Below, piece by piece: positions 1 through 64,000 of a stretch of 64,000 bases of DNA. Under the pieces are notes generated by a model. The model made no database searches, had not been told where the DNA came from, and saw only the letters and a list, made by a program, of their open reading frames with translations. The DNA lies in NCBI GenBank assembly GCA_031285625.1, contig JAITVV010000095.1, positions 96,001 to 160,000 of the forward strand, in the 5' to 3' direction. Origin of the DNA: Prevotella sp. (GTDB lineage: Bacteria > Bacteroidota > Bacteroidia > Bacteroidales > Dysgonomonadaceae). Position 1 is the first letter of the stretch; every line of letters begins with the position of its first letter. The translations under genes and the position numbers were made by a program.

Positions 1-1256
1 AAAAGGTCTTTGTAAGCTTTCTTAGCTACTGCCAACACTTTAGAATCCGGATTTGGTTTCCATCCCGGATATCCGGCCGAGTGTTCAACTTTTGCTTTTG
101 CCAGTGTAAATACAGCATTCACAATATTTCCGGCATCATCTTTCAGTGAGTTAGTCGAACTTCTCTGACTTGTCATGATCACAATCTTATCACCTTCCTT
201 CATCTTCACGGAAGCCAGATTAGTAGAAGTCTCCACAAGCCCCGGAATCTCATGGCTCATAGCTAATACTCCATGAGGACAAGCATAAATTCCGTTCAAT
301 AAATTACTTGTCGTATCCTTATCGATAACAAATGCAGGAGTATCTGTGGATGAAACTGTCATTTTCAAATTAGGATCGACAGCTTTCAATTCAGCTTCAA
401 TATCAGGAGCCAATGTATTCAGTTCTACTATCACATCCTCTTTGTGGCTGTATGGAATACCTGCAATAGCATATGCCTCACGGGCAATGGCATTATGCAA
501 GTTGCCACCATCTATTTCAGCAAGAGCCAGGTCAAATTTTCTACTCAAAGCCCACAGATAACGGTTTAGTATCTTATTCGCATTACCCAGGCCTTTGTGA
601 ATCTCCGAACCGGAGTGACCGCCATTGAGTCCATTCACTTGTACCCTGAACCAAAAATAATTTGCCGGTATATCTTGTTTCTTATAATCAAATGTTACTG
701 TTGTTATTTTTCCACCGGCACATCCGATATAGATTTCACCCTCCTCTTCTGTATCCAGATTGATAAGAATATCTCCATTCAGAAAATCTTTACCTAAGGC
801 ATAAGCACCTGTAAGCCCGGTTTCTTCGTCTACTGTAAACAAGCACTCCAATTTTCCATGTTCTATTGTATCCGAAGCCAGGATAGTCAGGGCAGCAGCT
901 ACACCCATACCGTTATCGGCACCAAGCGTAGTTCCTTTGGCTTTCAGCCATTCTCCGTCCACATATGTTTCTATAGGATCATTATCGAAATCATGTTTTG
1001 TACCGCTATTTTTTTCACATACCATATCCACATGGCCTTGCAAAATTACTGTCGGAAGATTTTCTTTGCCTTTGGTAGCAGGTTTGGTGATAAGGACATT
1101 CCCTGCATCATCTTTCTTGACCTCCAGATTGTATTTTTTTGCGAATTCTAAAAGATAAGCGATTATTTTTTCCTCTTTTTTCGAAGGACGTGGAATTTGA
1201 GTTATTTCATAAAAATAATTCCATATCCCACTTGGTTTTAAATCTTTAATTGTCAT
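1..1256 (-). CDS. pepD: Aminoacyl-histidine dipeptidase (peptidase M20C), runs off the window start
   Basis: Not in the ORF track. Manual minus-strand translation from ATG at 1256 gives MTIKDLKPSGIWNYFYEITQIPRPSKKEEK, then LQGHMDMV, TTLGADNGMG, FTVDEETGL and GGHSG, all typical of PepD. Confidence 0.93.
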   Translation of the reverse strand, partial: MTIKDLKPSGIWNYFYEITQIPRPSKKEEKIIAYLLEFAKKYNLEVKKDDAGNVLITKPATKGKENLPTVILQGHVDMVCEKNSGTKHDFDNDPIETYVDGEWLKAKGTTLGADNGMGVAAALTILASDTIEHGKLECLFTVDEETGLTGAYALGKDFLNGDILINLDTEEEGEIYIGCAGGKITTVTFDYKKQDIPANYFWFRVQVNGLNGGHSGSEIHKGLGNANKILNRYLWALSRKFDLALAEIDGGNLHNAIAREAYAIAGIPYSHKEDVIVELNTLAPDIEAELKAVDPNLKMTVSSTDTPAFVIDKDTTSNLLNGIYACPHGVLAMSHEIPGLVETSTNLASVKMKEGDKIVIMTSQRSSTNSLKDDAGNIVNAVFTLAKAKVEHSAGYPGWKPNPDSKVLAVAKKAYKDL

Positions 1257-1475
1257 TTTTTATATTTTAATTATTACTTACATTCTCATAATAACTTCTA
1301 AAATTATACAGATATAGCTTAAAAAGCAATTTTTTTACAACTTTTAAAGGTTTAAATGTGGTGTTGTTTTAACATAAAGATATATCTTTGCCAAGTCGTT
1401 TTAAAACAAGCGTGTATTTATAACATGCTTGTTGTTATATTTGCTATAGGAAAGATTAACTAAATGTATTATTAA

Positions 1476-2093
1476 ATGAAGAATATTTCTTACATTATTA
1501 ATGGCGTTCTTGCGGTTGCAATAATTGTCCTTTTTATTTTATTTTTCACATCTAATAAGGGAAACACAGAAAACGGAGGCACCTCTCTAAAATTTGCGGA
1601 AGGAGACTCCACCGGAGTATTGCCTATAGCTTATGTTAATGTAGATTCACTATTAATAAACTACAATTATGCTAAAGATGCAAACGATGCATTGATGAAA
1701 AAGTATAATAGTTCGAATGCTACACTTACTCAAAAACAGAGACAACTGGAGTCTGAAGCAGCAGAATTTCAGAGAAAAGTGCAAAACAATGCATTTCTAA
1801 GTCAGGAAAGAGCTCAACAGGAAGCTGCCCGCATTCAAAAACTGGAAGCCGACCTACACACTATGGCTCAGAGACTGCAGGAAGATTATGTAAGAGAACA
1901 ACAAAAAGTAAATGTTCAGATGGCTGATTCAGTGAGACTAATCCTTAAAGAACTAAACAAAACAGCTAAATATCAGATGATATTCAGCAACACAGGATTA
2001 GACAATATACTTTTAGCAAAAGACGGATATGATATCACTGGTACCGTGATTACTCTTTTGAATAATCGCTACAAACCGGAAGCTGCAAAATAA
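1476..2093 (+). CDS. OmpH/Skp-family periplasmic chaperone with N-terminal membrane anchor
   Basis: IAYVNVDSLL motif, long Q/E/K coiled coil, C-terminal YDITxxVITLLN; TAnnTTTG box at 1383-1390. Confidence 0.88.
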   Translation: MKNISYIINGVLAVAIIVLFILFFTSNKGNTENGGTSLKFAEGDSTGVLPIAYVNVDSLLINYNYAKDANDALMKKYNSSNATLTQKQRQLESEAAEFQRKVQNNAFLSQERAQQEAARIQKLEADLHTMAQRLQEDYVREQQKVNVQMADSVRLILKELNKTAKYQMIFSNTGLDNILLAKDGYDITGTVITLLNNRYKPEAAK

Positions 2094-2110
2094 TTAAGAA
2101 AAAAATATAG

Positions 2111-2148
2111 AAATAGGGTAACACTAATCGGAGTTATCCTATTTTTTT
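2111..2148 (+). terminator. Intrinsic terminator after the first OmpH gene
   Basis: aaatagggtaac...gttatcctattt stem followed by a T-run. Confidence 0.7.
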
Positions 2149-2261
2149 GTAATATAGGGAAAAATTAAGGTCGCAGACCTATTTATTACTTTTGTATGTA
2201 TAACAGCTATAGGAAGTTGCAATTAAAAAATATATCATTAAATACTTTCTTTTACTTACAG

Positions 2262-2816
2262 ATGAAAAGGCTTATTTTTCTTGCTATCGCACTAGTTTCT
2301 ATGAATATATCATTCGCCCAGACGATGCCGGATTCAGGATTGCTACCCATTGCATATGTAGATATAGACTCATTGCTAACGAACTATAACTTTGCAAAAG
2401 ATGCAAATGACACCTTGATAAAGCAATTCAACAATTCGAAAACGGCAATTGCTCAAAAACAAAAACAACTGGAGGCTGATGTTGCAGAATTCCAGAGAAA
2501 GATACAGGATAATGCCTTCTTAAGTGCAGAAAGAGCCGAACAGGAAGCTACACGCATACGGAAACTCGAAACAGATATCCAAATGATGACTCTAAAGTCG
2601 CAGGAAGACTTTACAATAGAACAACAAAGAATAAATAAACAGATTACTGACTCTGTAAAACATATCCTGAAAGAGATAAACAAGACTTCTAACTATGAGA
2701 TGATATTCACTAACGCAGGGTTAGATAATATATTGCTGGCTAAAGACGGGTATAACATTACCCAAAAAGTAACAGACCTTCTGAACAGCCGCTTCAAACG
2801 GAAAATATCAGAATAA
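2262..2816 (+). CDS. OmpH/Skp-family paralog with cleavable signal peptide
   Basis: Probable start at ATG 2262 (MKRLIFLAIALVSMNISFA-Q); IAYVDIDSLL motif; clearly similar to the upstream paralog. Confidence 0.87.
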   Translation: MKRLIFLAIALVSMNISFAQTMPDSGLLPIAYVDIDSLLTNYNFAKDANDTLIKQFNNSKTAIAQKQKQLEADVAEFQRKIQDNAFLSAERAEQEATRIRKLETDIQMMTLKSQEDFTIEQQRINKQITDSVKHILKEINKTSNYEMIFTNAGLDNILLAKDGYNITQKVTDLLNSRFKRKISE

Positions 2817-2832
2817 TCAAAAACATTGCATT

Positions 2833-3576
2833 ATGGATACTTACGGAATAATTGGATACCCCCTGAAACATTCTTTTTCTAAAAAGTACTTCACAGAAAA
2901 ATTTGAGAAAGAAAGAATTGATGCACAATATTTAAATTTTGAGATCGCCGATATTTCACTTTTCCCGGATATCCTTCTCTCTCACCCTACTATGAAAGGA
3001 TTTAATGTGACTATTCCTTATAAAGAGAAAATAATTCCTTATCTGACCGAACTCGACCCCAGAACAAAAGAAATAGGTGCCGTGAATGTGATAAAAGTCA
3101 CCCGTAATAATGGCGATGTCAAGCTAATAGGCTATAATTCCGACATCATTGGCTTCCAACATTCAATCGGACCGCTAATCAATAAAGAAATACATCATAA
3201 AGCTCTTATATTAGGTACCGGCGGGGCATCAAAAGCTGTACAGGGAGGATTGCAAAATCTGGGTATAGAATGGATGTATGTGTCACGCACCCCTAAAGAA
3301 GGTCAGATATCATACAAAGATATCGATCAAAATGTATTGGATGAATATACTATCATTATTAATGCTTCACCACTTGGTACTTTTCCTGATATAGAAAATG
3401 CTCCTGATATACCATACCAATTGCTTTCATCCAAGCACCTCTTATATGATCTGGTTTATAATCCTGCGGAAACAAAATTCTTAAGACTCGGCAAAGAAAA
3501 TGGTACTACCATAAAAAATGGAGCAGAGATGTTGGAGTTGCAGGCTATTGCCGCCTGGAAAATATGGAATAGTTAA
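2833..3576 (+). CDS. aroE: Shikimate dehydrogenase
   Basis: GYPLKHSFS, GFNVTIPYKE, GAVN, GYNSD, LGTGGAS, YDLVYNP and NGAEMLELQA motifs. Confidence 0.93.
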   Translation: MDTYGIIGYPLKHSFSKKYFTEKFEKERIDAQYLNFEIADISLFPDILLSHPTMKGFNVTIPYKEKIIPYLTELDPRTKEIGAVNVIKVTRNNGDVKLIGYNSDIIGFQHSIGPLINKEIHHKALILGTGGASKAVQGGLQNLGIEWMYVSRTPKEGQISYKDIDQNVLDEYTIIINASPLGTFPDIENAPDIPYQLLSSKHLLYDLVYNPAETKFLRLGKENGTTIKNGAEMLELQAIAAWKIWNS

Positions 3577-3643
3577 TTATTTTCATATTGTTTAATCTAT
3601 AAATTTGAAAGAAAACTTATACCTTTAAAGCCAAAATACCAAT

Positions 3644-4300
3644 ATGGAAATAATAAATCTCTCAGAGCAAAACACTATTCTCAATCGTTTTGTCAGCGAA
3701 TTGCGTGATGTAGAAATCCAAAAAGACAGTATGCGTTTCAGACGAAATGTTGAACGCATAGGGGAAATAATGGCGTATGAAATAAGCAAATCTTTGAATT
3801 ATGCTCCCCTTGAGACTCAAACGCCATTAGGCACATCCGTTACGAATGTACCAACAGACTCCCTTGTGATAGGCACTATACTCAGGGCTGGGCTTATCTA
3901 CCATCACGGATTTTTGCAATTTTTTGATAAAGCTGAAAATGCTTTTGTTTCTGCATACCGAAAATACAGGGAAAATCATCAAAGTTTCCACATACATATC
4001 GAATATATCGCTTCCCCCAAAATAGACAATAAGGTACTGATATTAACAGATCCGATGCTTGCCACAGGAGGTAGTATGGATCTATCATACCAGGCTCTGT
4101 TAACCAAAGGGGAACCGAGCCATATCCATATTGCTACAATCATATCCAGCCAACAGGCTATAGAGTATTGTGCTCAAAACTTTCCTCAAGAGAAAACAAC
4201 AATATGGGCAGCAGCTATCGATCCCGGGCTGAATGAATTTGCGTATATCGTACCAGGATTGGGTGATGCCGGAGATCTGGCATATGGAGAAAAAGAGTAA
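3644..4300 (+). CDS. upp: Uracil phosphoribosyltransferase
   Basis: ILRAG, DPMLATGGS (PRPP motif), YIVPGLGDAGD. Confidence 0.96.
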   Translation: MEIINLSEQNTILNRFVSELRDVEIQKDSMRFRRNVERIGEIMAYEISKSLNYAPLETQTPLGTSVTNVPTDSLVIGTILRAGLIYHHGFLQFFDKAENAFVSAYRKYRENHQSFHIHIEYIASPKIDNKVLILTDPMLATGGSMDLSYQALLTKGEPSHIHIATIISSQQAIEYCAQNFPQEKTTIWAAAIDPGLNEFAYIVPGLGDAGDLAYGEKE

Positions 4301-4318
4301 TCAAAATAACTAGAATAA

Positions 4319-4348
4319 AAAAGCCTGGAAATCCCAGGCTTTATTTTT
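4319..4348. terminator. Bidirectional terminator between the convergent upp and SPOR genes
   Basis: aaagcctgg-aaatc-ccaggcttt flanked by A and T runs. Confidence 0.75.
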
Positions 4349-4370
4349 ATAATATAAGAATATATCTTCC

Positions 4371-5270
4371 TTAGTTTCGTTTCGAATACAACCAGGCTGT
4401 ACTGTATTGCGGATTTTCTCTTCGGAAAACCTCAAGGAAGGATTCACCTTCCGTCTTATCCGTAAAAGAAGCCACATAAATCCTATAGCGGTCAGATTGT
4501 ACTATCGAAGCATTCTTTAGTCCGTTATTTCTCACCTTCTCTAGCAATCGGTCAGCCTGAGATTTTGAATCCTCACCTCCAACTATGATATAATATGTAC
4601 GGAGAGAAACTTGTTTATCTACATCTGGCTTTTCCACATCTTCGTTTTGCACACTTTGCTCAAGCACAGGCTTCAACGATGTAGACAATGAAGATACAAA
4701 TCCGGCCTGTTGGCTATATTTTTGAATCGAATTATCCTTAATATTTATAGATGGTACGGCAAACAAGAACAATGCAATCGCTGCTGCAGCTACCCCACCC
4801 AAGGTATGCCGGAGAGAAAAACGACTTGTACTAACCTCGCTTACTCTTTCTATATTGATCAAACGCCTCAATTCTACTTGTTTCAATCCGTAAGAATCCG
4901 GGAATATCAAAAACTTATTAGCCGTAAAAACAGTTTTATTATTTTCATCAACCGAGAGATAACCAAAGCGGCCACAATTTACAGCTTTACCCGCCAATAG
5001 TTCTCTTTTCAGTTCTTTGACAGACTCTTTTAACCGTTGTGATGCAACATTATAAGATAAATTACCATCTTTCTTATAGAGGTTAATCAGAATTCCATCA
5101 TCATGTTTCAAATCGGGATTAAAGACAACCGAAAATCTGGGAGGTACCAGCCCGTTGACTAATAAAGATGCCGGTTCAGAGTTCAATATAAATCCTCCAA
5201 AGTCAGGTATAATCACGCAATTATGTACAGGTAGCGAGAATTCTAAATATTTAAATAATTCATCATTCAT
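4371..5270 (-). CDS. HU/CCDC81-like N-domain, TM helix and C-terminal SPOR domain protein
   Basis: Likely start MNDEL at 5270; CVIIPDFGGF, FNPDLKHDDGIL, one TM segment, SPOR-like YYIIVG...YRIYVASF...AWL. Confidence 0.8.
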   Translation of the reverse strand: MNDELFKYLEFSLPVHNCVIIPDFGGFILNSEPASLLVNGLVPPRFSVVFNPDLKHDDGILINLYKKDGNLSYNVASQRLKESVKELKRELLAGKAVNCGRFGYLSVDENNKTVFTANKFLIFPDSYGLKQVELRRLINIERVSEVSTSRFSLRHTLGGVAAAAIALFLFAVPSINIKDNSIQKYSQQAGFVSSLSTSLKPVLEQSVQNEDVEKPDVDKQVSLRTYYIIVGGEDSKSQADRLLEKVRNNGLKNASIVQSDRYRIYVASFTDKTEGESFLEVFRRENPQYSTAWLYSKRN

Positions 5271-5423
5271 AAAACAAAGATAGCTATATGTTGCCAATAT
5301 TTTTATTAAATATAGAAAGATTTTTTAGTCTATTTTATATATATAATCGACACTAAGTATAAAAAAAGTCTGATTATTAATAAGAAAAGCCTAATTTTGT
5401 AATCCAAATAAAGAACCTCTACG

Positions 5424-6017
5424 ATGAATATAGAAGAAACGATTATTGATCAGATAAAAAAGTCTATTTCTGTCAAAGAAAGCATACTCACCAGCCCTTC
5501 GGTCTTACAAAGTATATACGATGCTGCAACAATGGTAACATCTGCATATAAAAACGGATCGAAAACACTGTTGGCGGGTAACGGAGGAAGCGCCGCTGAT
5601 GCTCAACACATAGCAGGTGAATTCGTCAGCCGTTTTTATTTCGACCGTCCGGGCTTACCTTCAATAGCACTTTCAACAGACACATCCATACTTACAGCAA
5701 TAGGAAATGATTATGGGTTTGACCGCCTCTTTGAACGACAGGTCCAGGCTCAGGGAAACGAAGGGGATATATTCATTGGACTTACTACTTCTGGAAATTC
5801 CGAAAACATCATTAAAGCACTATCTGCCTGTAAAACAAAAAAAATAAAAAGCATAGTCTTAACTGGAGAAACAGGAGGTGCGGTTTCAGACATGTGTGAC
5901 ATCTGCATCAAGGTGCCTTCCGCAGAGACACCCAGGATACAAGAATCACACATACTCATCGCACATATAATTTGCTGCATTGTCGAAGAAGAACTCTTTG
6001 GTTACATGAAAAGCTAA
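5424..6017 (+). CDS. gmhA: D-sedoheptulose-7-phosphate isomerase
   Basis: GNGGSAADAQH, TAIGNDYG, TTSGNS, RIQESH. Confidence 0.94.
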   Translation: MNIEETIIDQIKKSISVKESILTSPSVLQSIYDAATMVTSAYKNGSKTLLAGNGGSAADAQHIAGEFVSRFYFDRPGLPSIALSTDTSILTAIGNDYGFDRLFERQVQAQGNEGDIFIGLTTSGNSENIIKALSACKTKKIKSIVLTGETGGAVSDMCDICIKVPSAETPRIQESHILIAHIICCIVEEELFGYMKS

Positions 6018-6064
6018 TCCTGTAAAATCGTAATAATTAAACTTGTTTTAAGCTAAAAAATAGC

Positions 6065-6072
6065 TACATTTG
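6065..6072 (+). promoter_or_regulatory. Bacteroidota sigma-A -7 promoter box of the polysaccharide locus
   Basis: tacatttg matches TAnnTTTG, about 130 bp upstream of the export gene. Confidence 0.6.
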
Positions 6073-6203
6073 TAACGCTAAAAAAAATGAAGGTTAGAAG
6101 TTTTCATATGCTTTATAAAAAGCTGATAAATAAAGCCTTACAAAAGTGCCTCCATTAATACAGATTCTATATAAATAAAAGATTTTTCAATAACATATAT
6201 TAT

Positions 6204-8603
6204 ATGAAAAGACTCCTTTATATTTTTATCCTCTTCCTATTTTCAATAAATGTATTGTTTGCTCAAATGTCAGATAATCAAATCATCGACTATGTTAAGA
6301 CTGAAGCAGCAAAGGGAACATCACAACAAGCAATAGCCACAGAATTATTGAAAAGGGGTGTTACTAAAGACCAACTGGAAAGAGTAAAAGTACAAGTAGA
6401 GAGACAAAATCAGCAAAATCAGCAAAATCAAAAAAATCTGAAATCTCTAACACCAGGAGAACTAGACCCTTCGTTGCGAACAAATGTAACAGATGAAAGA
6501 ATCATCGAAGAAGATTCTTTAAAACTAAAATTAAGAACCGATATATTTGGGCGAAACATATTTAACCAAAAAAATCTCACATTCGCTCCAAACGTGAATA
6601 TTGCGACACCTGATGACTATAAATTAGGCCCTGGAGACGAAGTTGTAATAGACATATGGGGGGCTTCACAAAATTCACTCCGACAAACTATCTCACCGGA
6701 AGGGAGTATTGTTGTTGAAAGGCTAGGTCCGATTTATTTAAACGGAATGACTGTAAAAGAGGCAAACAGCTATGTACAACAGAAATTTGCCAGCCTATAT
6801 TCCGGTATCGGTAATTATGAAGGAGCATCACAAATCAGGCTTACATTAGGTAAGATTAGAACTATCCAGGTTAATGTAATGGGAGAAGTCGTCATGCCCG
6901 GTACTTATTCCATTTCCTCATTATCATCGGTAATGAATGCCCTGTACAATGCCGGAGGGGTTAATGATATTGGATCATTAAGGTTAGTACAATTATACAG
7001 AAAAGGCAAACTCATTGAGACAGTAGATATTTATCAATACTTAATAAATGGAAAATCAAGCAGTGATGTCCGTCTAACGGATGGAGATATTATCATTGTT
7101 CCGCCATACATTTCACTGGTTAATATTACTGGAAAGATAAAACGTCCGATGTTTTATGAAATGACATTCATAGAGACCTTTGCTGACCTACTAAAATACT
7201 CAGGAGGATTCACCGGGGATGCTTATAAAGAAAAAGTGAATCTGGTACGAAAGACAGGCGAATACAACAAAGTTTTCACTATTTCATCTGAAAACTACAA
7301 TAATTTTATCTTAGAAGATGGGGATAGTATAACAGTAAGTACAGGACTGAATCTTTATGATAACAGGGCTGAAATAAAAGGGGCGGTCTATAGGCCTGGA
7401 TTTTATGAAGTTGGAGACAATATTAGTACAGTAAAACAGCTGATAGATAAAGCCGGAGGTCTGAAGGGGAATGCATTTTTGGATAGAGCTGTATTAACCA
7501 GAGAGCGCGATGACTTAACTTTCGAAAATCTCCCAATTAATCTAAGATCTTTATTATCCGGAAATGGGAATGATATATCGCTGAGAAAAAATGATATGCT
7601 CTTTATCGCCTCAGATAGTGCATTGGTTCAGCTGGGTGACTTTACAATATACGGAGATGTACAAATGCCCGGATCATACCAATATGCTGACGATACGAGC
7701 ATTGAAGATTTAATACTACAAGCCGGAGGGCTATTAAATTCAGCATCAATGGCTAAAGTGGATGTTGCAAGAAGAATCGTCGATCCTTTTAGTACAGAGA
7801 GCAACAATACAATAGCCGAAACTTTCGAATTTAAGATAAAAGACGGTTTGATCGTAGATGGTAAATCTGATTTCATACTTAAACCTTATGATCAGATTTA
7901 TATCCGCCGAAGCCCTGGGTATATTGAGCAGCGAAATATAAGAATAGAAGGGGAGGTTTTATTCCCTGGCGAATACGCCCTAAAAGAAAAAACAGAGAGA
8001 CTTTCTGATATTGTAAAACGGGCAGGAAATATTACAGCTCATGCATATTCAGAGGGAGCGAGGTTATTAAGACAAAAAACAGATAAAGAAATGGCAGAAG
8101 AAAAAAAATCAATGCTATCTCTTTCCGGAGGCCTAAAAGACTCAATACCTGAAGAATTGCTTAATATTGAGAGGTTTTATGCCGTTGGGATAGAACTAGA
8201 CAAGGCAATCTCTAATCCTCGGTCTGAATATGACCTTGTATTAAAAGAAGGGGATCAACTGTTTATACCAGAATATGACAATACTGTCAAAATTAATGGA
8301 GCAGTCATGTATCCTAATACTATCTTATATAAAAAAGGACAGAAAGTATCATATTATATCGATCAGGCCGGTGGATATAGTGATCTCGCAGAAAAGAAAA
8401 GAGCTTATATCGTTTTCATGAATGGAACTGTAACAAAAGCTAAAGGCTCAAGCAGAGATGTCATCCAACCCGGTTGTAATATTATAGTACCAACTAAAGA
8501 GCAAAAAGAGAAAATGTCTCTGGCACAAATCATAAGCTTGGGATCAAGCGTAACATCTATGGCAGCAACTGTAGCTCTATTGATAAATAATCTGACGAAA
8601 TAA
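6204..8603 (+). CDS. Polysaccharide export protein with multiple SLBB domains (Wza/KpsD-like)
   Basis: Signal peptide; DYKLGPGD poly-export motif; repeated GEVxxPGxY / AGG SLBB units. Confidence 0.9.
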   Translation: MKRLLYIFILFLFSINVLFAQMSDNQIIDYVKTEAAKGTSQQAIATELLKRGVTKDQLERVKVQVERQNQQNQQNQKNLKSLTPGELDPSLRTNVTDERIIEEDSLKLKLRTDIFGRNIFNQKNLTFAPNVNIATPDDYKLGPGDEVVIDIWGASQNSLRQTISPEGSIVVERLGPIYLNGMTVKEANSYVQQKFASLYSGIGNYEGASQIRLTLGKIRTIQVNVMGEVVMPGTYSISSLSSVMNALYNAGGVNDIGSLRLVQLYRKGKLIETVDIYQYLINGKSSSDVRLTDGDIIIVPPYISLVNITGKIKRPMFYEMTFIETFADLLKYSGGFTGDAYKEKVNLVRKTGEYNKVFTISSENYNNFILEDGDSITVSTGLNLYDNRAEIKGAVYRPGFYEVGDNISTVKQLIDKAGGLKGNAFLDRAVLTRERDDLTFENLPINLRSLLSGNGNDISLRKNDMLFIASDSALVQLGDFTIYGDVQMPGSYQYADDTSIEDLILQAGGLLNSASMAKVDVARRIVDPFSTESNNTIAETFEFKIKDGLIVDGKSDFILKPYDQIYIRRSPGYIEQRNIRIEGEVLFPGEYALKEKTERLSDIVKRAGNITAHAYSEGARLLRQKTDKEMAEEKKSMLSLSGGLKDSIPEELLNIERFYAVGIELDKAISNPRSEYDLVLKEGDQLFIPEYDNTVKINGAVMYPNTILYKKGQKVSYYIDQAGGYSDLAEKKRAYIVFMNGTVTKAKGSSRDVIQPGCNIIVPTKEQKEKMSLAQIISLGSSVTSMAATVALLINNLTK
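6405..6431 (+). repeat. In-frame 9-bp tandem repeat (QNQ x3) in the export gene
   Basis: caaaatcag caaaatcag caaaatcaa. Confidence 0.6.
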
Positions 8604-8610
8604 GATAAGA

Positions 8611-9675
8611 ATGGAGGAAAAAGAAACTTCTACAGAAATAGAAATTGATTTTGTATCACTTTTTAATAGATTGTGGCATAAAAAGAAATTTATTATTAAA
8701 TTTATTATTGCTGGATTTCTATTAGGCATTATTGTTGCGTACAGCATGCCTAAAGAATATACAACAACTGTCCTGTTAACACCCGATTCTCAAGCTAATA
8801 ACTCCGGAACAATGGGCTCTCTGGCAGCTCTAACAGGAATCAATATTGGCAATAACCAAGTGGATGCATTAACCTCACCTAATCTATACCCAACAATTCT
8901 TAACTCCACGACTTTTATTCAAGGATTATTTGATATACCTGTAAAAGACAAAAGAGTGAATACAACACTGTATACCTATATAAAGGAATACCAGAAAGTT
9001 CCTTGGTGGAATTATATTTTAGGTGCTCCGACTCGCATTAAGAATCTTTTCTCCTCTGATAACCCTGTGGATTCTATAGATACTGCCAATGGACAAAGAA
9101 TATCGAGGGGAGATATGTTTGTAATCGAAACATTAAGAAATATGTTAACTGTAAATTCGGAGAAAAAAACAGGAATTACAGCCATTGAAGTTACTATGCA
9201 AAGTCCTGAAATATCTTCTTTTATAGCAGATACACTTGCATCTTACCTTCAGTCATATATAATCGAATATCGGACTCAGAAAGCCAGATTAGATTTAGAA
9301 TATTCCGAAAGACTATATTTGGAGTCAAAAGAAAATTATTATAAAGCTCAAGCAGAATTAGCTTCATTTACAGATGGTAATATGAATGTTGTATCAGCCA
9401 CATACAGGACTACTCAAGAAAGGCTGCAAAACGAAGCAACTCTGACTTATTCTATTTATAATCAAACAGCCCAACAATTACAAATAGCTAAAGTAAAGGT
9501 GCAAAATACAACACCTGTATTTACAATAATACAGCCCGCTATAGAACCATTGTATGCATCAAAGCCTAGAAAGAAAATAATAATTATTGGTTTTCTATTC
9601 GTTGCATTCGTTGCATCGGCTGCATATATTTTAGGTAAAGACATCTGGGTAGAAATAAAAAAACAAATAAAATAA
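8611..9675 (+). CDS. wzz: Chain-length determinant (Wzz-like polysaccharide co-polymerase)
   Basis: EIDF start, two terminal TM helices, PKEY, coiled coil, PxxPxxPR before the C-terminal TM. Confidence 0.85.
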   Translation: MEEKETSTEIEIDFVSLFNRLWHKKKFIIKFIIAGFLLGIIVAYSMPKEYTTTVLLTPDSQANNSGTMGSLAALTGINIGNNQVDALTSPNLYPTILNSTTFIQGLFDIPVKDKRVNTTLYTYIKEYQKVPWWNYILGAPTRIKNLFSSDNPVDSIDTANGQRISRGDMFVIETLRNMLTVNSEKKTGITAIEVTMQSPEISSFIADTLASYLQSYIIEYRTQKARLDLEYSERLYLESKENYYKAQAELASFTDGNMNVVSATYRTTQERLQNEATLTYSIYNQTAQQLQIAKVKVQNTTPVFTIIQPAIEPLYASKPRKKIIIIGFLFVAFVASAAYILGKDIWVEIKKQIK

Positions 9676-9679
9676 GAAT

Positions 9680-10657
9680 ATGCAAAAAGTATTAGTTACT
9701 GGAGCCGATGGCTTTATAGGATCTCATCTGACTGAAATGCTTTTAGAAAAAGGATACACAGTAGTGGCTTTAACGTACTATAATTCATTTAATGACTGGG
9801 GATGGCTAGAAGGTAGTAATAATCCAAATTTAACTGTCATTAATGGAGATATACGTGATCCTCACTTTTGCAAGCATATAACTAAAGATATTGATATCAT
9901 TTTTCATTTAGCAGCACTCATCGCAATACCTTATTCATATGTAGCACCTGACAGCTATGTAGATACGAACATAAAAGGTACATTAAATATTTGTCAGGCA
10001 GCTAAGGAAAATAATGTAAAAAAAATTTTAGTAACATCTACCTCAGAAGTTTACGGAACGGCAAAGTATGTTCCTATTGATGAAGATCACCCCAAACAGC
10101 CACAATCGCCCTATTCTGCCACAAAAATTGGCGCTGATGCAATAGCTCTTAGTTTCTATAATGCTTTCGAACTTCCAGTAGTTATAGTCAGACCATTCAA
10201 CACATATGGACCACGACAATCAGCAAGGGCTATTATTCCTACCATCATATCTCAAATAGCGAGTGGAATCAGAGAAATCAAACTAGGCGATCTTACCCCC
10301 ACTCGAGATTTCAATTTCGTCAAAGATACTTGCAAAGGATTTATTGATTTGGCAAAATGCGATGCAGCTATCGGACAAGAAGTAAATATAGCGAGCAATT
10401 ACGAAATATCAATGAGAGATACATTGGAATTAATAGCCCAAATAATGGGAGCCGATGTAAAATTTATAGAAGATAAACAACGTTTACGTCCCAAAAGCTC
10501 AGAAGTATTTAGACTATGGGGAGATAATACAAAGATAAAAGAGCTGACTGGTTTCACCCCTGAATATGACATTGAAAGAGGCCTCAAAGAAACCATTGAA
10601 TGGTTTACTCAACCTGAAAATTTAAAAAAATATAAAGCAAATATATACAATGTATAA
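9680..10657 (+). CDS. legB: NAD-dependent (GDP-GlcNAc) 4,6-dehydratase, LegB-like
   Basis: GADGFIGSHL, HLAALIAIPYSY, TSTSEVYG, PYSATK, RPFNTYGPRQSARA. Confidence 0.88.
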   Translation: MQKVLVTGADGFIGSHLTEMLLEKGYTVVALTYYNSFNDWGWLEGSNNPNLTVINGDIRDPHFCKHITKDIDIIFHLAALIAIPYSYVAPDSYVDTNIKGTLNICQAAKENNVKKILVTSTSEVYGTAKYVPIDEDHPKQPQSPYSATKIGADAIALSFYNAFELPVVIVRPFNTYGPRQSARAIIPTIISQIASGIREIKLGDLTPTRDFNFVKDTCKGFIDLAKCDAAIGQEVNIASNYEISMRDTLELIAQIMGADVKFIEDKQRLRPKSSEVFRLWGDNTKIKELTGFTPEYDIERGLKETIEWFTQPENLKKYKANIYNV

Positions 10658-11792
10658 TGACTTTATCAAATATGTAAGAAAGATATATAGTACCCATGAT
10701 TTTATACCTCTCCATGCTCCGTATTTTTCTGGAAATGAAAAGGTATATCTGGAAGAGTGTATTGATACTACATTTGTATCTAGTGTAGGTAAGTTTGTTG
10801 ATCGCTTTGAAGAAATGGTTAAAGCATATACCAATACCAAACGAGCCGTTGTTTGTGTTAATGGAACAAATGCGCTTCATCTTGCATTACTACTGGTAGG
10901 AGTTGAACGCGAAGACGAAGTCTTAACTCAAGCACTAACATTTATTGCTACAGCTAATGCTATCAGTTATGCAGGTGCGGCACCTGTTTTTATTGATGTT
11001 GATAAAGATACTATGGGTCTTTCGCCTGATAAAGTCAGAGATTGGCTCGTAAAGAATACTGAAATGCATTCAGGAGCATGCTACAATAAAAAAACGGGAC
11101 GTAGAGTCAAAGCATGTATACCAATGCATACCTTTGGGCATCCAGTTAAGATAGATCAGTTAGCTAGTATATGTAGAGAGTATAATATAGAGTTAGTTGA
11201 AGATGCTGCAGAAAGCCTAGGCAGCTTTTATAAAGGTCAACATACTGGTACTTTTGGGAAGATTGGAATTCTAAGCTTCAATGGAAATAAAACCATTACA
11301 ACAGGTGGTGGCGGGATGTTGCTTTTTCAGGATGAAAAGTTAGGTGATTATGCCAAACATATCACAACTCAGGCCAAGGTTTCTCACCAATGGGAATTTG
11401 TACACGACCATATTGGTTATAATTATCGGATGCCAAACATAAATGCAGCCATAGGCTGTGCACAAATGGAAAATCTAGATACAATACTGGCTAATAAAAG
11501 AGAAACAGCTTCAATGTACAAAGAGTATTTCCAAAGTATAAATGATATATCTTTTTTCACCGAGCCTGAAGATTCTAGATCTAACTATTGGCTAAATGCA
11601 ATCTTATTAAAAGATAAAGACTCCCGAGATAACTTTCTGAAATATACGAACGATAATGGTGTAATGACTCGCCCTATATGGACATTAATGAGCAAATTAC
11701 CCATGTTTAAAGATTGCGAAACTGATGATTTAACAAACACAATCTGGTTTGAAGAAAGAGTAGTTAATATACCAAGTAGTGTGAGAATATGA
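10650..11792 (+). CDS. legC: PLP aminotransferase, LegC-like (DegT family)
   Basis: IPLHAP, VSSVGKFV, NGTNALH, EDAAESLGS, SFNGNKTITTGGGG, GYNYRMPNINAA. Confidence 0.88.
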   Translation: MYNDFIKYVRKIYSTHDFIPLHAPYFSGNEKVYLEECIDTTFVSSVGKFVDRFEEMVKAYTNTKRAVVCVNGTNALHLALLLVGVEREDEVLTQALTFIATANAISYAGAAPVFIDVDKDTMGLSPDKVRDWLVKNTEMHSGACYNKKTGRRVKACIPMHTFGHPVKIDQLASICREYNIELVEDAAESLGSFYKGQHTGTFGKIGILSFNGNKTITTGGGGMLLFQDEKLGDYAKHITTQAKVSHQWEFVHDHIGYNYRMPNINAAIGCAQMENLDTILANKRETASMYKEYFQSINDISFFTEPEDSRSNYWLNAILLKDKDSRDNFLKYTNDNGVMTRPIWTLMSKLPMFKDCETDDLTNTIWFEERVVNIPSSVRI

Positions 11793-12415
11793 CAAAAAAT
11801 TTAATTCTCGTTGGTGGTGGAGGGCACTGTAAATCTGTTATAGATGCAGCTTGTAGTGCAGGATTCCATATTTTAGGAGTTCTGGATACTCTGGAGAATA
11901 TAGGTAAGTCTATTCTTGATGTAAAAATTATCGGTGACGACTCTTTAATAAATGAGTATATCGGTTCTGCTATGTTTGTAGTAACTGTTGGCTCCATAAA
12001 AAAAACTGCTCTGAGAATAAAACTACATAACATGATTATTGATGCTGGAGGAAGGCTTGCAACCATAGTAGCCTCTACTGCTCATGTATCGAAATATGCC
12101 ACAATAGATGAAGGATCAGTTATATTACACAATACATGTATTAATGCTGATGCCAGAATTGGTAAGAGTTGTATTATAAATACCTTTGCTAATATCGAAC
12201 ATGAAGCTGAAATTGGAGATTTCTCACATATTTCAACAGGAGCTATGGTTAATGGAGCCTGTAAAATTGGAAAATCGGTTTTCATAGGAAGCCAGAGTGT
12301 CTTAGCCCAATGTGTATCTGTAGCTGATTATGCAATAGTTAGCGCAGGTACCTTTGTTAGTAAGAATATTCAGGAGAAGGGGATATATGCAGGAAATCCT
12401 ATGCGTAAATTTTAA
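11789..12415 (+). CDS. NeuD/PglD-type sugar acetyltransferase (left-handed beta-helix)
   Basis: GGGGHCKSVID, hexapeptide repeats, EH catalytic pair, GNP end. Confidence 0.85.
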   Translation: MTKNLILVGGGGHCKSVIDAACSAGFHILGVLDTLENIGKSILDVKIIGDDSLINEYIGSAMFVVTVGSIKKTALRIKLHNMIIDAGGRLATIVASTAHVSKYATIDEGSVILHNTCINADARIGKSCIINTFANIEHEAEIGDFSHISTGAMVNGACKIGKSVFIGSQSVLAQCVSVADYAIVSAGTFVSKNIQEKGIYAGNPMRKF

Positions 12416-12423
12416 TAATTAAA

Positions 12424-13434
12424 ATGAATAGAACAATCATTATTGCAGAAGCAGGAGTTAACCATAATGGATCAATTGATTTAGCAAAAGAATTAATTGA
12501 TGCAGCTGTTGAAGCAGACGTTGATTATATTAAGTTTCAAACCTTCAAGGCAAAAAAACTCGCTTCAAAAACTGCTCAAAAAGCGGAATATCAAGATCGC
12601 AATACAAGCTCGGCTAATAATGAATCTCAACAAGAGATGTTATCTAAACTGGAACTAAGTGTAGATGACCATAATGAGTTGATTGCCTATTGCCAGAAAA
12701 AGAATATCCGTTTTTTCTCAACAGCCTTCGATCTAGAGAGTGTGGATTTTTTAGCTAGCCTCAATTTAGGATTATGGAAGATACCCTCCGGAGAAATAAC
12801 TAACTATCCATATATCAGACGTATTGCACAAACAAAAGAACCGATTATATTGTCAACTGGCATGTCAGATATGGATGATATAAAAGCGGCGATACAAGTA
12901 CTCGTTGAGAATGGGGTTAACAAACAAGAGATAACTGTTTTACACTGTAATACAGAATATCCTACACCTATGAAAGACGTAAATCTGAAAGCAATGAACC
13001 ATATTGCAAAAGAACTAGGTGTAAGAATAGGATATTCGGATCACACATTGGGAATAGAAGTTCCCATTGCTGCTGTAGCTTTGGGTGCGACTATCATTGA
13101 GAAGCACTTTACGTTGGATCGAGAGATGAAGGGGCCAGACCACAAAGCATCCCTAGAACCCAATGAATTAAAGGCGATGGTAAAAGCCATCAGAAATATA
13201 GAAGAAGCTTTAGGTATTGAAGATAAAAAGGTCTCAGAATCAGAACAAAAGAATATAGCAATTGCCCGAAAAAGTATTGTAGCAGCACTACCCATAAAAA
13301 AAGGAGAGATTCTTACGGAAGAAAATATCACGGTAAAAAGACCAGGAACAGGGATATCTCCGATGAAGTGGGAAACTGTGGTAGGACAAAAAGCTATACG
13401 TGATTTTGAAGAAGACGAGTTGATAGAGTTATGA
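12424..13434 (+). CDS. neuB: Nonulosonic acid synthase (NeuB/LegI)
   Basis: IIAEAGVNHNG, KFQTF, KIPSGE, LHCNTEYP, GYSDHT, IEKHFTLD, C-terminal SAF domain. Confidence 0.93.
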   Translation: MNRTIIIAEAGVNHNGSIDLAKELIDAAVEADVDYIKFQTFKAKKLASKTAQKAEYQDRNTSSANNESQQEMLSKLELSVDDHNELIAYCQKKNIRFFSTAFDLESVDFLASLNLGLWKIPSGEITNYPYIRRIAQTKEPIILSTGMSDMDDIKAAIQVLVENGVNKQEITVLHCNTEYPTPMKDVNLKAMNHIAKELGVRIGYSDHTLGIEVPIAAVALGATIIEKHFTLDREMKGPDHKASLEPNELKAMVKAIRNIEEALGIEDKKVSESEQKNIAIARKSIVAALPIKKGEILTEENITVKRPGTGISPMKWETVVGQKAIRDFEEDELIEL

Positions 13435-13437
13435 GCC

Positions 13438-14595
13438 ATGCGTAAAATATGTGTTATTACAGGAACCAGAGCTGAGTATGGTATATTAAGCCATTTGATG
13501 CAGTTAATTCAGAGTAGTACTACTCTGAAGCTACAGATTATTGCAACCAATATGCATCTCTCACCCCAATTTGGACTTACTTATAAAGAAATTGAAAACG
13601 ATGGTTTCTTTATAGACAAAAAAGTTCAAATGCTTCTTTCTGCAGATACAGCAAATGCAACAGTAAAATCTGTAGGCTTAGCTACAATTGGCTTTGCTGA
13701 TGCTTTTGAAGAATTACAACCTGACCTTATTCTTATATTAGGTGATCGGTATGAGATGCTTGCAACAGCAACAGCAGCATTGTTGTATAAAATCCCGGTT
13801 GCTCATCTTCATGGAGGAGAGATCACCGAAGGCGCCTATGATGATGCTATACGCCATGCTATCACAAAGCTGAGCCATCTTCATTTTACATCGACAGAAG
13901 AATATCGAAAAAGGGTTATTCAGTTAGGAGAGAATCCGGATAGAGTTTTTAATGTTGGAGCGTTAGGTGTAGAAAATGTACTCAACACACCATTGATGAG
14001 AAAGACAGAATTGGAAACCAGTATGAGTTTTAATTTAGGAGAAAAATGTTTATTGGTAACATTTCATCCAGTTACTCTGGAAAGCAGTTCTTCTCTAAAA
14101 CAATTTCAAGATTTATTGGCTGTTTTGGAAGAATATACGGATTATAAGATTGTTTTTACAATGCCAAATTCGGACACCGAAGGTCATTCAATAATGACTC
14201 TTATAGATGATTTTGTCCAAAATCATAATAATTCGATTTCATATACTTCATTAGGTAAACTAAGATATTTATCTTTATTGCAATTTGTGGATGCTGTTGT
14301 GGGAAACTCGTCCAGTGGTATTATCGAAGTACCCAGTATGGGTATACCAACGTTAAATATAGGAAACAGACAGAAAGGGCGAATTCAAGGAGCAGGCATC
14401 ATTAATTGTGAACCTGATTATGCTAGTATCAAAGAAGGAATGACCAAAGTACTTTCACCTGAGATAAAAGAAATAGCAAAAAAAAGAATAAATCCTTACA
14501 TGAAAGAAGGGACATCTAGTACTATCCTAAATATTCTCCAAGAAATTAATTTGGATAGAATGGTCAACAAAACTTTTTATGATTTGAGAGAATGA
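13438..14595 (+). CDS. neuC: Hydrolysing NDP-GlcNAc/BacdiNAc 2-epimerase (NeuC/LegG)
   Basis: TGTRAEYG, LGDRYE, HLHGGE, RHAITK, GNSSSG, NIGNRQKGR. Confidence 0.92.
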   Translation: MRKICVITGTRAEYGILSHLMQLIQSSTTLKLQIIATNMHLSPQFGLTYKEIENDGFFIDKKVQMLLSADTANATVKSVGLATIGFADAFEELQPDLILILGDRYEMLATATAALLYKIPVAHLHGGEITEGAYDDAIRHAITKLSHLHFTSTEEYRKRVIQLGENPDRVFNVGALGVENVLNTPLMRKTELETSMSFNLGEKCLLVTFHPVTLESSSSLKQFQDLLAVLEEYTDYKIVFTMPNSDTEGHSIMTLIDDFVQNHNNSISYTSLGKLRYLSLLQFVDAVVGNSSSGIIEVPSMGIPTLNIGNRQKGRIQGAGIINCEPDYASIKEGMTKVLSPEIKEIAKKRINPYMKEGTSSTILNILQEINLDRMVNKTFYDLRE

Positions 14596-15632
14596 CAGAA
14601 TATTCTAAATATATAATATCAAATAAAGCTTCTATCCAAAAAGCCCTATTATCATTGAATCAATTATCAAGTGAGGCTCTTACTCTATTTGTTATCGACG
14701 AAAATGAAGTAATGATTGGAACATTAACTGATGGTGATACTAGAAGGAAATTGATAGAAGGCTGTAACCTGTCAGATTCTGTACTATCTGTAATGAATCC
14801 AAATTTTCATTATGTACGAAAGAATGATATAAATGTTCAAAAAATTAAACTTATCAAAGAGAAAGGAATAGTCTTGATTCCGGTATTAGATGAGAAAAAC
14901 CGGATTTGTCAAATATTTAATTTAAAGAAGAAAAAATCCATCCTCCCGCTTGATGTAGTTCTCATGGCAGGGGGAAAGGGAGAAAGGCTTAGACCTTTAA
15001 CTGAAAATATGCCAAAGCCTCTTTTGCTAGTTGGAGATAAGTGTATTATCGATCATAATATAGACCGTTTGATCGAATTTGGCATTAATAATATAAACGT
15101 AACCGTTAATTACCTGAAAGAGCAAATAATAGATCATTTCAGAAAACCTCGGAATGAGACCCGAATAAACTGCATCACTGAGCCATGTTATTTAGGGACA
15201 ATCGGATCGGTAAAGTTTATCGAAACTTTTCATAATGATTATATCTTAGTAATGAATTCTGATTTGTTCACTAATATAAATTATGAAGATTTATTCTTAC
15301 ATTTTATAAACAATAATGCAGATATGTCAGTGGTAGCTGTACCTTATACTGTATCTATTCCATATGGGGTATTCGACCTTGATGGACGAAATATTAAAGG
15401 TATTCAGGAAAAACCGGTATTTAACTATTATGCAAATGCAGGTATTTACCTGTTCAAGAAGGAGCTATTAAAACATATACCAGACAATGAGTTTTTTAAT
15501 GCTACTGATTTTATCGATGTATTAGTAGAGAAAGGATATAATGTTATCCGGTTTCCGTTAACTGGTTATTGGATAGATATAGGTAAACATGAGGAATATA
15601 AAAAAGCTCAAGAGTTAGTAAAACATATGTAA
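14592..15632 (+). CDS. CBS-domain nucleotidyltransferase (PtmE-like, guanylyltransferase type)
   Basis: N-terminal CBS (GTLTDGDTRR), MAGGKGERLRPLT, PKP, EKP, NAGIY, WIDIG. Confidence 0.85.
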   Translation: MTEYSKYIISNKASIQKALLSLNQLSSEALTLFVIDENEVMIGTLTDGDTRRKLIEGCNLSDSVLSVMNPNFHYVRKNDINVQKIKLIKEKGIVLIPVLDEKNRICQIFNLKKKKSILPLDVVLMAGGKGERLRPLTENMPKPLLLVGDKCIIDHNIDRLIEFGINNINVTVNYLKEQIIDHFRKPRNETRINCITEPCYLGTIGSVKFIETFHNDYILVMNSDLFTNINYEDLFLHFINNNADMSVVAVPYTVSIPYGVFDLDGRNIKGIQEKPVFNYYANAGIYLFKKELLKHIPDNEFFNATDFIDVLVEKGYNVIRFPLTGYWIDIGKHEEYKKAQELVKHM

Positions 15633-15633
15633 T

Positions 15634-16356
15634 ATGAAGATATTAATAACAATCTGTGCTAGAGGCGGTTCGAAAGGTATTCCGGGTAAGAATATAAAGG
15701 CTATAGGGAATAAACCTCTTATTGCATATACAATTGATATTGCAAACCGATTTAAGAAAAAGTATTCTCAGACAACTATAGCATTATCTACTGACTCTGA
15801 GGAGATCAGAAAAATTTCCTCTGAATATGGACTTGAATCTGAATATTTAAGACCCGATTTTTTAGCAGGAGATAAGGTTGGAAAGATTGATGCAATTAAT
15901 GATGTTCTTTTTTTCTATGAGAAGAAATACAAGACCAAGTATGATTACATTCTGGATATGGATGTTACTTCTCCATTAAGAAATTTGGAAGATATAGAAA
16001 ATGCCCTAGCAATTATCCAAGATGACTTACAGGCTGTAAATCTATTCTCAGTTAGTGATCCTGATCGGAATCCCTATTTCAATATGGTAGAAAAAAAAGC
16101 AGATGGATACTATTCATTAGTAAAAAATGTTGATAATACTGTTCTCACACGTCAGTCTGCACCTGAGGTATATTCTCTCAATGCTTCTTTTTATATCTAT
16201 AGGCGCTGCTTTTTCGACTTAGGCTATAAAGGAGCAATAACAGATAAGAGTTTGATATACAAGATCCCTCATATATGTTTCGATTTAGATCATCCAATTG
16301 ACTTCGATTTTATGACCTACCTTATTGATATGGGTAAACTAGATTTCAATTTATGA
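15634..16356 (+). CDS. neuA: CMP-nonulosonic acid synthetase (NeuA/LegF/PtmB-like)
   Basis: ICARGGSKGIPGKN, STD, TSPLR, NPYFNMVE, RQSAP. Confidence 0.88.
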   Translation: MKILITICARGGSKGIPGKNIKAIGNKPLIAYTIDIANRFKKKYSQTTIALSTDSEEIRKISSEYGLESEYLRPDFLAGDKVGKIDAINDVLFFYEKKYKTKYDYILDMDVTSPLRNLEDIENALAIIQDDLQAVNLFSVSDPDRNPYFNMVEKKADGYYSLVKNVDNTVLTRQSAPEVYSLNASFYIYRRCFFDLGYKGAITDKSLIYKIPHICFDLDHPIDFDFMTYLIDMGKLDFNL

Positions 16357-17273
16357 ATATATTGATTATGGGATTAGGTTCCATTGCACGAAAACATATT
16401 GATGCACTTAAATTGCTCAATATAGAATATACCCTGTATGCATTGAGGTCTTCAGTTAGTGCACTAGAAGAGGCTGGAATAAAGAATGTATATTCTTTAA
16501 AAGAAATTGAAGAAATAAAAATTTCATTTGCAATAATTTCCAATCCCACATCAAATCACAAAGACACAATACTAAACCTATTAGATCTTAATTGTCCTCT
16601 ATTTATAGAAAAACCCTTATATCATAAATTAGATGTGGATGAGATCCTAGCCGATGTAAACAAAAGAAATATATTAACCTATGTTGCGTGTAATCTCAGA
16701 TTTTTAGATTCACTATTGTTTGTAAAAGACGAAATTATTCAAAATAGGAAAAGACTAAACGAGGTAAATGTATATTGCGGGTCATATTTACCATCATGGA
16801 GAGATACAGATTATAAAATATCTTATAGTGCAATACCATCCTTAGGAGGCGGGGTACATATCGATTTAATTCATGAACTGGATTATTTATATTGGATATT
16901 TGGAATCCCGAATATGGTTCATTCTGTATTTAGGAATGTGTCAAGCTTGAATATAGATGCTTATGATTACGCTAACTATAATCTAATTTATGACCAATTC
17001 TGTGCTAATGTTATACTAAATTATTTTAGAAAAGATTATAAACGAACATTTGAATTAGTATTTGAAAATGAAACATGGCTAGTCGATTTAGCCTGTAATA
17101 CTGTATCTTTGAACGGGAATATAATATATAAATCCAATCAAAAGATAATTGATACATATGCTTCTCAAATGAATTATTTTTTGGATTTGATAAGAACGAA
17201 CAAGAATTCGTCAATAAATACTATTAATGATGCATATGATGTATTAAAAATATGTTTAAATAAACCAGAATAA
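16353..17273 (+). CDS. Gfo/Idh/MocA oxidoreductase (PtmF/ElaA-like)
   Basis: GLGSIARKH, FIEKP, YLPSWR, GGGVHIDLIHELD. Confidence 0.85.
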   Translation: MNILIMGLGSIARKHIDALKLLNIEYTLYALRSSVSALEEAGIKNVYSLKEIEEIKISFAIISNPTSNHKDTILNLLDLNCPLFIEKPLYHKLDVDEILADVNKRNILTYVACNLRFLDSLLFVKDEIIQNRKRLNEVNVYCGSYLPSWRDTDYKISYSAIPSLGGGVHIDLIHELDYLYWIFGIPNMVHSVFRNVSSLNIDAYDYANYNLIYDQFCANVILNYFRKDYKRTFELVFENETWLVDLACNTVSLNGNIIYKSNQKIIDTYASQMNYFLDLIRTNKNSSINTINDAYDVLKICLNKPE

Positions 17274-17275
17274 TT

Positions 17276-17902
17276 ATGAAATTAAGTTGCAACACAGAAA
17301 AAGATCAGTTAATAGAAATGTTGATCAGACAGTTGTCTAATTTTTTTATAATTAGTGAAAAAGAAATTGATATATTATGGAAAGAATTTGATCAGGTTTG
17401 GCTACGATTATATAAATGTATTAAATTAGTTGATAACAAATACTTTATCATAGACGGAATTCCGGTCATTAATCCATATCACTCAGGACAATATCTAATA
17501 TATTTATACTTTTATAGTAATATATGTTCAAGCAACAACGAAAAACAATTGGCTGATAAAATATATTACTTAAACAAAATAATGCACTCTTGTGATATTT
17601 ATCATGAAGTAAGTCTGCCTGAGTCTTTTTTCCTCGAACATCCTGTAGGAACAGTACTAGGTAGAGCTAAATATGGAAATAGATTCTTTGCTATGCAAAA
17701 TTGCACCATAGGTGGAAACAAAGGGCACTATCCTATAATAGGAAACAATGTAAGACTCTATTCAGGAGCTAAAGTCTTAGGAAATTCTATTATTGGCGAT
17801 AATGTTACAGTAGCAGCTAATACCTATATTAAAGATACAAATATACCCGATAATGCTACAGTTTTTGGAACTTCACCGCATTTGACTATAAAATATTTAT
17901 AA
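17276..17902 (+). CDS. Serine-acetyltransferase-like (LbH) sugar O-acyltransferase
   Basis: HPVGTVLGRA, QNCTIGG, PIIG, hexapeptide repeats, VFG. Confidence 0.75.
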   Translation: MKLSCNTEKDQLIEMLIRQLSNFFIISEKEIDILWKEFDQVWLRLYKCIKLVDNKYFIIDGIPVINPYHSGQYLIYLYFYSNICSSNNEKQLADKIYYLNKIMHSCDIYHEVSLPESFFLEHPVGTVLGRAKYGNRFFAMQNCTIGGNKGHYPIIGNNVRLYSGAKVLGNSIIGDNVTVAANTYIKDTNIPDNATVFGTSPHLTIKYL

Positions 17903-17907
17903 AAGCC

Positions 17908-18651
17908 ATGATACTAAAAGACAAAGTCATTATAGTTACCGGAGGTTCTGGTTTAATAGGAAAAGCAATCTTGGAAGATATTTGCAAGAAAGGAGGTCTT
18001 GCCATAAATGCAGATATAAACGTACAATCAGATTTAGAAAAAAAAGTAATCAATGTTGATATAACCAATCAAGAATCAATTGTCGATGCAATAAATCAAA
18101 TTAATAAATACTTCGGAAAAATAGATGGACTTGTGAATAATGCTTATCCTCGGACAAAGGATTGGGGTGCTAAATTTGAAGATATTAGTTTTACGTCTTG
18201 GCAAGAAAATGTAGATATTCAAATGAACAGTACATTTTATTTCTGCCAGCAAGCCTTAGCTGTAATGACTAACCAATCCTTCGGTTCAATTGTAAATATT
18301 GGATCAATCTATGGTGTAGTAGGTAATGACTTCACTTTATATGAAGACTACGGAGGCACCTCACCTGCAGCATATGCAGCAATAAAAGGAGGAATAATAA
18401 ATTTAACTAGATATTTAGCTTCATATTATGGGCCACATAATATAAGGATCAATTGTGTATCACCTGGAGGAATACTAGATGAAAAGAATCAACATCCATC
18501 CTTTATATCAAAATATAATAGGAAAGTACCTATGAGGAGAATGGGAAGCCCTGACGATATTGCTCCTGCTGTATCTTTCATGCTCTCTGATGAAGCAAAA
18601 TATATTACAGGCCAAAATTTAATTGTAGACGGAGGTTGGACAACTATATAA
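17908..18651 (+). CDS. SDR oxidoreductase (PtmA/ElaC-like)
   Basis: TGGSGLIG, VNNAYPR, SIYG, YAAIK, VSPGGI, GQNLIVDGGW. Confidence 0.87.
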   Translation: MILKDKVIIVTGGSGLIGKAILEDICKKGGLAINADINVQSDLEKKVINVDITNQESIVDAINQINKYFGKIDGLVNNAYPRTKDWGAKFEDISFTSWQENVDIQMNSTFYFCQQALAVMTNQSFGSIVNIGSIYGVVGNDFTLYEDYGGTSPAAYAAIKGGIINLTRYLASYYGPHNIRINCVSPGGILDEKNQHPSFISKYNRKVPMRRMGSPDDIAPAVSFMLSDEAKYITGQNLIVDGGWTTI

Positions 18652-18668
18652 TTATTAAAACAAATAAT

Positions 18669-19859
18669 ATGAACAAAATATTAATTCTCTTTATTTCTTT
18701 GTTTTTTCTTTCTTGTTCAGCACAAGAAGATAATCTTGATGCATTAGATATAAAAAGTTTTAACAGCCAAAATGTAAATAAGATAACCGAAACCAAAATA
18801 TTCGACTCCAATGATATTGCAGGAAAACCTTATTCAAGAATTCCAACTATAATAATAGCCAATAATGGCAACATACTAGCTGCTTGTGAAAAAAGAAAAG
18901 ACGAACATGATAAAGGAGAAATTGATATACTACTTGCCTTAAGCGAAGATGGAGGTAAAACTTATTTTAAAACAGTCTTATTCGAGTACGAGGCAGAACA
19001 TGGAAGAAAAATGAACCCTTGCTTTGTTATTGATAGAAATGGTACTCATGGTAAAACTGGACGCATATATTGTTTTGTCATATCGAGTGTACCGACATGG
19101 AAACTATCTTATGAACTTGAGAAAGGGGAAGCAAATACTCTTTATCGATATTCTGATGACGATGGATTAACCTGGAGCGAAACCTTAACTCTTGAGCATA
19201 AAATACCTAAAGAATGTACAATATTTGGTCCATCCCCTTCGAACGGTATTCAATTAGAAAACGGCACATTAGTTATCCCGGCCTTCATAACTCTTACTGA
19301 TCGATCATCCCGAACAGGAATTATATTTAAAACTCCTAATGGAAAGTGGGAGTTTAACTATATAAACCTACAGCAAAGCAAAGAGGAAAATGAATCTACA
19401 ATAATAGCACTAGGGGAAGGAAATCAAATTCTGCTAAATACCAGAACAGAAAAATATAATAAGGACAGACATATATATTATAGTAATAATATAGAAGAAG
19501 GAATGACAGGGAAAGAGATAACATGGAATATTCATTCTTCAAACTCCAAATTTAGAATATCGGGGCCATGCCAAGGGAGTTTAGAGGTAACATTGAGCGA
19601 TTTACGACCGGTTTATCTGTTTTCTCATCCATATAATGATAATCCTCGAAGGAGAATATGTATTTGGAAGTCTTTCGATTTAGAACAATGGACTCCGACA
19701 TACCTTTTAACAACTGGTCGCTCTGCAGGCTATTCTGTGCTCACATATTACAAAGATAAACTACTGGCTATATATGAGAGTGATCCTAATGTTTTTGAAT
19801 GTACAATTCAAGATTTATCACCATTGTTGCCACTTTTGACGAATGATGAATATAAATGA
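18669..19859 (+). CDS. GH33 sialidase-family lipoprotein
   Basis: Start 18669 with lipobox FLSC; YSRIP motif; Asp boxes SEDGGKTY and SDDDGLTW; ENES, LNTR, PRR and AGYS catalytic-type motifs. Confidence 0.82.
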   Translation: MNKILILFISLFFLSCSAQEDNLDALDIKSFNSQNVNKITETKIFDSNDIAGKPYSRIPTIIIANNGNILAACEKRKDEHDKGEIDILLALSEDGGKTYFKTVLFEYEAEHGRKMNPCFVIDRNGTHGKTGRIYCFVISSVPTWKLSYELEKGEANTLYRYSDDDGLTWSETLTLEHKIPKECTIFGPSPSNGIQLENGTLVIPAFITLTDRSSRTGIIFKTPNGKWEFNYINLQQSKEENESTIIALGEGNQILLNTRTEKYNKDRHIYYSNNIEEGMTGKEITWNIHSSNSKFRISGPCQGSLEVTLSDLRPVYLFSHPYNDNPRRRICIWKSFDLEQWTPTYLLTTGRSAGYSVLTYYKDKLLAIYESDPNVFECTIQDLSPLLPLLTNDEYK

Positions 19860-21141
19860 ATTTATAAAGAGAGAGGATGACGCAAATCTTTTTTCTATAA
19901 AGTATAAAAATATTCCGTTATGGGAATTAGTACGTTTCGATATATTCAATGCATATATTGATCGATGCCAAGTATCTGATTGGAAGATATCTGAGCGTCT
20001 AAGAAATTGGCTAAGAACAATCTGTGGCCTTATTTTTTCCAATCCATTATTTTTCTTGTCAAAGAAGAAAACATTGATAATAAGAGCCAGTAGAAAGAAC
20101 ATAGATGACAAAAAGCTCGTAGACCCATATACTATTGATATAGAAGAAGATATTTTAAATCGACCTTTGGGGGCTTACGAGTCACATACTGACTTTATTT
20201 TCAAAAAACTATTTACTCCGAACATCATTATCCTCGATATTATTACTAAATACATATCGAAGATTTTATTAAAAGTGAGAAAGAAGAGTTTTTTTAATGA
20301 TGAGCTAAACGACCAAATAAAATTCATATGTAGTATATTCCCTGAAAAAGAATTTTCAACTCTTATAGAAAATAAAATAATGGAGTTCTATATAGAGCAA
20401 AAGCTTTATTCTTTTATCCTTAAATATCGAAAACCTGAAAAAATTTATTTGACAAATTATATATATAAGCAAGCCCTAATTTATTCTGCGAAGTTGCTTG
20501 ATATTCAAGTAATAGAGATACAACATGGCTTTATATCACCTCTTCTTGCCGATTATCATTTTCCAAAAGTAAAGAAAGACAGCTTACTATTATTTCCAGA
20601 TGAATTCTACTACTTGAGTGAATACCTGAAATATAAAGTTGATTTACCATTGTCTGAAATCTCAATAAAACCCTTTGAAGGTAATTTTTTTCGAAAAAAA
20701 TTAAAAATGAGTAAATCAATGGATAAGAATCCAAATTCTTTATTATTTGTATCAACAAACACTAAAGAATTTACCTCTTTTATGGAGAATTTCTGTAAAA
20801 TATCTAAAGAGAATAAATCCGGATTCAAAATCTATTTTAAACCACATCCTTTTGAGTATGCCTTAATAGATACGGCTTATATAAATTCATTAAAAGAGAA
20901 TTATAACATAATTTTTATTGAGAAAGATGAAGACATCTATCAATATATAGGGAAGATAAAATATGTTATCAGCACATATTCAACTTTACTATTTGAAGCA
21001 TTAGAGTTTGGCAATGCTATTTACACCGTAAAACTAAACGGACATGAATCGATTATGCCTTTTGTAGAAAATAATTTAATGAACTTAGTTAACAGTCCTC
21101 AAGAATTATATGATTCAATAATTTACGATAATAAGATGTAG
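19843..21141 (+). CDS. Putative nonulosonic-acid transferase (GT-B fold)
   Basis: EIQHG, FKPHP and ST-LLFEA motifs resemble bacterial sialyl/Kdo transferases; lies directly after the NulO genes. Confidence 0.6.
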   Translation: MMNINEFIKREDDANLFSIKYKNIPLWELVRFDIFNAYIDRCQVSDWKISERLRNWLRTICGLIFSNPLFFLSKKKTLIIRASRKNIDDKKLVDPYTIDIEEDILNRPLGAYESHTDFIFKKLFTPNIIILDIITKYISKILLKVRKKSFFNDELNDQIKFICSIFPEKEFSTLIENKIMEFYIEQKLYSFILKYRKPEKIYLTNYIYKQALIYSAKLLDIQVIEIQHGFISPLLADYHFPKVKKDSLLLFPDEFYYLSEYLKYKVDLPLSEISIKPFEGNFFRKKLKMSKSMDKNPNSLLFVSTNTKEFTSFMENFCKISKENKSGFKIYFKPHPFEYALIDTAYINSLKENYNIIFIEKDEDIYQYIGKIKYVISTYSTLLFEALEFGNAIYTVKLNGHESIMPFVENNLMNLVNSPQELYDSIIYDNKM

Positions 21142-21163
21142 TTTTTGGTTGGAAATAAAAATA

Positions 21164-22435
21164 ATGATATCTAGATATTTAAATAATAAACTATTCCGAA
21201 ATGGAGTAATATTTTCATTCTTCTCATTCTTCAATAGTGGTGTGAGTTTTTTTCTTATTATAATTTTAGCCAAATATTTTTCCCCTGCAGAATATGGATA
21301 TTTAAATCTTTTCACTACAATCACGACTATCTTAAATCTTCTAATGACATTAAATACTTCTGGATATTTTTCCATCTCATTCTTTAAATTAGAGAAAGAA
21401 GATTTACAAAGAATTTTGAGTGGTGTAGTCCTAGTTATTTTTAGTGTTTCAACATTTCTCACCTTACTAATTTTTATTTTCTCTGATATATCTGTAAAAT
21501 ATATTGGACTGGAATCTAAATATCAGTTTCTAGCATTACTTGTTTGCTTCTTTCAAGCTTTTATAACACTAAGACTAGAAATCTGGAGACTGGAGGAGAA
21601 ACCGATAATATATGGAGTCTTCTCTTCGCTTTTTAGTCTCTTGAGCTTTGGTATTACACTTCTGTTTGTTATATATTTTAATTCTGGTTGGGTAGGACGG
21701 GTAGATTCTTTTGTTATTGTAACCACCTTTTTCTCTTTAATATCCATTATAATGTTAATTAGAGACAGGTATACAATAAAAATCAAACCTCGAAAAAAAA
21801 TCTTATATAACGCATTATCTTATGGTCTTCCCTTGATACCTCATTCTATCTCCACATGGGTACGCCAAGGGGGAGACAGATACCTGATTAATTATTTTCT
21901 AGGAATTAATCAATTAGGCTATTTTAGCTTTGCCTTCAATGTATACAATATAATTCTAATACTTGGATCCGCATTTAATGCTACATATTCTGTTAACTTA
22001 TTTAAGATCCTATCAGAAAATGAAAAAACAGGCGTAATAATACTTCGTAAACAAATAAAGATAATGTGCATGTTTTTTACGATTGCATCCCTTCTTATTT
22101 TCTTATTTGTATACTTTCTTATTCCTATCTTCTTTCCAAAATATGAACCATCGACTCAATACTTGTTCCCTCTAGTAATGGCCGGTCTTTTCCAATGCTT
22201 ATACTTATGCTTCGTAAATTTTTTATTCTTTTACAAAAAGACACGAATTCTTATGTATATAACTGTCTCTATTTCATTCCTTCATTTTATTTTATCCTTT
22301 GCATTAACAAGGTACGGAATGATATATACAGCTTATATCACAATGTTCACCAATTTTTTAATTTTCTTAATAGTTGCTATATACTCAAATAAATATATTA
22401 ACTTTAAAATTCTTTCCAGAAAAAATATTTCATAA
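21164..22435 (+). CDS. wzx: Wzx flippase
   Basis: About 12 TM segments, SPAEYG, YGLPLIPH, DRYLI, LGYFS. Confidence 0.87.
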   Translation: MISRYLNNKLFRNGVIFSFFSFFNSGVSFFLIIILAKYFSPAEYGYLNLFTTITTILNLLMTLNTSGYFSISFFKLEKEDLQRILSGVVLVIFSVSTFLTLLIFIFSDISVKYIGLESKYQFLALLVCFFQAFITLRLEIWRLEEKPIIYGVFSSLFSLLSFGITLLFVIYFNSGWVGRVDSFVIVTTFFSLISIIMLIRDRYTIKIKPRKKILYNALSYGLPLIPHSISTWVRQGGDRYLINYFLGINQLGYFSFAFNVYNIILILGSAFNATYSVNLFKILSENEKTGVIILRKQIKIMCMFFTIASLLIFLFVYFLIPIFFPKYEPSTQYLFPLVMAGLFQCLYLCFVNFLFFYKKTRILMYITVSISFLHFILSFALTRYGMIYTAYITMFTNFLIFLIVAIYSNKYINFKILSRKNIS

Positions 22436-22438
22436 TAT

Positions 22439-23236
22439 ATGAACTATTCTAAAATATCAATAATAACCGTAGTCTACAATATGGCAGATAAGATAGAAAG
22501 TACAATCTTATCAGTTCTAAATCAGACATATCCAAATATTGAATATATTATTATTGATGGGGGTAGTACAGACGGGACAGTCGACATTATTAAAAAATAT
22601 GAAAGTCAGTTAGCATATTGGATCAGCGAACCTGATAAAGGGATATATAACGCTATGAATAAAGGAGTTATAAAAGCAACTGGCGTTTATTGTAATTTTA
22701 TGAATGTAGGAGATAAATTCTATGATAACGAGGTACTCAACAATGTTTTTTCAGTAAACAGACGTGAAGATATTCTACATGGTATAACCGTTACTGATAA
22801 TGGAACTATAACCCTTCCAATATCACCTGAGAGATTATCTCTGTCATTTTTTTACAAGACAAGCTTGGGACATCAGGCAACATTTATAAACAGGGAATTA
22901 TTAAAAGAATATCCTTATGATGAAAGCTATAAAATAGTAGCAGACGCCAAGTTTTTCATTGTGACTTTAATTATAAATAATAAAACATATGCAACACTAC
23001 CATTCAAGATTTGTTTATATGATACAAAAGGGGTAAGTAGCAATTTAGAGAACACAGATATGGAATTGAAGCTGATTTTCAGAGATTTATTTCCACCCAG
23101 AATTGTAAAAGATTATGAACTAATGGAAAATTATCTCAACCCTTTGTTCCGTATATTATATCCCATAACTCAAAGTTTCCTATTTCAAAAATATCTCTTT
23201 CCTATATCAAAAAAAATAAAAAAGATAGTAGGTTAA
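22439..23236 (+). CDS. GT2 glycosyltransferase
   Basis: ISIITVVYN, IIDGGSTDGT, SEPDKGIYNAMNKG, HQA. Confidence 0.9.
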   Translation: MNYSKISIITVVYNMADKIESTILSVLNQTYPNIEYIIIDGGSTDGTVDIIKKYESQLAYWISEPDKGIYNAMNKGVIKATGVYCNFMNVGDKFYDNEVLNNVFSVNRREDILHGITVTDNGTITLPISPERLSLSFFYKTSLGHQATFINRELLKEYPYDESYKIVADAKFFIVTLIINNKTYATLPFKICLYDTKGVSSNLENTDMELKLIFRDLFPPRIVKDYELMENYLNPLFRILYPITQSFLFQKYLFPISKKIKKIVG

Positions 23237-23254
23237 TATAAATTCACATAGACA

Positions 23255-24445
23255 ATGAAGAAAATATTATTTATAAACACTCTATATCATCCTAATATAG
23301 GAGGAGGAGCCGAAATTGTCTTACAGGCTCAAGCTGAAGGCTTGAAGTCTAAAGGTTATGATATTGTAATATTAGCGACCAAAGAAAAAGGAGATATTAC
23401 TTTTGATTTTATAAATGAAATAAAAGTATATAGAGCTGGTATAAAAAACCTATATTGGCCTCATAAAAAAGAGAGTCACAATCCAATATCAAAACTTTTT
23501 TGGCATTTGAAAGATCGCTATAATCCTGAAATGATGGAATATTTGCGTTATGTAATAAATCTTGAAAAACCAGATCTGGTTATGTGCCACAATTTGACAG
23601 GATGGACGATTGCCACATGGGAAGAAGTCAAAAAATTTAACATTCCGGTATTCCAAATCCTGCATGACCAATATTTGCTATGTTTGAATTCCAGCATGTA
23701 CAAAAAAAGCAAGATATGCCAGAAACAATGTTTTCTATGTAATTTCATGCGTCAAAAATTTGCGTCAAAAACAACTAATGTTGATGTGGTTATAGGTGTT
23801 AGCCGGTATATACTTAATAAATTTGTAGATAATGGCTATTTCTCAATTTCTCGCCAAGAAGTAATACATAACAGACTATATATGAGTAACAAAAGACCAT
23901 TGCCTACATCTACAATATTACACACTCCATTACGAATTGGTTTTATTGGGACACTAAGTGTTGTCAAAGGAATAGATATATTAATAAAAGCATTCAAAAA
24001 AACTGATATTAATGCTACCCTTGTTATTGCAGGAAAAGGAGAGGTCAATTACGAAAACTATTTACGAGAACTAGCCTTAGGAGATAACCGAATTCAATTT
24101 ATTGGCTATGTTGACTCCAACTCGTTCTATTCTAGCATAGACCTATTAATAGTACCTTCTTTGTGGAACGATACTTTTCCAGGCGTCGCTATAGAAGCGT
24201 GTGCTAATAATCTTGCTGTCATAGCTAGTAAAAGAGGTGGACTACCGGAGATCATAAAAGATGAGATAAATGGAATTCTCATTGAACCAACTGAAGAATC
24301 TATTCATTATTCTATTTTGTTTTATTACGACAATCCATCTATATTAGAATTTCATAAGCAAAATAGTAGAAAATCTGTTGAAAATCTACTTAATTTCAAT
24401 GATATGATACAAGAGTATATAGATTTAATAGAATCTTATGTGTAG
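23255..24445 (+). CDS. GT4 glycosyltransferase
   Basis: GGAE, KG, VPSLWNDTFPGVAIEA, GGLPE. Confidence 0.87.
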   Translation: MKKILFINTLYHPNIGGGAEIVLQAQAEGLKSKGYDIVILATKEKGDITFDFINEIKVYRAGIKNLYWPHKKESHNPISKLFWHLKDRYNPEMMEYLRYVINLEKPDLVMCHNLTGWTIATWEEVKKFNIPVFQILHDQYLLCLNSSMYKKSKICQKQCFLCNFMRQKFASKTTNVDVVIGVSRYILNKFVDNGYFSISRQEVIHNRLYMSNKRPLPTSTILHTPLRIGFIGTLSVVKGIDILIKAFKKTDINATLVIAGKGEVNYENYLRELALGDNRIQFIGYVDSNSFYSSIDLLIVPSLWNDTFPGVAIEACANNLAVIASKRGGLPEIIKDEINGILIEPTEESIHYSILFYYDNPSILEFHKQNSRKSVENLLNFNDMIQEYIDLIESYV

Positions 24446-24477
24446 TTTCTAAATTAATTAAAATCATTAAATATTTT

Positions 24478-25671
24478 ATGAAAAAGATTTTACCTAATCT
24501 TTTTTTTATGTTTTTATCAGCTCCAATATTATCTCCATATATTGGAGGAATGACTATTTACCTATATGCAATTATAGCTATTCTTGACATTAATTTTTTA
24601 AACTGGGCGCTAAAAACGTTTAGTATCAAACTTATGCTATCTGTATCTACCTGGATATTAGGCATATCAATAATTGGATTACACTTTGTTTTATTTTTTA
24701 AAATAATGATGATTGTTGTAACAGTTGCCTATCTCTTCTACTGCTATCAACAAGGGTATATGCATATATTCTATCGTTATGTCATTTTTAGTATTCTGTT
24801 TGCTTTCGTACAATTTATATTACTATTCTATAATCCAGTATTCGCGTTATTGTTAGGGCCAACAAGCATTTCTAAATTTATATTAGGAGATTATGCTACC
24901 GCAACATACACTAATTTTCATTCAATAGGTTTTCTGCCTAGAGTCTCTGGACTTTGTAGAGAAGGAGGTTTCTTTAGCTCATTCTTAACAGTAGGACTAT
25001 TTATCGTATATCTGGACAAAACCCTTTCTAAAAAAAGAAAAAAAATATTATATTCTCTCTTTATTGCGGGTATTGTTATTTCATTATCCAAAACAGCCAT
25101 AATCCTTGTTTTCATACCCCTTGCCTTATTGATCAAAAAGTATTTGAATCGGGCTAATCTTATACTTACCGGGATTAGTGTTTCAGTTATCATATCTTTT
25201 ATTGCTCTTCTTATAAGATACAATACAGATTTATTTTTCTATTTAGAGAATGAAACTTATATACATCGATTAGCCGGCTATGCTTTTATAGACGAAATAA
25301 ATTTGAAAGGTATTTTATTTGGAACAACAGTGAAAGACCTCTTTGCATCAACAGGTAATTTTATTATTACAAGTATAGGCAATACTTTGGCAGACAAATC
25401 TCTCAATGAATTTTGTAGTTTCCCTGGTATCTACCTTAATTTTGGTTTTCCTACATTCTTAGTCTTTCTTCTATTTCTTAAAAAAATTTGTTTCACAACA
25501 ACCAACCTTATACTTATTTTCTTATTCACGGCAAGTGTGACTCCATTTACGTGTGACAATTTTGTCGTAATGGCTTGGTTCTTATGTTTTTTGTTATTAT
25601 ATAACGAAAAACAGAAAAAAGTAACGGAAGTAAAAAATCTAAATAGCCCCAAGAATCATGATATATACTAA
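24478..25671 (+). CDS. wzy: Putative Wzy polymerase
   Basis: About 10 TM segments, RVSGLCREGG, SLSKT; located among the GT genes. Confidence 0.65.
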   Translation: MKKILPNLFFMFLSAPILSPYIGGMTIYLYAIIAILDINFLNWALKTFSIKLMLSVSTWILGISIIGLHFVLFFKIMMIVVTVAYLFYCYQQGYMHIFYRYVIFSILFAFVQFILLFYNPVFALLLGPTSISKFILGDYATATYTNFHSIGFLPRVSGLCREGGFFSSFLTVGLFIVYLDKTLSKKRKKILYSLFIAGIVISLSKTAIILVFIPLALLIKKYLNRANLILTGISVSVIISFIALLIRYNTDLFFYLENETYIHRLAGYAFIDEINLKGILFGTTVKDLFASTGNFIITSIGNTLADKSLNEFCSFPGIYLNFGFPTFLVFLLFLKKICFTTTNLILIFLFTASVTPFTCDNFVVMAWFLCFLLLYNEKQKKVTEVKNLNSPKNHDIY

Positions 25672-26719
25672 TGCTCGCTTTCTAACCCAGCCTATAACAG
25701 GAGTACAGCGTTTTGCCATAGAAATATCAAAACAGTTAAAGATATTAATGGGAGACGAAATAAAGTTTATATCCCCTTCAAACATTCTCCATACAGAAAT
25801 AGCTGATTACCTGAATGTCGAAGTTGTAGGAAAAAGAAAAGGACATCTCTGGGAGCAAATGGATTTACCATTATATTTAAAAAAAAGAAATAACCCTTTT
25901 TTACTGAACTTATGTAGTACAGCCCCGGCGACTTATTCAAATCAATTTGTGACACATCATGATATAACCTATGTAAGGTATCCAGAAAGTTTCTCTTTAA
26001 GTTTCAGAATATGGTATAAACTACTAATACCTCAAATACTAAAACATTCTAAGGGGTTAATAACTGTAAGTAACTTTTCTAAAAGAGAAATATCAGAATA
26101 CTATAAATATTCATTAGATAAAATACACGTTATTTCAAATGCTGTTAATAAAGAGTTTGCTAATATAAAATCCAATCTTATTGAAATAGACAATAACTCT
26201 TCTAATAAGTATTTACTAGCAGTATCATCAAATAATTATCACAAAAATTTTAAAAGACTGATTGAAGCTTTTTCTCTATTACCAAAAGAAATTGATATAA
26301 AGTTATTAATAGTAGGCAACTATAATAGCAATAGCTTTAGCCATATCAAACTAAGCAATTTAGATGACAGAATAAGATTCTTAGGACGAGTCTCTGATAG
26401 CGAACTGATCAAATTATACCAATCAGCAGAAGCTTTCGTCTTTCCATCATTATATGAAGGCTTTGGAATTCCGCCATTAGAAGCCCAAGCATGTGGATGC
26501 CCCGTTCTTGCAGCCAAGACAGCAAGTATTCCAGAAGTATTGGGCAACAGTTCACTCTTCTTTGATCCAACTGATATACAATCAATCAATCTTGCCATAA
26601 TTAAAATCCTTAGAACACCTGGTCTCAAAAGGGAATTAAAAGAAAAGGGAATGGAAAACCTGAAAAAATATTCGTGGAAATCTTCTGCTGAAAAGATTAT
26701 AAAGATTATAGGAATCTAA
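25658..26719 (+). CDS. GT4 glycosyltransferase (mannosyltransferase-like)
   Basis: TGVQRFA, HLWEQ, HD, KN, FPSLYEGFGIPPLEA. Confidence 0.9.
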   Translation: MIYTNARFLTQPITGVQRFAIEISKQLKILMGDEIKFISPSNILHTEIADYLNVEVVGKRKGHLWEQMDLPLYLKKRNNPFLLNLCSTAPATYSNQFVTHHDITYVRYPESFSLSFRIWYKLLIPQILKHSKGLITVSNFSKREISEYYKYSLDKIHVISNAVNKEFANIKSNLIEIDNNSSNKYLLAVSSNNYHKNFKRLIEAFSLLPKEIDIKLLIVGNYNSNSFSHIKLSNLDDRIRFLGRVSDSELIKLYQSAEAFVFPSLYEGFGIPPLEAQACGCPVLAAKTASIPEVLGNSSLFFDPTDIQSINLAIIKILRTPGLKRELKEKGMENLKKYSWKSSAEKIIKIIGI

Positions 26720-26731
26720 AAAGTTATTGTT

Positions 26732-27850
26732 ATGAAGAATAAAATAAAGTTGTTATATATAACGCAATCTTTCGGTGGAGTAGAAATTTACATTCGTCAA
26801 ATTATAGAATATATTGATTATACGAAATTTGAACTAACAATTATTGCCCCCCCTAATAGAACCTTTTCTGAATACTGTAAAGAAAAAGGTATAGAGTATT
26901 TAGCCATACATATGGTTAGAGGCCTAAACGTATGGTTAGATATAAAATCTTTTTTTCAAATAAGAAGGATTATAAAACGCTTAGGACCGGATATAATCCA
27001 TCTACACAGTTCCAAAGCCGGAGTTATTGGAAGAATTGCATCTAAACAATTGAAAAAGAAAAGTATTTTCACACCACATGGAATCTCCTATATGTCTTTC
27101 AGTGGATTAAAAAGAGCTATTTTTCTAATGGTTGAAGCCTTCACTAAGAAATATACCTACAAAGTGCTTGGTTGTTCTTACTCAGAGGCAATAAAAATGA
27201 GATTTGAAGTTGGCATTCCTAGTTTTAAAATCGATGCTATACCAAATGCTATATTGATAAATAGTGCAATAGATAAAACATTCAATAAACACGCAGATAT
27301 AATAAGGATTGGCTCTATAGCACGCCTTACTTATCAAAAAAACCCCCTATTACTTGTTCAGATAGCAGAACGTATAATAAAGCTATATCCAAATGTCCGC
27401 TTCTCGATATTGGGTTCTGGGCTTGAAGATCATTTAAAAAATGAAACTTTTGATCTTATCGAACAATATGGACTATCTAGTAAATTTGAGATTTTACCAT
27501 GGGGCGATAGGGAGACTTCTTTACAATATTTGAAATCTCTCAATATCTTTATTCTAACCTCAATCTTCGAAGGACTTCCATTATCTCTTCTGGAGGCAAT
27601 GTCTTTAGGTACTCCATGTATAACAAGTAAAAGTGATGGTTGCAATGATGTTATACAAAATAATGAAAATGGATTCTCCTGCATAATTATAGAAGAATAT
27701 GTGAATGCTATATCAAGACTTATTGAGGACGAAATCCTACAAAAAAGGATAGGAGAAAACGCTCATAACTTTGTAAAAGAACACCATAATATAGAATCTT
27801 ATATAAGAAAAATAGAATCATATTATGAGAGGATTTATTCAGACTCATAA
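26732..27850 (+). CDS. GT4 glycosyltransferase
   Basis: GGVE, HLHSSKAG, TPHG, ARLTYQKNP, EGLPLSLLEA. Confidence 0.9.
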   Translation: MKNKIKLLYITQSFGGVEIYIRQIIEYIDYTKFELTIIAPPNRTFSEYCKEKGIEYLAIHMVRGLNVWLDIKSFFQIRRIIKRLGPDIIHLHSSKAGVIGRIASKQLKKKSIFTPHGISYMSFSGLKRAIFLMVEAFTKKYTYKVLGCSYSEAIKMRFEVGIPSFKIDAIPNAILINSAIDKTFNKHADIIRIGSIARLTYQKNPLLLVQIAERIIKLYPNVRFSILGSGLEDHLKNETFDLIEQYGLSSKFEILPWGDRETSLQYLKSLNIFILTSIFEGLPLSLLEAMSLGTPCITSKSDGCNDVIQNNENGFSCIIIEEYVNAISRLIEDEILQKRIGENAHNFVKEHHNIESYIRKIESYYERIYSDS

Positions 27851-27947
27851 TAACTAAAATATAAAAATTAATATTCAACACATTATTGTATTTATAACAA
27901 ATCCATACCTCATTTAATATACAAACATCTATAATTTAATTCTAACA

Positions 27948-28937
27948 ATGGAAAAACAAAGAGATCTTTCTCTCGATTTTACAAGGGGCATAGGCATCCT
28001 ATTCGTTATTCTTTCACATAATTTACCCAATTATTATATTCTTAGTGCCTTTTGGAATAGACAAGCTGTACCTTTACTAGCGATAATTACGGCAGGATTT
28101 ACTTATGCAGCATTTCAAAGAGGAAGAACTTTAGAGCAATATTATTCAAAAAAAACCATTATAAAAAAATTTAAAAAAATATTTGCTCCATTTCTAATAG
28201 TGATTTTAATACAATGCACTATTACCTATTTTCTAGATCCCGGTTTTGATATAAAAGATGTTATCCGTTTAGGAGGGATGGGACCTGGTTCTTATTTTCC
28301 ATGGTGCTATTTGCAGTATTGGCTATATCTACCACTTATTATTTGGCTAGTAGACACTTTATCTATAAAAAAATCATTTATAATAATATTGTCTATCTGT
28401 ATTTGTTATGAAATTCTATGTTGTATAATTAATATAGACCCTTTAATTTATAGGTTATTATCATTCCGCTATTTAGTAATACTTTACTTAGGATGCATAG
28501 TTAGAAAACTCAATTTAAAAATAAATCCCATCATAATGATATTGGCACTTGCTGGATTTATTTATTTATTTTTAGTTTCTTATGCAAACTTGAACACAGA
28601 GCCATTTTTATTAAATGTATGGGAAACACATCATTGGCCTAGTGCCTTCTATGCTCTATTCTTATTTCTCTTCATTTCTACAATTCTTTATAAAAAAGTA
28701 AATCACCTCAAAATATCTGATTTTATAACTAAAATAGGTAGTTATTCATACGAAATATTTATCTGTCAAATGTTTATATTCACTTTTCTCGGGTGGGACA
28801 GGTTAAATAAGGGATTGGCATTCATAGATAATCTTTATGTAAGATACACAATATTTGTTATTGTAACAACATGTTTTAGCATAGCTCCTATATATATATA
28901 TAAAACTCGTATTAAAAATATTATTTTTAGAAAATAA
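27948..28937 (+). CDS. Acyltransferase_3 family membrane O-acyltransferase
   Basis: RDLSLDFTRGIGILFVILSH, AVP, about 10 TMs, IGSYSYEIF. Confidence 0.8.
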   Translation: MEKQRDLSLDFTRGIGILFVILSHNLPNYYILSAFWNRQAVPLLAIITAGFTYAAFQRGRTLEQYYSKKTIIKKFKKIFAPFLIVILIQCTITYFLDPGFDIKDVIRLGGMGPGSYFPWCYLQYWLYLPLIIWLVDTLSIKKSFIIILSICICYEILCCIINIDPLIYRLLSFRYLVILYLGCIVRKLNLKINPIIMILALAGFIYLFLVSYANLNTEPFLLNVWETHHWPSAFYALFLFLFISTILYKKVNHLKISDFITKIGSYSYEIFICQMFIFTFLGWDRLNKGLAFIDNLYVRYTIFVIVTTCFSIAPIYIYKTRIKNIIFRK

Positions 28938-28977
28938 ATAGAATATATTTGTTTCCAATTTTTAAAACAAGCTATCT

Positions 28978-29889
28978 ATGGATAAGATATTTATTTTATT
29001 ACTAATTATTTTAATATGCACATCTTGCTCAAATGATGAGATCGACCATATAGAGTTAACAGCTCCAATAAACGTTACACTGCCTAAGAATCCTAAAACA
29101 CTTAATATTCTGGCTATAGGAAATAGTTTTACTGAAGATGCAACAACTCTTTTACCCTCTATCTTAGAAGATTTAGATATAAAGAATGTAACACTAGGAA
29201 GACTCACATATAATAGTGGATCCCTTGAAAACCATTACATGTTCTATAATAACAAATCCAATGTATATCAATTTTCAATAACAGAAAACAATATTTGGAA
29301 TGATATATCAAATACCTATTCAATTAATGAAGCAATAAAATATACAGATTGGGATATCATTGTTATTCAACAAGCGTCATATAAAGCCGGAATATATAAT
29401 AGTTTCCAACCATATCTTAATGGACTACTAAATAATATATACAGAGACTGCCACAATAAAAATGTAGTTTTCGGATGGCACTTAACATGGTCATATTCAG
29501 CTGATTGCAACCGACCCCAATTTTCAGATTACAACTACAGCCAAGAGAGGATGTATAATGCTATTATTGAAACAACTACATCCATGATAAAAGATACTGG
29601 TATTGCATTAATAATCCCATCGGGAATTACAATTCAAAATTTGCGGAACACCTCTTTAAACAATCCGCCTAAAGACATAACAAGAGATGGATTCCACATT
29701 GATTTAGGTATCGGTCGCTATGCCCTTGCATATACTTGGTTTCAATCTATAATAACTCCATGTTTTAATAGACAGATACAAGAAAGTTCATATATTCCAC
29801 CTTTTACAGAGGGTATTAAAGTTAATAAAGATAACCTTCAAATCGTATTGGATGTTGTACAAAAATCTTGTAAAGATCCACTTAAATAA
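28978..29889 (+). CDS. SGNH-hydrolase-like lipoprotein (DUF4886-like)
   Basis: Lipobox CTSC; LAIGNSF (block I), QQAS, RDGFH (block V DxxH). Confidence 0.75.
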   Translation: MDKIFILLLIILICTSCSNDEIDHIELTAPINVTLPKNPKTLNILAIGNSFTEDATTLLPSILEDLDIKNVTLGRLTYNSGSLENHYMFYNNKSNVYQFSITENNIWNDISNTYSINEAIKYTDWDIIVIQQASYKAGIYNSFQPYLNGLLNNIYRDCHNKNVVFGWHLTWSYSADCNRPQFSDYNYSQERMYNAIIETTTSMIKDTGIALIIPSGITIQNLRNTSLNNPPKDITRDGFHIDLGIGRYALAYTWFQSIITPCFNRQIQESSYIPPFTEGIKVNKDNLQIVLDVVQKSCKDPLK

Positions 29890-29894
29890 ACCTT

Positions 29895-30371
29895 ATGTCC
29901 CACCCCCTTCACATATCCGCTACCTCCAAAGAAGAAAAATATCTTTTCCTCCTACCCCAGCTAAAAGGCTTACTAGAAGGAGAAACTGATACTATTGCCA
30001 ATATGGCAAATATATCGGCTGCCCTAAAGATAACTTTCGGTTTCTTTTGGGTAGGATTCTATATAGTAAAACGGGAAGAACTTGTCCTTGGCCCTTTTCA
30101 GGGAACCATAGCCTGTACACGCATCAAATACGGAAAAGGCGTTTGTGGTACTGCCTGGAAAGAAAAACGAACAGTTATTGTAGAAGACGTGAATCAGTTT
30201 CCCGGACACATAGCATGCGATGCAGCATCACAGTCTGAGATTGTAATTCCCATGTTCAGCCACGATGAGGTAATTGCTGTTTTAGATATAGATAGTGACC
30301 ATCTCAATCACTTTGATGAAACAGATGCCCGCTACCTCCAGCAAATTGTGAAGCTATTAGAACGGGAATAA
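29895..30371 (+). CDS. msrC: GAF-domain free methionine-R-sulfoxide reductase
   Basis: WVGFY, LGPFQG, AC, GVCG, FPGHIACD, SEIV, LDIDS. Confidence 0.88.
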   Translation: MSHPLHISATSKEEKYLFLLPQLKGLLEGETDTIANMANISAALKITFGFFWVGFYIVKREELVLGPFQGTIACTRIKYGKGVCGTAWKEKRTVIVEDVNQFPGHIACDAASQSEIVIPMFSHDEVIAVLDIDSDHLNHFDETDARYLQQIVKLLERE

Positions 30372-32240
30372 CAGAGGCAGTGCTAATATCATTATTACTC
30401 CCATTATTAATTGTAAAGGTAAACCCACCTTTATATAATCCATAAATGTATAGCGTCCGGCAGTCATTACCAAAGCATTTGGTGGTGTAGAAAACGGCGA
30501 GGCAAAACACATACTTGCAGCAACAGCTACGGCAAACAAGAACGGATAAGGACTTACTCCCATTCCTATGGCAGCTTTTAAAGCAATAGGTGCAAATAAG
30601 ACAGCTGTAGCCGTATTACTGATAAACATGGTAAGTAAAGAAGTACAGAAATAGATGCCCGCTAACAATACATAAGGGGCCATATCACCAAACCTGTCTC
30701 CTCCAAGATTATCCACCAATCCCCCTGAGATCAATGTATCTACTCCTGTATTCTGGAATGCTGTAGCCATCGGTAGCATAGCCCCAATAAGCACAACACT
30801 CTCCCAGTTGATACTCGTATAAGCTTCTTCCACATTACGCAGACATCCGGTTATAACCATCAACACAGCGGCCACCATAATAGCAATAACAGAAGGCACA
30901 ATTTCAAAAACCATTGCAACTACCATCAATATCATAATTCCGGCGGCAATAGGCGCCTTCTGATCCAGTGTTACTTTTGCAGCCTCTTTCAAGGGCTGGC
31001 CAACAAGTACCAGATCATCCTGACGGTTATCCAGATTAGCCAGGTCTTTCCACGTACCCTGTATCAATAAGGCATCTCCGGAATGTAGCTTTGCATCCTT
31101 AATATCATGCATCCTATATTCATTCTGACGCTGAATACCTAACACATTTACATTAAATTCTTCTCTGAACCCAATATCTGAAATAGTACGGTTTATCAAT
31201 CTGGAATTAGGCATGATAAAAACTTCTGCAATACCCGACTCCTGAAAACCGGCAAATGGAGTCTCTCCATTATTTTCCTTTTCAAAATACAGGTTACTCT
31301 CAGATACAAATCTCTCAATATTCTCTATACTGCCATGACAATATAAAATATCCTCTTTCTGTATTATTGACTTTGGACCTGCAACTTCTTCTGTTATATT
31401 TTTTCTGAATCTGGAATTACCTGTCTTACGAATGATCTTACTGATACTCACATCATAGAGAGAAGCAATTTTAAGTTCGGCCAGAGTTTTATTCAATAAA
31501 GGAGAGTCATATCTAACTTCTACCCGGAATGACTGATGTTGCAGTTGATACTCCTGAGCAAGCTCTACCAAGGATTTACCTTTCTGCTTGTTGCTTGCAG
31601 AAGAATCATTTTTTGAAATAAGGAGTTTACTTAAAAAGAAAAGAACAACAATACCAACACTCAGTGCAATAAAACCAATAGGAGCAAAAGAAAAGAAAGA
31701 CAATGCTTCATATCCGGCCTCCACCAGTGTATTCTGAATAACAAGATTGGGAGGCGTACTGATCAAAGTAAACATTCCCATACTACTTGCAAATGCCAAC
31801 GGCATAAGATAACGGCGCGAGCTTATATTCGCACTGGCAGCCATACTCACAATAATAGGCATCATCACTGCTACCGTACCAGTATTGCTCACAAATGCAC
31901 CAATAGAGGCTGTAACAAGCATTACCAGTATAAATAATTTATTCTCATTGCTACCTGCCGTTTGCAGGATTTTACTACTTATCATTTTGGCCAGTCCCGT
32001 ACGGAAAATACCGGCTCCCACAACAAATAGGCCAATCATCATAATCACTACCGAATTGGAGAATCCGGCTAAAGCTTCGGAAGGAGTTAATATTCCACAA
32101 AGCGCCAAGGCTAATAATGCACATATAGCAACCAAGTCGGACCGGACCTTGCCCCTCATAAAGAAAAAAGAAGCAATCAGTAAAATCGCTAATGTGATAT
32201 TTATAGGTGATAATAGTGATGATAGTGATGATAGATACAT
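30357..32240 (-). CDS. SLC13/DASS permease with TrkA-C domains
   Basis: RSDLVA, GFSN, FVSNT, STPPN, two RCK-C domains, ISNTATA, Y-F-DY. Confidence 0.9.
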   Translation of the reverse strand: MYLSSLSSLLSPINITLAILLIASFFFMRGKVRSDLVAICALLALALCGILTPSEALAGFSNSVVIMMIGLFVVGAGIFRTGLAKMISSKILQTAGSNENKLFILVMLVTASIGAFVSNTGTVAVMMPIIVSMAASANISSRRYLMPLAFASSMGMFTLISTPPNLVIQNTLVEAGYEALSFFSFAPIGFIALSVGIVVLFFLSKLLISKNDSSASNKQKGKSLVELAQEYQLQHQSFRVEVRYDSPLLNKTLAELKIASLYDVSISKIIRKTGNSRFRKNITEEVAGPKSIIQKEDILYCHGSIENIERFVSESNLYFEKENNGETPFAGFQESGIAEVFIMPNSRLINRTISDIGFREEFNVNVLGIQRQNEYRMHDIKDAKLHSGDALLIQGTWKDLANLDNRQDDLVLVGQPLKEAAKVTLDQKAPIAAGIMILMVVAMVFEIVPSVIAIMVAAVLMVITGCLRNVEEAYTSINWESVVLIGAMLPMATAFQNTGVDTLISGGLVDNLGGDRFGDMAPYVLLAGIYFCTSLLTMFISNTATAVLFAPIALKAAIGMGVSPYPFLFAVAVAASMCFASPFSTPPNALVMTAGRYTFMDYIKVGLPLQLIMGVIMILALPLLFPF

Positions 32241-32384
32241 ATTGTGTATTTGTTATAATTACTCAATTTTTCAAGCTTTACAAAGATAAAAAATTGTACT
32301 TGATAAAGCGAATTGTCTGTAATAACAACGTTAAAAAGATAAGAATTGTTTACCTTTTTTCACTTTCATTGAGGAGTAGTTAAT

Positions 32385-32428
32385 ATCACTATAAGAAAGA
32401 GGGAGACTGCCCTTTTTCTTATAGTGAT
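32385..32428. terminator. Long hairpin, probable terminator of the YD-repeat lipoprotein gene
   Basis: atcactataagaaagaggg / ccctttttcttatagtgat near-perfect stem. Confidence 0.65.
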
Positions 32429-32462
32429 CGCTCTTTTATTTTAGAGCTTCCCTGGCAAAACT

Positions 32463-33617
32463 TTACTCATAGTATATAAAATGCCGTTCTACATAAGGGC
32501 GGATAATCTGAACTAATCCGCTGGGACGCCCCATACCAAGCTGTACAAAGTCTTCAAACTTCTTAATCTCTGTCCAATTGCCGCAATGATCATATTTATA
32601 TTTATCAATATCTTCTTCTATAATTTCAAATCCTGGGAAAGCTTCCTTGTTTACAATTAATGTTCCCTTTGTATCATATTCTTCCACTACTTTAGAGTTC
32701 TTTAGCACATAATGCAGAGTTGAATCCGGATAATATCGATATTCATATTCAGCTATCAGCTCAGAATTACCTTCCTTGTCCACCTCATATTTCGAAGACA
32801 AGCGTCCCTCATTATTGTATTGATAAGTATAATGGCATTCAGGAATTTTCTCACTAACCCATATTTGGTATGTTTTTTCATCAACGAGCAGATCTTTATC
32901 ATTATATGTATAAATGTATCTTCTATATAAATCTACTTTATTATAGTATTCCCGTTTCTCTGTCAGCAGATTTTTATTATTATAATCATACTCGGTTAAG
33001 GCAAAAGCATGTGCCTCACTCTTGGCAAGTAATTCTGTTCTTACAAGGTTCCCTTTTTTATCATATGTATGTATGCCTCCTGATCCGGTTCTACGCTCCA
33101 GATATTTAAGTAGTCTGCCATCCTCATCATAAGTATTCAGACCTCTCTCCTCCACTCTGCCATCCCCATACCGGCAAACCTCGTCCAGGAGTTGACCATA
33201 CTTATTATATTTATATGTGATTATTTGTAACTCATCAGGATTAGTGGCCGGAATCATTTCTGTTCGTGCATGCCCCCAGTCTCCATACTCATAATCTACT
33301 TTACAAATTAAGACGCGATCGGTAGTGTACTGGTTTTGTTGCAATAAATTCCCATTTATATCAAAAACCAGCTGCAAATGATGTATCCCCTCATAATCAG
33401 ATTTATCTCCTTTTTTAAAACTGGGAGAAAATAAAGAAGTTTCCGATTTGACACTAAAATAATAGATATCCATTGTTTTCACCTTACCCTTTAGCCCCCA
33501 GTTATTTTTATCATTTGATATAGTGTCCTCTGGTTGTGGCACATAAGTTTCTGTAGTACTCTTATTACCACATCCTGATAAGAAAACAATGCAGGCTACA
33601 ATAATGAAATATCTCAT
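32463..33617 (-). CDS. Lipoprotein with YD/RHS-like repeats
   Basis: Lipobox LSGC; GLKGKVK motif; repeated YxYD/NxxGxL units; YDHCGNW near the C-terminus. Confidence 0.7.
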   Translation of the reverse strand: MRYFIIVACIVFLSGCGNKSTTETYVPQPEDTISNDKNNWGLKGKVKTMDIYYFSVKSETSLFSPSFKKGDKSDYEGIHHLQLVFDINGNLLQQNQYTTDRVLICKVDYEYGDWGHARTEMIPATNPDELQIITYKYNKYGQLLDEVCRYGDGRVEERGLNTYDEDGRLLKYLERRTGSGGIHTYDKKGNLVRTELLAKSEAHAFALTEYDYNNKNLLTEKREYYNKVDLYRRYIYTYNDKDLLVDEKTYQIWVSEKIPECHYTYQYNNEGRLSSKYEVDKEGNSELIAEYEYRYYPDSTLHYVLKNSKVVEEYDTKGTLIVNKEAFPGFEIIEEDIDKYKYDHCGNWTEIKKFEDFVQLGMGRPSGLVQIIRPYVERHFIYYE

Positions 33618-33681
33618 ATTATGAATAGTTCTGTATATAATTTAAAGGAAGGATAAAGATAAAAAATTTATTTTCAATCTT

Positions 33682-33697
33682 TGGCAAGCCTTTTGTT
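33682..33697 (+). promoter_or_regulatory. Candidate sigma54-like (-24/-12) promoter of grpE-dnaJ
   Basis: tggcaagccttttgtt; the same pattern occurs before lon. Confidence 0.5.
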
Positions 33698-33794
33698 GCA
33701 TAATATTCAACAAAGAGTTACAAAGGGTAGATCATCAAGGTAGATTTATTCCAAATTCTTTTGCTATCAACTGATAATAAAATAAATATAAGAT

Positions 33795-34349
33795 ATGAAA
33801 GAGGAATTTTCTGAAAAGGATTTTGACAAAGGAGAGTTTACTGACCCGGATAATCTGACAAATAATCAGACAGAAGAGACAGCCGAAACCGAATTAAATG
33901 ACAATGTGACCGATTGGGAAGCAAAATACGGTGAGATCAATGATTCTTATCTGCGATTGAATGCTGAATTTGACAATTACCGCAAACGCACATTGAAAGA
34001 AAAAGCTGAATTGCTAAAATCTGGAAGTGAAAGGGTTCTGATAGATATAATATCTGTAGTGGATGATTTTGAACGTGCACTGGAAAACATTACCAAAACA
34101 GAAGATATAGAAGCCGTAAAAGAGGGTGTGGACCTGATTTATATCAAGTTCAAAAATTTCCTTACCAAACATGGTGTAAAAGAAATTGAAACAATAGGCC
34201 ATCCTTTCGATACAGACAGGCATGAAGCTATAACAACCATACCTGCCCAATCAGAAGAAGATAAAGACAAAATCGTGGACAGTGTACAAAAAGGATATAC
34301 ACTTGATGATAAAGTGATTCGTTATCCAAAAGTAATTGTTGCAAAATAA
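33795..34349 (+). CDS. grpE: Nucleotide exchange factor GrpE
   Basis: AEFDNYRKR, DDFERAL, FDTDRHEA, QKGY...VIR. Confidence 0.96.
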   Translation: MKEEFSEKDFDKGEFTDPDNLTNNQTEETAETELNDNVTDWEAKYGEINDSYLRLNAEFDNYRKRTLKEKAELLKSGSERVLIDIISVVDDFERALENITKTEDIEAVKEGVDLIYIKFKNFLTKHGVKEIETIGHPFDTDRHEAITTIPAQSEEDKDKIVDSVQKGYTLDDKVIRYPKVIVAK

Positions 34350-34367
34350 TAAAAACAGAAGATATTA

Positions 34368-35507
34368 ATGGCAACCAAACGAGACTACTACGAAGTGCTG
34401 GAAGTAAGCAAAACGGCAACTTTTGAGGAAATAAAGAAGGCATATCGTAAAAAGGCAATTCAATACCATCCTGACAAAAATCCGGACGATAAAGAATCGG
34501 AAGAAAAATTTAAAGAGGCCGCAGAAGCTTACGAGATATTAAGCGATGAGCAAAAGCGTGCAAAATATGACAGGTACGGACATGAAGCACCTGGCGGATT
34601 TGGTGGGTCTGCAGGAGGATTCTCCATGGATGATATATTCTCTCAGTTTGGAGATATATTCGGTGGACATTTTGGCGGCGGATTCGGTAGCTTTGGAGGA
34701 CAACGCGGGCCCAGACAAAACAGGGGTTCAGATCTGCGTGTCAAGGTTAAGTTGACATTAAAAGATATCGCCGCAGGTGTAGAGAAAAAAATAAAAGTTA
34801 ACAAATTTGTTTCCTGTACGCACTGTAAGGGTACGGGAGCAGATAACGGAACAGCATACGAGACCTGCTCTACCTGTAAAGGTTCAGGTGTAGTTACCCG
34901 TGTAATGAATACCATTCTGGGACAGATGCAAACACAATCTGCCTGTCCGACTTGTAATGGTGAAGGAAAAACCATAACAAAGAAATGTTCTCACTGTGCA
35001 GGTGAAGGTATTGTTCGCGAAGAAGAAGTAATCGCAATTAATATACCTGCCGGAGTTGCCGAAGGTATGCAACTTTCGATGAGTGGAAAAGGTAACGCTG
35101 CACGTCATGGAGGAATAAACGGTGACTTACTTATTGTAGTAGAAGAGGAACCACATCCGGAATTATTCAGAGACGATAATGATGTTGTATACAATCTTCT
35201 GTTAAGCGTATCCACTGCTGCTCTGGGAGGAAATGTAGTTGTACCGACAATAGACGGCAAGGTGAAAGTTTCCATAGAGCCGGGAACCCAGCCGGGAAAA
35301 GTGTTACGTCTAAAGAACAAAGGTTTGCCAAGTATCAACAGATATGGTACAGGAGACCTCCTTATCAATATAAGTGTCTACATTCCTGAGAATCTGAGTG
35401 ACAGTGAAAAAGAAACATTAACCGGGCTGGAAAATTCTCCGAATTTCCAACCTAGCAAATCAATTAAAGAAAAGATATTTGCTCATTTCCGGAAAATGTT
35501 TGACTAA
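34368..35507 (+). CDS. dnaJ: Chaperone DnaJ
   Basis: J-domain HPD, G/F region, four CxxCxGxG motifs. Confidence 0.97.
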
Positions 35508-35530
35508 TGTTTTTGCAAAAAATATAGAAT

Positions 35531-35709
35531 AGGTTGTCTCAAAAGTAAGGTAACACTATCAAAGTCTTACTCTCTTTGTCATTGGCCCCACTTCGCTCTG
35601 CCGAACGTTGTTTCTGAATGCAATGAAGAATCCCGACCCTTCGGACACGAGATGTTTCACTCCGTTCAACATGACAAAGAGATGGTGGAAATATTTTCGA
35701 GACAAACCT
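35531..35709. mobile_element. Nested palindromic MITE/REP-like element, copy 1 (with 30-bp insertion)
   Basis: Outer IR aggttgtctcaaaa / ttttcgagacaaacct; inner IR ctctttgtcat / atgacaaagag; reverse-complement match to 43593-43741. Confidence 0.75.
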
Positions 35710-35774
35710 TTTAGTTATAAATCATCTGATCTTCGCCTTAAAATTCTATCTTTGAGATAATAAACTCAAGGAAT

Positions 35775-36869
35775 ATGAAAATAAAAGAGATACTACATAT
35801 TATAGAACAAATAGCCCCTCTTCCTTTGCAAGAACAATGGGATAATTGCGGTGTGCAGATAGGCGATATCACTCAGGAAGCCAAAGGAGCTATTGTATGT
35901 ATCGATGTTACCGAAGCAGTAGTAGATGAAGCCATTGCTATGGGATGCAACCTTATTATATCGCATCATCCGTTAGCTTTTCATAGCTTCAAGTCGCTCA
36001 CCGGGAAAAACTATATAGAGCGCTGTATGATAAAAGCCTGTAAACACGATATTGTAGTATATGCAGCACATACCAATCTCGACAATGCATCGGAAGGTAT
36101 AAATAATTATCTGGCAGATATGCTCAACCTCCAGCATGTAAGGATACTCGACCCACAAAAAGGAAAACTGCTTAAACTTGTTACATTTGTTCCTCATACA
36201 CATGCCGAACTCGTACGCAATACTCTATTTAGCGTAGGAGCAGGCAGTATCGGCAACTATGATTCGTGCAGTTACAATATATCAGGGGAGGGCACATTCA
36301 GAGCAGGAGATAATACTAATCCGTATGTAGGTGAAACAGGAGAACTACATACCGAGCCCGAAACACGTATCGAAGTAATACTCCCTATATATAAACAATC
36401 GGATGTACGTCGTGCTTTGATAGCTGTACACCCTTACGAAGAACCAGCTTACGATTTCTATTTACTCGAAAATACCTGGGCTAAAGCCGGAAGTGGCATA
36501 GTAGGCACTTTACCGGAAGAAATGGAAGAAGAAGACTTCCTTTATTTATTAAAAGATACTTTCCACCTGAACACCATCCAACATTCGGCACTCAGAGGAA
36601 AAGCAGTAAGAGATGTTGCAATATGCAGCGGTGCCGGGGCCTTTCTCATACCTAAAGCGATATCATACAGTGCAGACGTATTTATAACGGGTGAAGCCAA
36701 ATATAATGACTTTTATGATGTAGAAAACAAAATTCTACTCACAGTAGTAGGTCATTATGAATCTGAAATATTCACAAAGAATATATTTTTCGATATTATT
36801 TCAAAAAAATATCCTACCTTTGCGGTCTATATGTCAGGATTTGATGTGAATCCTGTAAACTATTTGTAA
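35775..36869 (+). CDS. Nif3-like dinuclear metal protein (YbgI/YqfO type with PII-like insert)
   Basis: WDNCG, SHHP, HTNLD, GNYDSC, HPYEEPAYD, GHYESE. Confidence 0.92.
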   Translation: MKIKEILHIIEQIAPLPLQEQWDNCGVQIGDITQEAKGAIVCIDVTEAVVDEAIAMGCNLIISHHPLAFHSFKSLTGKNYIERCMIKACKHDIVVYAAHTNLDNASEGINNYLADMLNLQHVRILDPQKGKLLKLVTFVPHTHAELVRNTLFSVGAGSIGNYDSCSYNISGEGTFRAGDNTNPYVGETGELHTEPETRIEVILPIYKQSDVRRALIAVHPYEEPAYDFYLLENTWAKAGSGIVGTLPEEMEEEDFLYLLKDTFHLNTIQHSALRGKAVRDVAICSGAGAFLIPKAISYSADVFITGEAKYNDFYDVENKILLTVVGHYESEIFTKNIFFDIISKKYPTFAVYMSGFDVNPVNYL

Positions 36870-36986
36870 TCAAGTGGTGATATACTCCCTCTAATTACGG
36901 ATGTAGTAAGAAGATAGTTGATACTATTTGATTACTGCATTTTTTTATAAATAACAATCTAAACAATCTATTTAATAAAAATTCTT

Positions 36987-37739
36987 ATGGCTAAGAAACA
37001 GGAAAAAGAAATTACTGTAGAGGAAAAGCTAAAAACACTTTATGCCCTGCAACAGAAATTATCTGAAATAGATAATATTAAAATATTACGTGGGGAGCTT
37101 CCTCTTGAGGTAGCTGACCTTGAAGATGAGATCATCGGTTTGGAAACCCGTATCAAAAAATACGAAACTGAGCTGAAAGAAGCTGATACTACTGTATCTA
37201 ATCAAAAACAAAAAGCGAAAGACAGCGAATTAAAGATTGCGAAATATAAAGAGCAGCTTGACAATGTTCGTAACAATCGCGAATTTGACCACCTTAGTAA
37301 AGAAATCGAGTTCGAAACTTTAGAAATCGAATTATCAGATAAACGCGCCCGTGAATTTACACAAGACTCTAAGAACCTGACAGAACAGATCGAAAAAAGC
37401 AAAACTTTCCTGGAAGAACGTTCTGCAGACCTGGCTCAGAAAAAAGAAGAACTGGATGGCATTGTTTCTGAAACGAAACAGCAGGAAGAGCAACTTCGCG
37501 AAGATGTAAAAAATATAGAAGCAGAAGTTGAGCCTCGTCTTTTGACAGCATTCAAAAGAATCCGTAAAAGCGCACGCAACGGTCTGGCCGTAGTCATGAT
37601 CGAACGTGGTGCATGTGGAGGTTGTTTCAATAAAATCCCACCACAAAAACAAATGGATATCAAGATTGGTAAGAAAATCATTGTTTGCGAATATTGCGGA
37701 CGTATCATGATAGATCCTGAACTTATAGGAGCGCAATAA
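36987..37739 (+). CDS. Coiled-coil protein with C4 zinc ribbon (DUF164 family)
   Basis: RGELPLEV, long coiled coil, CGGC...CEYCGRI. Confidence 0.88.
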   Translation: MAKKQEKEITVEEKLKTLYALQQKLSEIDNIKILRGELPLEVADLEDEIIGLETRIKKYETELKEADTTVSNQKQKAKDSELKIAKYKEQLDNVRNNREFDHLSKEIEFETLEIELSDKRAREFTQDSKNLTEQIEKSKTFLEERSADLAQKKEELDGIVSETKQQEEQLREDVKNIEAEVEPRLLTAFKRIRKSARNGLAVVMIERGACGGCFNKIPPQKQMDIKIGKKIIVCEYCGRIMIDPELIGAQ

Positions 37740-37767
37740 TCCTGATCAAAATAAACTCCATTATAGC

Positions 37768-37807
37768 TAATCGGAAAGGTTAAAAACGATCTTTCCGATT
37801 ATTTTTT
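37768..37807 (+). terminator. Intrinsic terminator
   Basis: taatcggaaag / ctttccgatta plus T-run. Confidence 0.72.
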
Positions 37808-37860
37808 GTACTTTTCTGTAAACTTTATTTTATCTATTTTGTTATCCTTTAAATTCACCG

Positions 37861-37946
37861 AAAAATAAAATGGAAAACTTTTTCTATTTCATAAAAATTT
37901 AAATATCACATTTTCAATTAATTAAAAAATAAAATGGAAAACTTTT
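37861..37946 (+). repeat. 22-bp exact direct repeat pair upstream of nrdJ
   Basis: aaaaataaaatggaaaactttt at 37861-37882 and 37925-37946. Confidence 0.75.
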
Positions 37947-38064
37947 ACTTTTGTTGATAAAATTTTATTGTAAAATTTGCTTGATCTATACATATTGACT
38001 AATATTGTACTAGGAACAGACACACATCTTACAGAAGAATTAAATATCTAAAATATAAGAACAA

Positions 38065-40608
38065 ATGACACAGAAGGTTTACACTTTTGATGAGGCATAT
38101 ACCGCCGCATTAGACTACTTTAACGGCGATGAACTTGCCGCCAAAGTATGGGTAAATAAGTATGCACTAAAAGACGCAACCGGTAATATCTATGAACAAT
38201 CGCCCGAAGATATGCACTGGCGTTTAGCCAACGAAATAGGCCGTATAGAAGCCAAATACAAAAACGGGCTTACGAGTAAAGAATTATATGATCTTTTCGA
38301 TCATTTCAAATATATCGTGCCTCAAGGCAGCCCTATGACGGGTATCGGAAATAATTTTCAGGTAGCGTCATTATCCAATTGCTTTGTAATAGGAATGGAT
38401 GGCCCATCAGACTCTTACGGCGCTATCATCCGTGTTGACGAAGAACAAGTACAGCTTATGAAACGCCGTGGAGGAGTAGGACATGACTTGTCTCACATCC
38501 GCCCGAAAGGCTCTCCTGTTAAAAATTCAGCCCTTACTTCTACCGGACTGGTTCCTTTTATGGAAAGATATTCTAATTCAACCCGCGAAGTTGCCCAGGA
38601 TGGCCGTCGTGGTGCATTAATGTTAAGTGTATCTGTAAAACATCCCGACTCGGAATCGTTCATCGATGCCAAAATGATAGAAGGCAAAGTTACCGGAGCC
38701 AATGTTTCGGTAAGGATAGACGATGCCTTTATGCAAGCCGTTGTAGACGGAACACCATATACTCAGCAATACCCTATCGATTCCGATAATCCGACTACCG
38801 TAAGAGAAACCGATGCTACCGACTTATGGAAAAAAATCGTTCATAATGCATGGAAATCAGCAGAGCCAGGAGTATTGTTCTGGGATACTATCATACGGGA
38901 ATCTGTGCCAGACTGTTATGCCGATCTCGGTTTTAAAACGATATCTACAAATCCATGCGGCGAAATTCCGCTTTGCCCATACGACAGTTGCCGACTATTG
39001 GCAATCAACTTATATTCTTATGTGATAAATCCATTCAAAGAAGATGCATACTTTGATTTCGAACTCTTCAAAAAACATGTTGCATTAGCTCAACGAATAA
39101 TGGATGACATCATCGATCTGGAAACAGAAAAGATCGATAAGATTCTACAAAAGATAAATGATGACCCTGAAACAGAAGAAGTAAAATGGCCGGAAAGACA
39201 CCTATGGGAAAAGATCCGCACCAAAACACTTCAAGGCCGCCGTACAGGAGTAGGCATCACTGCCGAAGGGGATATGATAGCTGCGATGGGCCTTCGCTAT
39301 GGTACAGAAGAAGCTACAGCATTAGCAGAAGAAGTACATCGTACACTTGCTATTGCTGCCTACCGCTCATCTGTAGAGATGGCCAAAGAACGTGGGGCTT
39401 TTGAAGTATTTGATTTCAAACGTGAAAAGAATAATCCTTTCATCAATCGCCTGGCAGAAGTTGATCCTCAGCTATACAAAGACATGGAGAAATACGGCCG
39501 CCGCAATATAGCATGTCTTACTGTAGCACCGACAGGAACAACCAGCCTTATGACTCAGTCTACATCCGGTATAGAGCCGGTATTCCTGCCTGTATATAAA
39601 CGTCGCCGCAAGGTAAACCCTAATGATAAAGAAGTAAGGGTTGACTTTATAGATGAGAACGGAGACTCATGGGAAGAATATGTTGTATTCCACCATAAGT
39701 TTGTTACATGGATGGAGAGTAAAGGATATCCTACAGCAAAGAGATATACAAATGAAGAAATAGATGCAATGGTAGCTGAATCACCTTATTACAAAGCCAC
39801 ATCAAACGATGTAGATTGGCTGCAAAAGGTGAAAATGCAGGGACGCATCCAAAAATGGGTGGATCACTCTATCAGTGTCACAATCAATCTTCCGGCTGAT
39901 GTTTCTGAAGATCTTGTAAATCAACTCTATATAGAGGCATGGAAGAGCGGATGTAAAGGATGTACCGTTTATCGTGACGGATCACGCGCAGGGGTTCTTA
40001 TAGCCAACGATAGCAAAAAAGAAGACGAAGAATGCGGAGACTGCTATGAACGTCCTCAAATAGTAATGGAACGTCCACGCGAGTTAGTAGCAGATGTAAT
40101 CAAATTCCAAAATAACAAAGAAAAATGGATCGCATTTATCGGCTTACTGGACGGACGTCCGTATGAAATCTTTACCGGACTATCCGACGATGATGAAGGT
40201 CTTGTATTGCCTAAGAACGTAAACCATGGAACGATCATAAAAACGATGAACGACGAAGGCCAGCGTTCTTATGACTTCCAGTTTAAAAATAAGAGAGGCT
40301 ATAAAACAACTATTGAAGGCCTGAATGGTAAATTCAACCCTGAATTCTGGAACTATGCCAAGCTTATATCAGGAGTACTTCGCTACGGAATGCCTATCGA
40401 TCAGGTTGTAAAACTCGTACAGGGACTGGAACTAAATAGCGAAACGATCAATACATGGAAAAATGGTGTTGAACGCGCCTTGAAAAAATACCTGCCTAAC
40501 GAGACGGAAGCAAAAGGGCAAAAATGCCCTGTGTGCGGACTGGAAACATTGATATATCAGGAAGGCTGTATGAAATGTACAAACTGTGGTGCATCGAAAT
40601 GTGGATAA
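38065..40608 (+). CDS. nrdJ: Adenosylcobalamin-dependent (class II) ribonucleotide reductase
   Basis: SNCFV, GRRGALM, TNPCGE, APTGT, DHSISVTIN, GCKGCTVYRDGSR, C-terminal CPVC...CTNCG; no small subunit nearby. Confidence 0.92.
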   Translation: MTQKVYTFDEAYTAALDYFNGDELAAKVWVNKYALKDATGNIYEQSPEDMHWRLANEIGRIEAKYKNGLTSKELYDLFDHFKYIVPQGSPMTGIGNNFQVASLSNCFVIGMDGPSDSYGAIIRVDEEQVQLMKRRGGVGHDLSHIRPKGSPVKNSALTSTGLVPFMERYSNSTREVAQDGRRGALMLSVSVKHPDSESFIDAKMIEGKVTGANVSVRIDDAFMQAVVDGTPYTQQYPIDSDNPTTVRETDATDLWKKIVHNAWKSAEPGVLFWDTIIRESVPDCYADLGFKTISTNPCGEIPLCPYDSCRLLAINLYSYVINPFKEDAYFDFELFKKHVALAQRIMDDIIDLETEKIDKILQKINDDPETEEVKWPERHLWEKIRTKTLQGRRTGVGITAEGDMIAAMGLRYGTEEATALAEEVHRTLAIAAYRSSVEMAKERGAFEVFDFKREKNNPFINRLAEVDPQLYKDMEKYGRRNIACLTVAPTGTTSLMTQSTSGIEPVFLPVYKRRRKVNPNDKEVRVDFIDENGDSWEEYVVFHHKFVTWMESKGYPTAKRYTNEEIDAMVAESPYYKATSNDVDWLQKVKMQGRIQKWVDHSISVTINLPADVSEDLVNQLYIEAWKSGCKGCTVYRDGSRAGVLIANDSKKEDEECGDCYERPQIVMERPRELVADVIKFQNNKEKWIAFIGLLDGRPYEIFTGLSDDDEGLVLPKNVNHGTIIKTMNDEGQRSYDFQFKNKRGYKTTIEGLNGKFNPEFWNYAKLISGVLRYGMPIDQVVKLVQGLELNSETINTWKNGVERALKKYLPNETEAKGQKCPVCGLETLIYQEGCMKCTNCGASKCG

Positions 40609-40630
40609 CAATAAAACCTTTATAACAGAG

Positions 40631-40667
40631 AAAGCAGCAGGTATTAAACTTGCTGCTTTTGTTTTTT
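40631..40667 (+). terminator. nrdJ terminator
   Basis: aaagcagca / tgctgcttt plus T-run. Confidence 0.72.
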
Positions 40668-40705
40668 ATAGTAATTTTGTGAGGATTAATTTATTTACTT
40701 CGTTA

Positions 40706-42082
40706 ATGAATACTCAGTCTGATATATTTGATAGAGGAATATGTTTCATACGTAAAGCGTATGATAAGACTGATACATTTCTTAACAAAGACAGCAAAGT
40801 AAAAAAATCAACCTGTTGGATTATTGTCACATTAATTTGCTTCTCCATACTATTATCACTGAATATTCTCACCCCTATCATTTCAGACGATTTTGCCTAC
40901 TTATATATTTACAATGAGGAAGGCCGTATTACATCCATTGGTGATATTATACAATCGCAGATAAACCATTACTATTTGTGGGGAGGTCGCAGTGTTGTCC
41001 ATTTCATAGCTCAGGTATTGCTCATGTTGCCTGCTTATATAGCCGACCTACTCAATACATTGATTTATTTTAGTTATATTTTTCTTATATATTTCCATAT
41101 CAAAGGAAAGGGAAAGAGTAGCCTGTCACTATTCATACTCATCAATCTTGCTATTTGGTTCCTTCAACCTGTATTCGGCGATACTATTCTTTGGATAACA
41201 GGCTCGGCAAATTATCTGTGGGGAACATGGCTTATACTCCTGTTTATACTTCCATACCGCTTATACGGAGGTAAACAAGCCGGTATTTCCATTCAGGCTA
41301 TATCATCTTTAGCGATGCTTATATTAGGAATTCTTGCAGGATGGACAAATGAGAATACAGCGGCAGCAATGCTATTGGTAACAATTCTATACATCGTTTA
41401 TTTCCGTTCACATAAGTGGCAGATACCCGTTTGGGCAGTCGCCGGAATCATAGGTGCAATCATAGGTTTTGCGATAATGATCCTGGCACCGGGCAACTAC
41501 ATGAGAGGTGGAGATTCGGTATCATTAGACATGTATACCTTTGGCTATCGTTTATTTACATGGACACTGACTTTCTTTATCTATTGTGGCCCTCTGTTTC
41601 TTATTAGCCTGATAACGTTAGTCATTTATAACCGTTTCCCGAACGGTGAGAAAAAAGATAACCTCAAACTGATCTTTATATACGGACTTGGAGTCATCGC
41701 AGCTATATATGCTATGTTACTGGCACCATCATTTCCACGCAGGGCATTATTCGGTGTTGTCACCTTCCTTATAATAGCAACAGGGATCAGTTTTTACAAT
41801 CTCGATTTCAGAAATAAATTCTTAAGGCAAATAAGACTAGTGGTTACAATAATAGCACTTACAGGATTTGTATTCACATTCTACCTGAATATAAAAGACA
41901 TTAATAATTACAGAAAAACGGTAGAAGCAAGAGAAGTCGAAATAGAAAAAGCAAAAGCCCAAGGACTGGAATCTTGTGAATTTGAAAGATATGTAGGGGG
42001 AACATATGTACACGGGGAAGATCCATACACAGAAGTACTCATGTCTCGCTACTATGGAATAAAGATAAAATTAAAAGATTGA
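40706..42082 (+). CDS. Polytopic membrane protein (DUF6056-like; possible GT-C modification enzyme)
   Basis: Likely start 40706, downstream of the terminator and a taattttg box at 40672; TPxxSDD, WGGR, WITGSANYLW, NEN, APGN. Confidence 0.7.
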   Translation: MNTQSDIFDRGICFIRKAYDKTDTFLNKDSKVKKSTCWIIVTLICFSILLSLNILTPIISDDFAYLYIYNEEGRITSIGDIIQSQINHYYLWGGRSVVHFIAQVLLMLPAYIADLLNTLIYFSYIFLIYFHIKGKGKSSLSLFILINLAIWFLQPVFGDTILWITGSANYLWGTWLILLFILPYRLYGGKQAGISIQAISSLAMLILGILAGWTNENTAAAMLLVTILYIVYFRSHKWQIPVWAVAGIIGAIIGFAIMILAPGNYMRGGDSVSLDMYTFGYRLFTWTLTFFIYCGPLFLISLITLVIYNRFPNGEKKDNLKLIFIYGLGVIAAIYAMLLAPSFPRRALFGVVTFLIIATGISFYNLDFRNKFLRQIRLVVTIIALTGFVFTFYLNIKDINNYRKTVEAREVEIEKAKAQGLESCEFERYVGGTYVHGEDPYTEVLMSRYYGIKIKLKD

Positions 42083-42098
42083 TCGTCTGCCTGATATC

Positions 42099-42746
42099 TT
42101 AGAAGAAATCTATACCCATCAGAGTTCCTGTTATAATACCGGCAACTCCCAACCCAATCAGCAATACACCTATTATTTTATTAAAAATCTGAAGTCCTCT
42201 CGGATTGAAACGCGTACGCAACTTATTCACAAAATATGTCACCAAAAGCCACCACAACATAGCTCCTATCCCAATAAAGAAGATGGAAATAAGATCGTAT
42301 CCAAAAGGCTTATCCGCATCGATAACGTTGAAACGGGCAAAAAGAGCGATATAAAGGAATAATGTAGCAATATTGGAGACGGTAAGAACCAGGGAGGAGA
42401 TAAAGACTTTCCATGAAGACATTGTGGTCTCTTTTAGTTTAGTCAGGTTTTTGGAAGGGTTTTTATTGAATACGAAATAGCCGAAAACAATAAGAACAAT
42501 ACTACCTACAACCTTCAACGGTCCCTCGTGCTGTTGAATAAATTCGGTACTGAAACCCAAACCCAGAGCAGCAATTATAGCTAATAAAGCAATTAGCATA
42601 TCACCCGCAGCAGCTCCTGCTCCGGTGACAAGTCCGTTTCTTTTCCCTTCATTTAATGTCCTCTGTATGCACAGCATCCCCACAGGCCCCATAGGCGCGG
42701 ATGACAGAAAACCAATAAATAACCCTTTTATAATGATATATACCAT
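42099..42746 (-). CDS. LysE-family exporter
   Basis: APMGPVGMLCIQRTL, G-GAAAGD, six TMs. Confidence 0.87.
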   Translation of the reverse strand: MVYIIIKGLFIGFLSSAPMGPVGMLCIQRTLNEGKRNGLVTGAGAAAGDMLIALLAIIAALGLGFSTEFIQQHEGPLKVVGSIVLIVFGYFVFNKNPSKNLTKLKETTMSSWKVFISSLVLTVSNIATLFLYIALFARFNVIDADKPFGYDLISIFFIGIGAMLWWLLVTYFVNKLRTRFNPRGLQIFNKIIGVLLIGLGVAGIITGTLMGIDFF

Positions 42747-43001
42747 TAACTCTTTTTTAGCGGGACTACCTGATTTTTAATCAGATAATGCTATAAAAGT
42801 ATCAACTTAGATAGTTAGGAATGTCCCTCTTCGACACAAAGATAGTATCAAAATCTTAAAGAATGGTACATTATGATACAAAACAAAACCTACCATTAAA
42901 TATTTTTAATCTAAAAATATCGTTATTAGGAACTATTATATATAAAATGTAGCGGATAAAGAGAAAATTTATATATTTGTATAACTCTCAATAAAGAAAA
43001 C

Positions 43002-43568
43002 ATGAAAAATATCATTATTATTTTAGCTGCGGTTTTCCTTTTTTCGAATAATTTATTTTCTCAAAATGTAGCTGAGCCTGAATTTGTAGGTGAAACTATA
43101 CTTCTTGGAGCAGACGATTCGGCCATTCCTCTCGAAAAATCACAAGCGCAGATCAAGACAAATGCAAACGCAGGTGCCTATATTGTAGGAATAGGAAGTA
43201 TTAAAACAAGACTGACAGTAAAAAAATGTTGTGCTTCGGTAAGGGTAAATCAGGCAGAACAGATTCAACTAATTGTACGCTCTTATGATAATTATACTGA
43301 TCCTTTGGCAGTCGTTACTGTCTTCCAATTTGAATCGAAAAAGAAAGAACGGCGTGCAGAATTAGAATCCGAATCTACCTTTTTCGGAGGAACATCTTCT
43401 AACAATATGACGATTCTGCCTTTCTCTGCTAAAAAGTTCGGAGAAAGTTCTTATCTGCTTACATTAGACAATGTCCAACCCGGAGAATATGGAGTGTTGG
43501 TAAATACGATAGATCAAAGGTCTACTATTGTTTCATGTTTTGGTATTGATAGTAATATTACAGAATAA
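43002..43568 (+). CDS. Secreted hypothetical protein
   Basis: Signal peptide, EPEFVGE, PGEYG; tatatttg box at 42972. Confidence 0.75.
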   Translation: MKNIIIILAAVFLFSNNLFSQNVAEPEFVGETILLGADDSAIPLEKSQAQIKTNANAGAYIVGIGSIKTRLTVKKCCASVRVNQAEQIQLIVRSYDNYTDPLAVVTVFQFESKKKERRAELESESTFFGGTSSNNMTILPFSAKKFGESSYLLTLDNVQPGEYGVLVNTIDQRSTIVSCFGIDSNITE

Positions 43569-43592
43569 TCATTTTTATATAAGAATAAAAAG

Positions 43593-43741
43593 AGGTTGTC
43601 TAAAAGGTATTTTTTACAATCTCTTTGTCATGTTGAACGGAGTGAAACATCTCGTGTCCGGAGGGTCGAGATTCTTCATTGCATTCAGAATGACAAAGAG
43701 AATAACACTTTGATAGTACAATTTTACTTTTGGGACAACCC
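43593..43741. mobile_element. Nested palindromic MITE/REP-like element, copy 2
   Basis: aggttgtctaaaa...ttttgggacaacc outer IR; tctctttgtcat...atgacaaagaga inner IR; lies between convergent genes. Confidence 0.75.
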
Positions 43742-43750
43742 CCTTTTTTA

Positions 43751-46036
43751 TTATATCGAACTTATTTTCAAACCTATAAAGAAAGTACGTGGTAATGATG
43801 GGCCATAAATATATTCCGAATCCCTGTCAGGCCCTTTATCATAATCTTTTTGTACCTGATTGAACATATTCTGTATCCCGCCATTGATCTCTACTTTATT
43901 TATAGCATTCAGGTTAAAGAAATAAGAAAGCTTCAATGTCATATCCATAAAACTACGTGTTTTAACAGTTTCGTCAAGCTCTATACCTTCTGCTCCGGCA
44001 AAGTGAGGTGTCAACATAGAGCCGGTATACACACCCGAAAGAGAGACTGCATAACTCTTATTCGGTATTGCTGTTGCCGAGAAGAATCCGTAAGTATCAG
44101 GTGAGCGAAGCATTTTCTTCACAGGTTTTACATAAGATTCTGATGACCAGTTTACAGGCTCAGTATATCTGCTCCGTTGCCATGTAAAACCACCTTGTAA
44201 TTCGAGCCAGTCTATAGGCTGAACAGTAGTCTCCAGATTCAGCCCATATACATAGGCACCATCACCATTCTTTCGTGTCATTATCGTATTCCCCATTGCA
44301 TCAGTACCGGTTTCCTCAACAATAAAAACCCTGTTTATTTTATTATAGAAACCTTCTAAAAGAAAATACGAATAGAACTTCTCATTAAACAAACTAAAAT
44401 CTATTCCTCCATTAAATGCATTCGAATATTCACGCTTCAGGTCTTCGCCCAAAACTGTAATAGTAGCATGTCCTCCAATAACGGGGATATCCAGATCTGA
44501 AGCTATAATCTCCGGAGCGCGGTATCCCATCGAGTAGGCAGCACGGAGATTCATATTTTCAGCTACTCTATACCTGATACTTCCCCGGGGAATAATATTC
44601 ATATTACTCAGTTTATTATGTTTATCACCTCTCACTCCTACTATAAGAGTAAGGTTATCGTCTCTCCATTCATTCTGCGCATAAAGGCTACTTACGTTTA
44701 CTATTTGTTTTATATTACGGCTATGAATAGTATCATGCAGATTGGTATATTCCTGTGTAAAACCTGCAGTAAACTTTGCCGGCATAAACAACAGTTTATC
44801 CATATTTACTTCATAACGCACTGTGCCCGTAGCTGCCAGCTCTGATGTGTTTCCATATCCGTTAAGATCATAACCTCCACCATAATAGCTATCTCTTGCA
44901 GTCTTTTGTATCGAACCGTTCACTGATAGTTTCCGTTTGTTATCTTCACTGGAATGAATATAACCAATCGTACCTGAATGTATTTTATAATCGGTAGTCT
45001 CGGCAATCAAGGCCTCGTGCGGAGGGCGTTTCATATTATCCCCTCCCCTTCTGTATTCAGATATATAATGATATTCTAAGGTCAGTTTATCACGCAGTGT
45101 CGGCTTTGTAAAACTACGAAAACCAACAGACGTTGCTTTATTTTTTCCTATTTCAGAAAAACCGTCATCATTGGCATCCCATGGATTACGATGACGCATA
45201 TTTGCGAACAAAGAGATCCCCGAAGTTTTAGTTCTGTCTACAAATGAAGAATTAAGAGATAATACATTATCTGCAGATTTACCATCTATCAGCGACATAT
45301 TATATTTCACCTGATAAGAATTCTTTTCAGGCTCTTTGGTTATTATATTTATAACCCCTCCTATCGCGTTTGCACCATAGAGCACAGAACCTCCACCACG
45401 TATAACCTCTACTTGCTCTATCATATTAGTTGGCATCTGCTCCAACCCGTACATCTTAGAAAGTGACGTGAAAACTGCCTGACCATCGATCAGCATCTGG
45501 GAATACTGCCCCTCAAGTCCGTTTATCCTTACTTCCTGCGTCCCACAGTTCTGACAATTAGTTTCCACCCTCAGTCCGGGCATATAATTCAATCCCTGAG
45601 ATAAAGAAACCGAGTTTGTGGCTTCAAACGTTTTGGTTGTTAACTCATTTACTACCACCGGAGAAATCTTTCTATTCAGCGACCTCAACGATGCTGTAAC
45701 AGCAACTTCCCCCAATTGCTGATTTTCGGGTTCGATGTACATAGTGACGTTTCGGGTAGCATTCTTGCCTATTATTACTTCCTGCCTCAAAGGAGAGTAG
45801 CCGATATATTGTGTTACCAGGATATATGTTCCTGCTGCAATACCATCCAGCGAGAAGTGTCCTGTCTCATCAGTAACAGTTGCGTATTGAGTTTTATCGA
45901 TATATACTGTAACACCGGGCAGGTGTTCTTCTGTTTGTCCGTCTAGTACATGACCTTTAATTGACGAGGTATTAGCTTGTGCATAAGCACCAACGGCTAA
46001 TAATATATTGAATGATAAAAGTATAAGCTTTTTCAT
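43751..46036 (-). CDS. TonB-dependent outer-membrane transporter (no SusD partner; NCQNC in plug)
   Basis: Signal peptide, carboxypeptidase-regulatory-like N-domain, PGLRVETNCQNC, IEQVEVIRGGGSVLYGANAIGGVINIITK, NMFN...PRTFFIGLK. Confidence 0.93.
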   Translation of the reverse strand: MKKLILLSFNILLAVGAYAQANTSSIKGHVLDGQTEEHLPGVTVYIDKTQYATVTDETGHFSLDGIAAGTYILVTQYIGYSPLRQEVIIGKNATRNVTMYIEPENQQLGEVAVTASLRSLNRKISPVVVNELTTKTFEATNSVSLSQGLNYMPGLRVETNCQNCGTQEVRINGLEGQYSQMLIDGQAVFTSLSKMYGLEQMPTNMIEQVEVIRGGGSVLYGANAIGGVINIITKEPEKNSYQVKYNMSLIDGKSADNVLSLNSSFVDRTKTSGISLFANMRHRNPWDANDDGFSEIGKNKATSVGFRSFTKPTLRDKLTLEYHYISEYRRGGDNMKRPPHEALIAETTDYKIHSGTIGYIHSSEDNKRKLSVNGSIQKTARDSYYGGGYDLNGYGNTSELAATGTVRYEVNMDKLLFMPAKFTAGFTQEYTNLHDTIHSRNIKQIVNVSSLYAQNEWRDDNLTLIVGVRGDKHNKLSNMNIIPRGSIRYRVAENMNLRAAYSMGYRAPEIIASDLDIPVIGGHATITVLGEDLKREYSNAFNGGIDFSLFNEKFYSYFLLEGFYNKINRVFIVEETGTDAMGNTIMTRKNGDGAYVYGLNLETTVQPIDWLELQGGFTWQRSRYTEPVNWSSESYVKPVKKMLRSPDTYGFFSATAIPNKSYAVSLSGVYTGSMLTPHFAGAEGIELDETVKTRSFMDMTLKLSYFFNLNAINKVEINGGIQNMFNQVQKDYDKGPDRDSEYIYGPSLPRTFFIGLKISSI

Positions 46037-46212
46037 GTTAAATATAATGTATGTAAAACAAATACACCAAGTATCTATCCTACAAAGATATGTGGCAGCA
46101 CAAACCCAAGAAAAAATTGTGTCGCCTTAATAATTTATACGAATAAGGGTTGATTACGGGAATGTAATCAACAACAAAAATCGGGTCTCGAAATAAGAGA
46201 CAGATTTCAAAC

Positions 46213-46593
46213 TTATAAAACTGAAAAAGGTGGTGCCCTATGGTTGAAGTAACATATAGCAGGAGGTATAATGTCCTTTAAGATAACCTGCTTATATGTA
46301 ATCTTGAGCTGAGGCATAATCATTGCCTCAAAGCTATTTTCTACCGCTTCGAAAGATGCAGTATTAGATAATTGATTGAATGTAAAGAAACCGGCCGATG
46401 TATGGTGATGCGTCTCAAATGGAGGTTGCTTATTATCATCAGCTTCCTTGGCTAGTTTTTTATATGGATGGGAATGTACATAAATAACGCCATTGTATAT
46501 ATGGCTATGTACATAATAAGAAACACAGCCGAAATATCCTATATATAACAGGAGCAATATTCCGGCTGTGTATTTTATTTTATTGGCTGACAT
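46213..46593 (-). CDS. Small His-rich membrane protein with C-terminal RAPP motif (candidate arrest/leader peptide)
   Basis: N-terminal hydrophobic helix, HSH...HSHP...HHH, ending NHRAPPFSVL; directly upstream of the TBDT. Confidence 0.75.
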   Translation of the reverse strand: MSANKIKYTAGILLLLYIGYFGCVSYYVHSHIYNGVIYVHSHPYKKLAKEADDNKQPPFETHHHTSAGFFTFNQLSNTASFEAVENSFEAMIMPQLKITYKQVILKDIIPPAICYFNHRAPPFSVL

Positions 46594-46619
46594 CGAATCA
46601 GTCTTTATTTATCTTTTTG

Positions 46620-48026
46620 TCAGTACTGGCTATTATAGTTACTGAATATTAGTCCCATCTTCATATTTTCTTCATCAGTTCTGAGTACTGCAGATGTAGG
46701 GCTCATCTGATTATATACATTTGTATATGCATAATATGAAGATCCCGAACTTGATGTTGCCTGCTGATATTTAGTAGAGATAGGTATTACCAGATATGTA
46801 AGATCAGGTATATTATCCTTACCCTTATATTCATCCATATAATAATTTATCATGTTGGCAATATTAGTGGAAGTCCCACCTACCACATTACTATAAGTAA
46901 AATTATATGTATTTGTAGATGATGACAGTTCCATAATAAAACTGGTCTTGGCATCCGGCATTTTCTTATTCAGGAAGAAGTTGTTCAACGAATCCCGATT
47001 AATAAATAATAATGTAGTAGACCTGCCTAAATTAGATTTCTCTTCCTCTTCTGTATATCCTTTAATTTTAAAGTTTGCTGCATTCAGCTTATTATTCTTT
47101 TTACCAGAATCGGCAGCTTTTTTCATTATCTCACCCAATGGAATAGTCAACTCGGTGCAGACTCCGGCAGGACTCTTCAGGTAAGTACGGGTATCAGCAT
47201 TTGTAAATAAATTATCAGGAATTGAATTTTGTATATGATTCATCTGAATAACCTCTGGTGTCACTGTCAGCCTGAATAAGCCTACACGTGTAGAATCGGC
47301 TGTATCGGCAACATTACGGCCTGTATATTTCAGATAAATACGAAGTACGGTGGTATTTATACTCAATAAACTACCGGTACCGAAGCTATTTGTAACATAA
47401 ATCCCTTTAAAGAACTCTTTTAATGTTTCAGAATTCTTAAATGTAGCACCTTTTGAGTTTACCCATTCATCATAAAATTCCTGTCCGAGAGACCGGTCAG
47501 TTCTCAATAAGAAACTTCTCAACCCACTCGAAGCCGGGGTATCTTGTATAGTAAATACACCTTGCCCTAGTGGTTTGGACATATCACAATATTTCTTAGG
47601 ATCCACGTTGGTGAAGAAGTTCGATTTTAAAGGTTGAGTTACCCGGTAAGCAGAAATACCAAAAGGAGATATACTATCGCCTATAAATTGCTCGGAGATA
47701 ACTTCGATGAATGCTGAATCTATTGACAGGGTTTTATCCGGGAAAGTGGCATTTTCAGGACAATATAGTTCACTCAGATAATCTGAACTAACTTTTCCAA
47801 ATACAGGATCAGTGTAATTCCCCAATAAAGCCCATTCAGTACGGGCATATACCGAATCTTTCATTGAGACTGTTTTCGCTTTTATCAGAACGGTATCAAT
47901 AGATAATCCTATGCCATCACCATCCGGCTGTATTGAATTTCCTACCTGATTAATATCATCATCACACGCAACAAAAACGATCATTAAGATTGCAATTGCA
48001 AGATTCAGTAGTGCTTTAATTTTCAT
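46620..48026 (-). CDS. DUF4270-family lipoprotein
   Basis: Lipobox FVAC-DDD, LLG...DPVFG, FFKG, TYLKSPAG; sits next to the short glgA-like gene, an arrangement I recall as common in Bacteroidota. Confidence 0.82.
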   Translation of the reverse strand: MKIKALLNLAIAILMIVFVACDDDINQVGNSIQPDGDGIGLSIDTVLIKAKTVSMKDSVYARTEWALLGNYTDPVFGKVSSDYLSELYCPENATFPDKTLSIDSAFIEVISEQFIGDSISPFGISAYRVTQPLKSNFFTNVDPKKYCDMSKPLGQGVFTIQDTPASSGLRSFLLRTDRSLGQEFYDEWVNSKGATFKNSETLKEFFKGIYVTNSFGTGSLLSINTTVLRIYLKYTGRNVADTADSTRVGLFRLTVTPEVIQMNHIQNSIPDNLFTNADTRTYLKSPAGVCTELTIPLGEIMKKAADSGKKNNKLNAANFKIKGYTEEEEKSNLGRSTTLLFINRDSLNNFFLNKKMPDAKTSFIMELSSSTNTYNFTYSNVVGGTSTNIANMINYYMDEYKGKDNIPDLTYLVIPISTKYQQATSSSGSSYYAYTNVYNQMSPTSAVLRTDEENMKMGLIFSNYNSQY

Positions 48027-48065
48027 TCAAAATTAATGGTTTAATTAAATTGGGTTCAAATATCA

Positions 48066-48104
48066 TAAAAAATGCTGTTCTCATGAAATAAAACAGCATT
48101 TTTA
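48066..48104 (-). terminator. Hairpin/terminator between the glgA-like gene and DUF4270
   Basis: aaaaaatgctgtt / aacagcattttt. Confidence 0.6.
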
Positions 48105-48123
48105 TAGATTTATTTTAGATACT

Positions 48124-48930
48124 TTAAAGATTCTCGTAAAAATTATTGATCGCATCAACAGAATTTTCTAAATCTCCCTGATAAGAAAGGAAATTCTTCC
48201 CTGATTTATTCACATAATCAAGTACGTTCTGGTTGACAGAATCTTCACTCTGTATAACTCCATCAGCATGTTTAACTGCAAAATTAGAAAGAGTTTCGTA
48301 ATCCACAATACCTTTTAGTTCTGCTATATCTTTATCTTTTATCCCGTCAAACTTTAGTTTTTCGATAAACTTGTCGCTGAAAGGTTGTTTGAAATCATCG
48401 TTATATAAAGAATAAACTACCTTTGAATTCTTGAAACAAGGATCATCTGCATAAGCAGCCTTGATGTATAGCCCGGTAAGGGCAGTCATCCAACCATGGC
48501 AATCTATCACGTCCGGTATCCAGCGAAGTTTCTTTATTGTTTCCAATACTCCCCTTACATAAAAGATACTACGTTCGTCATTATCTTTAAACTCTACATC
48601 ATTATCGTCTGCAATAGTATGCTTACGTTTAAAATAATCATCGTTATCTATGAAGTAGATCTGCATTCTTGCAGCTTGTATAGATGCTACTTTAATAATT
48701 AGAGGATGATCTGTATCATCAATAATAAGATTCATTCCGGATAAGCGAATAACCTCGTGTAGTTGGTTTCTCCGTTCATTGATGCTTCCAAACTTTGGCA
48801 TGAAAGTCCTTATTTCTTGTCCTTTTTCTTGTATAGCTTGTGGTAAGTATCTACAATTTGTCGCAACTGGTGAATCTGGTAAATAAGGAGTAATCTCCTG
48901 TGTGATGTATAAAACTTTTTTTGTGCCCAT
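48124..48930 (-). CDS. Glycogen/starch synthase N-terminal (GT5) domain-only protein
   Basis: EIRTFMPKFG, ERRNQLHEVIRLSGMN, DNDER, PDVIDCHGW; no C-terminal GT1 domain. Confidence 0.82.
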   Translation of the reverse strand: MGTKKVLYITQEITPYLPDSPVATNCRYLPQAIQEKGQEIRTFMPKFGSINERRNQLHEVIRLSGMNLIIDDTDHPLIIKVASIQAARMQIYFIDNDDYFKRKHTIADDNDVEFKDNDERSIFYVRGVLETIKKLRWIPDVIDCHGWMTALTGLYIKAAYADDPCFKNSKVVYSLYNDDFKQPFSDKFIEKLKFDGIKDKDIAELKGIVDYETLSNFAVKHADGVIQSEDSVNQNVLDYVNKSGKNFLSYQGDLENSVDAINNFYENL

Positions 48931-49149
48931 TTAATTTTCCTCTTCTGAAATTGAGACTACAAAGATAATAAAAAAAAATCTTGTTTTTTGCAAATTTTGC
49001 AACACAAAATTCTGTTTTCCTTCATTTTAAGAGGATCACGTTCGTTTTTAATCCATTTTATTCGTTAAAATTCAGAACAAAAAGTCTTGATTGTTTCGTG
49101 GTTACATAAATATTTATTTGCTTTGTATCCTCTTTTGATTTTGAAGAAA

Positions 49150-49995
49150 ATGGAAGTACTAAAAACCGTAAAAGAAGTACAGGACAAGTTTATATCTTTG
49201 CGTTCACAGGGGAAAACAATTGGATTTGTTCCTACAATGGGAGCCCTTCATGAAGGGCATCTTTCTTTAGTGAAACAGTGTATTGCTGATAATGATATTT
49301 GTATTGTCAGTATTTTTGTTAATCCGACCCAATTTAACAATAAAGAGGATCTGGTAAAATATCCGCGCGATCTGGAAAAAGACAGCCAATATCTTGCAGA
49401 AGCGGGAGTAAACTTCATTTTTGCACCATCAGAAAAAGAGATTTATCCTGAACCAGATACCCGGCAATTTGACTTTGGGCAGATAGATAAGGTAATGGAA
49501 GGCGTACACCGCCCGGGGCATTTCAATGGAGTAGCTCAGGTCGTAAGCCGCCTGTTTGACATAGTGAAACCCGACAAGGCTTATTTTGGAGAGAAAGATT
49601 TTCAGCAATTGGCTATAATCAGAGAAATGGTTAAGCAATTGAATCTGTCTGTGCAAATCGTAGCAATGCCAATAGTAAGAGAAGCCAGCGGACTTGCACT
49701 AAGCAGCAGAAATGAAAGACTTACTTCTAAACAAAAAGAGGTAGCTGTAAATATTTCCAAAACATTGTTTGAAAGCAAAAAGTGGATGGATAATCTTTCG
49801 GTGAAACAGGTAATTGACAAAGTTACAGATACATTGAATTCGTTTGACGAGTTGAATGTTGAGTATTATGAAATAGCAGATGGCTATACTTTACAATCAG
49901 TAAAAGACTGGAAGGGTGCCAATTATATTGTAGGGTGTATCGCCGTTTTTTGTGGCGATGTACGTTTAATTGATAATATTATATACAAAGCGTAA
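49150..49995 (+). CDS. panC: Pantoate-beta-alanine ligase
   Basis: Likely start 49150; VPTMGALHEGH, FVNPTQF, RPGHFNGV, FGEKDFQQ, LSSRN, RLIDN. Confidence 0.96.
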   Translation: MEVLKTVKEVQDKFISLRSQGKTIGFVPTMGALHEGHLSLVKQCIADNDICIVSIFVNPTQFNNKEDLVKYPRDLEKDSQYLAEAGVNFIFAPSEKEIYPEPDTRQFDFGQIDKVMEGVHRPGHFNGVAQVVSRLFDIVKPDKAYFGEKDFQQLAIIREMVKQLNLSVQIVAMPIVREASGLALSSRNERLTSKQKEVAVNISKTLFESKKWMDNLSVKQVIDKVTDTLNSFDELNVEYYEIADGYTLQSVKDWKGANYIVGCIAVFCGDVRLIDNIIYKA

Positions 49996-50016
49996 GCGCA
50001 TTTATTAAATAAGGAA

Positions 50017-50370
50017 ATGATTATAGAGGTTGTAAAATCGAAGTTACATCGTGTTACAGTAACCGAAGCTAACTTGAATTACATCGGAAGCATCACTATT
50101 GATGAAGATTTGATGGACGCAGCAAACCTGATTGAAGGCGAAAAAGTCCAGATTGTTAATAATAACAATGGAGAACGCCTCGAAACGTATGTTATAAGAG
50201 GGGAACGCGGATCGGGATCGATTTGTCTTAACGGTGCTGCTGCACGCAAAGTACAGCCCGGAGACGTTGTTATTATTATGTCTTATGCCCAAATGGAATT
50301 CGAGGAAGCCAAATCCTTTAAGCCATGGGTGGTATTTCCTGACACAAAGACTAACAAGATCATAAAATAA
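50017..50370 (+). CDS. panD: Aspartate 1-decarboxylase
   Basis: KSKLHR, YIG|SITID cleavage site, [15 protein letters not shown]. Confidence 0.96.
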
Positions 50371-50484
50371 GCTTTCTTAATTAAAGCTTAGCGAGAAAGT
50401 AATAGTAATTACTTCTAATTGTACGATATTGGGATAAAAAATCAATTCCAATATAATAAGATTCACTTCTTACCAAAGATTATC

Positions 50485-51840
50485 ATGCATTCATATTCAT
50501 ATAAAGACATATGGAAGATAAGCATACCTATCATGCTGGGACTATTGGCCCAAAGTATAGTACAGCTTACCGGAACATTCTTTCTGGGACACTATTCTGT
50601 ACCCGGCCATCCAGGACTGGCAGGTATATATCAAAGCGCTTCGGGACTGGCGGGAATATACTATGTTGCCATATTTACTATCTGCTTCGGATTCAGTATT
50701 GGCGGACAGATCATGATCAGCCGCCGCAACGGAGAAAAGAATTATGATAAAATAGGCACAATCGTTATACAGGGGCTTATGTTCCTGCAGGTCTTTGCAC
50801 TTATCCTATTCCTTTTATCACAGTTAGTTATCGATCAGGTTCTGTCTACTTTCTTAAAATCACCAGAAGTATTTAGTGCAATCGACAAATACCTGTCGTG
50901 GCGTATTTATGGATTTTTCTTCGCTGCTTTCAACGTTATGTTCCGTGCATTCTATGTAGGGATTGCACGCACCAAAGTATTAACCTTCAACGCTATTACG
51001 ATGGCTATCGTGAACATTATAGCCGATTATGCACTGATATTCGGTAACTTCGGATGCCCCGAACTGGGAATAGAAGGGGCTGCCATAGCCGCTGTATTAT
51101 CTGAGATAGCATCCGTACTATTCTTTACCATCTATACATTCATAACCATAGATTTTAAGAAATATGGCTTTGCCAAGATGAGGTTCAAAATGTCAATTAT
51201 CAAAAACATCTTGAATATTTCCTCATTCACAATGGTGCAATACCTTATCTCGATGTCTACATGGTTCATTTTCTTCGTGGCCATTGAGCAACACTCCGAA
51301 GATGCTCTCAAAATAACGAATCTCGTCCGGAGCTTCTACATGGTTTATTTCATCCCGATGAATGCCCTGGCAACCACAGCGAATACACTAGTAGGGAATA
51401 CAATCGGATCGGGAAACATAAAAGGCGTGATTCCGCTTATAAAAAGAATATGCCTGTTGAGCCTGGGAATAACCTCTTTCATGATGGTTGTCACGTTGAT
51501 TTCACCAAAATTCTGGATATCTTTTATAGCTCCTATCGATCAGGTATCCCTTATCGGCGAAACGGTAATGCCTCTGATTGTATTATTGCTCTCTCTTCCT
51601 ATATCCTCTATAGGAACAGTTGTGTTCAATTCCATATCGGGAACCGGTAACACCAAAGCCGCCCTGTTTCTGGAAGTTATAACGATGTGCATCTATATCG
51701 GGGCAATGAGCTGGATTGTGATTTACAAGCAAATGTCAGTAGCATGGTGCTGGACTGTAGAGTATTTCTACTGGGGGCCTCTGCTCATATTTTCTGTTGT
51801 ATACCTTACACGTGCCAGATGGCAAAACAAAAAGGTATAA
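50485..51840 (+). CDS. MATE-family efflux transporter
   Basis: Likely start 50485; about 12 TMs, ISRRNGE, LIFGNFGCPELGIEGAAIA, GTGNTK. Confidence 0.88.
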   Translation: MHSYSYKDIWKISIPIMLGLLAQSIVQLTGTFFLGHYSVPGHPGLAGIYQSASGLAGIYYVAIFTICFGFSIGGQIMISRRNGEKNYDKIGTIVIQGLMFLQVFALILFLLSQLVIDQVLSTFLKSPEVFSAIDKYLSWRIYGFFFAAFNVMFRAFYVGIARTKVLTFNAITMAIVNIIADYALIFGNFGCPELGIEGAAIAAVLSEIASVLFFTIYTFITIDFKKYGFAKMRFKMSIIKNILNISSFTMVQYLISMSTWFIFFVAIEQHSEDALKITNLVRSFYMVYFIPMNALATTANTLVGNTIGSGNIKGVIPLIKRICLLSLGITSFMMVVTLISPKFWISFIAPIDQVSLIGETVMPLIVLLLSLPISSIGTVVFNSISGTGNTKAALFLEVITMCIYIGAMSWIVIYKQMSVAWCWTVEYFYWGPLLIFSVVYLTRARWQNKKV

Positions 51841-51868
51841 ATAGAGGTATTGATACAAACCTTTTTTA

Positions 51869-52303
51869 TATCTTTGTTTCATATAAACGACTACAATTTG
51901 AGAACTATTCTTTTATATATAGCTTAATATTAGCCCCATCTTACTACAGGCTAATTATTCCTTTCCTGTTTGAATCGCATTCAAGCAGGTAATTACTCTT
52001 GTTTTTGTCAGAATACAACGTACCTGCACAAAATGCATGGTTTCCGTCTGTGCACAAGAGCACATTATAAACAAAAATCAAATTCACGAAACACCATATT
52101 TTGAGACCGATCATCTTATATATCACGGCATAATATTAGTTTCAATACTTCGAACTAATATTCTTTTTCGTTTGGGCTTTCTGCTCAGATAGTACTTTCT
52201 ATTGCTTTACTCTTTACTATCAAGTATCTGGCACCTTACCGAATAGAAGTATAACCAAAGTATTAAGAATTTGAATGTCGAAAAATAAGAATTACTCCAA
52301 AAT
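51869..52303 (+). promoter_or_regulatory. Promoter plus long structured leader (possible attenuator or sRNA) before the DUF1062 gene
   Basis: tatctttg at 51869-51876, several hairpins, and a terminator-like stem at 52132-52162 followed by a T-rich tract. Confidence 0.4.
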
Positions 52304-52921
52304 ATGGAAACAGTCAAACGGTCTTCATGGCAAGTTATGCCATTAAGTACACCATTATTAAAAAAGAAATGTAAATGCAAAAGCAACCTCTATTATAGTA
52401 GTGACAAATTCAGGCTTAACTCTCAAAAAAAGAGTATCGATGTATGGCTTATCTATAAATGTATTAAATGCGATAACACATGTAATATAACCATACTATC
52501 ACGAACCAAACCAGACCTGATTGATAAAGAATTATATCATAGATTCAGTATGAATGATGAAGGCACAGCATGGAAATATGCTTTCGATGCTGAAACCTTC
52601 AGAAGAAATAATCTGGAACCTGATTACAGTAATATAGAATATGAGATCATCTCTGAAAATATATCATTACATGATATTTCAGTTATGGAAACTGACATCA
52701 TCGAATTTGAGATAATATCGCTGTATAACCTTGATATAAAACTAACTACCATTATCCGGAAATGTCTTGATATTTCGTCTGGCCAGTTAGAAAAAATGTT
52801 GAGTGCAGGAATTATCAGCGTTCAGCCGTCGGTACCTCTTAAGAAATCTAAGGTCAGGAATGGAATTATAGTTTCCATACATAAGAAGAAATTAAAGTTG
52901 TATATGGAAAAGAATATATGA
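52304..52921 (+). CDS. DUF1062-family protein
   Basis: KFRLNSQKKSIDVWLIYKCIKCDNTCN, RFSMND...YAFD. Confidence 0.75.
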   Translation: METVKRSSWQVMPLSTPLLKKKCKCKSNLYYSSDKFRLNSQKKSIDVWLIYKCIKCDNTCNITILSRTKPDLIDKELYHRFSMNDEGTAWKYAFDAETFRRNNLEPDYSNIEYEIISENISLHDISVMETDIIEFEIISLYNLDIKLTTIIRKCLDISSGQLEKMLSAGIISVQPSVPLKKSKVRNGIIVSIHKKKLKLYMEKNI

Positions 52922-52932
52922 TTATAAATAAC

Positions 52933-53019
52933 AGGCTGTTTCAGTACTCTTTTTGTCATTCTGAATACAATGAAGAATATTCAACATAACAGAGAAACAG
53001 TAGTATCCTGGAACAGCCT
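52933..53019. mobile_element. Nested MITE/REP-like element, copy 3 (internally deleted)
   Basis: aggctgtttcag / ctggaacagcct outer IR; inner ttgtcattctgaatacaatgaagaat-a-ttcaacataacagaga matches both ends of the inner unit of copies 1 and 2. Confidence 0.65.
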
Positions 53020-53023
53020 TATT

Positions 53024-53737
53024 TTACATCTTTAGATAAAAATCTTTTACTAAAGCAGTAAATTCATCTGAGTAAACATGTCTTTCCTTTTCTATCAGCA
53101 AATCTGTTTCCACTAATGGTAGTTCATTTTTAGATAGTTCTACAAGGATACGCTTGGATACAGATGAAGGAGTAGGAAACACATTGGTTATACGCGAGAC
53201 AAACAGATTGTTTTGCCCGGCCAGACTTACCAATATATTTTTATAGTCGCATGGATAAATAACAGATAACTTCCCCCGTTCAGATAATAACCGGGATGAT
53301 ATACTGATCAAATCCTCAACAGGCAGACTATCGGCATGGCGGGCTAGTGTTCTTCCCTGATGTGGAGACTTCAATGATTCAATAAAAAATGGAGGATTGG
53401 AGATAATAGCATCATATTTCTTCAATGGATACGATACTAAATCCTGCAATGACTTTTCAACGCATTGAATTCGTGAAGCAAAAGGCGATTCCCCAACATT
53501 TTCGGCTGATTGCACTATGGCATCCGTATCAATATCAATCGCATCGATAGTTGCATTACTATTTCGCTGGGCAATCATTAAAGCAATCAGGCCGGTTCCT
53601 GTTCCTATATCAAGCACATAACGAGCATCTGAAACATCAGTCCAAGCGCCAAGTAACACACCATCCGTGCCCACTTTCATAGCGCAACGATCATGATATA
53701 TCGTAAATTGCTTAAATTGAAAATAAGGATTTGGCAT
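53024..53737 (-). CDS. tRNA1(Val) A37 N6-methyltransferase (YfiC/TrmN6-like)
   Basis: FQFKQF, MKVGTDGVLLGAW, DIGTGTG, SNPPFF, ARH, DFYL. Confidence 0.9.
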   Translation of the reverse strand: MPNPYFQFKQFTIYHDRCAMKVGTDGVLLGAWTDVSDARYVLDIGTGTGLIALMIAQRNSNATIDAIDIDTDAIVQSAENVGESPFASRIQCVEKSLQDLVSYPLKKYDAIISNPPFFIESLKSPHQGRTLARHADSLPVEDLISISSRLLSERGKLSVIYPCDYKNILVSLAGQNNLFVSRITNVFPTPSSVSKRILVELSKNELPLVETDLLIEKERHVYSDEFTALVKDFYLKM

Positions 53738-53738
53738 A

Positions 53739-54356
53739 CTATTTCAGCACTGCTTTTACTTTAATCCAACCAAGATTTTCATCATTGATATCCCTTTCAT
53801 AATAGTAAACATCCCCATCTCGCAGAAAAACCATATTCAACAGTCTTTCATCATCAAACAACCCTTCGCATCCTGTTGGAATAAGAAACATATCGAATAG
53901 CTCTTTCCATTCACCACTTTTATAAGTATATGTCATCCAATGATAAACACATTCATTCATCGGAGCTTGAAATACGCTAAACTCGTCTGCCCCGTCACCA
54001 TTCAAGTCTCCTTCGAAAACAAGTGTTGCATCACAACAGCCAATAGACAAATCTGCAATTTCCTTATTTGAAAAACGAACAGCATATTCTTCTGCTATTG
54101 CATTGTCATCGTCAATTGGATTACCTTCACCTTCTCTTACTTTCACGATATAGGCATATTCGTCAGAGCTTCTCCCATCAAAATTTCCACTAATCCTTTG
54201 TCCTACCCTGGATTCCTCTACAATGTTTTCCTTTATAGTATCATCTGCCATAGAATTATTATCTTCTGTTTGTATATTTACATTTCTACCTGAACAGGAA
54301 ATCAATGCAAATAAGGTCAACATACAAAGGAGTTTATTTATCATATTATCACTCAT
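53739..54356 (-). CDS. Hypothetical lipoprotein with DxDGD-type Ca-binding motifs
   Basis: Lipobox LISC; GNFDG and EGDLNGDGADE. Confidence 0.7.
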   Translation of the reverse strand: MSDNMINKLLCMLTLFALISCSGRNVNIQTEDNNSMADDTIKENIVEESRVGQRISGNFDGRSSDEYAYIVKVREGEGNPIDDDNAIAEEYAVRFSNKEIADLSIGCCDATLVFEGDLNGDGADEFSVFQAPMNECVYHWMTYTYKSGEWKELFDMFLIPTGCEGLFDDERLLNMVFLRDGDVYYYERDINDENLGWIKVKAVLK

Positions 54357-54376
54357 TAAAAAATCTATAGTATTTA

Positions 54377-54392
54377 TGGCATAAATTTTGTT
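54377..54392 (+). promoter_or_regulatory. Candidate sigma54-like promoter of lon
   Basis: tggcataaattttgtt, same pattern as before grpE. Confidence 0.5.
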
Positions 54393-54483
54393 ATATATTA
54401 AAACAAAGTTAGTTATAATTCTGTATTTTTACAGCCCTTTTGCGGTAAGGGAATATAATTCAATAAAAACAAGGTAATTAAAT

Positions 54484-56967
54484 ATGTTCAACAAAAAGAA
54501 AGATTTACTCAGCCTCGAAGAAAATAGCGAACCCGTTATTTCGATCATTTCCAATGACTTCGACGATGGGGACTGCTATATAAACGAAAAAGATTTAAAG
54601 GAAGAACTGGCTATTCTTCCCCTGCGAAATACAGTTATATTTCCGGGAACGAGTATGCCTATCTCGGTAGCGCGGAAGAAGTCACTGAAATTAATTAAAA
54701 GCGTAAATCGTCAGAAAGGGAAATATGTAGGTCTTATCTGCCAAAAAGACGCAGAAAATGAAGACCCGGAATTAAACGATTTATACTCAATGGGTGTGAT
54801 CGCTGAGATAATACGGGTGATAGAGCTTCCCGACGATGAAAATGTAACTGTCATCTTTCAGGGTAAGAAACGTTTTCGCCTGACAGAACTGACACAAACA
54901 GAACCATATCTGAAAGGACATTATGAATACAGGGATAGCGTTCCGGTACTGAAAACAGATACCGAATACAAAGCACTACTGGATTCGATACGTGACTTGA
55001 TGATTCAGATGCTGCGTATGTACGGCGAACCGCCAAAAGAATTTATACAACGGATTAAATCAGATGTTGTATCTTCTCTTTTAGTCAATTACTGCTGTGC
55101 TAATCTGCCTGTTTCAGGCGCAGAAAAACAAGCACTACTGGAGATCGATGACGAAAAAGAACGTGCTTACCGTTTGCTGGTTATCCTCAATCGTGAGACA
55201 CAAATGATGGAGATGAAGCTCAACATACAGATGAAAACACGTGAAGAGCTGAATCAACAACAGAAGGAATATTTCCTGCAACAGCAAATTAAAACTATTC
55301 AGGACGAGTTGGGAGGTAATCCTCAACAAGCCGATCTTGAAGAATTTAAGTTGAGAGCTGCTAAGAAAAAATGGGGAAAAGAAGTAGCGGAGATTTTCGA
55401 AAAAGAAATGAATAAGCTTGAACGCTTACATCCTCAGTCACCAGACTACTCTACCCAGTATACATATATAGAAACTGTTCTTGATCTGCCTTGGGGAGAG
55501 TATACAAAAGATAACTTCAATCTTAAGAACGCCCAAAAAGTACTGGATCAGGATCATTTTGGACTGGAAAAAGTAAAAGAGCGTATTATAGAACACCTGG
55601 CTGTTCTAAAACTAAAAGGCGATTTAAAATCACCTATTATCTGCCTATACGGTCCTCCGGGGGTAGGGAAAACCTCTTTGGGAAAATCCGTAGCAAAAGC
55701 ATTGAACCGTAATTATATACGGGTTTCGCTAGGAGGCTTGCACGACGAATCAGAGATACGCGGACACCGACGTACTTATATTGGAGCCATGCCCGGACGT
55801 ATTATTCAGAATATACTGAAGGCAGGTTCTTCAAATCCGGTATTTGTATTGGATGAAATAGATAAAATAGGTAGTGACTTCAAGGGAGACCCTTCATCTG
55901 CACTATTGGAAGTATTAGACCCCGAACAGAACTCAACATTCCACGATAATTATCTGAATATAGATTACGATTTATCTAAAGTAATGTTTCTGGCAACAGC
56001 GAATAATCTTTCCACTATTTCGCAACCACTGCTCGACCGTATGGAACTAATCGATGTAAGCGGCTATATCATTGAAGAAAAGATAGAGATTGCACGGCGT
56101 CACCTGATTCCAAAGCAAATGGAGAATCACGGGTTGCCAAAAGATTCTATTGACATTCCGAAAAAAACAATCGAAAAAATAGTAGAGAGCTACACCCGCG
56201 AATCGGGAGTACGTGAGCTTGATAAGAAGATAGCTAAAATAATGCGTAAAGTAGCACGCAAGGTTGCTTCAGAGGAGGAATATAAAAAAGCAATCGATCC
56301 GGAAGACCTGCACGAATACCTGGGTGCCGTAGAATATACAAGAGACCAGTATCAGGGGAATAACTACGCAGGTGTAGTTACAGGACTAGCCTGGACATCT
56401 GTAGGCGGTGAAATCCTATTTATAGAAACATCACTAAGCAAGGGTAAAGGAGGTAAACTAACCCTTACCGGGAACCTTGGGGATGTGATGAAAGAATCTG
56501 CTGTGCTTGCATTGGAATACCTACACTCACATGGTAGCCATTGGGGTATTGATGAAAAAATCTTTGAGAACTGGAACGTACATGTCCACGTACCCGAAGG
56601 TGCTATACCTAAAGATGGCCCGTCGGCCGGAATAACAATGGTAACATCACTGGCTTCGGCATTTACTCAAAGAAAAGTAAGACCAAATCTGGCCATGACA
56701 GGAGAGATAACCCTGCGAGGGAAAGTGCTGCCTGTAGGTGGAATACGTGAGAAAATACTTGCAGCAAAACGTGCCGGAATCAAAGAAATTATCCTTTGCA
56801 AAGAGAATAAGAAAAATATAGATGAAATAAAACCTCTTTATCTGAAAGGGCTTACATTCCACTATGTAGATGATATAAAGCAAGTACTGGATATCGCCCT
56901 CCTAAAAGAAAAAGTAAAGGATCCTTTGGATTTGACAGTGAAAGAAGAAAAAGAAAAAGCGAACTGA
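54484..56967 (+). CDS. lon: ATP-dependent protease La
   Basis: [42 protein letters not shown] catalytic dyad. Confidence 0.97.
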
Positions 56968-56981
56968 TAAATAATATGAAT

Positions 56982-57023
56982 AAATAAAAAAGTGCAAATC
57001 AATTGATTTGCACTTTTTTATTT
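56982..57023. terminator. lon terminator (42-bp perfect palindrome)
   Basis: aaataaaaaagtgcaaatcaa|ttgatttgcacttttttattt. Confidence 0.8.
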
Positions 57024-57063
57024 TAATTTGTAGATTTACCGGACAAACTTTATTTATACCAAT

Positions 57064-58341
57064 ATGAAACGTGTCAAAGTCCTTTTATTACTGATAATGA
57101 CGCTTGTCACAGGTGTCATATCTTCTCAAACTGTAAAACCTATCAATGCTGAAATATTGCCTAACACCGCACTCCAAGAAGAAACACCAGAGTATAAAAA
57201 ATATACACTCCTGATAGAGAAACTAAATGAAGGTGAAAAGACATTGGAGAATCTGGATAAAAGCGAGATCAGCCTGATGAAAAAACATGACCCTCATTAT
57301 CCTGATGGTTATAATGAATTTCCCTTTAACTGGAGCATACTGGGTCCCGGATGTAGCTGGTACTGCGGAGCACAATATGAGACCAAAGTATCTTCATCGC
57401 TAGAGGCACAAGGTAATAATGTATATTCTGAAAAATCGATAGGAGATGATGATGTACGCAGCGCATGGGTTGAAGGAGCCGAAGGATACGGAATAGGCGA
57501 ATACGTGGAATTCATATTTGATTATAATGCTCCCCGTGCAACAAGTGTGACTATATCCAATGGGTATAACAAAAGTGCAACAGCATGGAAAAACAATTCA
57601 CGGGTAAAAACCCTGAATATATATGAAGATGATAAATTACTGATGACAGTTAATCTGGCAGATACACGCGACTTGCAGCGATTTGACCTGCCGCATCCTA
57701 TACCTAACCGTAAAGGAGAATCGGGAATGTCGGATCGTGACGAAAACAAACCTCCGGTACGTCTCAGGATGATGATCAGTGAAGTGTACAAAGGCGATAA
57801 ATATGACGATACAGCTATTAGCGAAATCTTATTTGACGGGATGGATGTACATTGCTTGTTGGAAGGAACAATGATAACAATGGCTGACAGGAAAGAACAG
57901 GCTATTGAAAATGTAAAAGTCGGTCAAAAAGTATTGGCATGGAATCCGGTAAAGAAGAAGATGGAAAAACAAGAGGTGGTAAGAATCCACACAGCACAAC
58001 ACTCTGCATCGGAAATGATTTCCATACACTATAAGCTAAATAAGGAGATGACCCTGTCACTGACTGCTGACCATCCCGTTTATAGCATTACGGGCTGGGT
58101 TTCAGCTAATCCGGAAGCCACAGCAAATTACCAGAGGTACACAGGAGTAAAGGTCGGAAAATTGGATGCAAATACTATATTATACAGAGCTTCGGTAGAT
58201 GGCAGATCTTTAATAAAGAAGAGGATCAACTCAATACAGAGTTTTGAGAGTAAAGATGATGTGATACTTAATACTTACACCCTCGAACTGGATGGTAACG
58301 GTATCTTTTTTGCCAACGGTTTTGCAGTAGGACAAGAGTAA
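57064..58341 (+). CDS. Secreted protein: NADase-type glycan-binding/discoidin-like domain plus C-terminal Hint domain
   Basis: Signal peptide; CSWYC, AWVEG, NGYNKS..W..NSRVK, DTAISE; then H|CLLEGTMITMAD..IENVKVGQKV, LTADHP, YTLEL...FFANG. Confidence 0.82.
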   Translation: MKRVKVLLLLIMTLVTGVISSQTVKPINAEILPNTALQEETPEYKKYTLLIEKLNEGEKTLENLDKSEISLMKKHDPHYPDGYNEFPFNWSILGPGCSWYCGAQYETKVSSSLEAQGNNVYSEKSIGDDDVRSAWVEGAEGYGIGEYVEFIFDYNAPRATSVTISNGYNKSATAWKNNSRVKTLNIYEDDKLLMTVNLADTRDLQRFDLPHPIPNRKGESGMSDRDENKPPVRLRMMISEVYKGDKYDDTAISEILFDGMDVHCLLEGTMITMADRKEQAIENVKVGQKVLAWNPVKKKMEKQEVVRIHTAQHSASEMISIHYKLNKEMTLSLTADHPVYSITGWVSANPEATANYQRYTGVKVGKLDANTILYRASVDGRSLIKKRINSIQSFESKDDVILNTYTLELDGNGIFFANGFAVGQE

Positions 58342-58377
58342 TGTACTCGAAGATATCAATAGTCTCTTTAAATATTT

Positions 58378-58410
58378 AATAAGTGTAAATCCAAACGATT
58401 TACACTTATT
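58378..58410 (+). terminator. Terminator after the Hint-domain gene
   Basis: aataagtgtaaatc / gatttacacttatt. Confidence 0.7.
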
Positions 58411-58444
58411 TGTTTTAAACTATTTTGCTACATTTGCACTACTT

Positions 58445-59002
58445 ATGGCGAACAATCAAAGTATGAGCGAAAACTTCAAACTAATCAACAGATATGCTAT
58501 GCATTATGGTCTGTTGCTCGGATTATTCTGGGTGATCAGATATGCATTCCTTATAGTAGCAGGGATAGGTGTATCTGACAGATTTGCGTTTGTATTCTAC
58601 TTACTGAATATAGTAACTCTGCTCATAGTATATATTTTCTATTATAAATTCAAGTCTTCGGACCTGGACAAACCAAAGAGTGCCTGGCAATGTATCGGAT
58701 TTACAGTCTTGATGTGTTTCTTTGCATCCTTCCTCGAAGGAGCTGTGATGTATGCACACTTTCAGTTTATCGATCCCGCATACTTTACACATATGATAGA
58801 ACCATTTCTGAAGAGCATAGATACGACTCCAAGAATGGCTTTTATATCTGAAGCTGAATTTGTGGAAGTAAAGAGGATGATGGTAAGTATATATTCGAGC
58901 AAGCTTACATATATTGCATTCGAATTTATAAAAAACATATTTCTGGGGTTCTTTCTTAGTCTTATACTGAACTTTGTAGTCAAAGTGAATAAAAGTAAAT
59001 GA
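58445..59002 (+). CDS. DUF4199-like membrane protein
   Basis: YAMHYGLLLG, four TMs, FIDPAY; tacatttg box at 58429. Confidence 0.75.
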   Translation: MANNQSMSENFKLINRYAMHYGLLLGLFWVIRYAFLIVAGIGVSDRFAFVFYLLNIVTLLIVYIFYYKFKSSDLDKPKSAWQCIGFTVLMCFFASFLEGAVMYAHFQFIDPAYFTHMIEPFLKSIDTTPRMAFISEAEFVEVKRMMVSIYSSKLTYIAFEFIKNIFLGFFLSLILNFVVKVNKSK

Positions 59003-59011
59003 TCGTACATT

Positions 59012-59962
59012 ATGGATATTTCAGTAGTTATACCTTTATTAAATGAAGAGGAATCGCTCCGCGAACTCCATACATGGATAAAACGGGTAATGAATGAGAA
59101 TGGATTTTCTTATGAGATCATCTTTGTGGATGATGGCAGCAGAGATCGTTCATGGGATATCATATGCGATCTTAAGAAAATAGACGATAATGTAAAAGCA
59201 ATCCGTTTTCGCCGCAACTATGGTAAATCACCGGCCTTGCATTGCGCTTTCGGCAGAGCTGTGGGGGATGTCGTGATTACGATGGATGCTGATCTGCAGG
59301 ATAGTCCGGATGAAATACCGGCTCTATATAAAATGATCAAGGAAGATGGTAATGATCTTGTTTCCGGCTGGAAAAAGAAACGCTACGATCCGTTATCCAA
59401 AACATTACCAACTAAATTATTTAATGCTACAGCAAGAAAAGTATCGGGAGTGAAACTCCACGACTTCAACTGCGGACTAAAATCATACAAAAAAGAAGTA
59501 GTAAAGAGCATAGAGATATATAACGATATGCACCGCTACATCCCATATCTGGCCAAGATAGCGGGATTTACCAAAATAACAGAAAAGGAAGTACACCACC
59601 AGGCACGGAAATATGGTAAAAGTAAGTTTGCCGGACTAAGCCGTTTTGTAAATGGTTATCTCGATTTGCTCACCCTTTGGTTTTTGTCTGTGTTCGGCCG
59701 CAAACCAATGCATTTTTTTGGTCTGTGGGGTACTGTTATGTTTGCTCTGGGATTTCTGGCAGCTATCATTTTAGGTGCAAATAAACTATATGCAATAAGT
59801 CAGGATATAGCCCATCCACTTGTTACCAGTTCACCTTATTTTTATATTGCACTGACAATGATGATACTGGGTACACAATTATTCTTAGCCGGGTTCTTGG
59901 GTGAAATTGTCTCCCGTAGTTCGACCGAAAGGAATAACTATAAGATTGAAGAAGAACTATAA
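59012..59962 (+). CDS. GT2 polyprenol-phosphate glycosyltransferase (ArnC/GtrB-like)
   Basis: VVIPLLNEEE, VDDGSRD, RNYGKS, MDADLQD, HDFNCG, two C-terminal TMs. Confidence 0.9.
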   Translation: MDISVVIPLLNEEESLRELHTWIKRVMNENGFSYEIIFVDDGSRDRSWDIICDLKKIDDNVKAIRFRRNYGKSPALHCAFGRAVGDVVITMDADLQDSPDEIPALYKMIKEDGNDLVSGWKKKRYDPLSKTLPTKLFNATARKVSGVKLHDFNCGLKSYKKEVVKSIEIYNDMHRYIPYLAKIAGFTKITEKEVHHQARKYGKSKFAGLSRFVNGYLDLLTLWFLSVFGRKPMHFFGLWGTVMFALGFLAAIILGANKLYAISQDIAHPLVTSSPYFYIALTMMILGTQLFLAGFLGEIVSRSSTERNNYKIEEEL

Positions 59963-60001
59963 TTGATGCTCTAGCAGCATTGATTACCTACTATAAAACT
60001 A

Positions 60002-60520
60002 ATGCAACTAAAAGAACTCATCGAAAAGCGCTACTCAGTGAGGGCTTATTTGTCACAACCTGTTGAGACAGATAAAATAAATTACATTCTGGAGTGTGCC
60101 CAACAGTCTCCTTCTGCAAATAACTTGCAACCATGGAAATTCTACATTGTAACTAACGAAAATACAATACAAAAAATACAGGAATCGTACAACAGGGAAT
60201 GGTTTAAAACCGCGCCTATGCATATTGTAGTCTGCAAAGACTCGTCTGTATCCTGGAAAAGAAATAACACTGACGGAAAAGATTTTGGAGATGTGGATGC
60301 CAGTATTGCTGCCGAGCATATTTGTCTAGCAGCTGCCGAAATCGGACTCGGTACATGTTGGGTATGTAACTTTATACCGGATATTCTCCGGGAAGCTCTC
60401 AATATACCTGATCATCTGGAGCCTGTGGCAATATTCCCTATCGGATATATAGATACTGAAAAAAGCTCGTGGAACGAAAAGAAACGTAAACCTCTTTCAG
60501 ACATCACAGAATGGATATAG
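60002..60520 (+). CDS. Nitroreductase family protein
   Basis: RYSVRAY, PSANNLQPW, GLGTCW, PIGY. Confidence 0.9.
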   Translation: MQLKELIEKRYSVRAYLSQPVETDKINYILECAQQSPSANNLQPWKFYIVTNENTIQKIQESYNREWFKTAPMHIVVCKDSSVSWKRNNTDGKDFGDVDASIAAEHICLAAAEIGLGTCWVCNFIPDILREALNIPDHLEPVAIFPIGYIDTEKSSWNEKKRKPLSDITEWI

Positions 60521-61074
60521 TTCAGATTATTGTTTTAGCTATAGGCCTATCTATGGATAGTCTGGTTATCGCACTAACCAGTGGTGCCATTATAGGTAAC
60601 CACAAAACAATAAATATCCTCAAGATAGCAGGTATGCTTGCCTTTATGCAAATGAGCCTGACTGTCTTTGGATGGTATATAGGTTCTACCTTTGCGCAAT
60701 ATATCGACCAGTATGACCATTGGCTTGCATTCGGGATACTATTCTTTTTAGGCGCAAGAGTCATCTTTACCAGCCTGAAAGGAGATGAGAACAATACCCC
60801 ATTCAATCCCCTCAATTTTAAAGTCATGTTAAGCCTTGGGATTGCTACAAGCATAGATGCTACAGCAGTAGGGCTATCGATGTCTTTTATTAATATAAAT
60901 ATTCTGACACCTGCAATTATTATAGGAGCTGTTACACTTATCGTTTCATCATTGGGAGTTATATTTGGCAGTAAAGTAGGACAGCGCTACAATCTGAGAA
61001 TAAATATACTTGGAGGTATTATACTTCTCCTTATCGGATGCAGTATCTTACTACAGCACACGATACTACATTAA
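60511..61074 (+). CDS. mntP: Manganese efflux pump MntP
   Basis: LSMDS, DHW, ATSIDA motifs; six TMs. Confidence 0.88.
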   Translation: MDIVQIIVLAIGLSMDSLVIALTSGAIIGNHKTINILKIAGMLAFMQMSLTVFGWYIGSTFAQYIDQYDHWLAFGILFFLGARVIFTSLKGDENNTPFNPLNFKVMLSLGIATSIDATAVGLSMSFININILTPAIIIGAVTLIVSSLGVIFGSKVGQRYNLRINILGGIILLLIGCSILLQHTILH

Positions 61075-61207
61075 GCAAAACCTGTTTACAATATTAAAGT
61101 CTTGTTAAATAAACAAAAGAATCAAACCTTATATTTCACAGGTATGTTATTTTTAATAGATAAGCTATTATATTTGCTTGTAGTATAACTCATAAAACTC
61201 AGAACAA

Positions 61208-61462
61208 ATGACATTTATATTTTTCTTAATATTTGCCATTGTTATATTTGGAATAATGTTGATCCTCACATTAGTAAGAGGAATATCTTCATTTATATTT
61301 GGTAAACCAAGCTCTTCTTTCTCAGGGTCGGGTTATCAGACTACAAGCGGTTTCTCGGGAGGCCGCGAAAAAAGCCAGCACAATGGAACTGCAAAAACTC
61401 ATCATAAAGTATTCTCAAAAGACGAAGGAGAATATGTAAAATATGAAGAAATAAAAGAATAG
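61208..61462 (+). CDS. Small membrane protein (DUF4834-like)
   Basis: N-terminal TM; C-terminal KVFSKDEGEYVKYEEIK. Confidence 0.75.
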   Translation: MTFIFFLIFAIVIFGIMLILTLVRGISSFIFGKPSSSFSGSGYQTTSGFSGGREKSQHNGTAKTHHKVFSKDEGEYVKYEEIKE

Positions 61463-61484
61463 GAACCCCTTCAAATAGAAAAAG

Positions 61485-61519
61485 AAAAGCAGCATACTAG
61501 AAGTATGCTGCTTTTTTTT
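61485..61519. terminator. Bidirectional terminator
   Basis: aaaagcagcatact / agtatgctgctttt between convergent genes. Confidence 0.78.
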
Positions 61520-61531
61520 ATTGAGAATTGG

Positions 61532-62200
61532 CTACATTATAGCATTACCGTTAATACTTAGCTTAAAACTCAGGTGTAGAAAACCGGCTGCTTTACGCGA
61601 CAGCAACATACGTTCCATAAAGATCTCAAAATAATCCATTACCGCACTTATCTCCGTATCGATAGTCAGATAAAGCGTTATTGTTTTATTCTCCTTATCC
61701 AGCACCAGGTCTGATTTCTCCACAGCATAATTTACCCTGTCGTGGATATCCGAATATATTGTTTCCTTGTTGCGCACACGGCTTCGGCGTACATCTGTTT
61801 TATCTGCAATAATAATTGCTGCGGCTACAGCATTGACAGGGAAGGCAGTCTTCTCATCATGATTTCCAATAGCTGTGATAACTGTTGCTGTATCTTCAGC
61901 TTCCATTCCCATTTTATCCAGAATACGAAAAGCCATTACCGCACCGCTTTGCGCATGATCTGCACGGTTTATCACATTCCCTATATCGTGCATATATGCT
62001 GCTATTTTTGCTAGCTCCACATCATGGTCATTGTATCCCAGATCTCTTAGCAATCCACCTGCTACCTCAGCGCATTTAGTTGCATGAGCAAAGCTATGTT
62101 CGGTAAATCCCATAACTGCCAATGAAGCATCTGCCTGTTTTATATATGTTCTTATTTCCTGAGAGTTTTTTATATCCGCAAAAGTTACTTTACGTGCCAT
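61532..62200 (-). CDS. HD-domain phosphohydrolase
   Basis: TEHSFAH, MHDIGN, HA, GNHDE, IADK. Confidence 0.88.
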   Translation of the reverse strand: MARKVTFADIKNSQEIRTYIKQADASLAVMGFTEHSFAHATKCAEVAGGLLRDLGYNDHDVELAKIAAYMHDIGNVINRADHAQSGAVMAFRILDKMGMEAEDTATVITAIGNHDEKTAFPVNAVAAAIIIADKTDVRRSRVRNKETIYSDIHDRVNYAVEKSDLVLDKENKTITLYLTIDTEISAVMDYFEIFMERMLLSRKAAGFLHLSFKLSINGNAIM

Positions 62201-62297
62201 ATTTTATAAATTCAGATTATGAGTGCGCAAATATATTTATTTTTGTACTTTTAAAACCAATATTTAGCATTTGAAAAATAAAAATTAGTATTAAATT

Positions 62298-63374
62298 ATG
62301 AAGAAAGTATTAAAATTTATACTTATTCTCCTACTTGTTTTGGTAGCCTTTCTAGCTATTTTTGCCATCATTATAAAAATCAAAAATGAGTCTTTTATAG
62401 GATCTACGGATAAAAATTTTGTAGCATATCTTGAGAATAATAAAGCTATATTTAATCATAAAACACTTACAGACGGCGATCGTCAATCCATTTTTAATGA
62501 TAATGTATATGACAATAATATAATATTACTAGGTGAAACTCATGGTTATGCTGATGTACAAACTATTGACAAAGCCCTGATTCTCCATTTTAACAAGATA
62601 AAAGGCACCCGTTATTATATTGCAGAGATGGATAGTCTTGTAGCCGGTAGTTTGAATACTTTTCTGAGTGGAAACGAAAAAGACTTGTCTTTGCTACAAG
62701 ATGTCGTAAAAAGTGTAAAGAAGCGAATACCTCAACAGGGAGGTAAAGAATTATTCCAAAAATGGTCTGACATCTATGACTATAATAAAAGTTTGCCTGA
62801 TTCAGCAAAAATCACAGTAATTGGAGTCGACAAAAATCTGGGTGATACGACCAAAATATCCAGAGATTCAGCTATGATTGTTAACTTTACAAATAGTGTT
62901 AAGGAATTGAAACTGGAAAACGAATCTTTCTATGGTTTGTTCGGAATGTTCCATACATTACAGGAAGGAATAAATAAGAATAATGCACGTTCCTTTGCTG
63001 CACGTCTAAAGTCGAGAGGTTTTGATATAAAAAGTATAGCATGTCTCAATATTGAAAGTGAAGTCTATTTCCCAAAAATGGAAGAGTTTCCAAGTCCTGA
63101 AGATGAAAAGCTAACATTATTAAATATGAATGGCCCATTAGTTATCGTTAATGGTATAAATGATTTGAAAGAGGCATCAGAAAAAAATACTATAACCTTA
63201 TTTAATCTGGAAAGAGATGACTCACCTTATAGAAACAGTACACGACTGATGCAAATTAAGACAAACTTTCTGAATCAGGATATGTCTCCCTATGATGAAA
63301 CCCTATCTGCAACAGACTTTATGCAATATATAATATTCTTACGAGGAGCTAAACCCATTACACCTTTAGAATAA
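62298..63374 (+). CDS. Membrane-anchored hypothetical protein (EreA/TIKI-like motifs)
   Basis: N-terminal TM; ILLGETHG, YIAE, GVD, RD, FGMFH. Confidence 0.6.
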   Translation: MKKVLKFILILLLVLVAFLAIFAIIIKIKNESFIGSTDKNFVAYLENNKAIFNHKTLTDGDRQSIFNDNVYDNNIILLGETHGYADVQTIDKALILHFNKIKGTRYYIAEMDSLVAGSLNTFLSGNEKDLSLLQDVVKSVKKRIPQQGGKELFQKWSDIYDYNKSLPDSAKITVIGVDKNLGDTTKISRDSAMIVNFTNSVKELKLENESFYGLFGMFHTLQEGINKNNARSFAARLKSRGFDIKSIACLNIESEVYFPKMEEFPSPEDEKLTLLNMNGPLVIVNGINDLKEASEKNTITLFNLERDDSPYRNSTRLMQIKTNFLNQDMSPYDETLSATDFMQYIIFLRGAKPITPLE

Positions 63375-63877
63375 TGAATAATATCAACAATATAACTAAT
63401 TGGAAACAAGAAGATACGCGAATAAAAGATCTTTACTATTGGATTTATAAAAAGGATCTAAAATCGTCTTTCCCATTTGAAGAAACATCTGTTGAGCTCA
63501 TTGCTGACCATGCACCTGAAGGAAATGATATAAATCTGTTCGATTTCAATTTTATCAGTTCTATCATTCAGGCAATTGATACATATTTTGAAATAGCAAT
63601 CAATGGAATAAAAGAAGAAATAAACAAAGATCACACCTTATTTGGAATTACCCAGGAAAAGACAGCAGAATACCTGAATATGCCGGCAATATCATTTCCG
63701 GTAAATCAGCCATCAATCTTATTCTATAGAGATGGAACATGGATGATCCGTTTTGCAGAAGCAGATTTCCCTACTGTTGATTACGGACTGGGTATAGGTA
63801 TTACATTCGATAGGGAAAAAATTACGGATATCAGTATATTAGACAGCGATGAAATAATAGAAGAAGATATATTATAA
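63374..63877 (+). CDS. Hypothetical acidic protein
   Basis: ORF overlapping the upstream stop by 1 bp (TAATG), followed by a terminator. Confidence 0.65.
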   Translation: MNNINNITNWKQEDTRIKDLYYWIYKKDLKSSFPFEETSVELIADHAPEGNDINLFDFNFISSIIQAIDTYFEIAINGIKEEINKDHTLFGITQEKTAEYLNMPAISFPVNQPSILFYRDGTWMIRFAEADFPTVDYGLGIGITFDREKITDISILDSDEIIEEDIL

Positions 63878-63879
63878 AA

Positions 63880-63909
63880 AAAGAGTTGCAAAATATTTTG
63901 CAACTCTTT
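63880..63909. terminator. Bidirectional terminator
   Basis: aaagagttgcaaaa / ttttgcaactcttt. Confidence 0.75.
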
Positions 63910-63923
63910 CCATATAGTGAATT

Positions 63924-64000
63924 TTAAAATTCTGCATTATTAGGAGTGCGAGGGAATGGGATCACATCGCGGATATTCGCCATACCTGTAATAAACAGTA
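63924..64000 (-). CDS. asnS: Asparagine-tRNA ligase, C-terminal end only
   Basis: Minus strand reads LFITGMANIRDVIPFPRTPNNAEF*. Confidence 0.9.
   Translation of the reverse strand, partial: LFITGMANIRDVIPFPRTPNNAEF

Follow-up and report, generated by a model that had tools for sequence, protein, structure and literature searches.

A histidine-rich, RAPP-ending leader upstream of a CxxC-plug TonB-dependent transporter: a candidate metal-sensing arrest peptide in Bacteroidota

Is the small histidine-rich gene that precedes a TonB-dependent transporter (TBDT) gene in this Bacteroidota genome a metal-sensing leader that acts in cis through ribosome stalling, or are the two genes related in some other way? 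An earlier note had proposed the former, and we examined the locus within the window (the whole stretch of 64,000 nucleotides analysed) together with its relatives in other genomes. The leader gene and its parts are as follows.

46213..46593, minus strand: leader gene (uORF) of 126 aa with an ATG start, from the ORF listing, comprising an anchor, three His motifs, a spacer, RAPP and a 4-residue tail
46513..46572, minus strand: N-terminal hydrophobic segment, about residues 8-27 by sequence, a predicted signal anchor
46501..46509, minus strand: His motif 1, H29-S-H31, with H29 and H31 at least 90% conserved in alignments A1 and A2
46465..46476, minus strand: His motif 2, H40-S-H42-P43, with H40 invariant and S41, H42 and P43 at least 90% conserved (A2)
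46402..46410, minus strand: His motif 3, H62-H-H64, with H62 and H64 invariant in A1 and at least 90% conserved in A2
46240..46401, minus strand: leader spacer, residues 65-118, variable in sequence and constant in length in the alignments
46228..46239, minus strand: RAPP arrest-type motif, R119-A-P-P122, identified by sequence and followed by FSVL and a TAA stop

The elements that the earlier note had described in this ORF, namely a hydrophobic helix, HSH, HSHP and HHH, were all present, and its RAPP, four residues ahead of the stop, was confirmed as residues 119-122. In the AlphaFold2 model, the anchor forms a helix at residues 3-26 (pLDDT >90), for which we infer an N-in, C-out topology from K5 and K7, and the His motifs lie on a predicted beta-hairpin with strands at residues 28-33 and 36-41 (mean pLDDT 79), the first of which carries motif 1. 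No structural match to this model was found in the PDB at E<=0.001, and no CxxC was found in the 126-aa protein. The downstream gene carries two features of interest.

43751..46036, minus strand: TBDT of 761 aa, with CarbopepD_reg_2, Plug (residues 125-228) and barrel domains
45545..45559, minus strand: NCQNC in the TBDT plug (residues 160-164, with cysteines C161 and C164), identified by sequence

The TBDT matched the Pfam Plug (9.8e-22) and TonB_dep_Rec_b-barrel (2.3e-24) families, and is not of the SusC/RagA type, scoring 95.2 bits against TIGR04056 where the cut-off is 368.25. No SusD-like ORF was found after it in the ORF listing, and the earlier description of a SusD-less TBDT, 176 bp downstream of the leader (spacer 46037-46212) and with NCQNC in its plug, was therefore borne out.

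The leader belongs to a family that has so far escaped annotation. A homologue search recovered 194 representatives, and the 38 close homologues of the window protein were aligned with it in a 39-row close alignment (A1). The window leader had no match in Pfam (E<=1) or NCBIfam, and 121 relatives scanned against the same collections could not be placed in any family, yielding just weak, His-rich HypB_prefix_2 matches in 16 of them. A profile search found the family in 40 of 61 sampled Dysgonomonadaceae genomes, with a patchy distribution over Bacteroidota (15 of 401 genomes).

Conservation within the family is concentrated in the His motifs and the C-terminus. In A1, H29, H31, H40, H42, H62, H64 and RAPP are at least 90% conserved, and residues 85-115 are variable; across the alignments the six histidines are the most conserved leader residues besides RAPP. 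[quoted passage not shown] HSHP was present in 124 of the same 150 proteins, preceded by HxH in 128 and followed by HxH in 133, and just 4 contained any CxxC. Spacing is conserved in a particular pattern: 106 of the 112 aligned members place H62 at 56-58 residues from R119, despite the variable sequence of the spacer, and the distance from H40 to H62 in these 112 members ranges from 8 to 27 residues. H29 and H40 are 11 residues apart in 110 of 120 members.

Moreover, the terminal motif is depleted elsewhere in the window's genome. RAPP and RGPP each occur 0 times in its 3,495 ORFs of at least 150 aa, compared to 4.4 and 4.6 occurrences expected from composition, and R[AG]PP occurs three times in all six-frame ORFs of at least 50 aa; in two of these three, it lies at the C-terminus of a small His-rich membrane protein upstream of metal-type genes. 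Judged from the sequences, the motif set of the leader is more than chance, given this depletion and the family-wide conservation of the motifs.

We identified a homologous TBDT on the same strand as the next gene in 41 of 43 assessable leader loci, from several orders and classes, and 39 of these 41 partner TBDTs contain a CxxC. Thus HxH clusters and a terminal R[AG]PP, whose joint conservation upstream of homologous TBDTs the earlier note had proposed to examine, do occur together there (terminal motif in 135 of 150 and HSHP in 124 of 150 representatives, TBDT adjacency in 41 of 43 loci). C161 and C164 are the only conserved cysteines, found in 19/19 and 18/19 full-length partner TBDTs, and no solved TBDT structure aligns a cysteine pair at the CxxC position. 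The window's genome encodes 19 TBDT-like ORFs, and only the two with CxxC have an RxPP ORF upstream, the second leader and CxxC-TBDT pair lying at locus L003.

No RxPP-ending ORF was found upstream of 20 close CxxC-type TBDT homologues in leader-free genomes, showing that the transporter can do without the leader, and at loci L007 and L061 family leaders head genes for a CzcB/CusB-type adaptor and an RND pump rather than a TBDT. In two distant loci, the gene immediately after the TBDT is thioredoxin-like. Otherwise, the genes flanking the module in 20 extended loci show no relation to one another (HydE/F/G-type, panC/panD, AraC, LysR, methyltransferases, rhomboid and LysE), and neither Zur/Fur, ZnuABC or HupE nor any other metal-specific gene was found beside the module in the loci examined, so that the identity of the metal is a guess.

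The leader product could instead be a stable, membrane-anchored periplasmic metal-binding partner of the transporter, such as an acceptor or chaperone for the imported metal, in which RAPP is structural or causes pausing and has no regulatory role. Six conserved histidines on a beta-hairpin that is predicted with confidence and adjoins the anchor, and the tight pairing with one TBDT subfamily, are what such a partner might look like. We nonetheless regard this as unlikely, as the C-terminal half of the leader is variable yet fixed in length, which is unusual for a folded partner domain, and as RAPP and RGPP are otherwise excluded from the proteome of the window's genome. The same leader heads efflux pumps at L007 and L061, 20 close TBDT homologues manage without such a partner, and the PDB search returned no structural relative, all of which argue in the same direction.

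The arrest-peptide reading requires leader and transporter to be connected, and we considered the transcription of the locus and the RNA between the two genes, for which the following features are needed.

46620..48026, minus strand: same-strand gene for a DUF4270 / BamH-like lipoprotein, 26 nt ahead of the leader
46037..46212, minus strand: structured intergenic spacer of 176 nt, by RNA fold
46185..46201, minus strand: hairpin 1 (GTCTC-loop-GAGAC) followed by CCGATTTTTG, terminator-like in the fold
46149..46172, minus strand: hairpin 2, a perfect 9-bp stem in the fold
46083..46090, minus strand: TATCTTTG, which fits the TAnnTTTG consensus of the Bacteroidota -7 promoter element and lies 54 nt ahead of the TBDT ATG
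46219..46229, minus strand: CUUUUUCAGUU, 5' arm of a long-range helix predicted in the MFE structure, just 3' of the putative stall site
46028..46039, minus strand: AACAUGAAAAAG, 3' arm of the same predicted helix in the MFE structure, including the TBDT start codon (46036-46034)

Across the family, 26 of 41 loci have a TAnnTTTG box in the 200 nt preceding the leader (a total of 32 boxes over 8,078 nt), and only 4 of 41 have one in the spacer between leader and TBDT (4 boxes over 6,594 nt); the background in coding sequence is 18 in 53,755 nt. This distribution of sequence matches points to a bicistronic unit of leader and TBDT across the family. At the window locus itself, no box was found within 200 nt upstream of the leader and one is present in the spacer, so that the TBDT could be transcribed on its own. 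The earlier note had allowed for this, naming expression of the TBDT from the TAnnTTTG box as the alternative to control by the leader; the box is indeed there, but it was not found in the spacers of any of nine orthologous Dysgonomonas loci. The DUF4270 gene, which lies 10-29 nt upstream of the leader in all nine of these loci, is a possible source of the leader-carrying transcript.

The two hairpins of the spacer differ in their conservation. Hairpin 2 is conserved in nine Dysgonomonas spacers, with eight consensus pairs, four of them with compensatory changes. At the position of hairpin 1, the orthologue spacers also form a hairpin, but without the U-run, and an intrinsic terminator after the leader was consequently not adopted as the main output. 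Rfam scans covering the spacer and the sequence beyond the TBDT identified no family, returning chance miRNA-type matches and one sub-threshold sRNA match. Contigs from four RNA-type libraries cover the region, although the long ones extend over several genes and could be of DNA origin, and one low-depth RNA run has a gap over 45751-46154.

It is accordingly conceivable, but in our view quite improbable, that the two genes at the window locus are independent, with the TBDT transcribed from the box at 46083-46090 and the leader belonging to a DUF4270 operon that ends at hairpin 1 or 2. The position of the box, in the spacer and not in the 200 nt before the leader, would agree with this arrangement, as would the U-run after hairpin 1, the DUF4270 gene abutting the leader in 9/9 orthologues and, as a weak hint, a low-depth RNA contig ending at 46155, inside hairpin 2. 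Set against it are the absence of the box from 9/9 orthologue spacers and 37 of 41 family spacers, the lack of conservation of the U-run, and the adjacency of leader and TBDT in 41 of 43 loci whatever lies upstream.

Two properties of the RNA suggest how a leader that stalls ribosomes could act on the gene behind it. The first concerns its composition: over the stretch formed by the final 100 nt of the leader and the spacer, C is more abundant than G in 38 of 41 loci, compared to 5 of 41 in the TBDT coding region, a bias that, by analogy, would be compatible with a rut-type site as in the leader CruR. The second is its structure. The fold of 46020-46245 has an energy of -52.4 kcal/mol (z = -3.94), and none of 200 shuffles was as stable. 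In it, the 5' arm at 46219..46229, which a ribosome stalled on RAPP would cover, forms a duplex of -11.3 kcal/mol with the start region of the TBDT (p=0.005 against permuted arms, and p=0.010 in a second test).

Complementarity of this kind, between the 3' end of the leader and the TBDT start, was significant at p<=0.05 for 9 of the 41 loci (about 2 expected) and at p<=0.01 for 6 (about 0.4 expected), and both leader copies of the window's genome are among the loci with significant complementarity; within the set of the window and nine orthologues, 3 of 10 reached p<=0.015. A stricter masking test, in which a fixed 18-nt segment was ranked against other segments of the sequence, gave a positive result at just 3 of 41 loci (median rank 0.68; value for the window locus 0.10), where the wider segment used above had given 9. 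The idea that the TBDT start is invariably masked by the 18 nt that follow the first Pro codon was therefore rejected as a general one, and start-codon masking is not a family-wide rule.

The closest known parallels are two copper-sensing leaders. In Bordetella pertussis, CruR (Bp2923, DUF2946/PF11162) lies upstream of the TBDT BfrG, and the available passages of PMC9426467 describe RAPP and CxxC as required and spacing as important, with a CxxC-RAPP distance of 45 residues and a leader-TBDT spacer of 162 nt. Arrest by CruR has been demonstrated in vitro, and RAPP and RGPP are described as robust arrest cores (PMC12992588, in the passages available). Both CruR and the window leader are encoded by a small first gene, have an N-terminal membrane or export segment and, close to the stop codon, a C-terminal RAPP, keep a metal-type motif at constant spacing from that RAPP (45 residues there, 57 +/- 1 here), and precede a TBDT after a long spacer (162 and 176 nt), with C exceeding G around the leader end. 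They differ in that CruR has a CxxC where the window leader has six histidines, that no PepSY_TM gene follows at the window locus, and that the window leader is from Bacteroidota. Nor is the window leader a DUF2946 member by sequence: DUF2946 (PF11162) matched neither the window leader (E<=1) nor any of 121 relatives, nor anything in the window's genome, whereas controls in Caulobacter and Deinococcus matched.

The second parallel is CutF of Rhodobacter capsulatus and the CutF-like proteins, among which the available passages of PMC9973294 list His-only clusters 14 and 17 beside HupE/UreJ. The filters used for these proteins fit the window protein, which has 126 aa (<150), PP at residues 121-122 (in the 15 C-terminal residues), a hydrophobic N-terminal helix as its putative targeting segment and a TBDT 176 nt downstream on the same strand (<1,000 nt). 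In the model given there for CutF, a stalled ribosome opens an RNA helix over the next start, as in the output predicted for the window, and neighbour classes reported there for CutF-like proteins, TonB-type receptors and HlyD_D23/ACR_tran efflux, are shared with the leader family. In contrast, the His-only CutF-like clusters adjoin HupE/UreJ and the leader family adjoins TBDTs, and metal strengthens the CutF stall according to the same passages, the opposite of the sign that we would expect for the window importer.

By analogy with these systems, the window leader is most likely a His-type variant of the copper-sensing leaders CruR and CutF, and a metal-sensing stalling switch. The view that it is a Bacteroidota analogue of CruR, with His clusters in place of CxxC, is supported by the membrane segment, the fixed motif-RAPP distance and the TBDT after a long spacer.

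A more remote relative may exist within Bacteroidota. DUF6769 (PF20558) comprises small His/Cys-rich proteins of this phylum, whose members have cysteines and longer His runs, and the window's genome encodes one member (C35:72730-73179), a RAPP-ending protein whose gene precedes, by 110 nt, that of a His-rich lipoprotein resembling an efflux adaptor by eye. PF20558 did not match the window leader and matched 1 of 121 family members weakly (E=0.035), but an hhalign comparison of A2 with the genome's DUF6769 member gave 87.5% probability over the anchor and first His motifs, and on these profiles a remote relation of the leader family to DUF6769 is possible. Our searches returned no relevant literature on DUF6769 or on a characterised Bacteroidota zinc TBDT.

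ApdA, ApdP and ApcA resemble the window leader as small membrane proteins with RAPP at the C-terminus; the characterised RAPP/RGPP peptides regulate Sec or YidC genes, however, according to the available passages of PMC12992588, and not a TBDT. A TM-like segment, centred about 32 residues before the Arg, was identified in the leader spacer of 55 of 118 representatives, in which the pull on the nascent chain could come from membrane insertion rather than metal binding. That the window leader monitors export or membrane insertion in the manner of SecM, MifM or ApdA, with Sec or YidC pulling releasing the stall and coupling transporter synthesis to export capacity, is very improbable: an N-terminal anchor with a C-terminal RAPP is the architecture of a monitoring substrate (PMC12992588 and 10.1101/2023.09.02.556018, in the passages available) and the TM-like segments would suit it, but the downstream gene is neither a Sec nor a YidC component, conservation is highest, RAPP aside, at the six histidines, the partner genes other than TBDTs are of the metal efflux type, and no second hydrophobic segment was found in the spacer of the window protein (maximum KD19 0.86).

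We thus return to the leader as a cis-acting, metal-sensing arrest peptide that works during its own synthesis, which we consider probable. Its observed base is the anatomy of the protein, the family-wide conservation of its motifs, the fixed spacing and the synteny; from these we infer stalling as such, the ligand, the direction of regulation, the output (start-codon unmasking, Rho-type termination or both) and the control of the TBDT in cis. Guided by the N-terminal anchor, the nascent chain would reach the Sec translocon and expose its His motifs in the periplasm. The ribosome would pause on R119-A-P-P122, its P site holding Pro121 and its A site Pro122, in the way demonstrated for CruR and for peptides of the ApdA/ApdP type, and at this point the third His pair, 57 +/- 1 residues back, would be just clear of the ribosome tunnel and translocon. 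A divalent metal (Zn, Ni, Co or Cu(II)) could then bind the six histidines and fold the chain, and the resulting pull would release the stall.

To our knowledge, initiation in Bacteroidota is not led by Shine-Dalgarno sequences. At the window locus, a stalled ribosome would cover 46229-46219, which would otherwise be paired with the TBDT start region at 46039-46028, and we propose that the start codon would thereby be exposed and the transcript shielded from termination. Low metal would lead to stalling and switch the importer on, and sufficient metal would release the stall and switch it off. In its most elaborate form, which we put forward only tentatively and think may well not hold in full, the leader would be a sensor with a 57-residue ruler, in which exactly 57 residues of the arrested chain span the tunnel and SecYEG and the third His pair has only just reached the His hairpin outside the membrane, and metal-driven folding releases the arrest, re-masks the start of the CxxC-plug importer and perhaps allows termination. 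Periplasmic metal would thereby gate importer synthesis without a DNA-binding regulator, and elsewhere the same His sensor would be wired via different RNA to RND efflux pumps.

The principle itself is already published (CruR in 2022, CutF in 2023 and a survey in 2025), and metal-sensing arrest peptides are a recently recognised form of gene control without a transcription factor. The 2025 survey recognises a class of uORFs upstream of TonB-dependent receptors, with RAPP or RGPP, across Gram-negative bacteria, and its available passages do not give an analysis of the family, motif or spacing of the His-type Bacteroidota group (PMC12992588). In the literature found, of which these sources were available in part, the only tested metal-sensing leaders are the copper sensors CruR and CutF, both from Proteobacteria and both cysteine-based; within it, the statement of the earlier note that no His-type system has been characterised in Bacteroidota stands as regards experiments, the near cases being PMC9973294 and PMC12992588.

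The analysis delineates a family with six histidines, no cysteines and a strict ruler of its own, 57 residues long, for which Pfam and NCBIfam have no model and which is tied to one TBDT subfamily with a CxxC plug. It offers a testable system for the metal sensed by a His-type nascent chain, for the readout of a stall without Shine-Dalgarno sequences, and for the substrate of the CxxC-plug transporters. Even if our reading is wrong, this leader family needs a name and a function.

The features of the locus, all on the minus strand, are as follows, and every coordinate given in the earlier note (leader ORF, His motifs, RAPP, spacer, transporter and TAnnTTTG match) proved correct on rechecking.

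46213-46593 (-), leader ORF of 126 aa
Leader residues ~8-27 (-), N-terminal hydrophobic helix, with two lysines ahead of it
Leader residues 29-31, 40-43 and 62-64 (-), the His motifs HSH, HSHP and HHH, respectively
46228-46239 (-), leader residues 119-122, RAPP, followed by FSVL and TAA
Between 46213-46593 and 43751-46036 (-), leader-transporter spacer of 176 nt
46090-46083 (-), TATCTTTG, matching TAnnTTTG
43751-46036 (-), TonB-dependent transporter (TBDT) of 761 aa, with CarbopepD_reg_2, Plug (residues 125-228) and barrel
TBDT residues 160-164 (-), NCQNC, inside the Plug (125-228)

For the leader, an AlphaFold2 model (mean pLDDT 79) predicted an anchor helix, a beta-hairpin, two short helices and a disordered C-terminus, with the first four histidines borne on the hairpin strands (residues 28-33 and 36-41). 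In contigs of a ~97%-identical relative, from three runs, we noted a 3-nt insertion directly after the PP codons (46227/46228), which yields RAPPAFSVL, as in protein P0001, and leaves the CUUUUUCAGUU arm intact.

We investigated the distribution of the leader across protein collections. No Pfam or NCBIfam model matched it, even at E<=1, and a word-indexed search identified 38 relatives, whose names read Dysgonomonas or "hypothetical". When these were aligned, H29, H31, H40-S-H-P, H62, H64 and R-A-P-P were at least 90% conserved, and residues 85-115 varied freely. Searched exhaustively with HMMER, 1.84 billion representatives yielded 194 family matches at E<=1e-3, 150 of which were used for motif counts. 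A terminal R[AGPS]P[PT], no more than 15 residues from the C-terminus, was present in 135 of these 150 (RAPP 96, RGPP 28, RPPP 5, RAPT 3, RSPP 3), the other 15 mostly having a C-terminus that looks truncated or frame-shifted. HSHP was found in 124/150, with HxH upstream of it in 128/150 and downstream in 133/150, and any CxxC in only 4/150. HxH clusters and a terminal R[AG]PP, whose joint conservation the earlier note had proposed as a check on its reading, are indeed retained together. RAPP and RGPP do not occur at all in ORFs of at least 150 aa in the genome of the window, and are reported in PMC12992588 to be depleted from proteomes.

The distance between the histidines and the terminal motif is also constrained. 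In a family alignment of 120 listed representatives and the window protein, rows had been selected for 100-135 aa in length and for possession of the terminal motif, which makes R, P and P invariant in it by construction. H62 lies 56, 57 or 58 residues from R119 in 106 of 112 members (full range 53-59), the sequence of this spacer being unconserved, and H29 lies 11 residues from H40 in 110/120, with H40 to H62 spanning 8 to 27 residues in the same alignment. A fixed distance between metal motif and RAPP is shared with the copper-sensing leader CruR, for which Roy et al. (PMC9426467) report 45 residues and a loss of copper control on addition of 5 residues. A TM-like segment ~32 residues ahead of the stall site was identified in 55/118 representatives, the window protein having none, and what pulls on the chain may accordingly vary from branch to branch.

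The leader family was found in 15 of 401 sampled Bacteroidota genomes and, within Dysgonomonadaceae, to which the window belongs, in 40 of 61. Forty-four loci were fetched, 43 of them with sufficient downstream DNA for assessment, and in 41 of the 43 the next gene after the leader was a same-strand TBDT homologous to that of the window (phmmer E<=1e-45). CxxC was present in 39 of these 41 partners (the other two comprising one C..W and one too disrupted to judge), and C161 and C164 of the window plug are the sole conserved cysteines among 19 full-length partners. The window TBDT had been described in the earlier note as SusD-less with an NCQNC plug, and both points hold: its score falls far under the SusC/RagA cut-off, and no SusD neighbour was found among the ORFs around the gene. 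The window's genome carries two copies of the leader and 19 TBDT-like ORFs; a CxxC plug is present in only two of the latter, and an RxPP-ending ORF stands upstream of exactly those two. The paralogous leader (G000:C14:25488-25817; 8486-8851, minus strand, of locus L003), of 121 aa with HVH, HSHL and HSHS and the ending RPPPVL, lies 69 nt upstream of the second CxxC-plug TBDT (L003 6038-8416, NDCQNCG).

Exceptions to this arrangement were few. A CzcB/CusB-type adaptor gene takes the place of the TBDT downstream of the leader in loci L007 and L061 (the latter a further copy, in genome G453), with an RND pump gene after the adaptor gene in L061; locus L017 is a weak, Cys-containing match with an unrelated TBDT. 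For 20 close CxxC-type TBDT homologues from genomes with no leader-profile match, we found no RxPP ORF within 650 nt upstream, indicating that the leader is an optional addition to some members of this TBDT subfamily and not an obligatory partner.

Several further features were noted. TBDT residues 284-296 (window ~45149-45187) hold a conserved acidic motif, D-A-N-D-D-G-F-S-E, which by sequence resembles a calcium-binding loop and whose D287 and D291 occur in 19/19 partners. In two distant genomes (L051 6229-6693, minus strand; L057 5951-6424, plus strand) a ~155-aa thioredoxin-like gene adjoins the 3' end of the CxxC-plug TBDT or overlaps it, a hint that redox chemistry may act on the plug cysteines or on the substrate. 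Positions 43590-43730, immediately past the stop codon of the TBDT, form a ~140-nt dispersed, partly palindromic intergenic repeat with 56 matches in the window's genome (72-100% identity), very high summed depth in RNA-type libraries and no Rfam family above threshold. The same genome encodes a third leader that ends in RAPP but is of a different type (G000:C35:72730-73179, plus strand; L068 1486-1932), His/Cys-rich, 149 aa long and matching Pfam DUF6769 at cut-off; 110 nt downstream of it is a lipoprotein whose N-terminus is very rich in His and which by eye is a candidate CzcB/CusB-type efflux adaptor.

Across the 41 loci, the Bacteroidota -7 box, TAnnTTTG, showed a 12-fold enrichment within 200 nt upstream of the leader, where 26 loci had it, and was present in only 4/41 spacers, a distribution that fits a two-gene transcript. 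In 15 of the 26 (L004, L016, L018, L019, L024, L029, L031, L033-L035, L038-L040, L043 and L045) the box lies 15-18 nt ahead of the ATG, which would give a leaderless or near-leaderless leader mRNA. At the window locus, the TBDT may be transcribed independently of the leader, since the leader-TBDT region contains two boxes, of which one overlaps the stop codon of the leader and the other stands at -54 relative to the TBDT ATG, and none lies upstream of the leader. The boxes in this region are found in the window and not in its orthologues; upstream of the leader, the Dysgonomonas orthologues likewise lack a box. A DUF4270/BamH-like gene (window 46620-48026, minus strand; best NCBIfam match the BamH family, under cut-off) ends 10-29 nt ahead of the leader, both in the window and in 9/9 orthologues (L072-L080), and the leader start codon is GTG in 7 of the 9.

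The RNA from 46245 to 46020 folds at -52.4 kcal/mol (z = -3.94) into four hairpins inside one enclosing helix, in which 46229-46219, the codons just past RAPP, pair with 46039-46028, containing the TBDT AUG. At the paralogous locus (L002/L003) a 13-bp duplex, with 12 perfectly complementary nucleotides, joins the last codons and stop region of the leader to the stretch immediately preceding the TBDT AUG. When the segment beginning at the PP codons and ending 10 nt beyond the leader stop was compared with permuted controls, its complementarity to the start region of the TBDT was higher at p<=0.05 in 9/41 loci, 6 of which reached p<=0.01; a narrower version of the test gave a positive result in just 3/41. 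As a model, start-codon masking thus suits both copies in the window's genome and a minority of other loci well; it is not a family-wide rule. Hairpin 2 (46172-46149) is conserved in nine Dysgonomonas spacers, with compensatory changes in 4/8 pairs; the spacer matched no Rfam family. C exceeds G around the leader end in 38/41 loci, a bias compatible with Rho-type control of the CruR kind, but the 5' part of the leader is biased likewise.

The principle of metal-sensing arrest leaders has been established by CruR (PMC9426467) and CutF (PMC9973294). The latter paper describes 5,334 CutF-like proteins, 19% from Bacteroidota, with TonB-type neighbours as the second commonest class after outer-membrane efflux proteins (OEP), and two His-only clusters that adjoin HupE/UreJ. 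PMC12992588 demonstrates CruR arrest in vitro and places RAPP/RGPP uORFs ahead of TonB receptors across Gram-negative bacteria. No paper in the literature searched described the His-type family, the ruler of 57 residues or the link with CxxC-plug TBDTs, in agreement with the earlier note, which knew of no characterised His-type system in Bacteroidota; supplements might list members.

We consider it fairly probable that the leader is a cis-acting arrest peptide of the CruR/CutF type, putatively sensing a periplasmic metal via its histidines. A ribosome stall would keep the importer on, and metal binding would release the stall; this sign is drawn from importer logic and from CruR, and the proposed output, unmasking of the start codon, is modelled on CutF. 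Given the His-only ligands and the CzcB/NccB-like alternative partners, we tend to favour Zn, Co, Ni or Cu(II) over Cu(I) as the putative metal.
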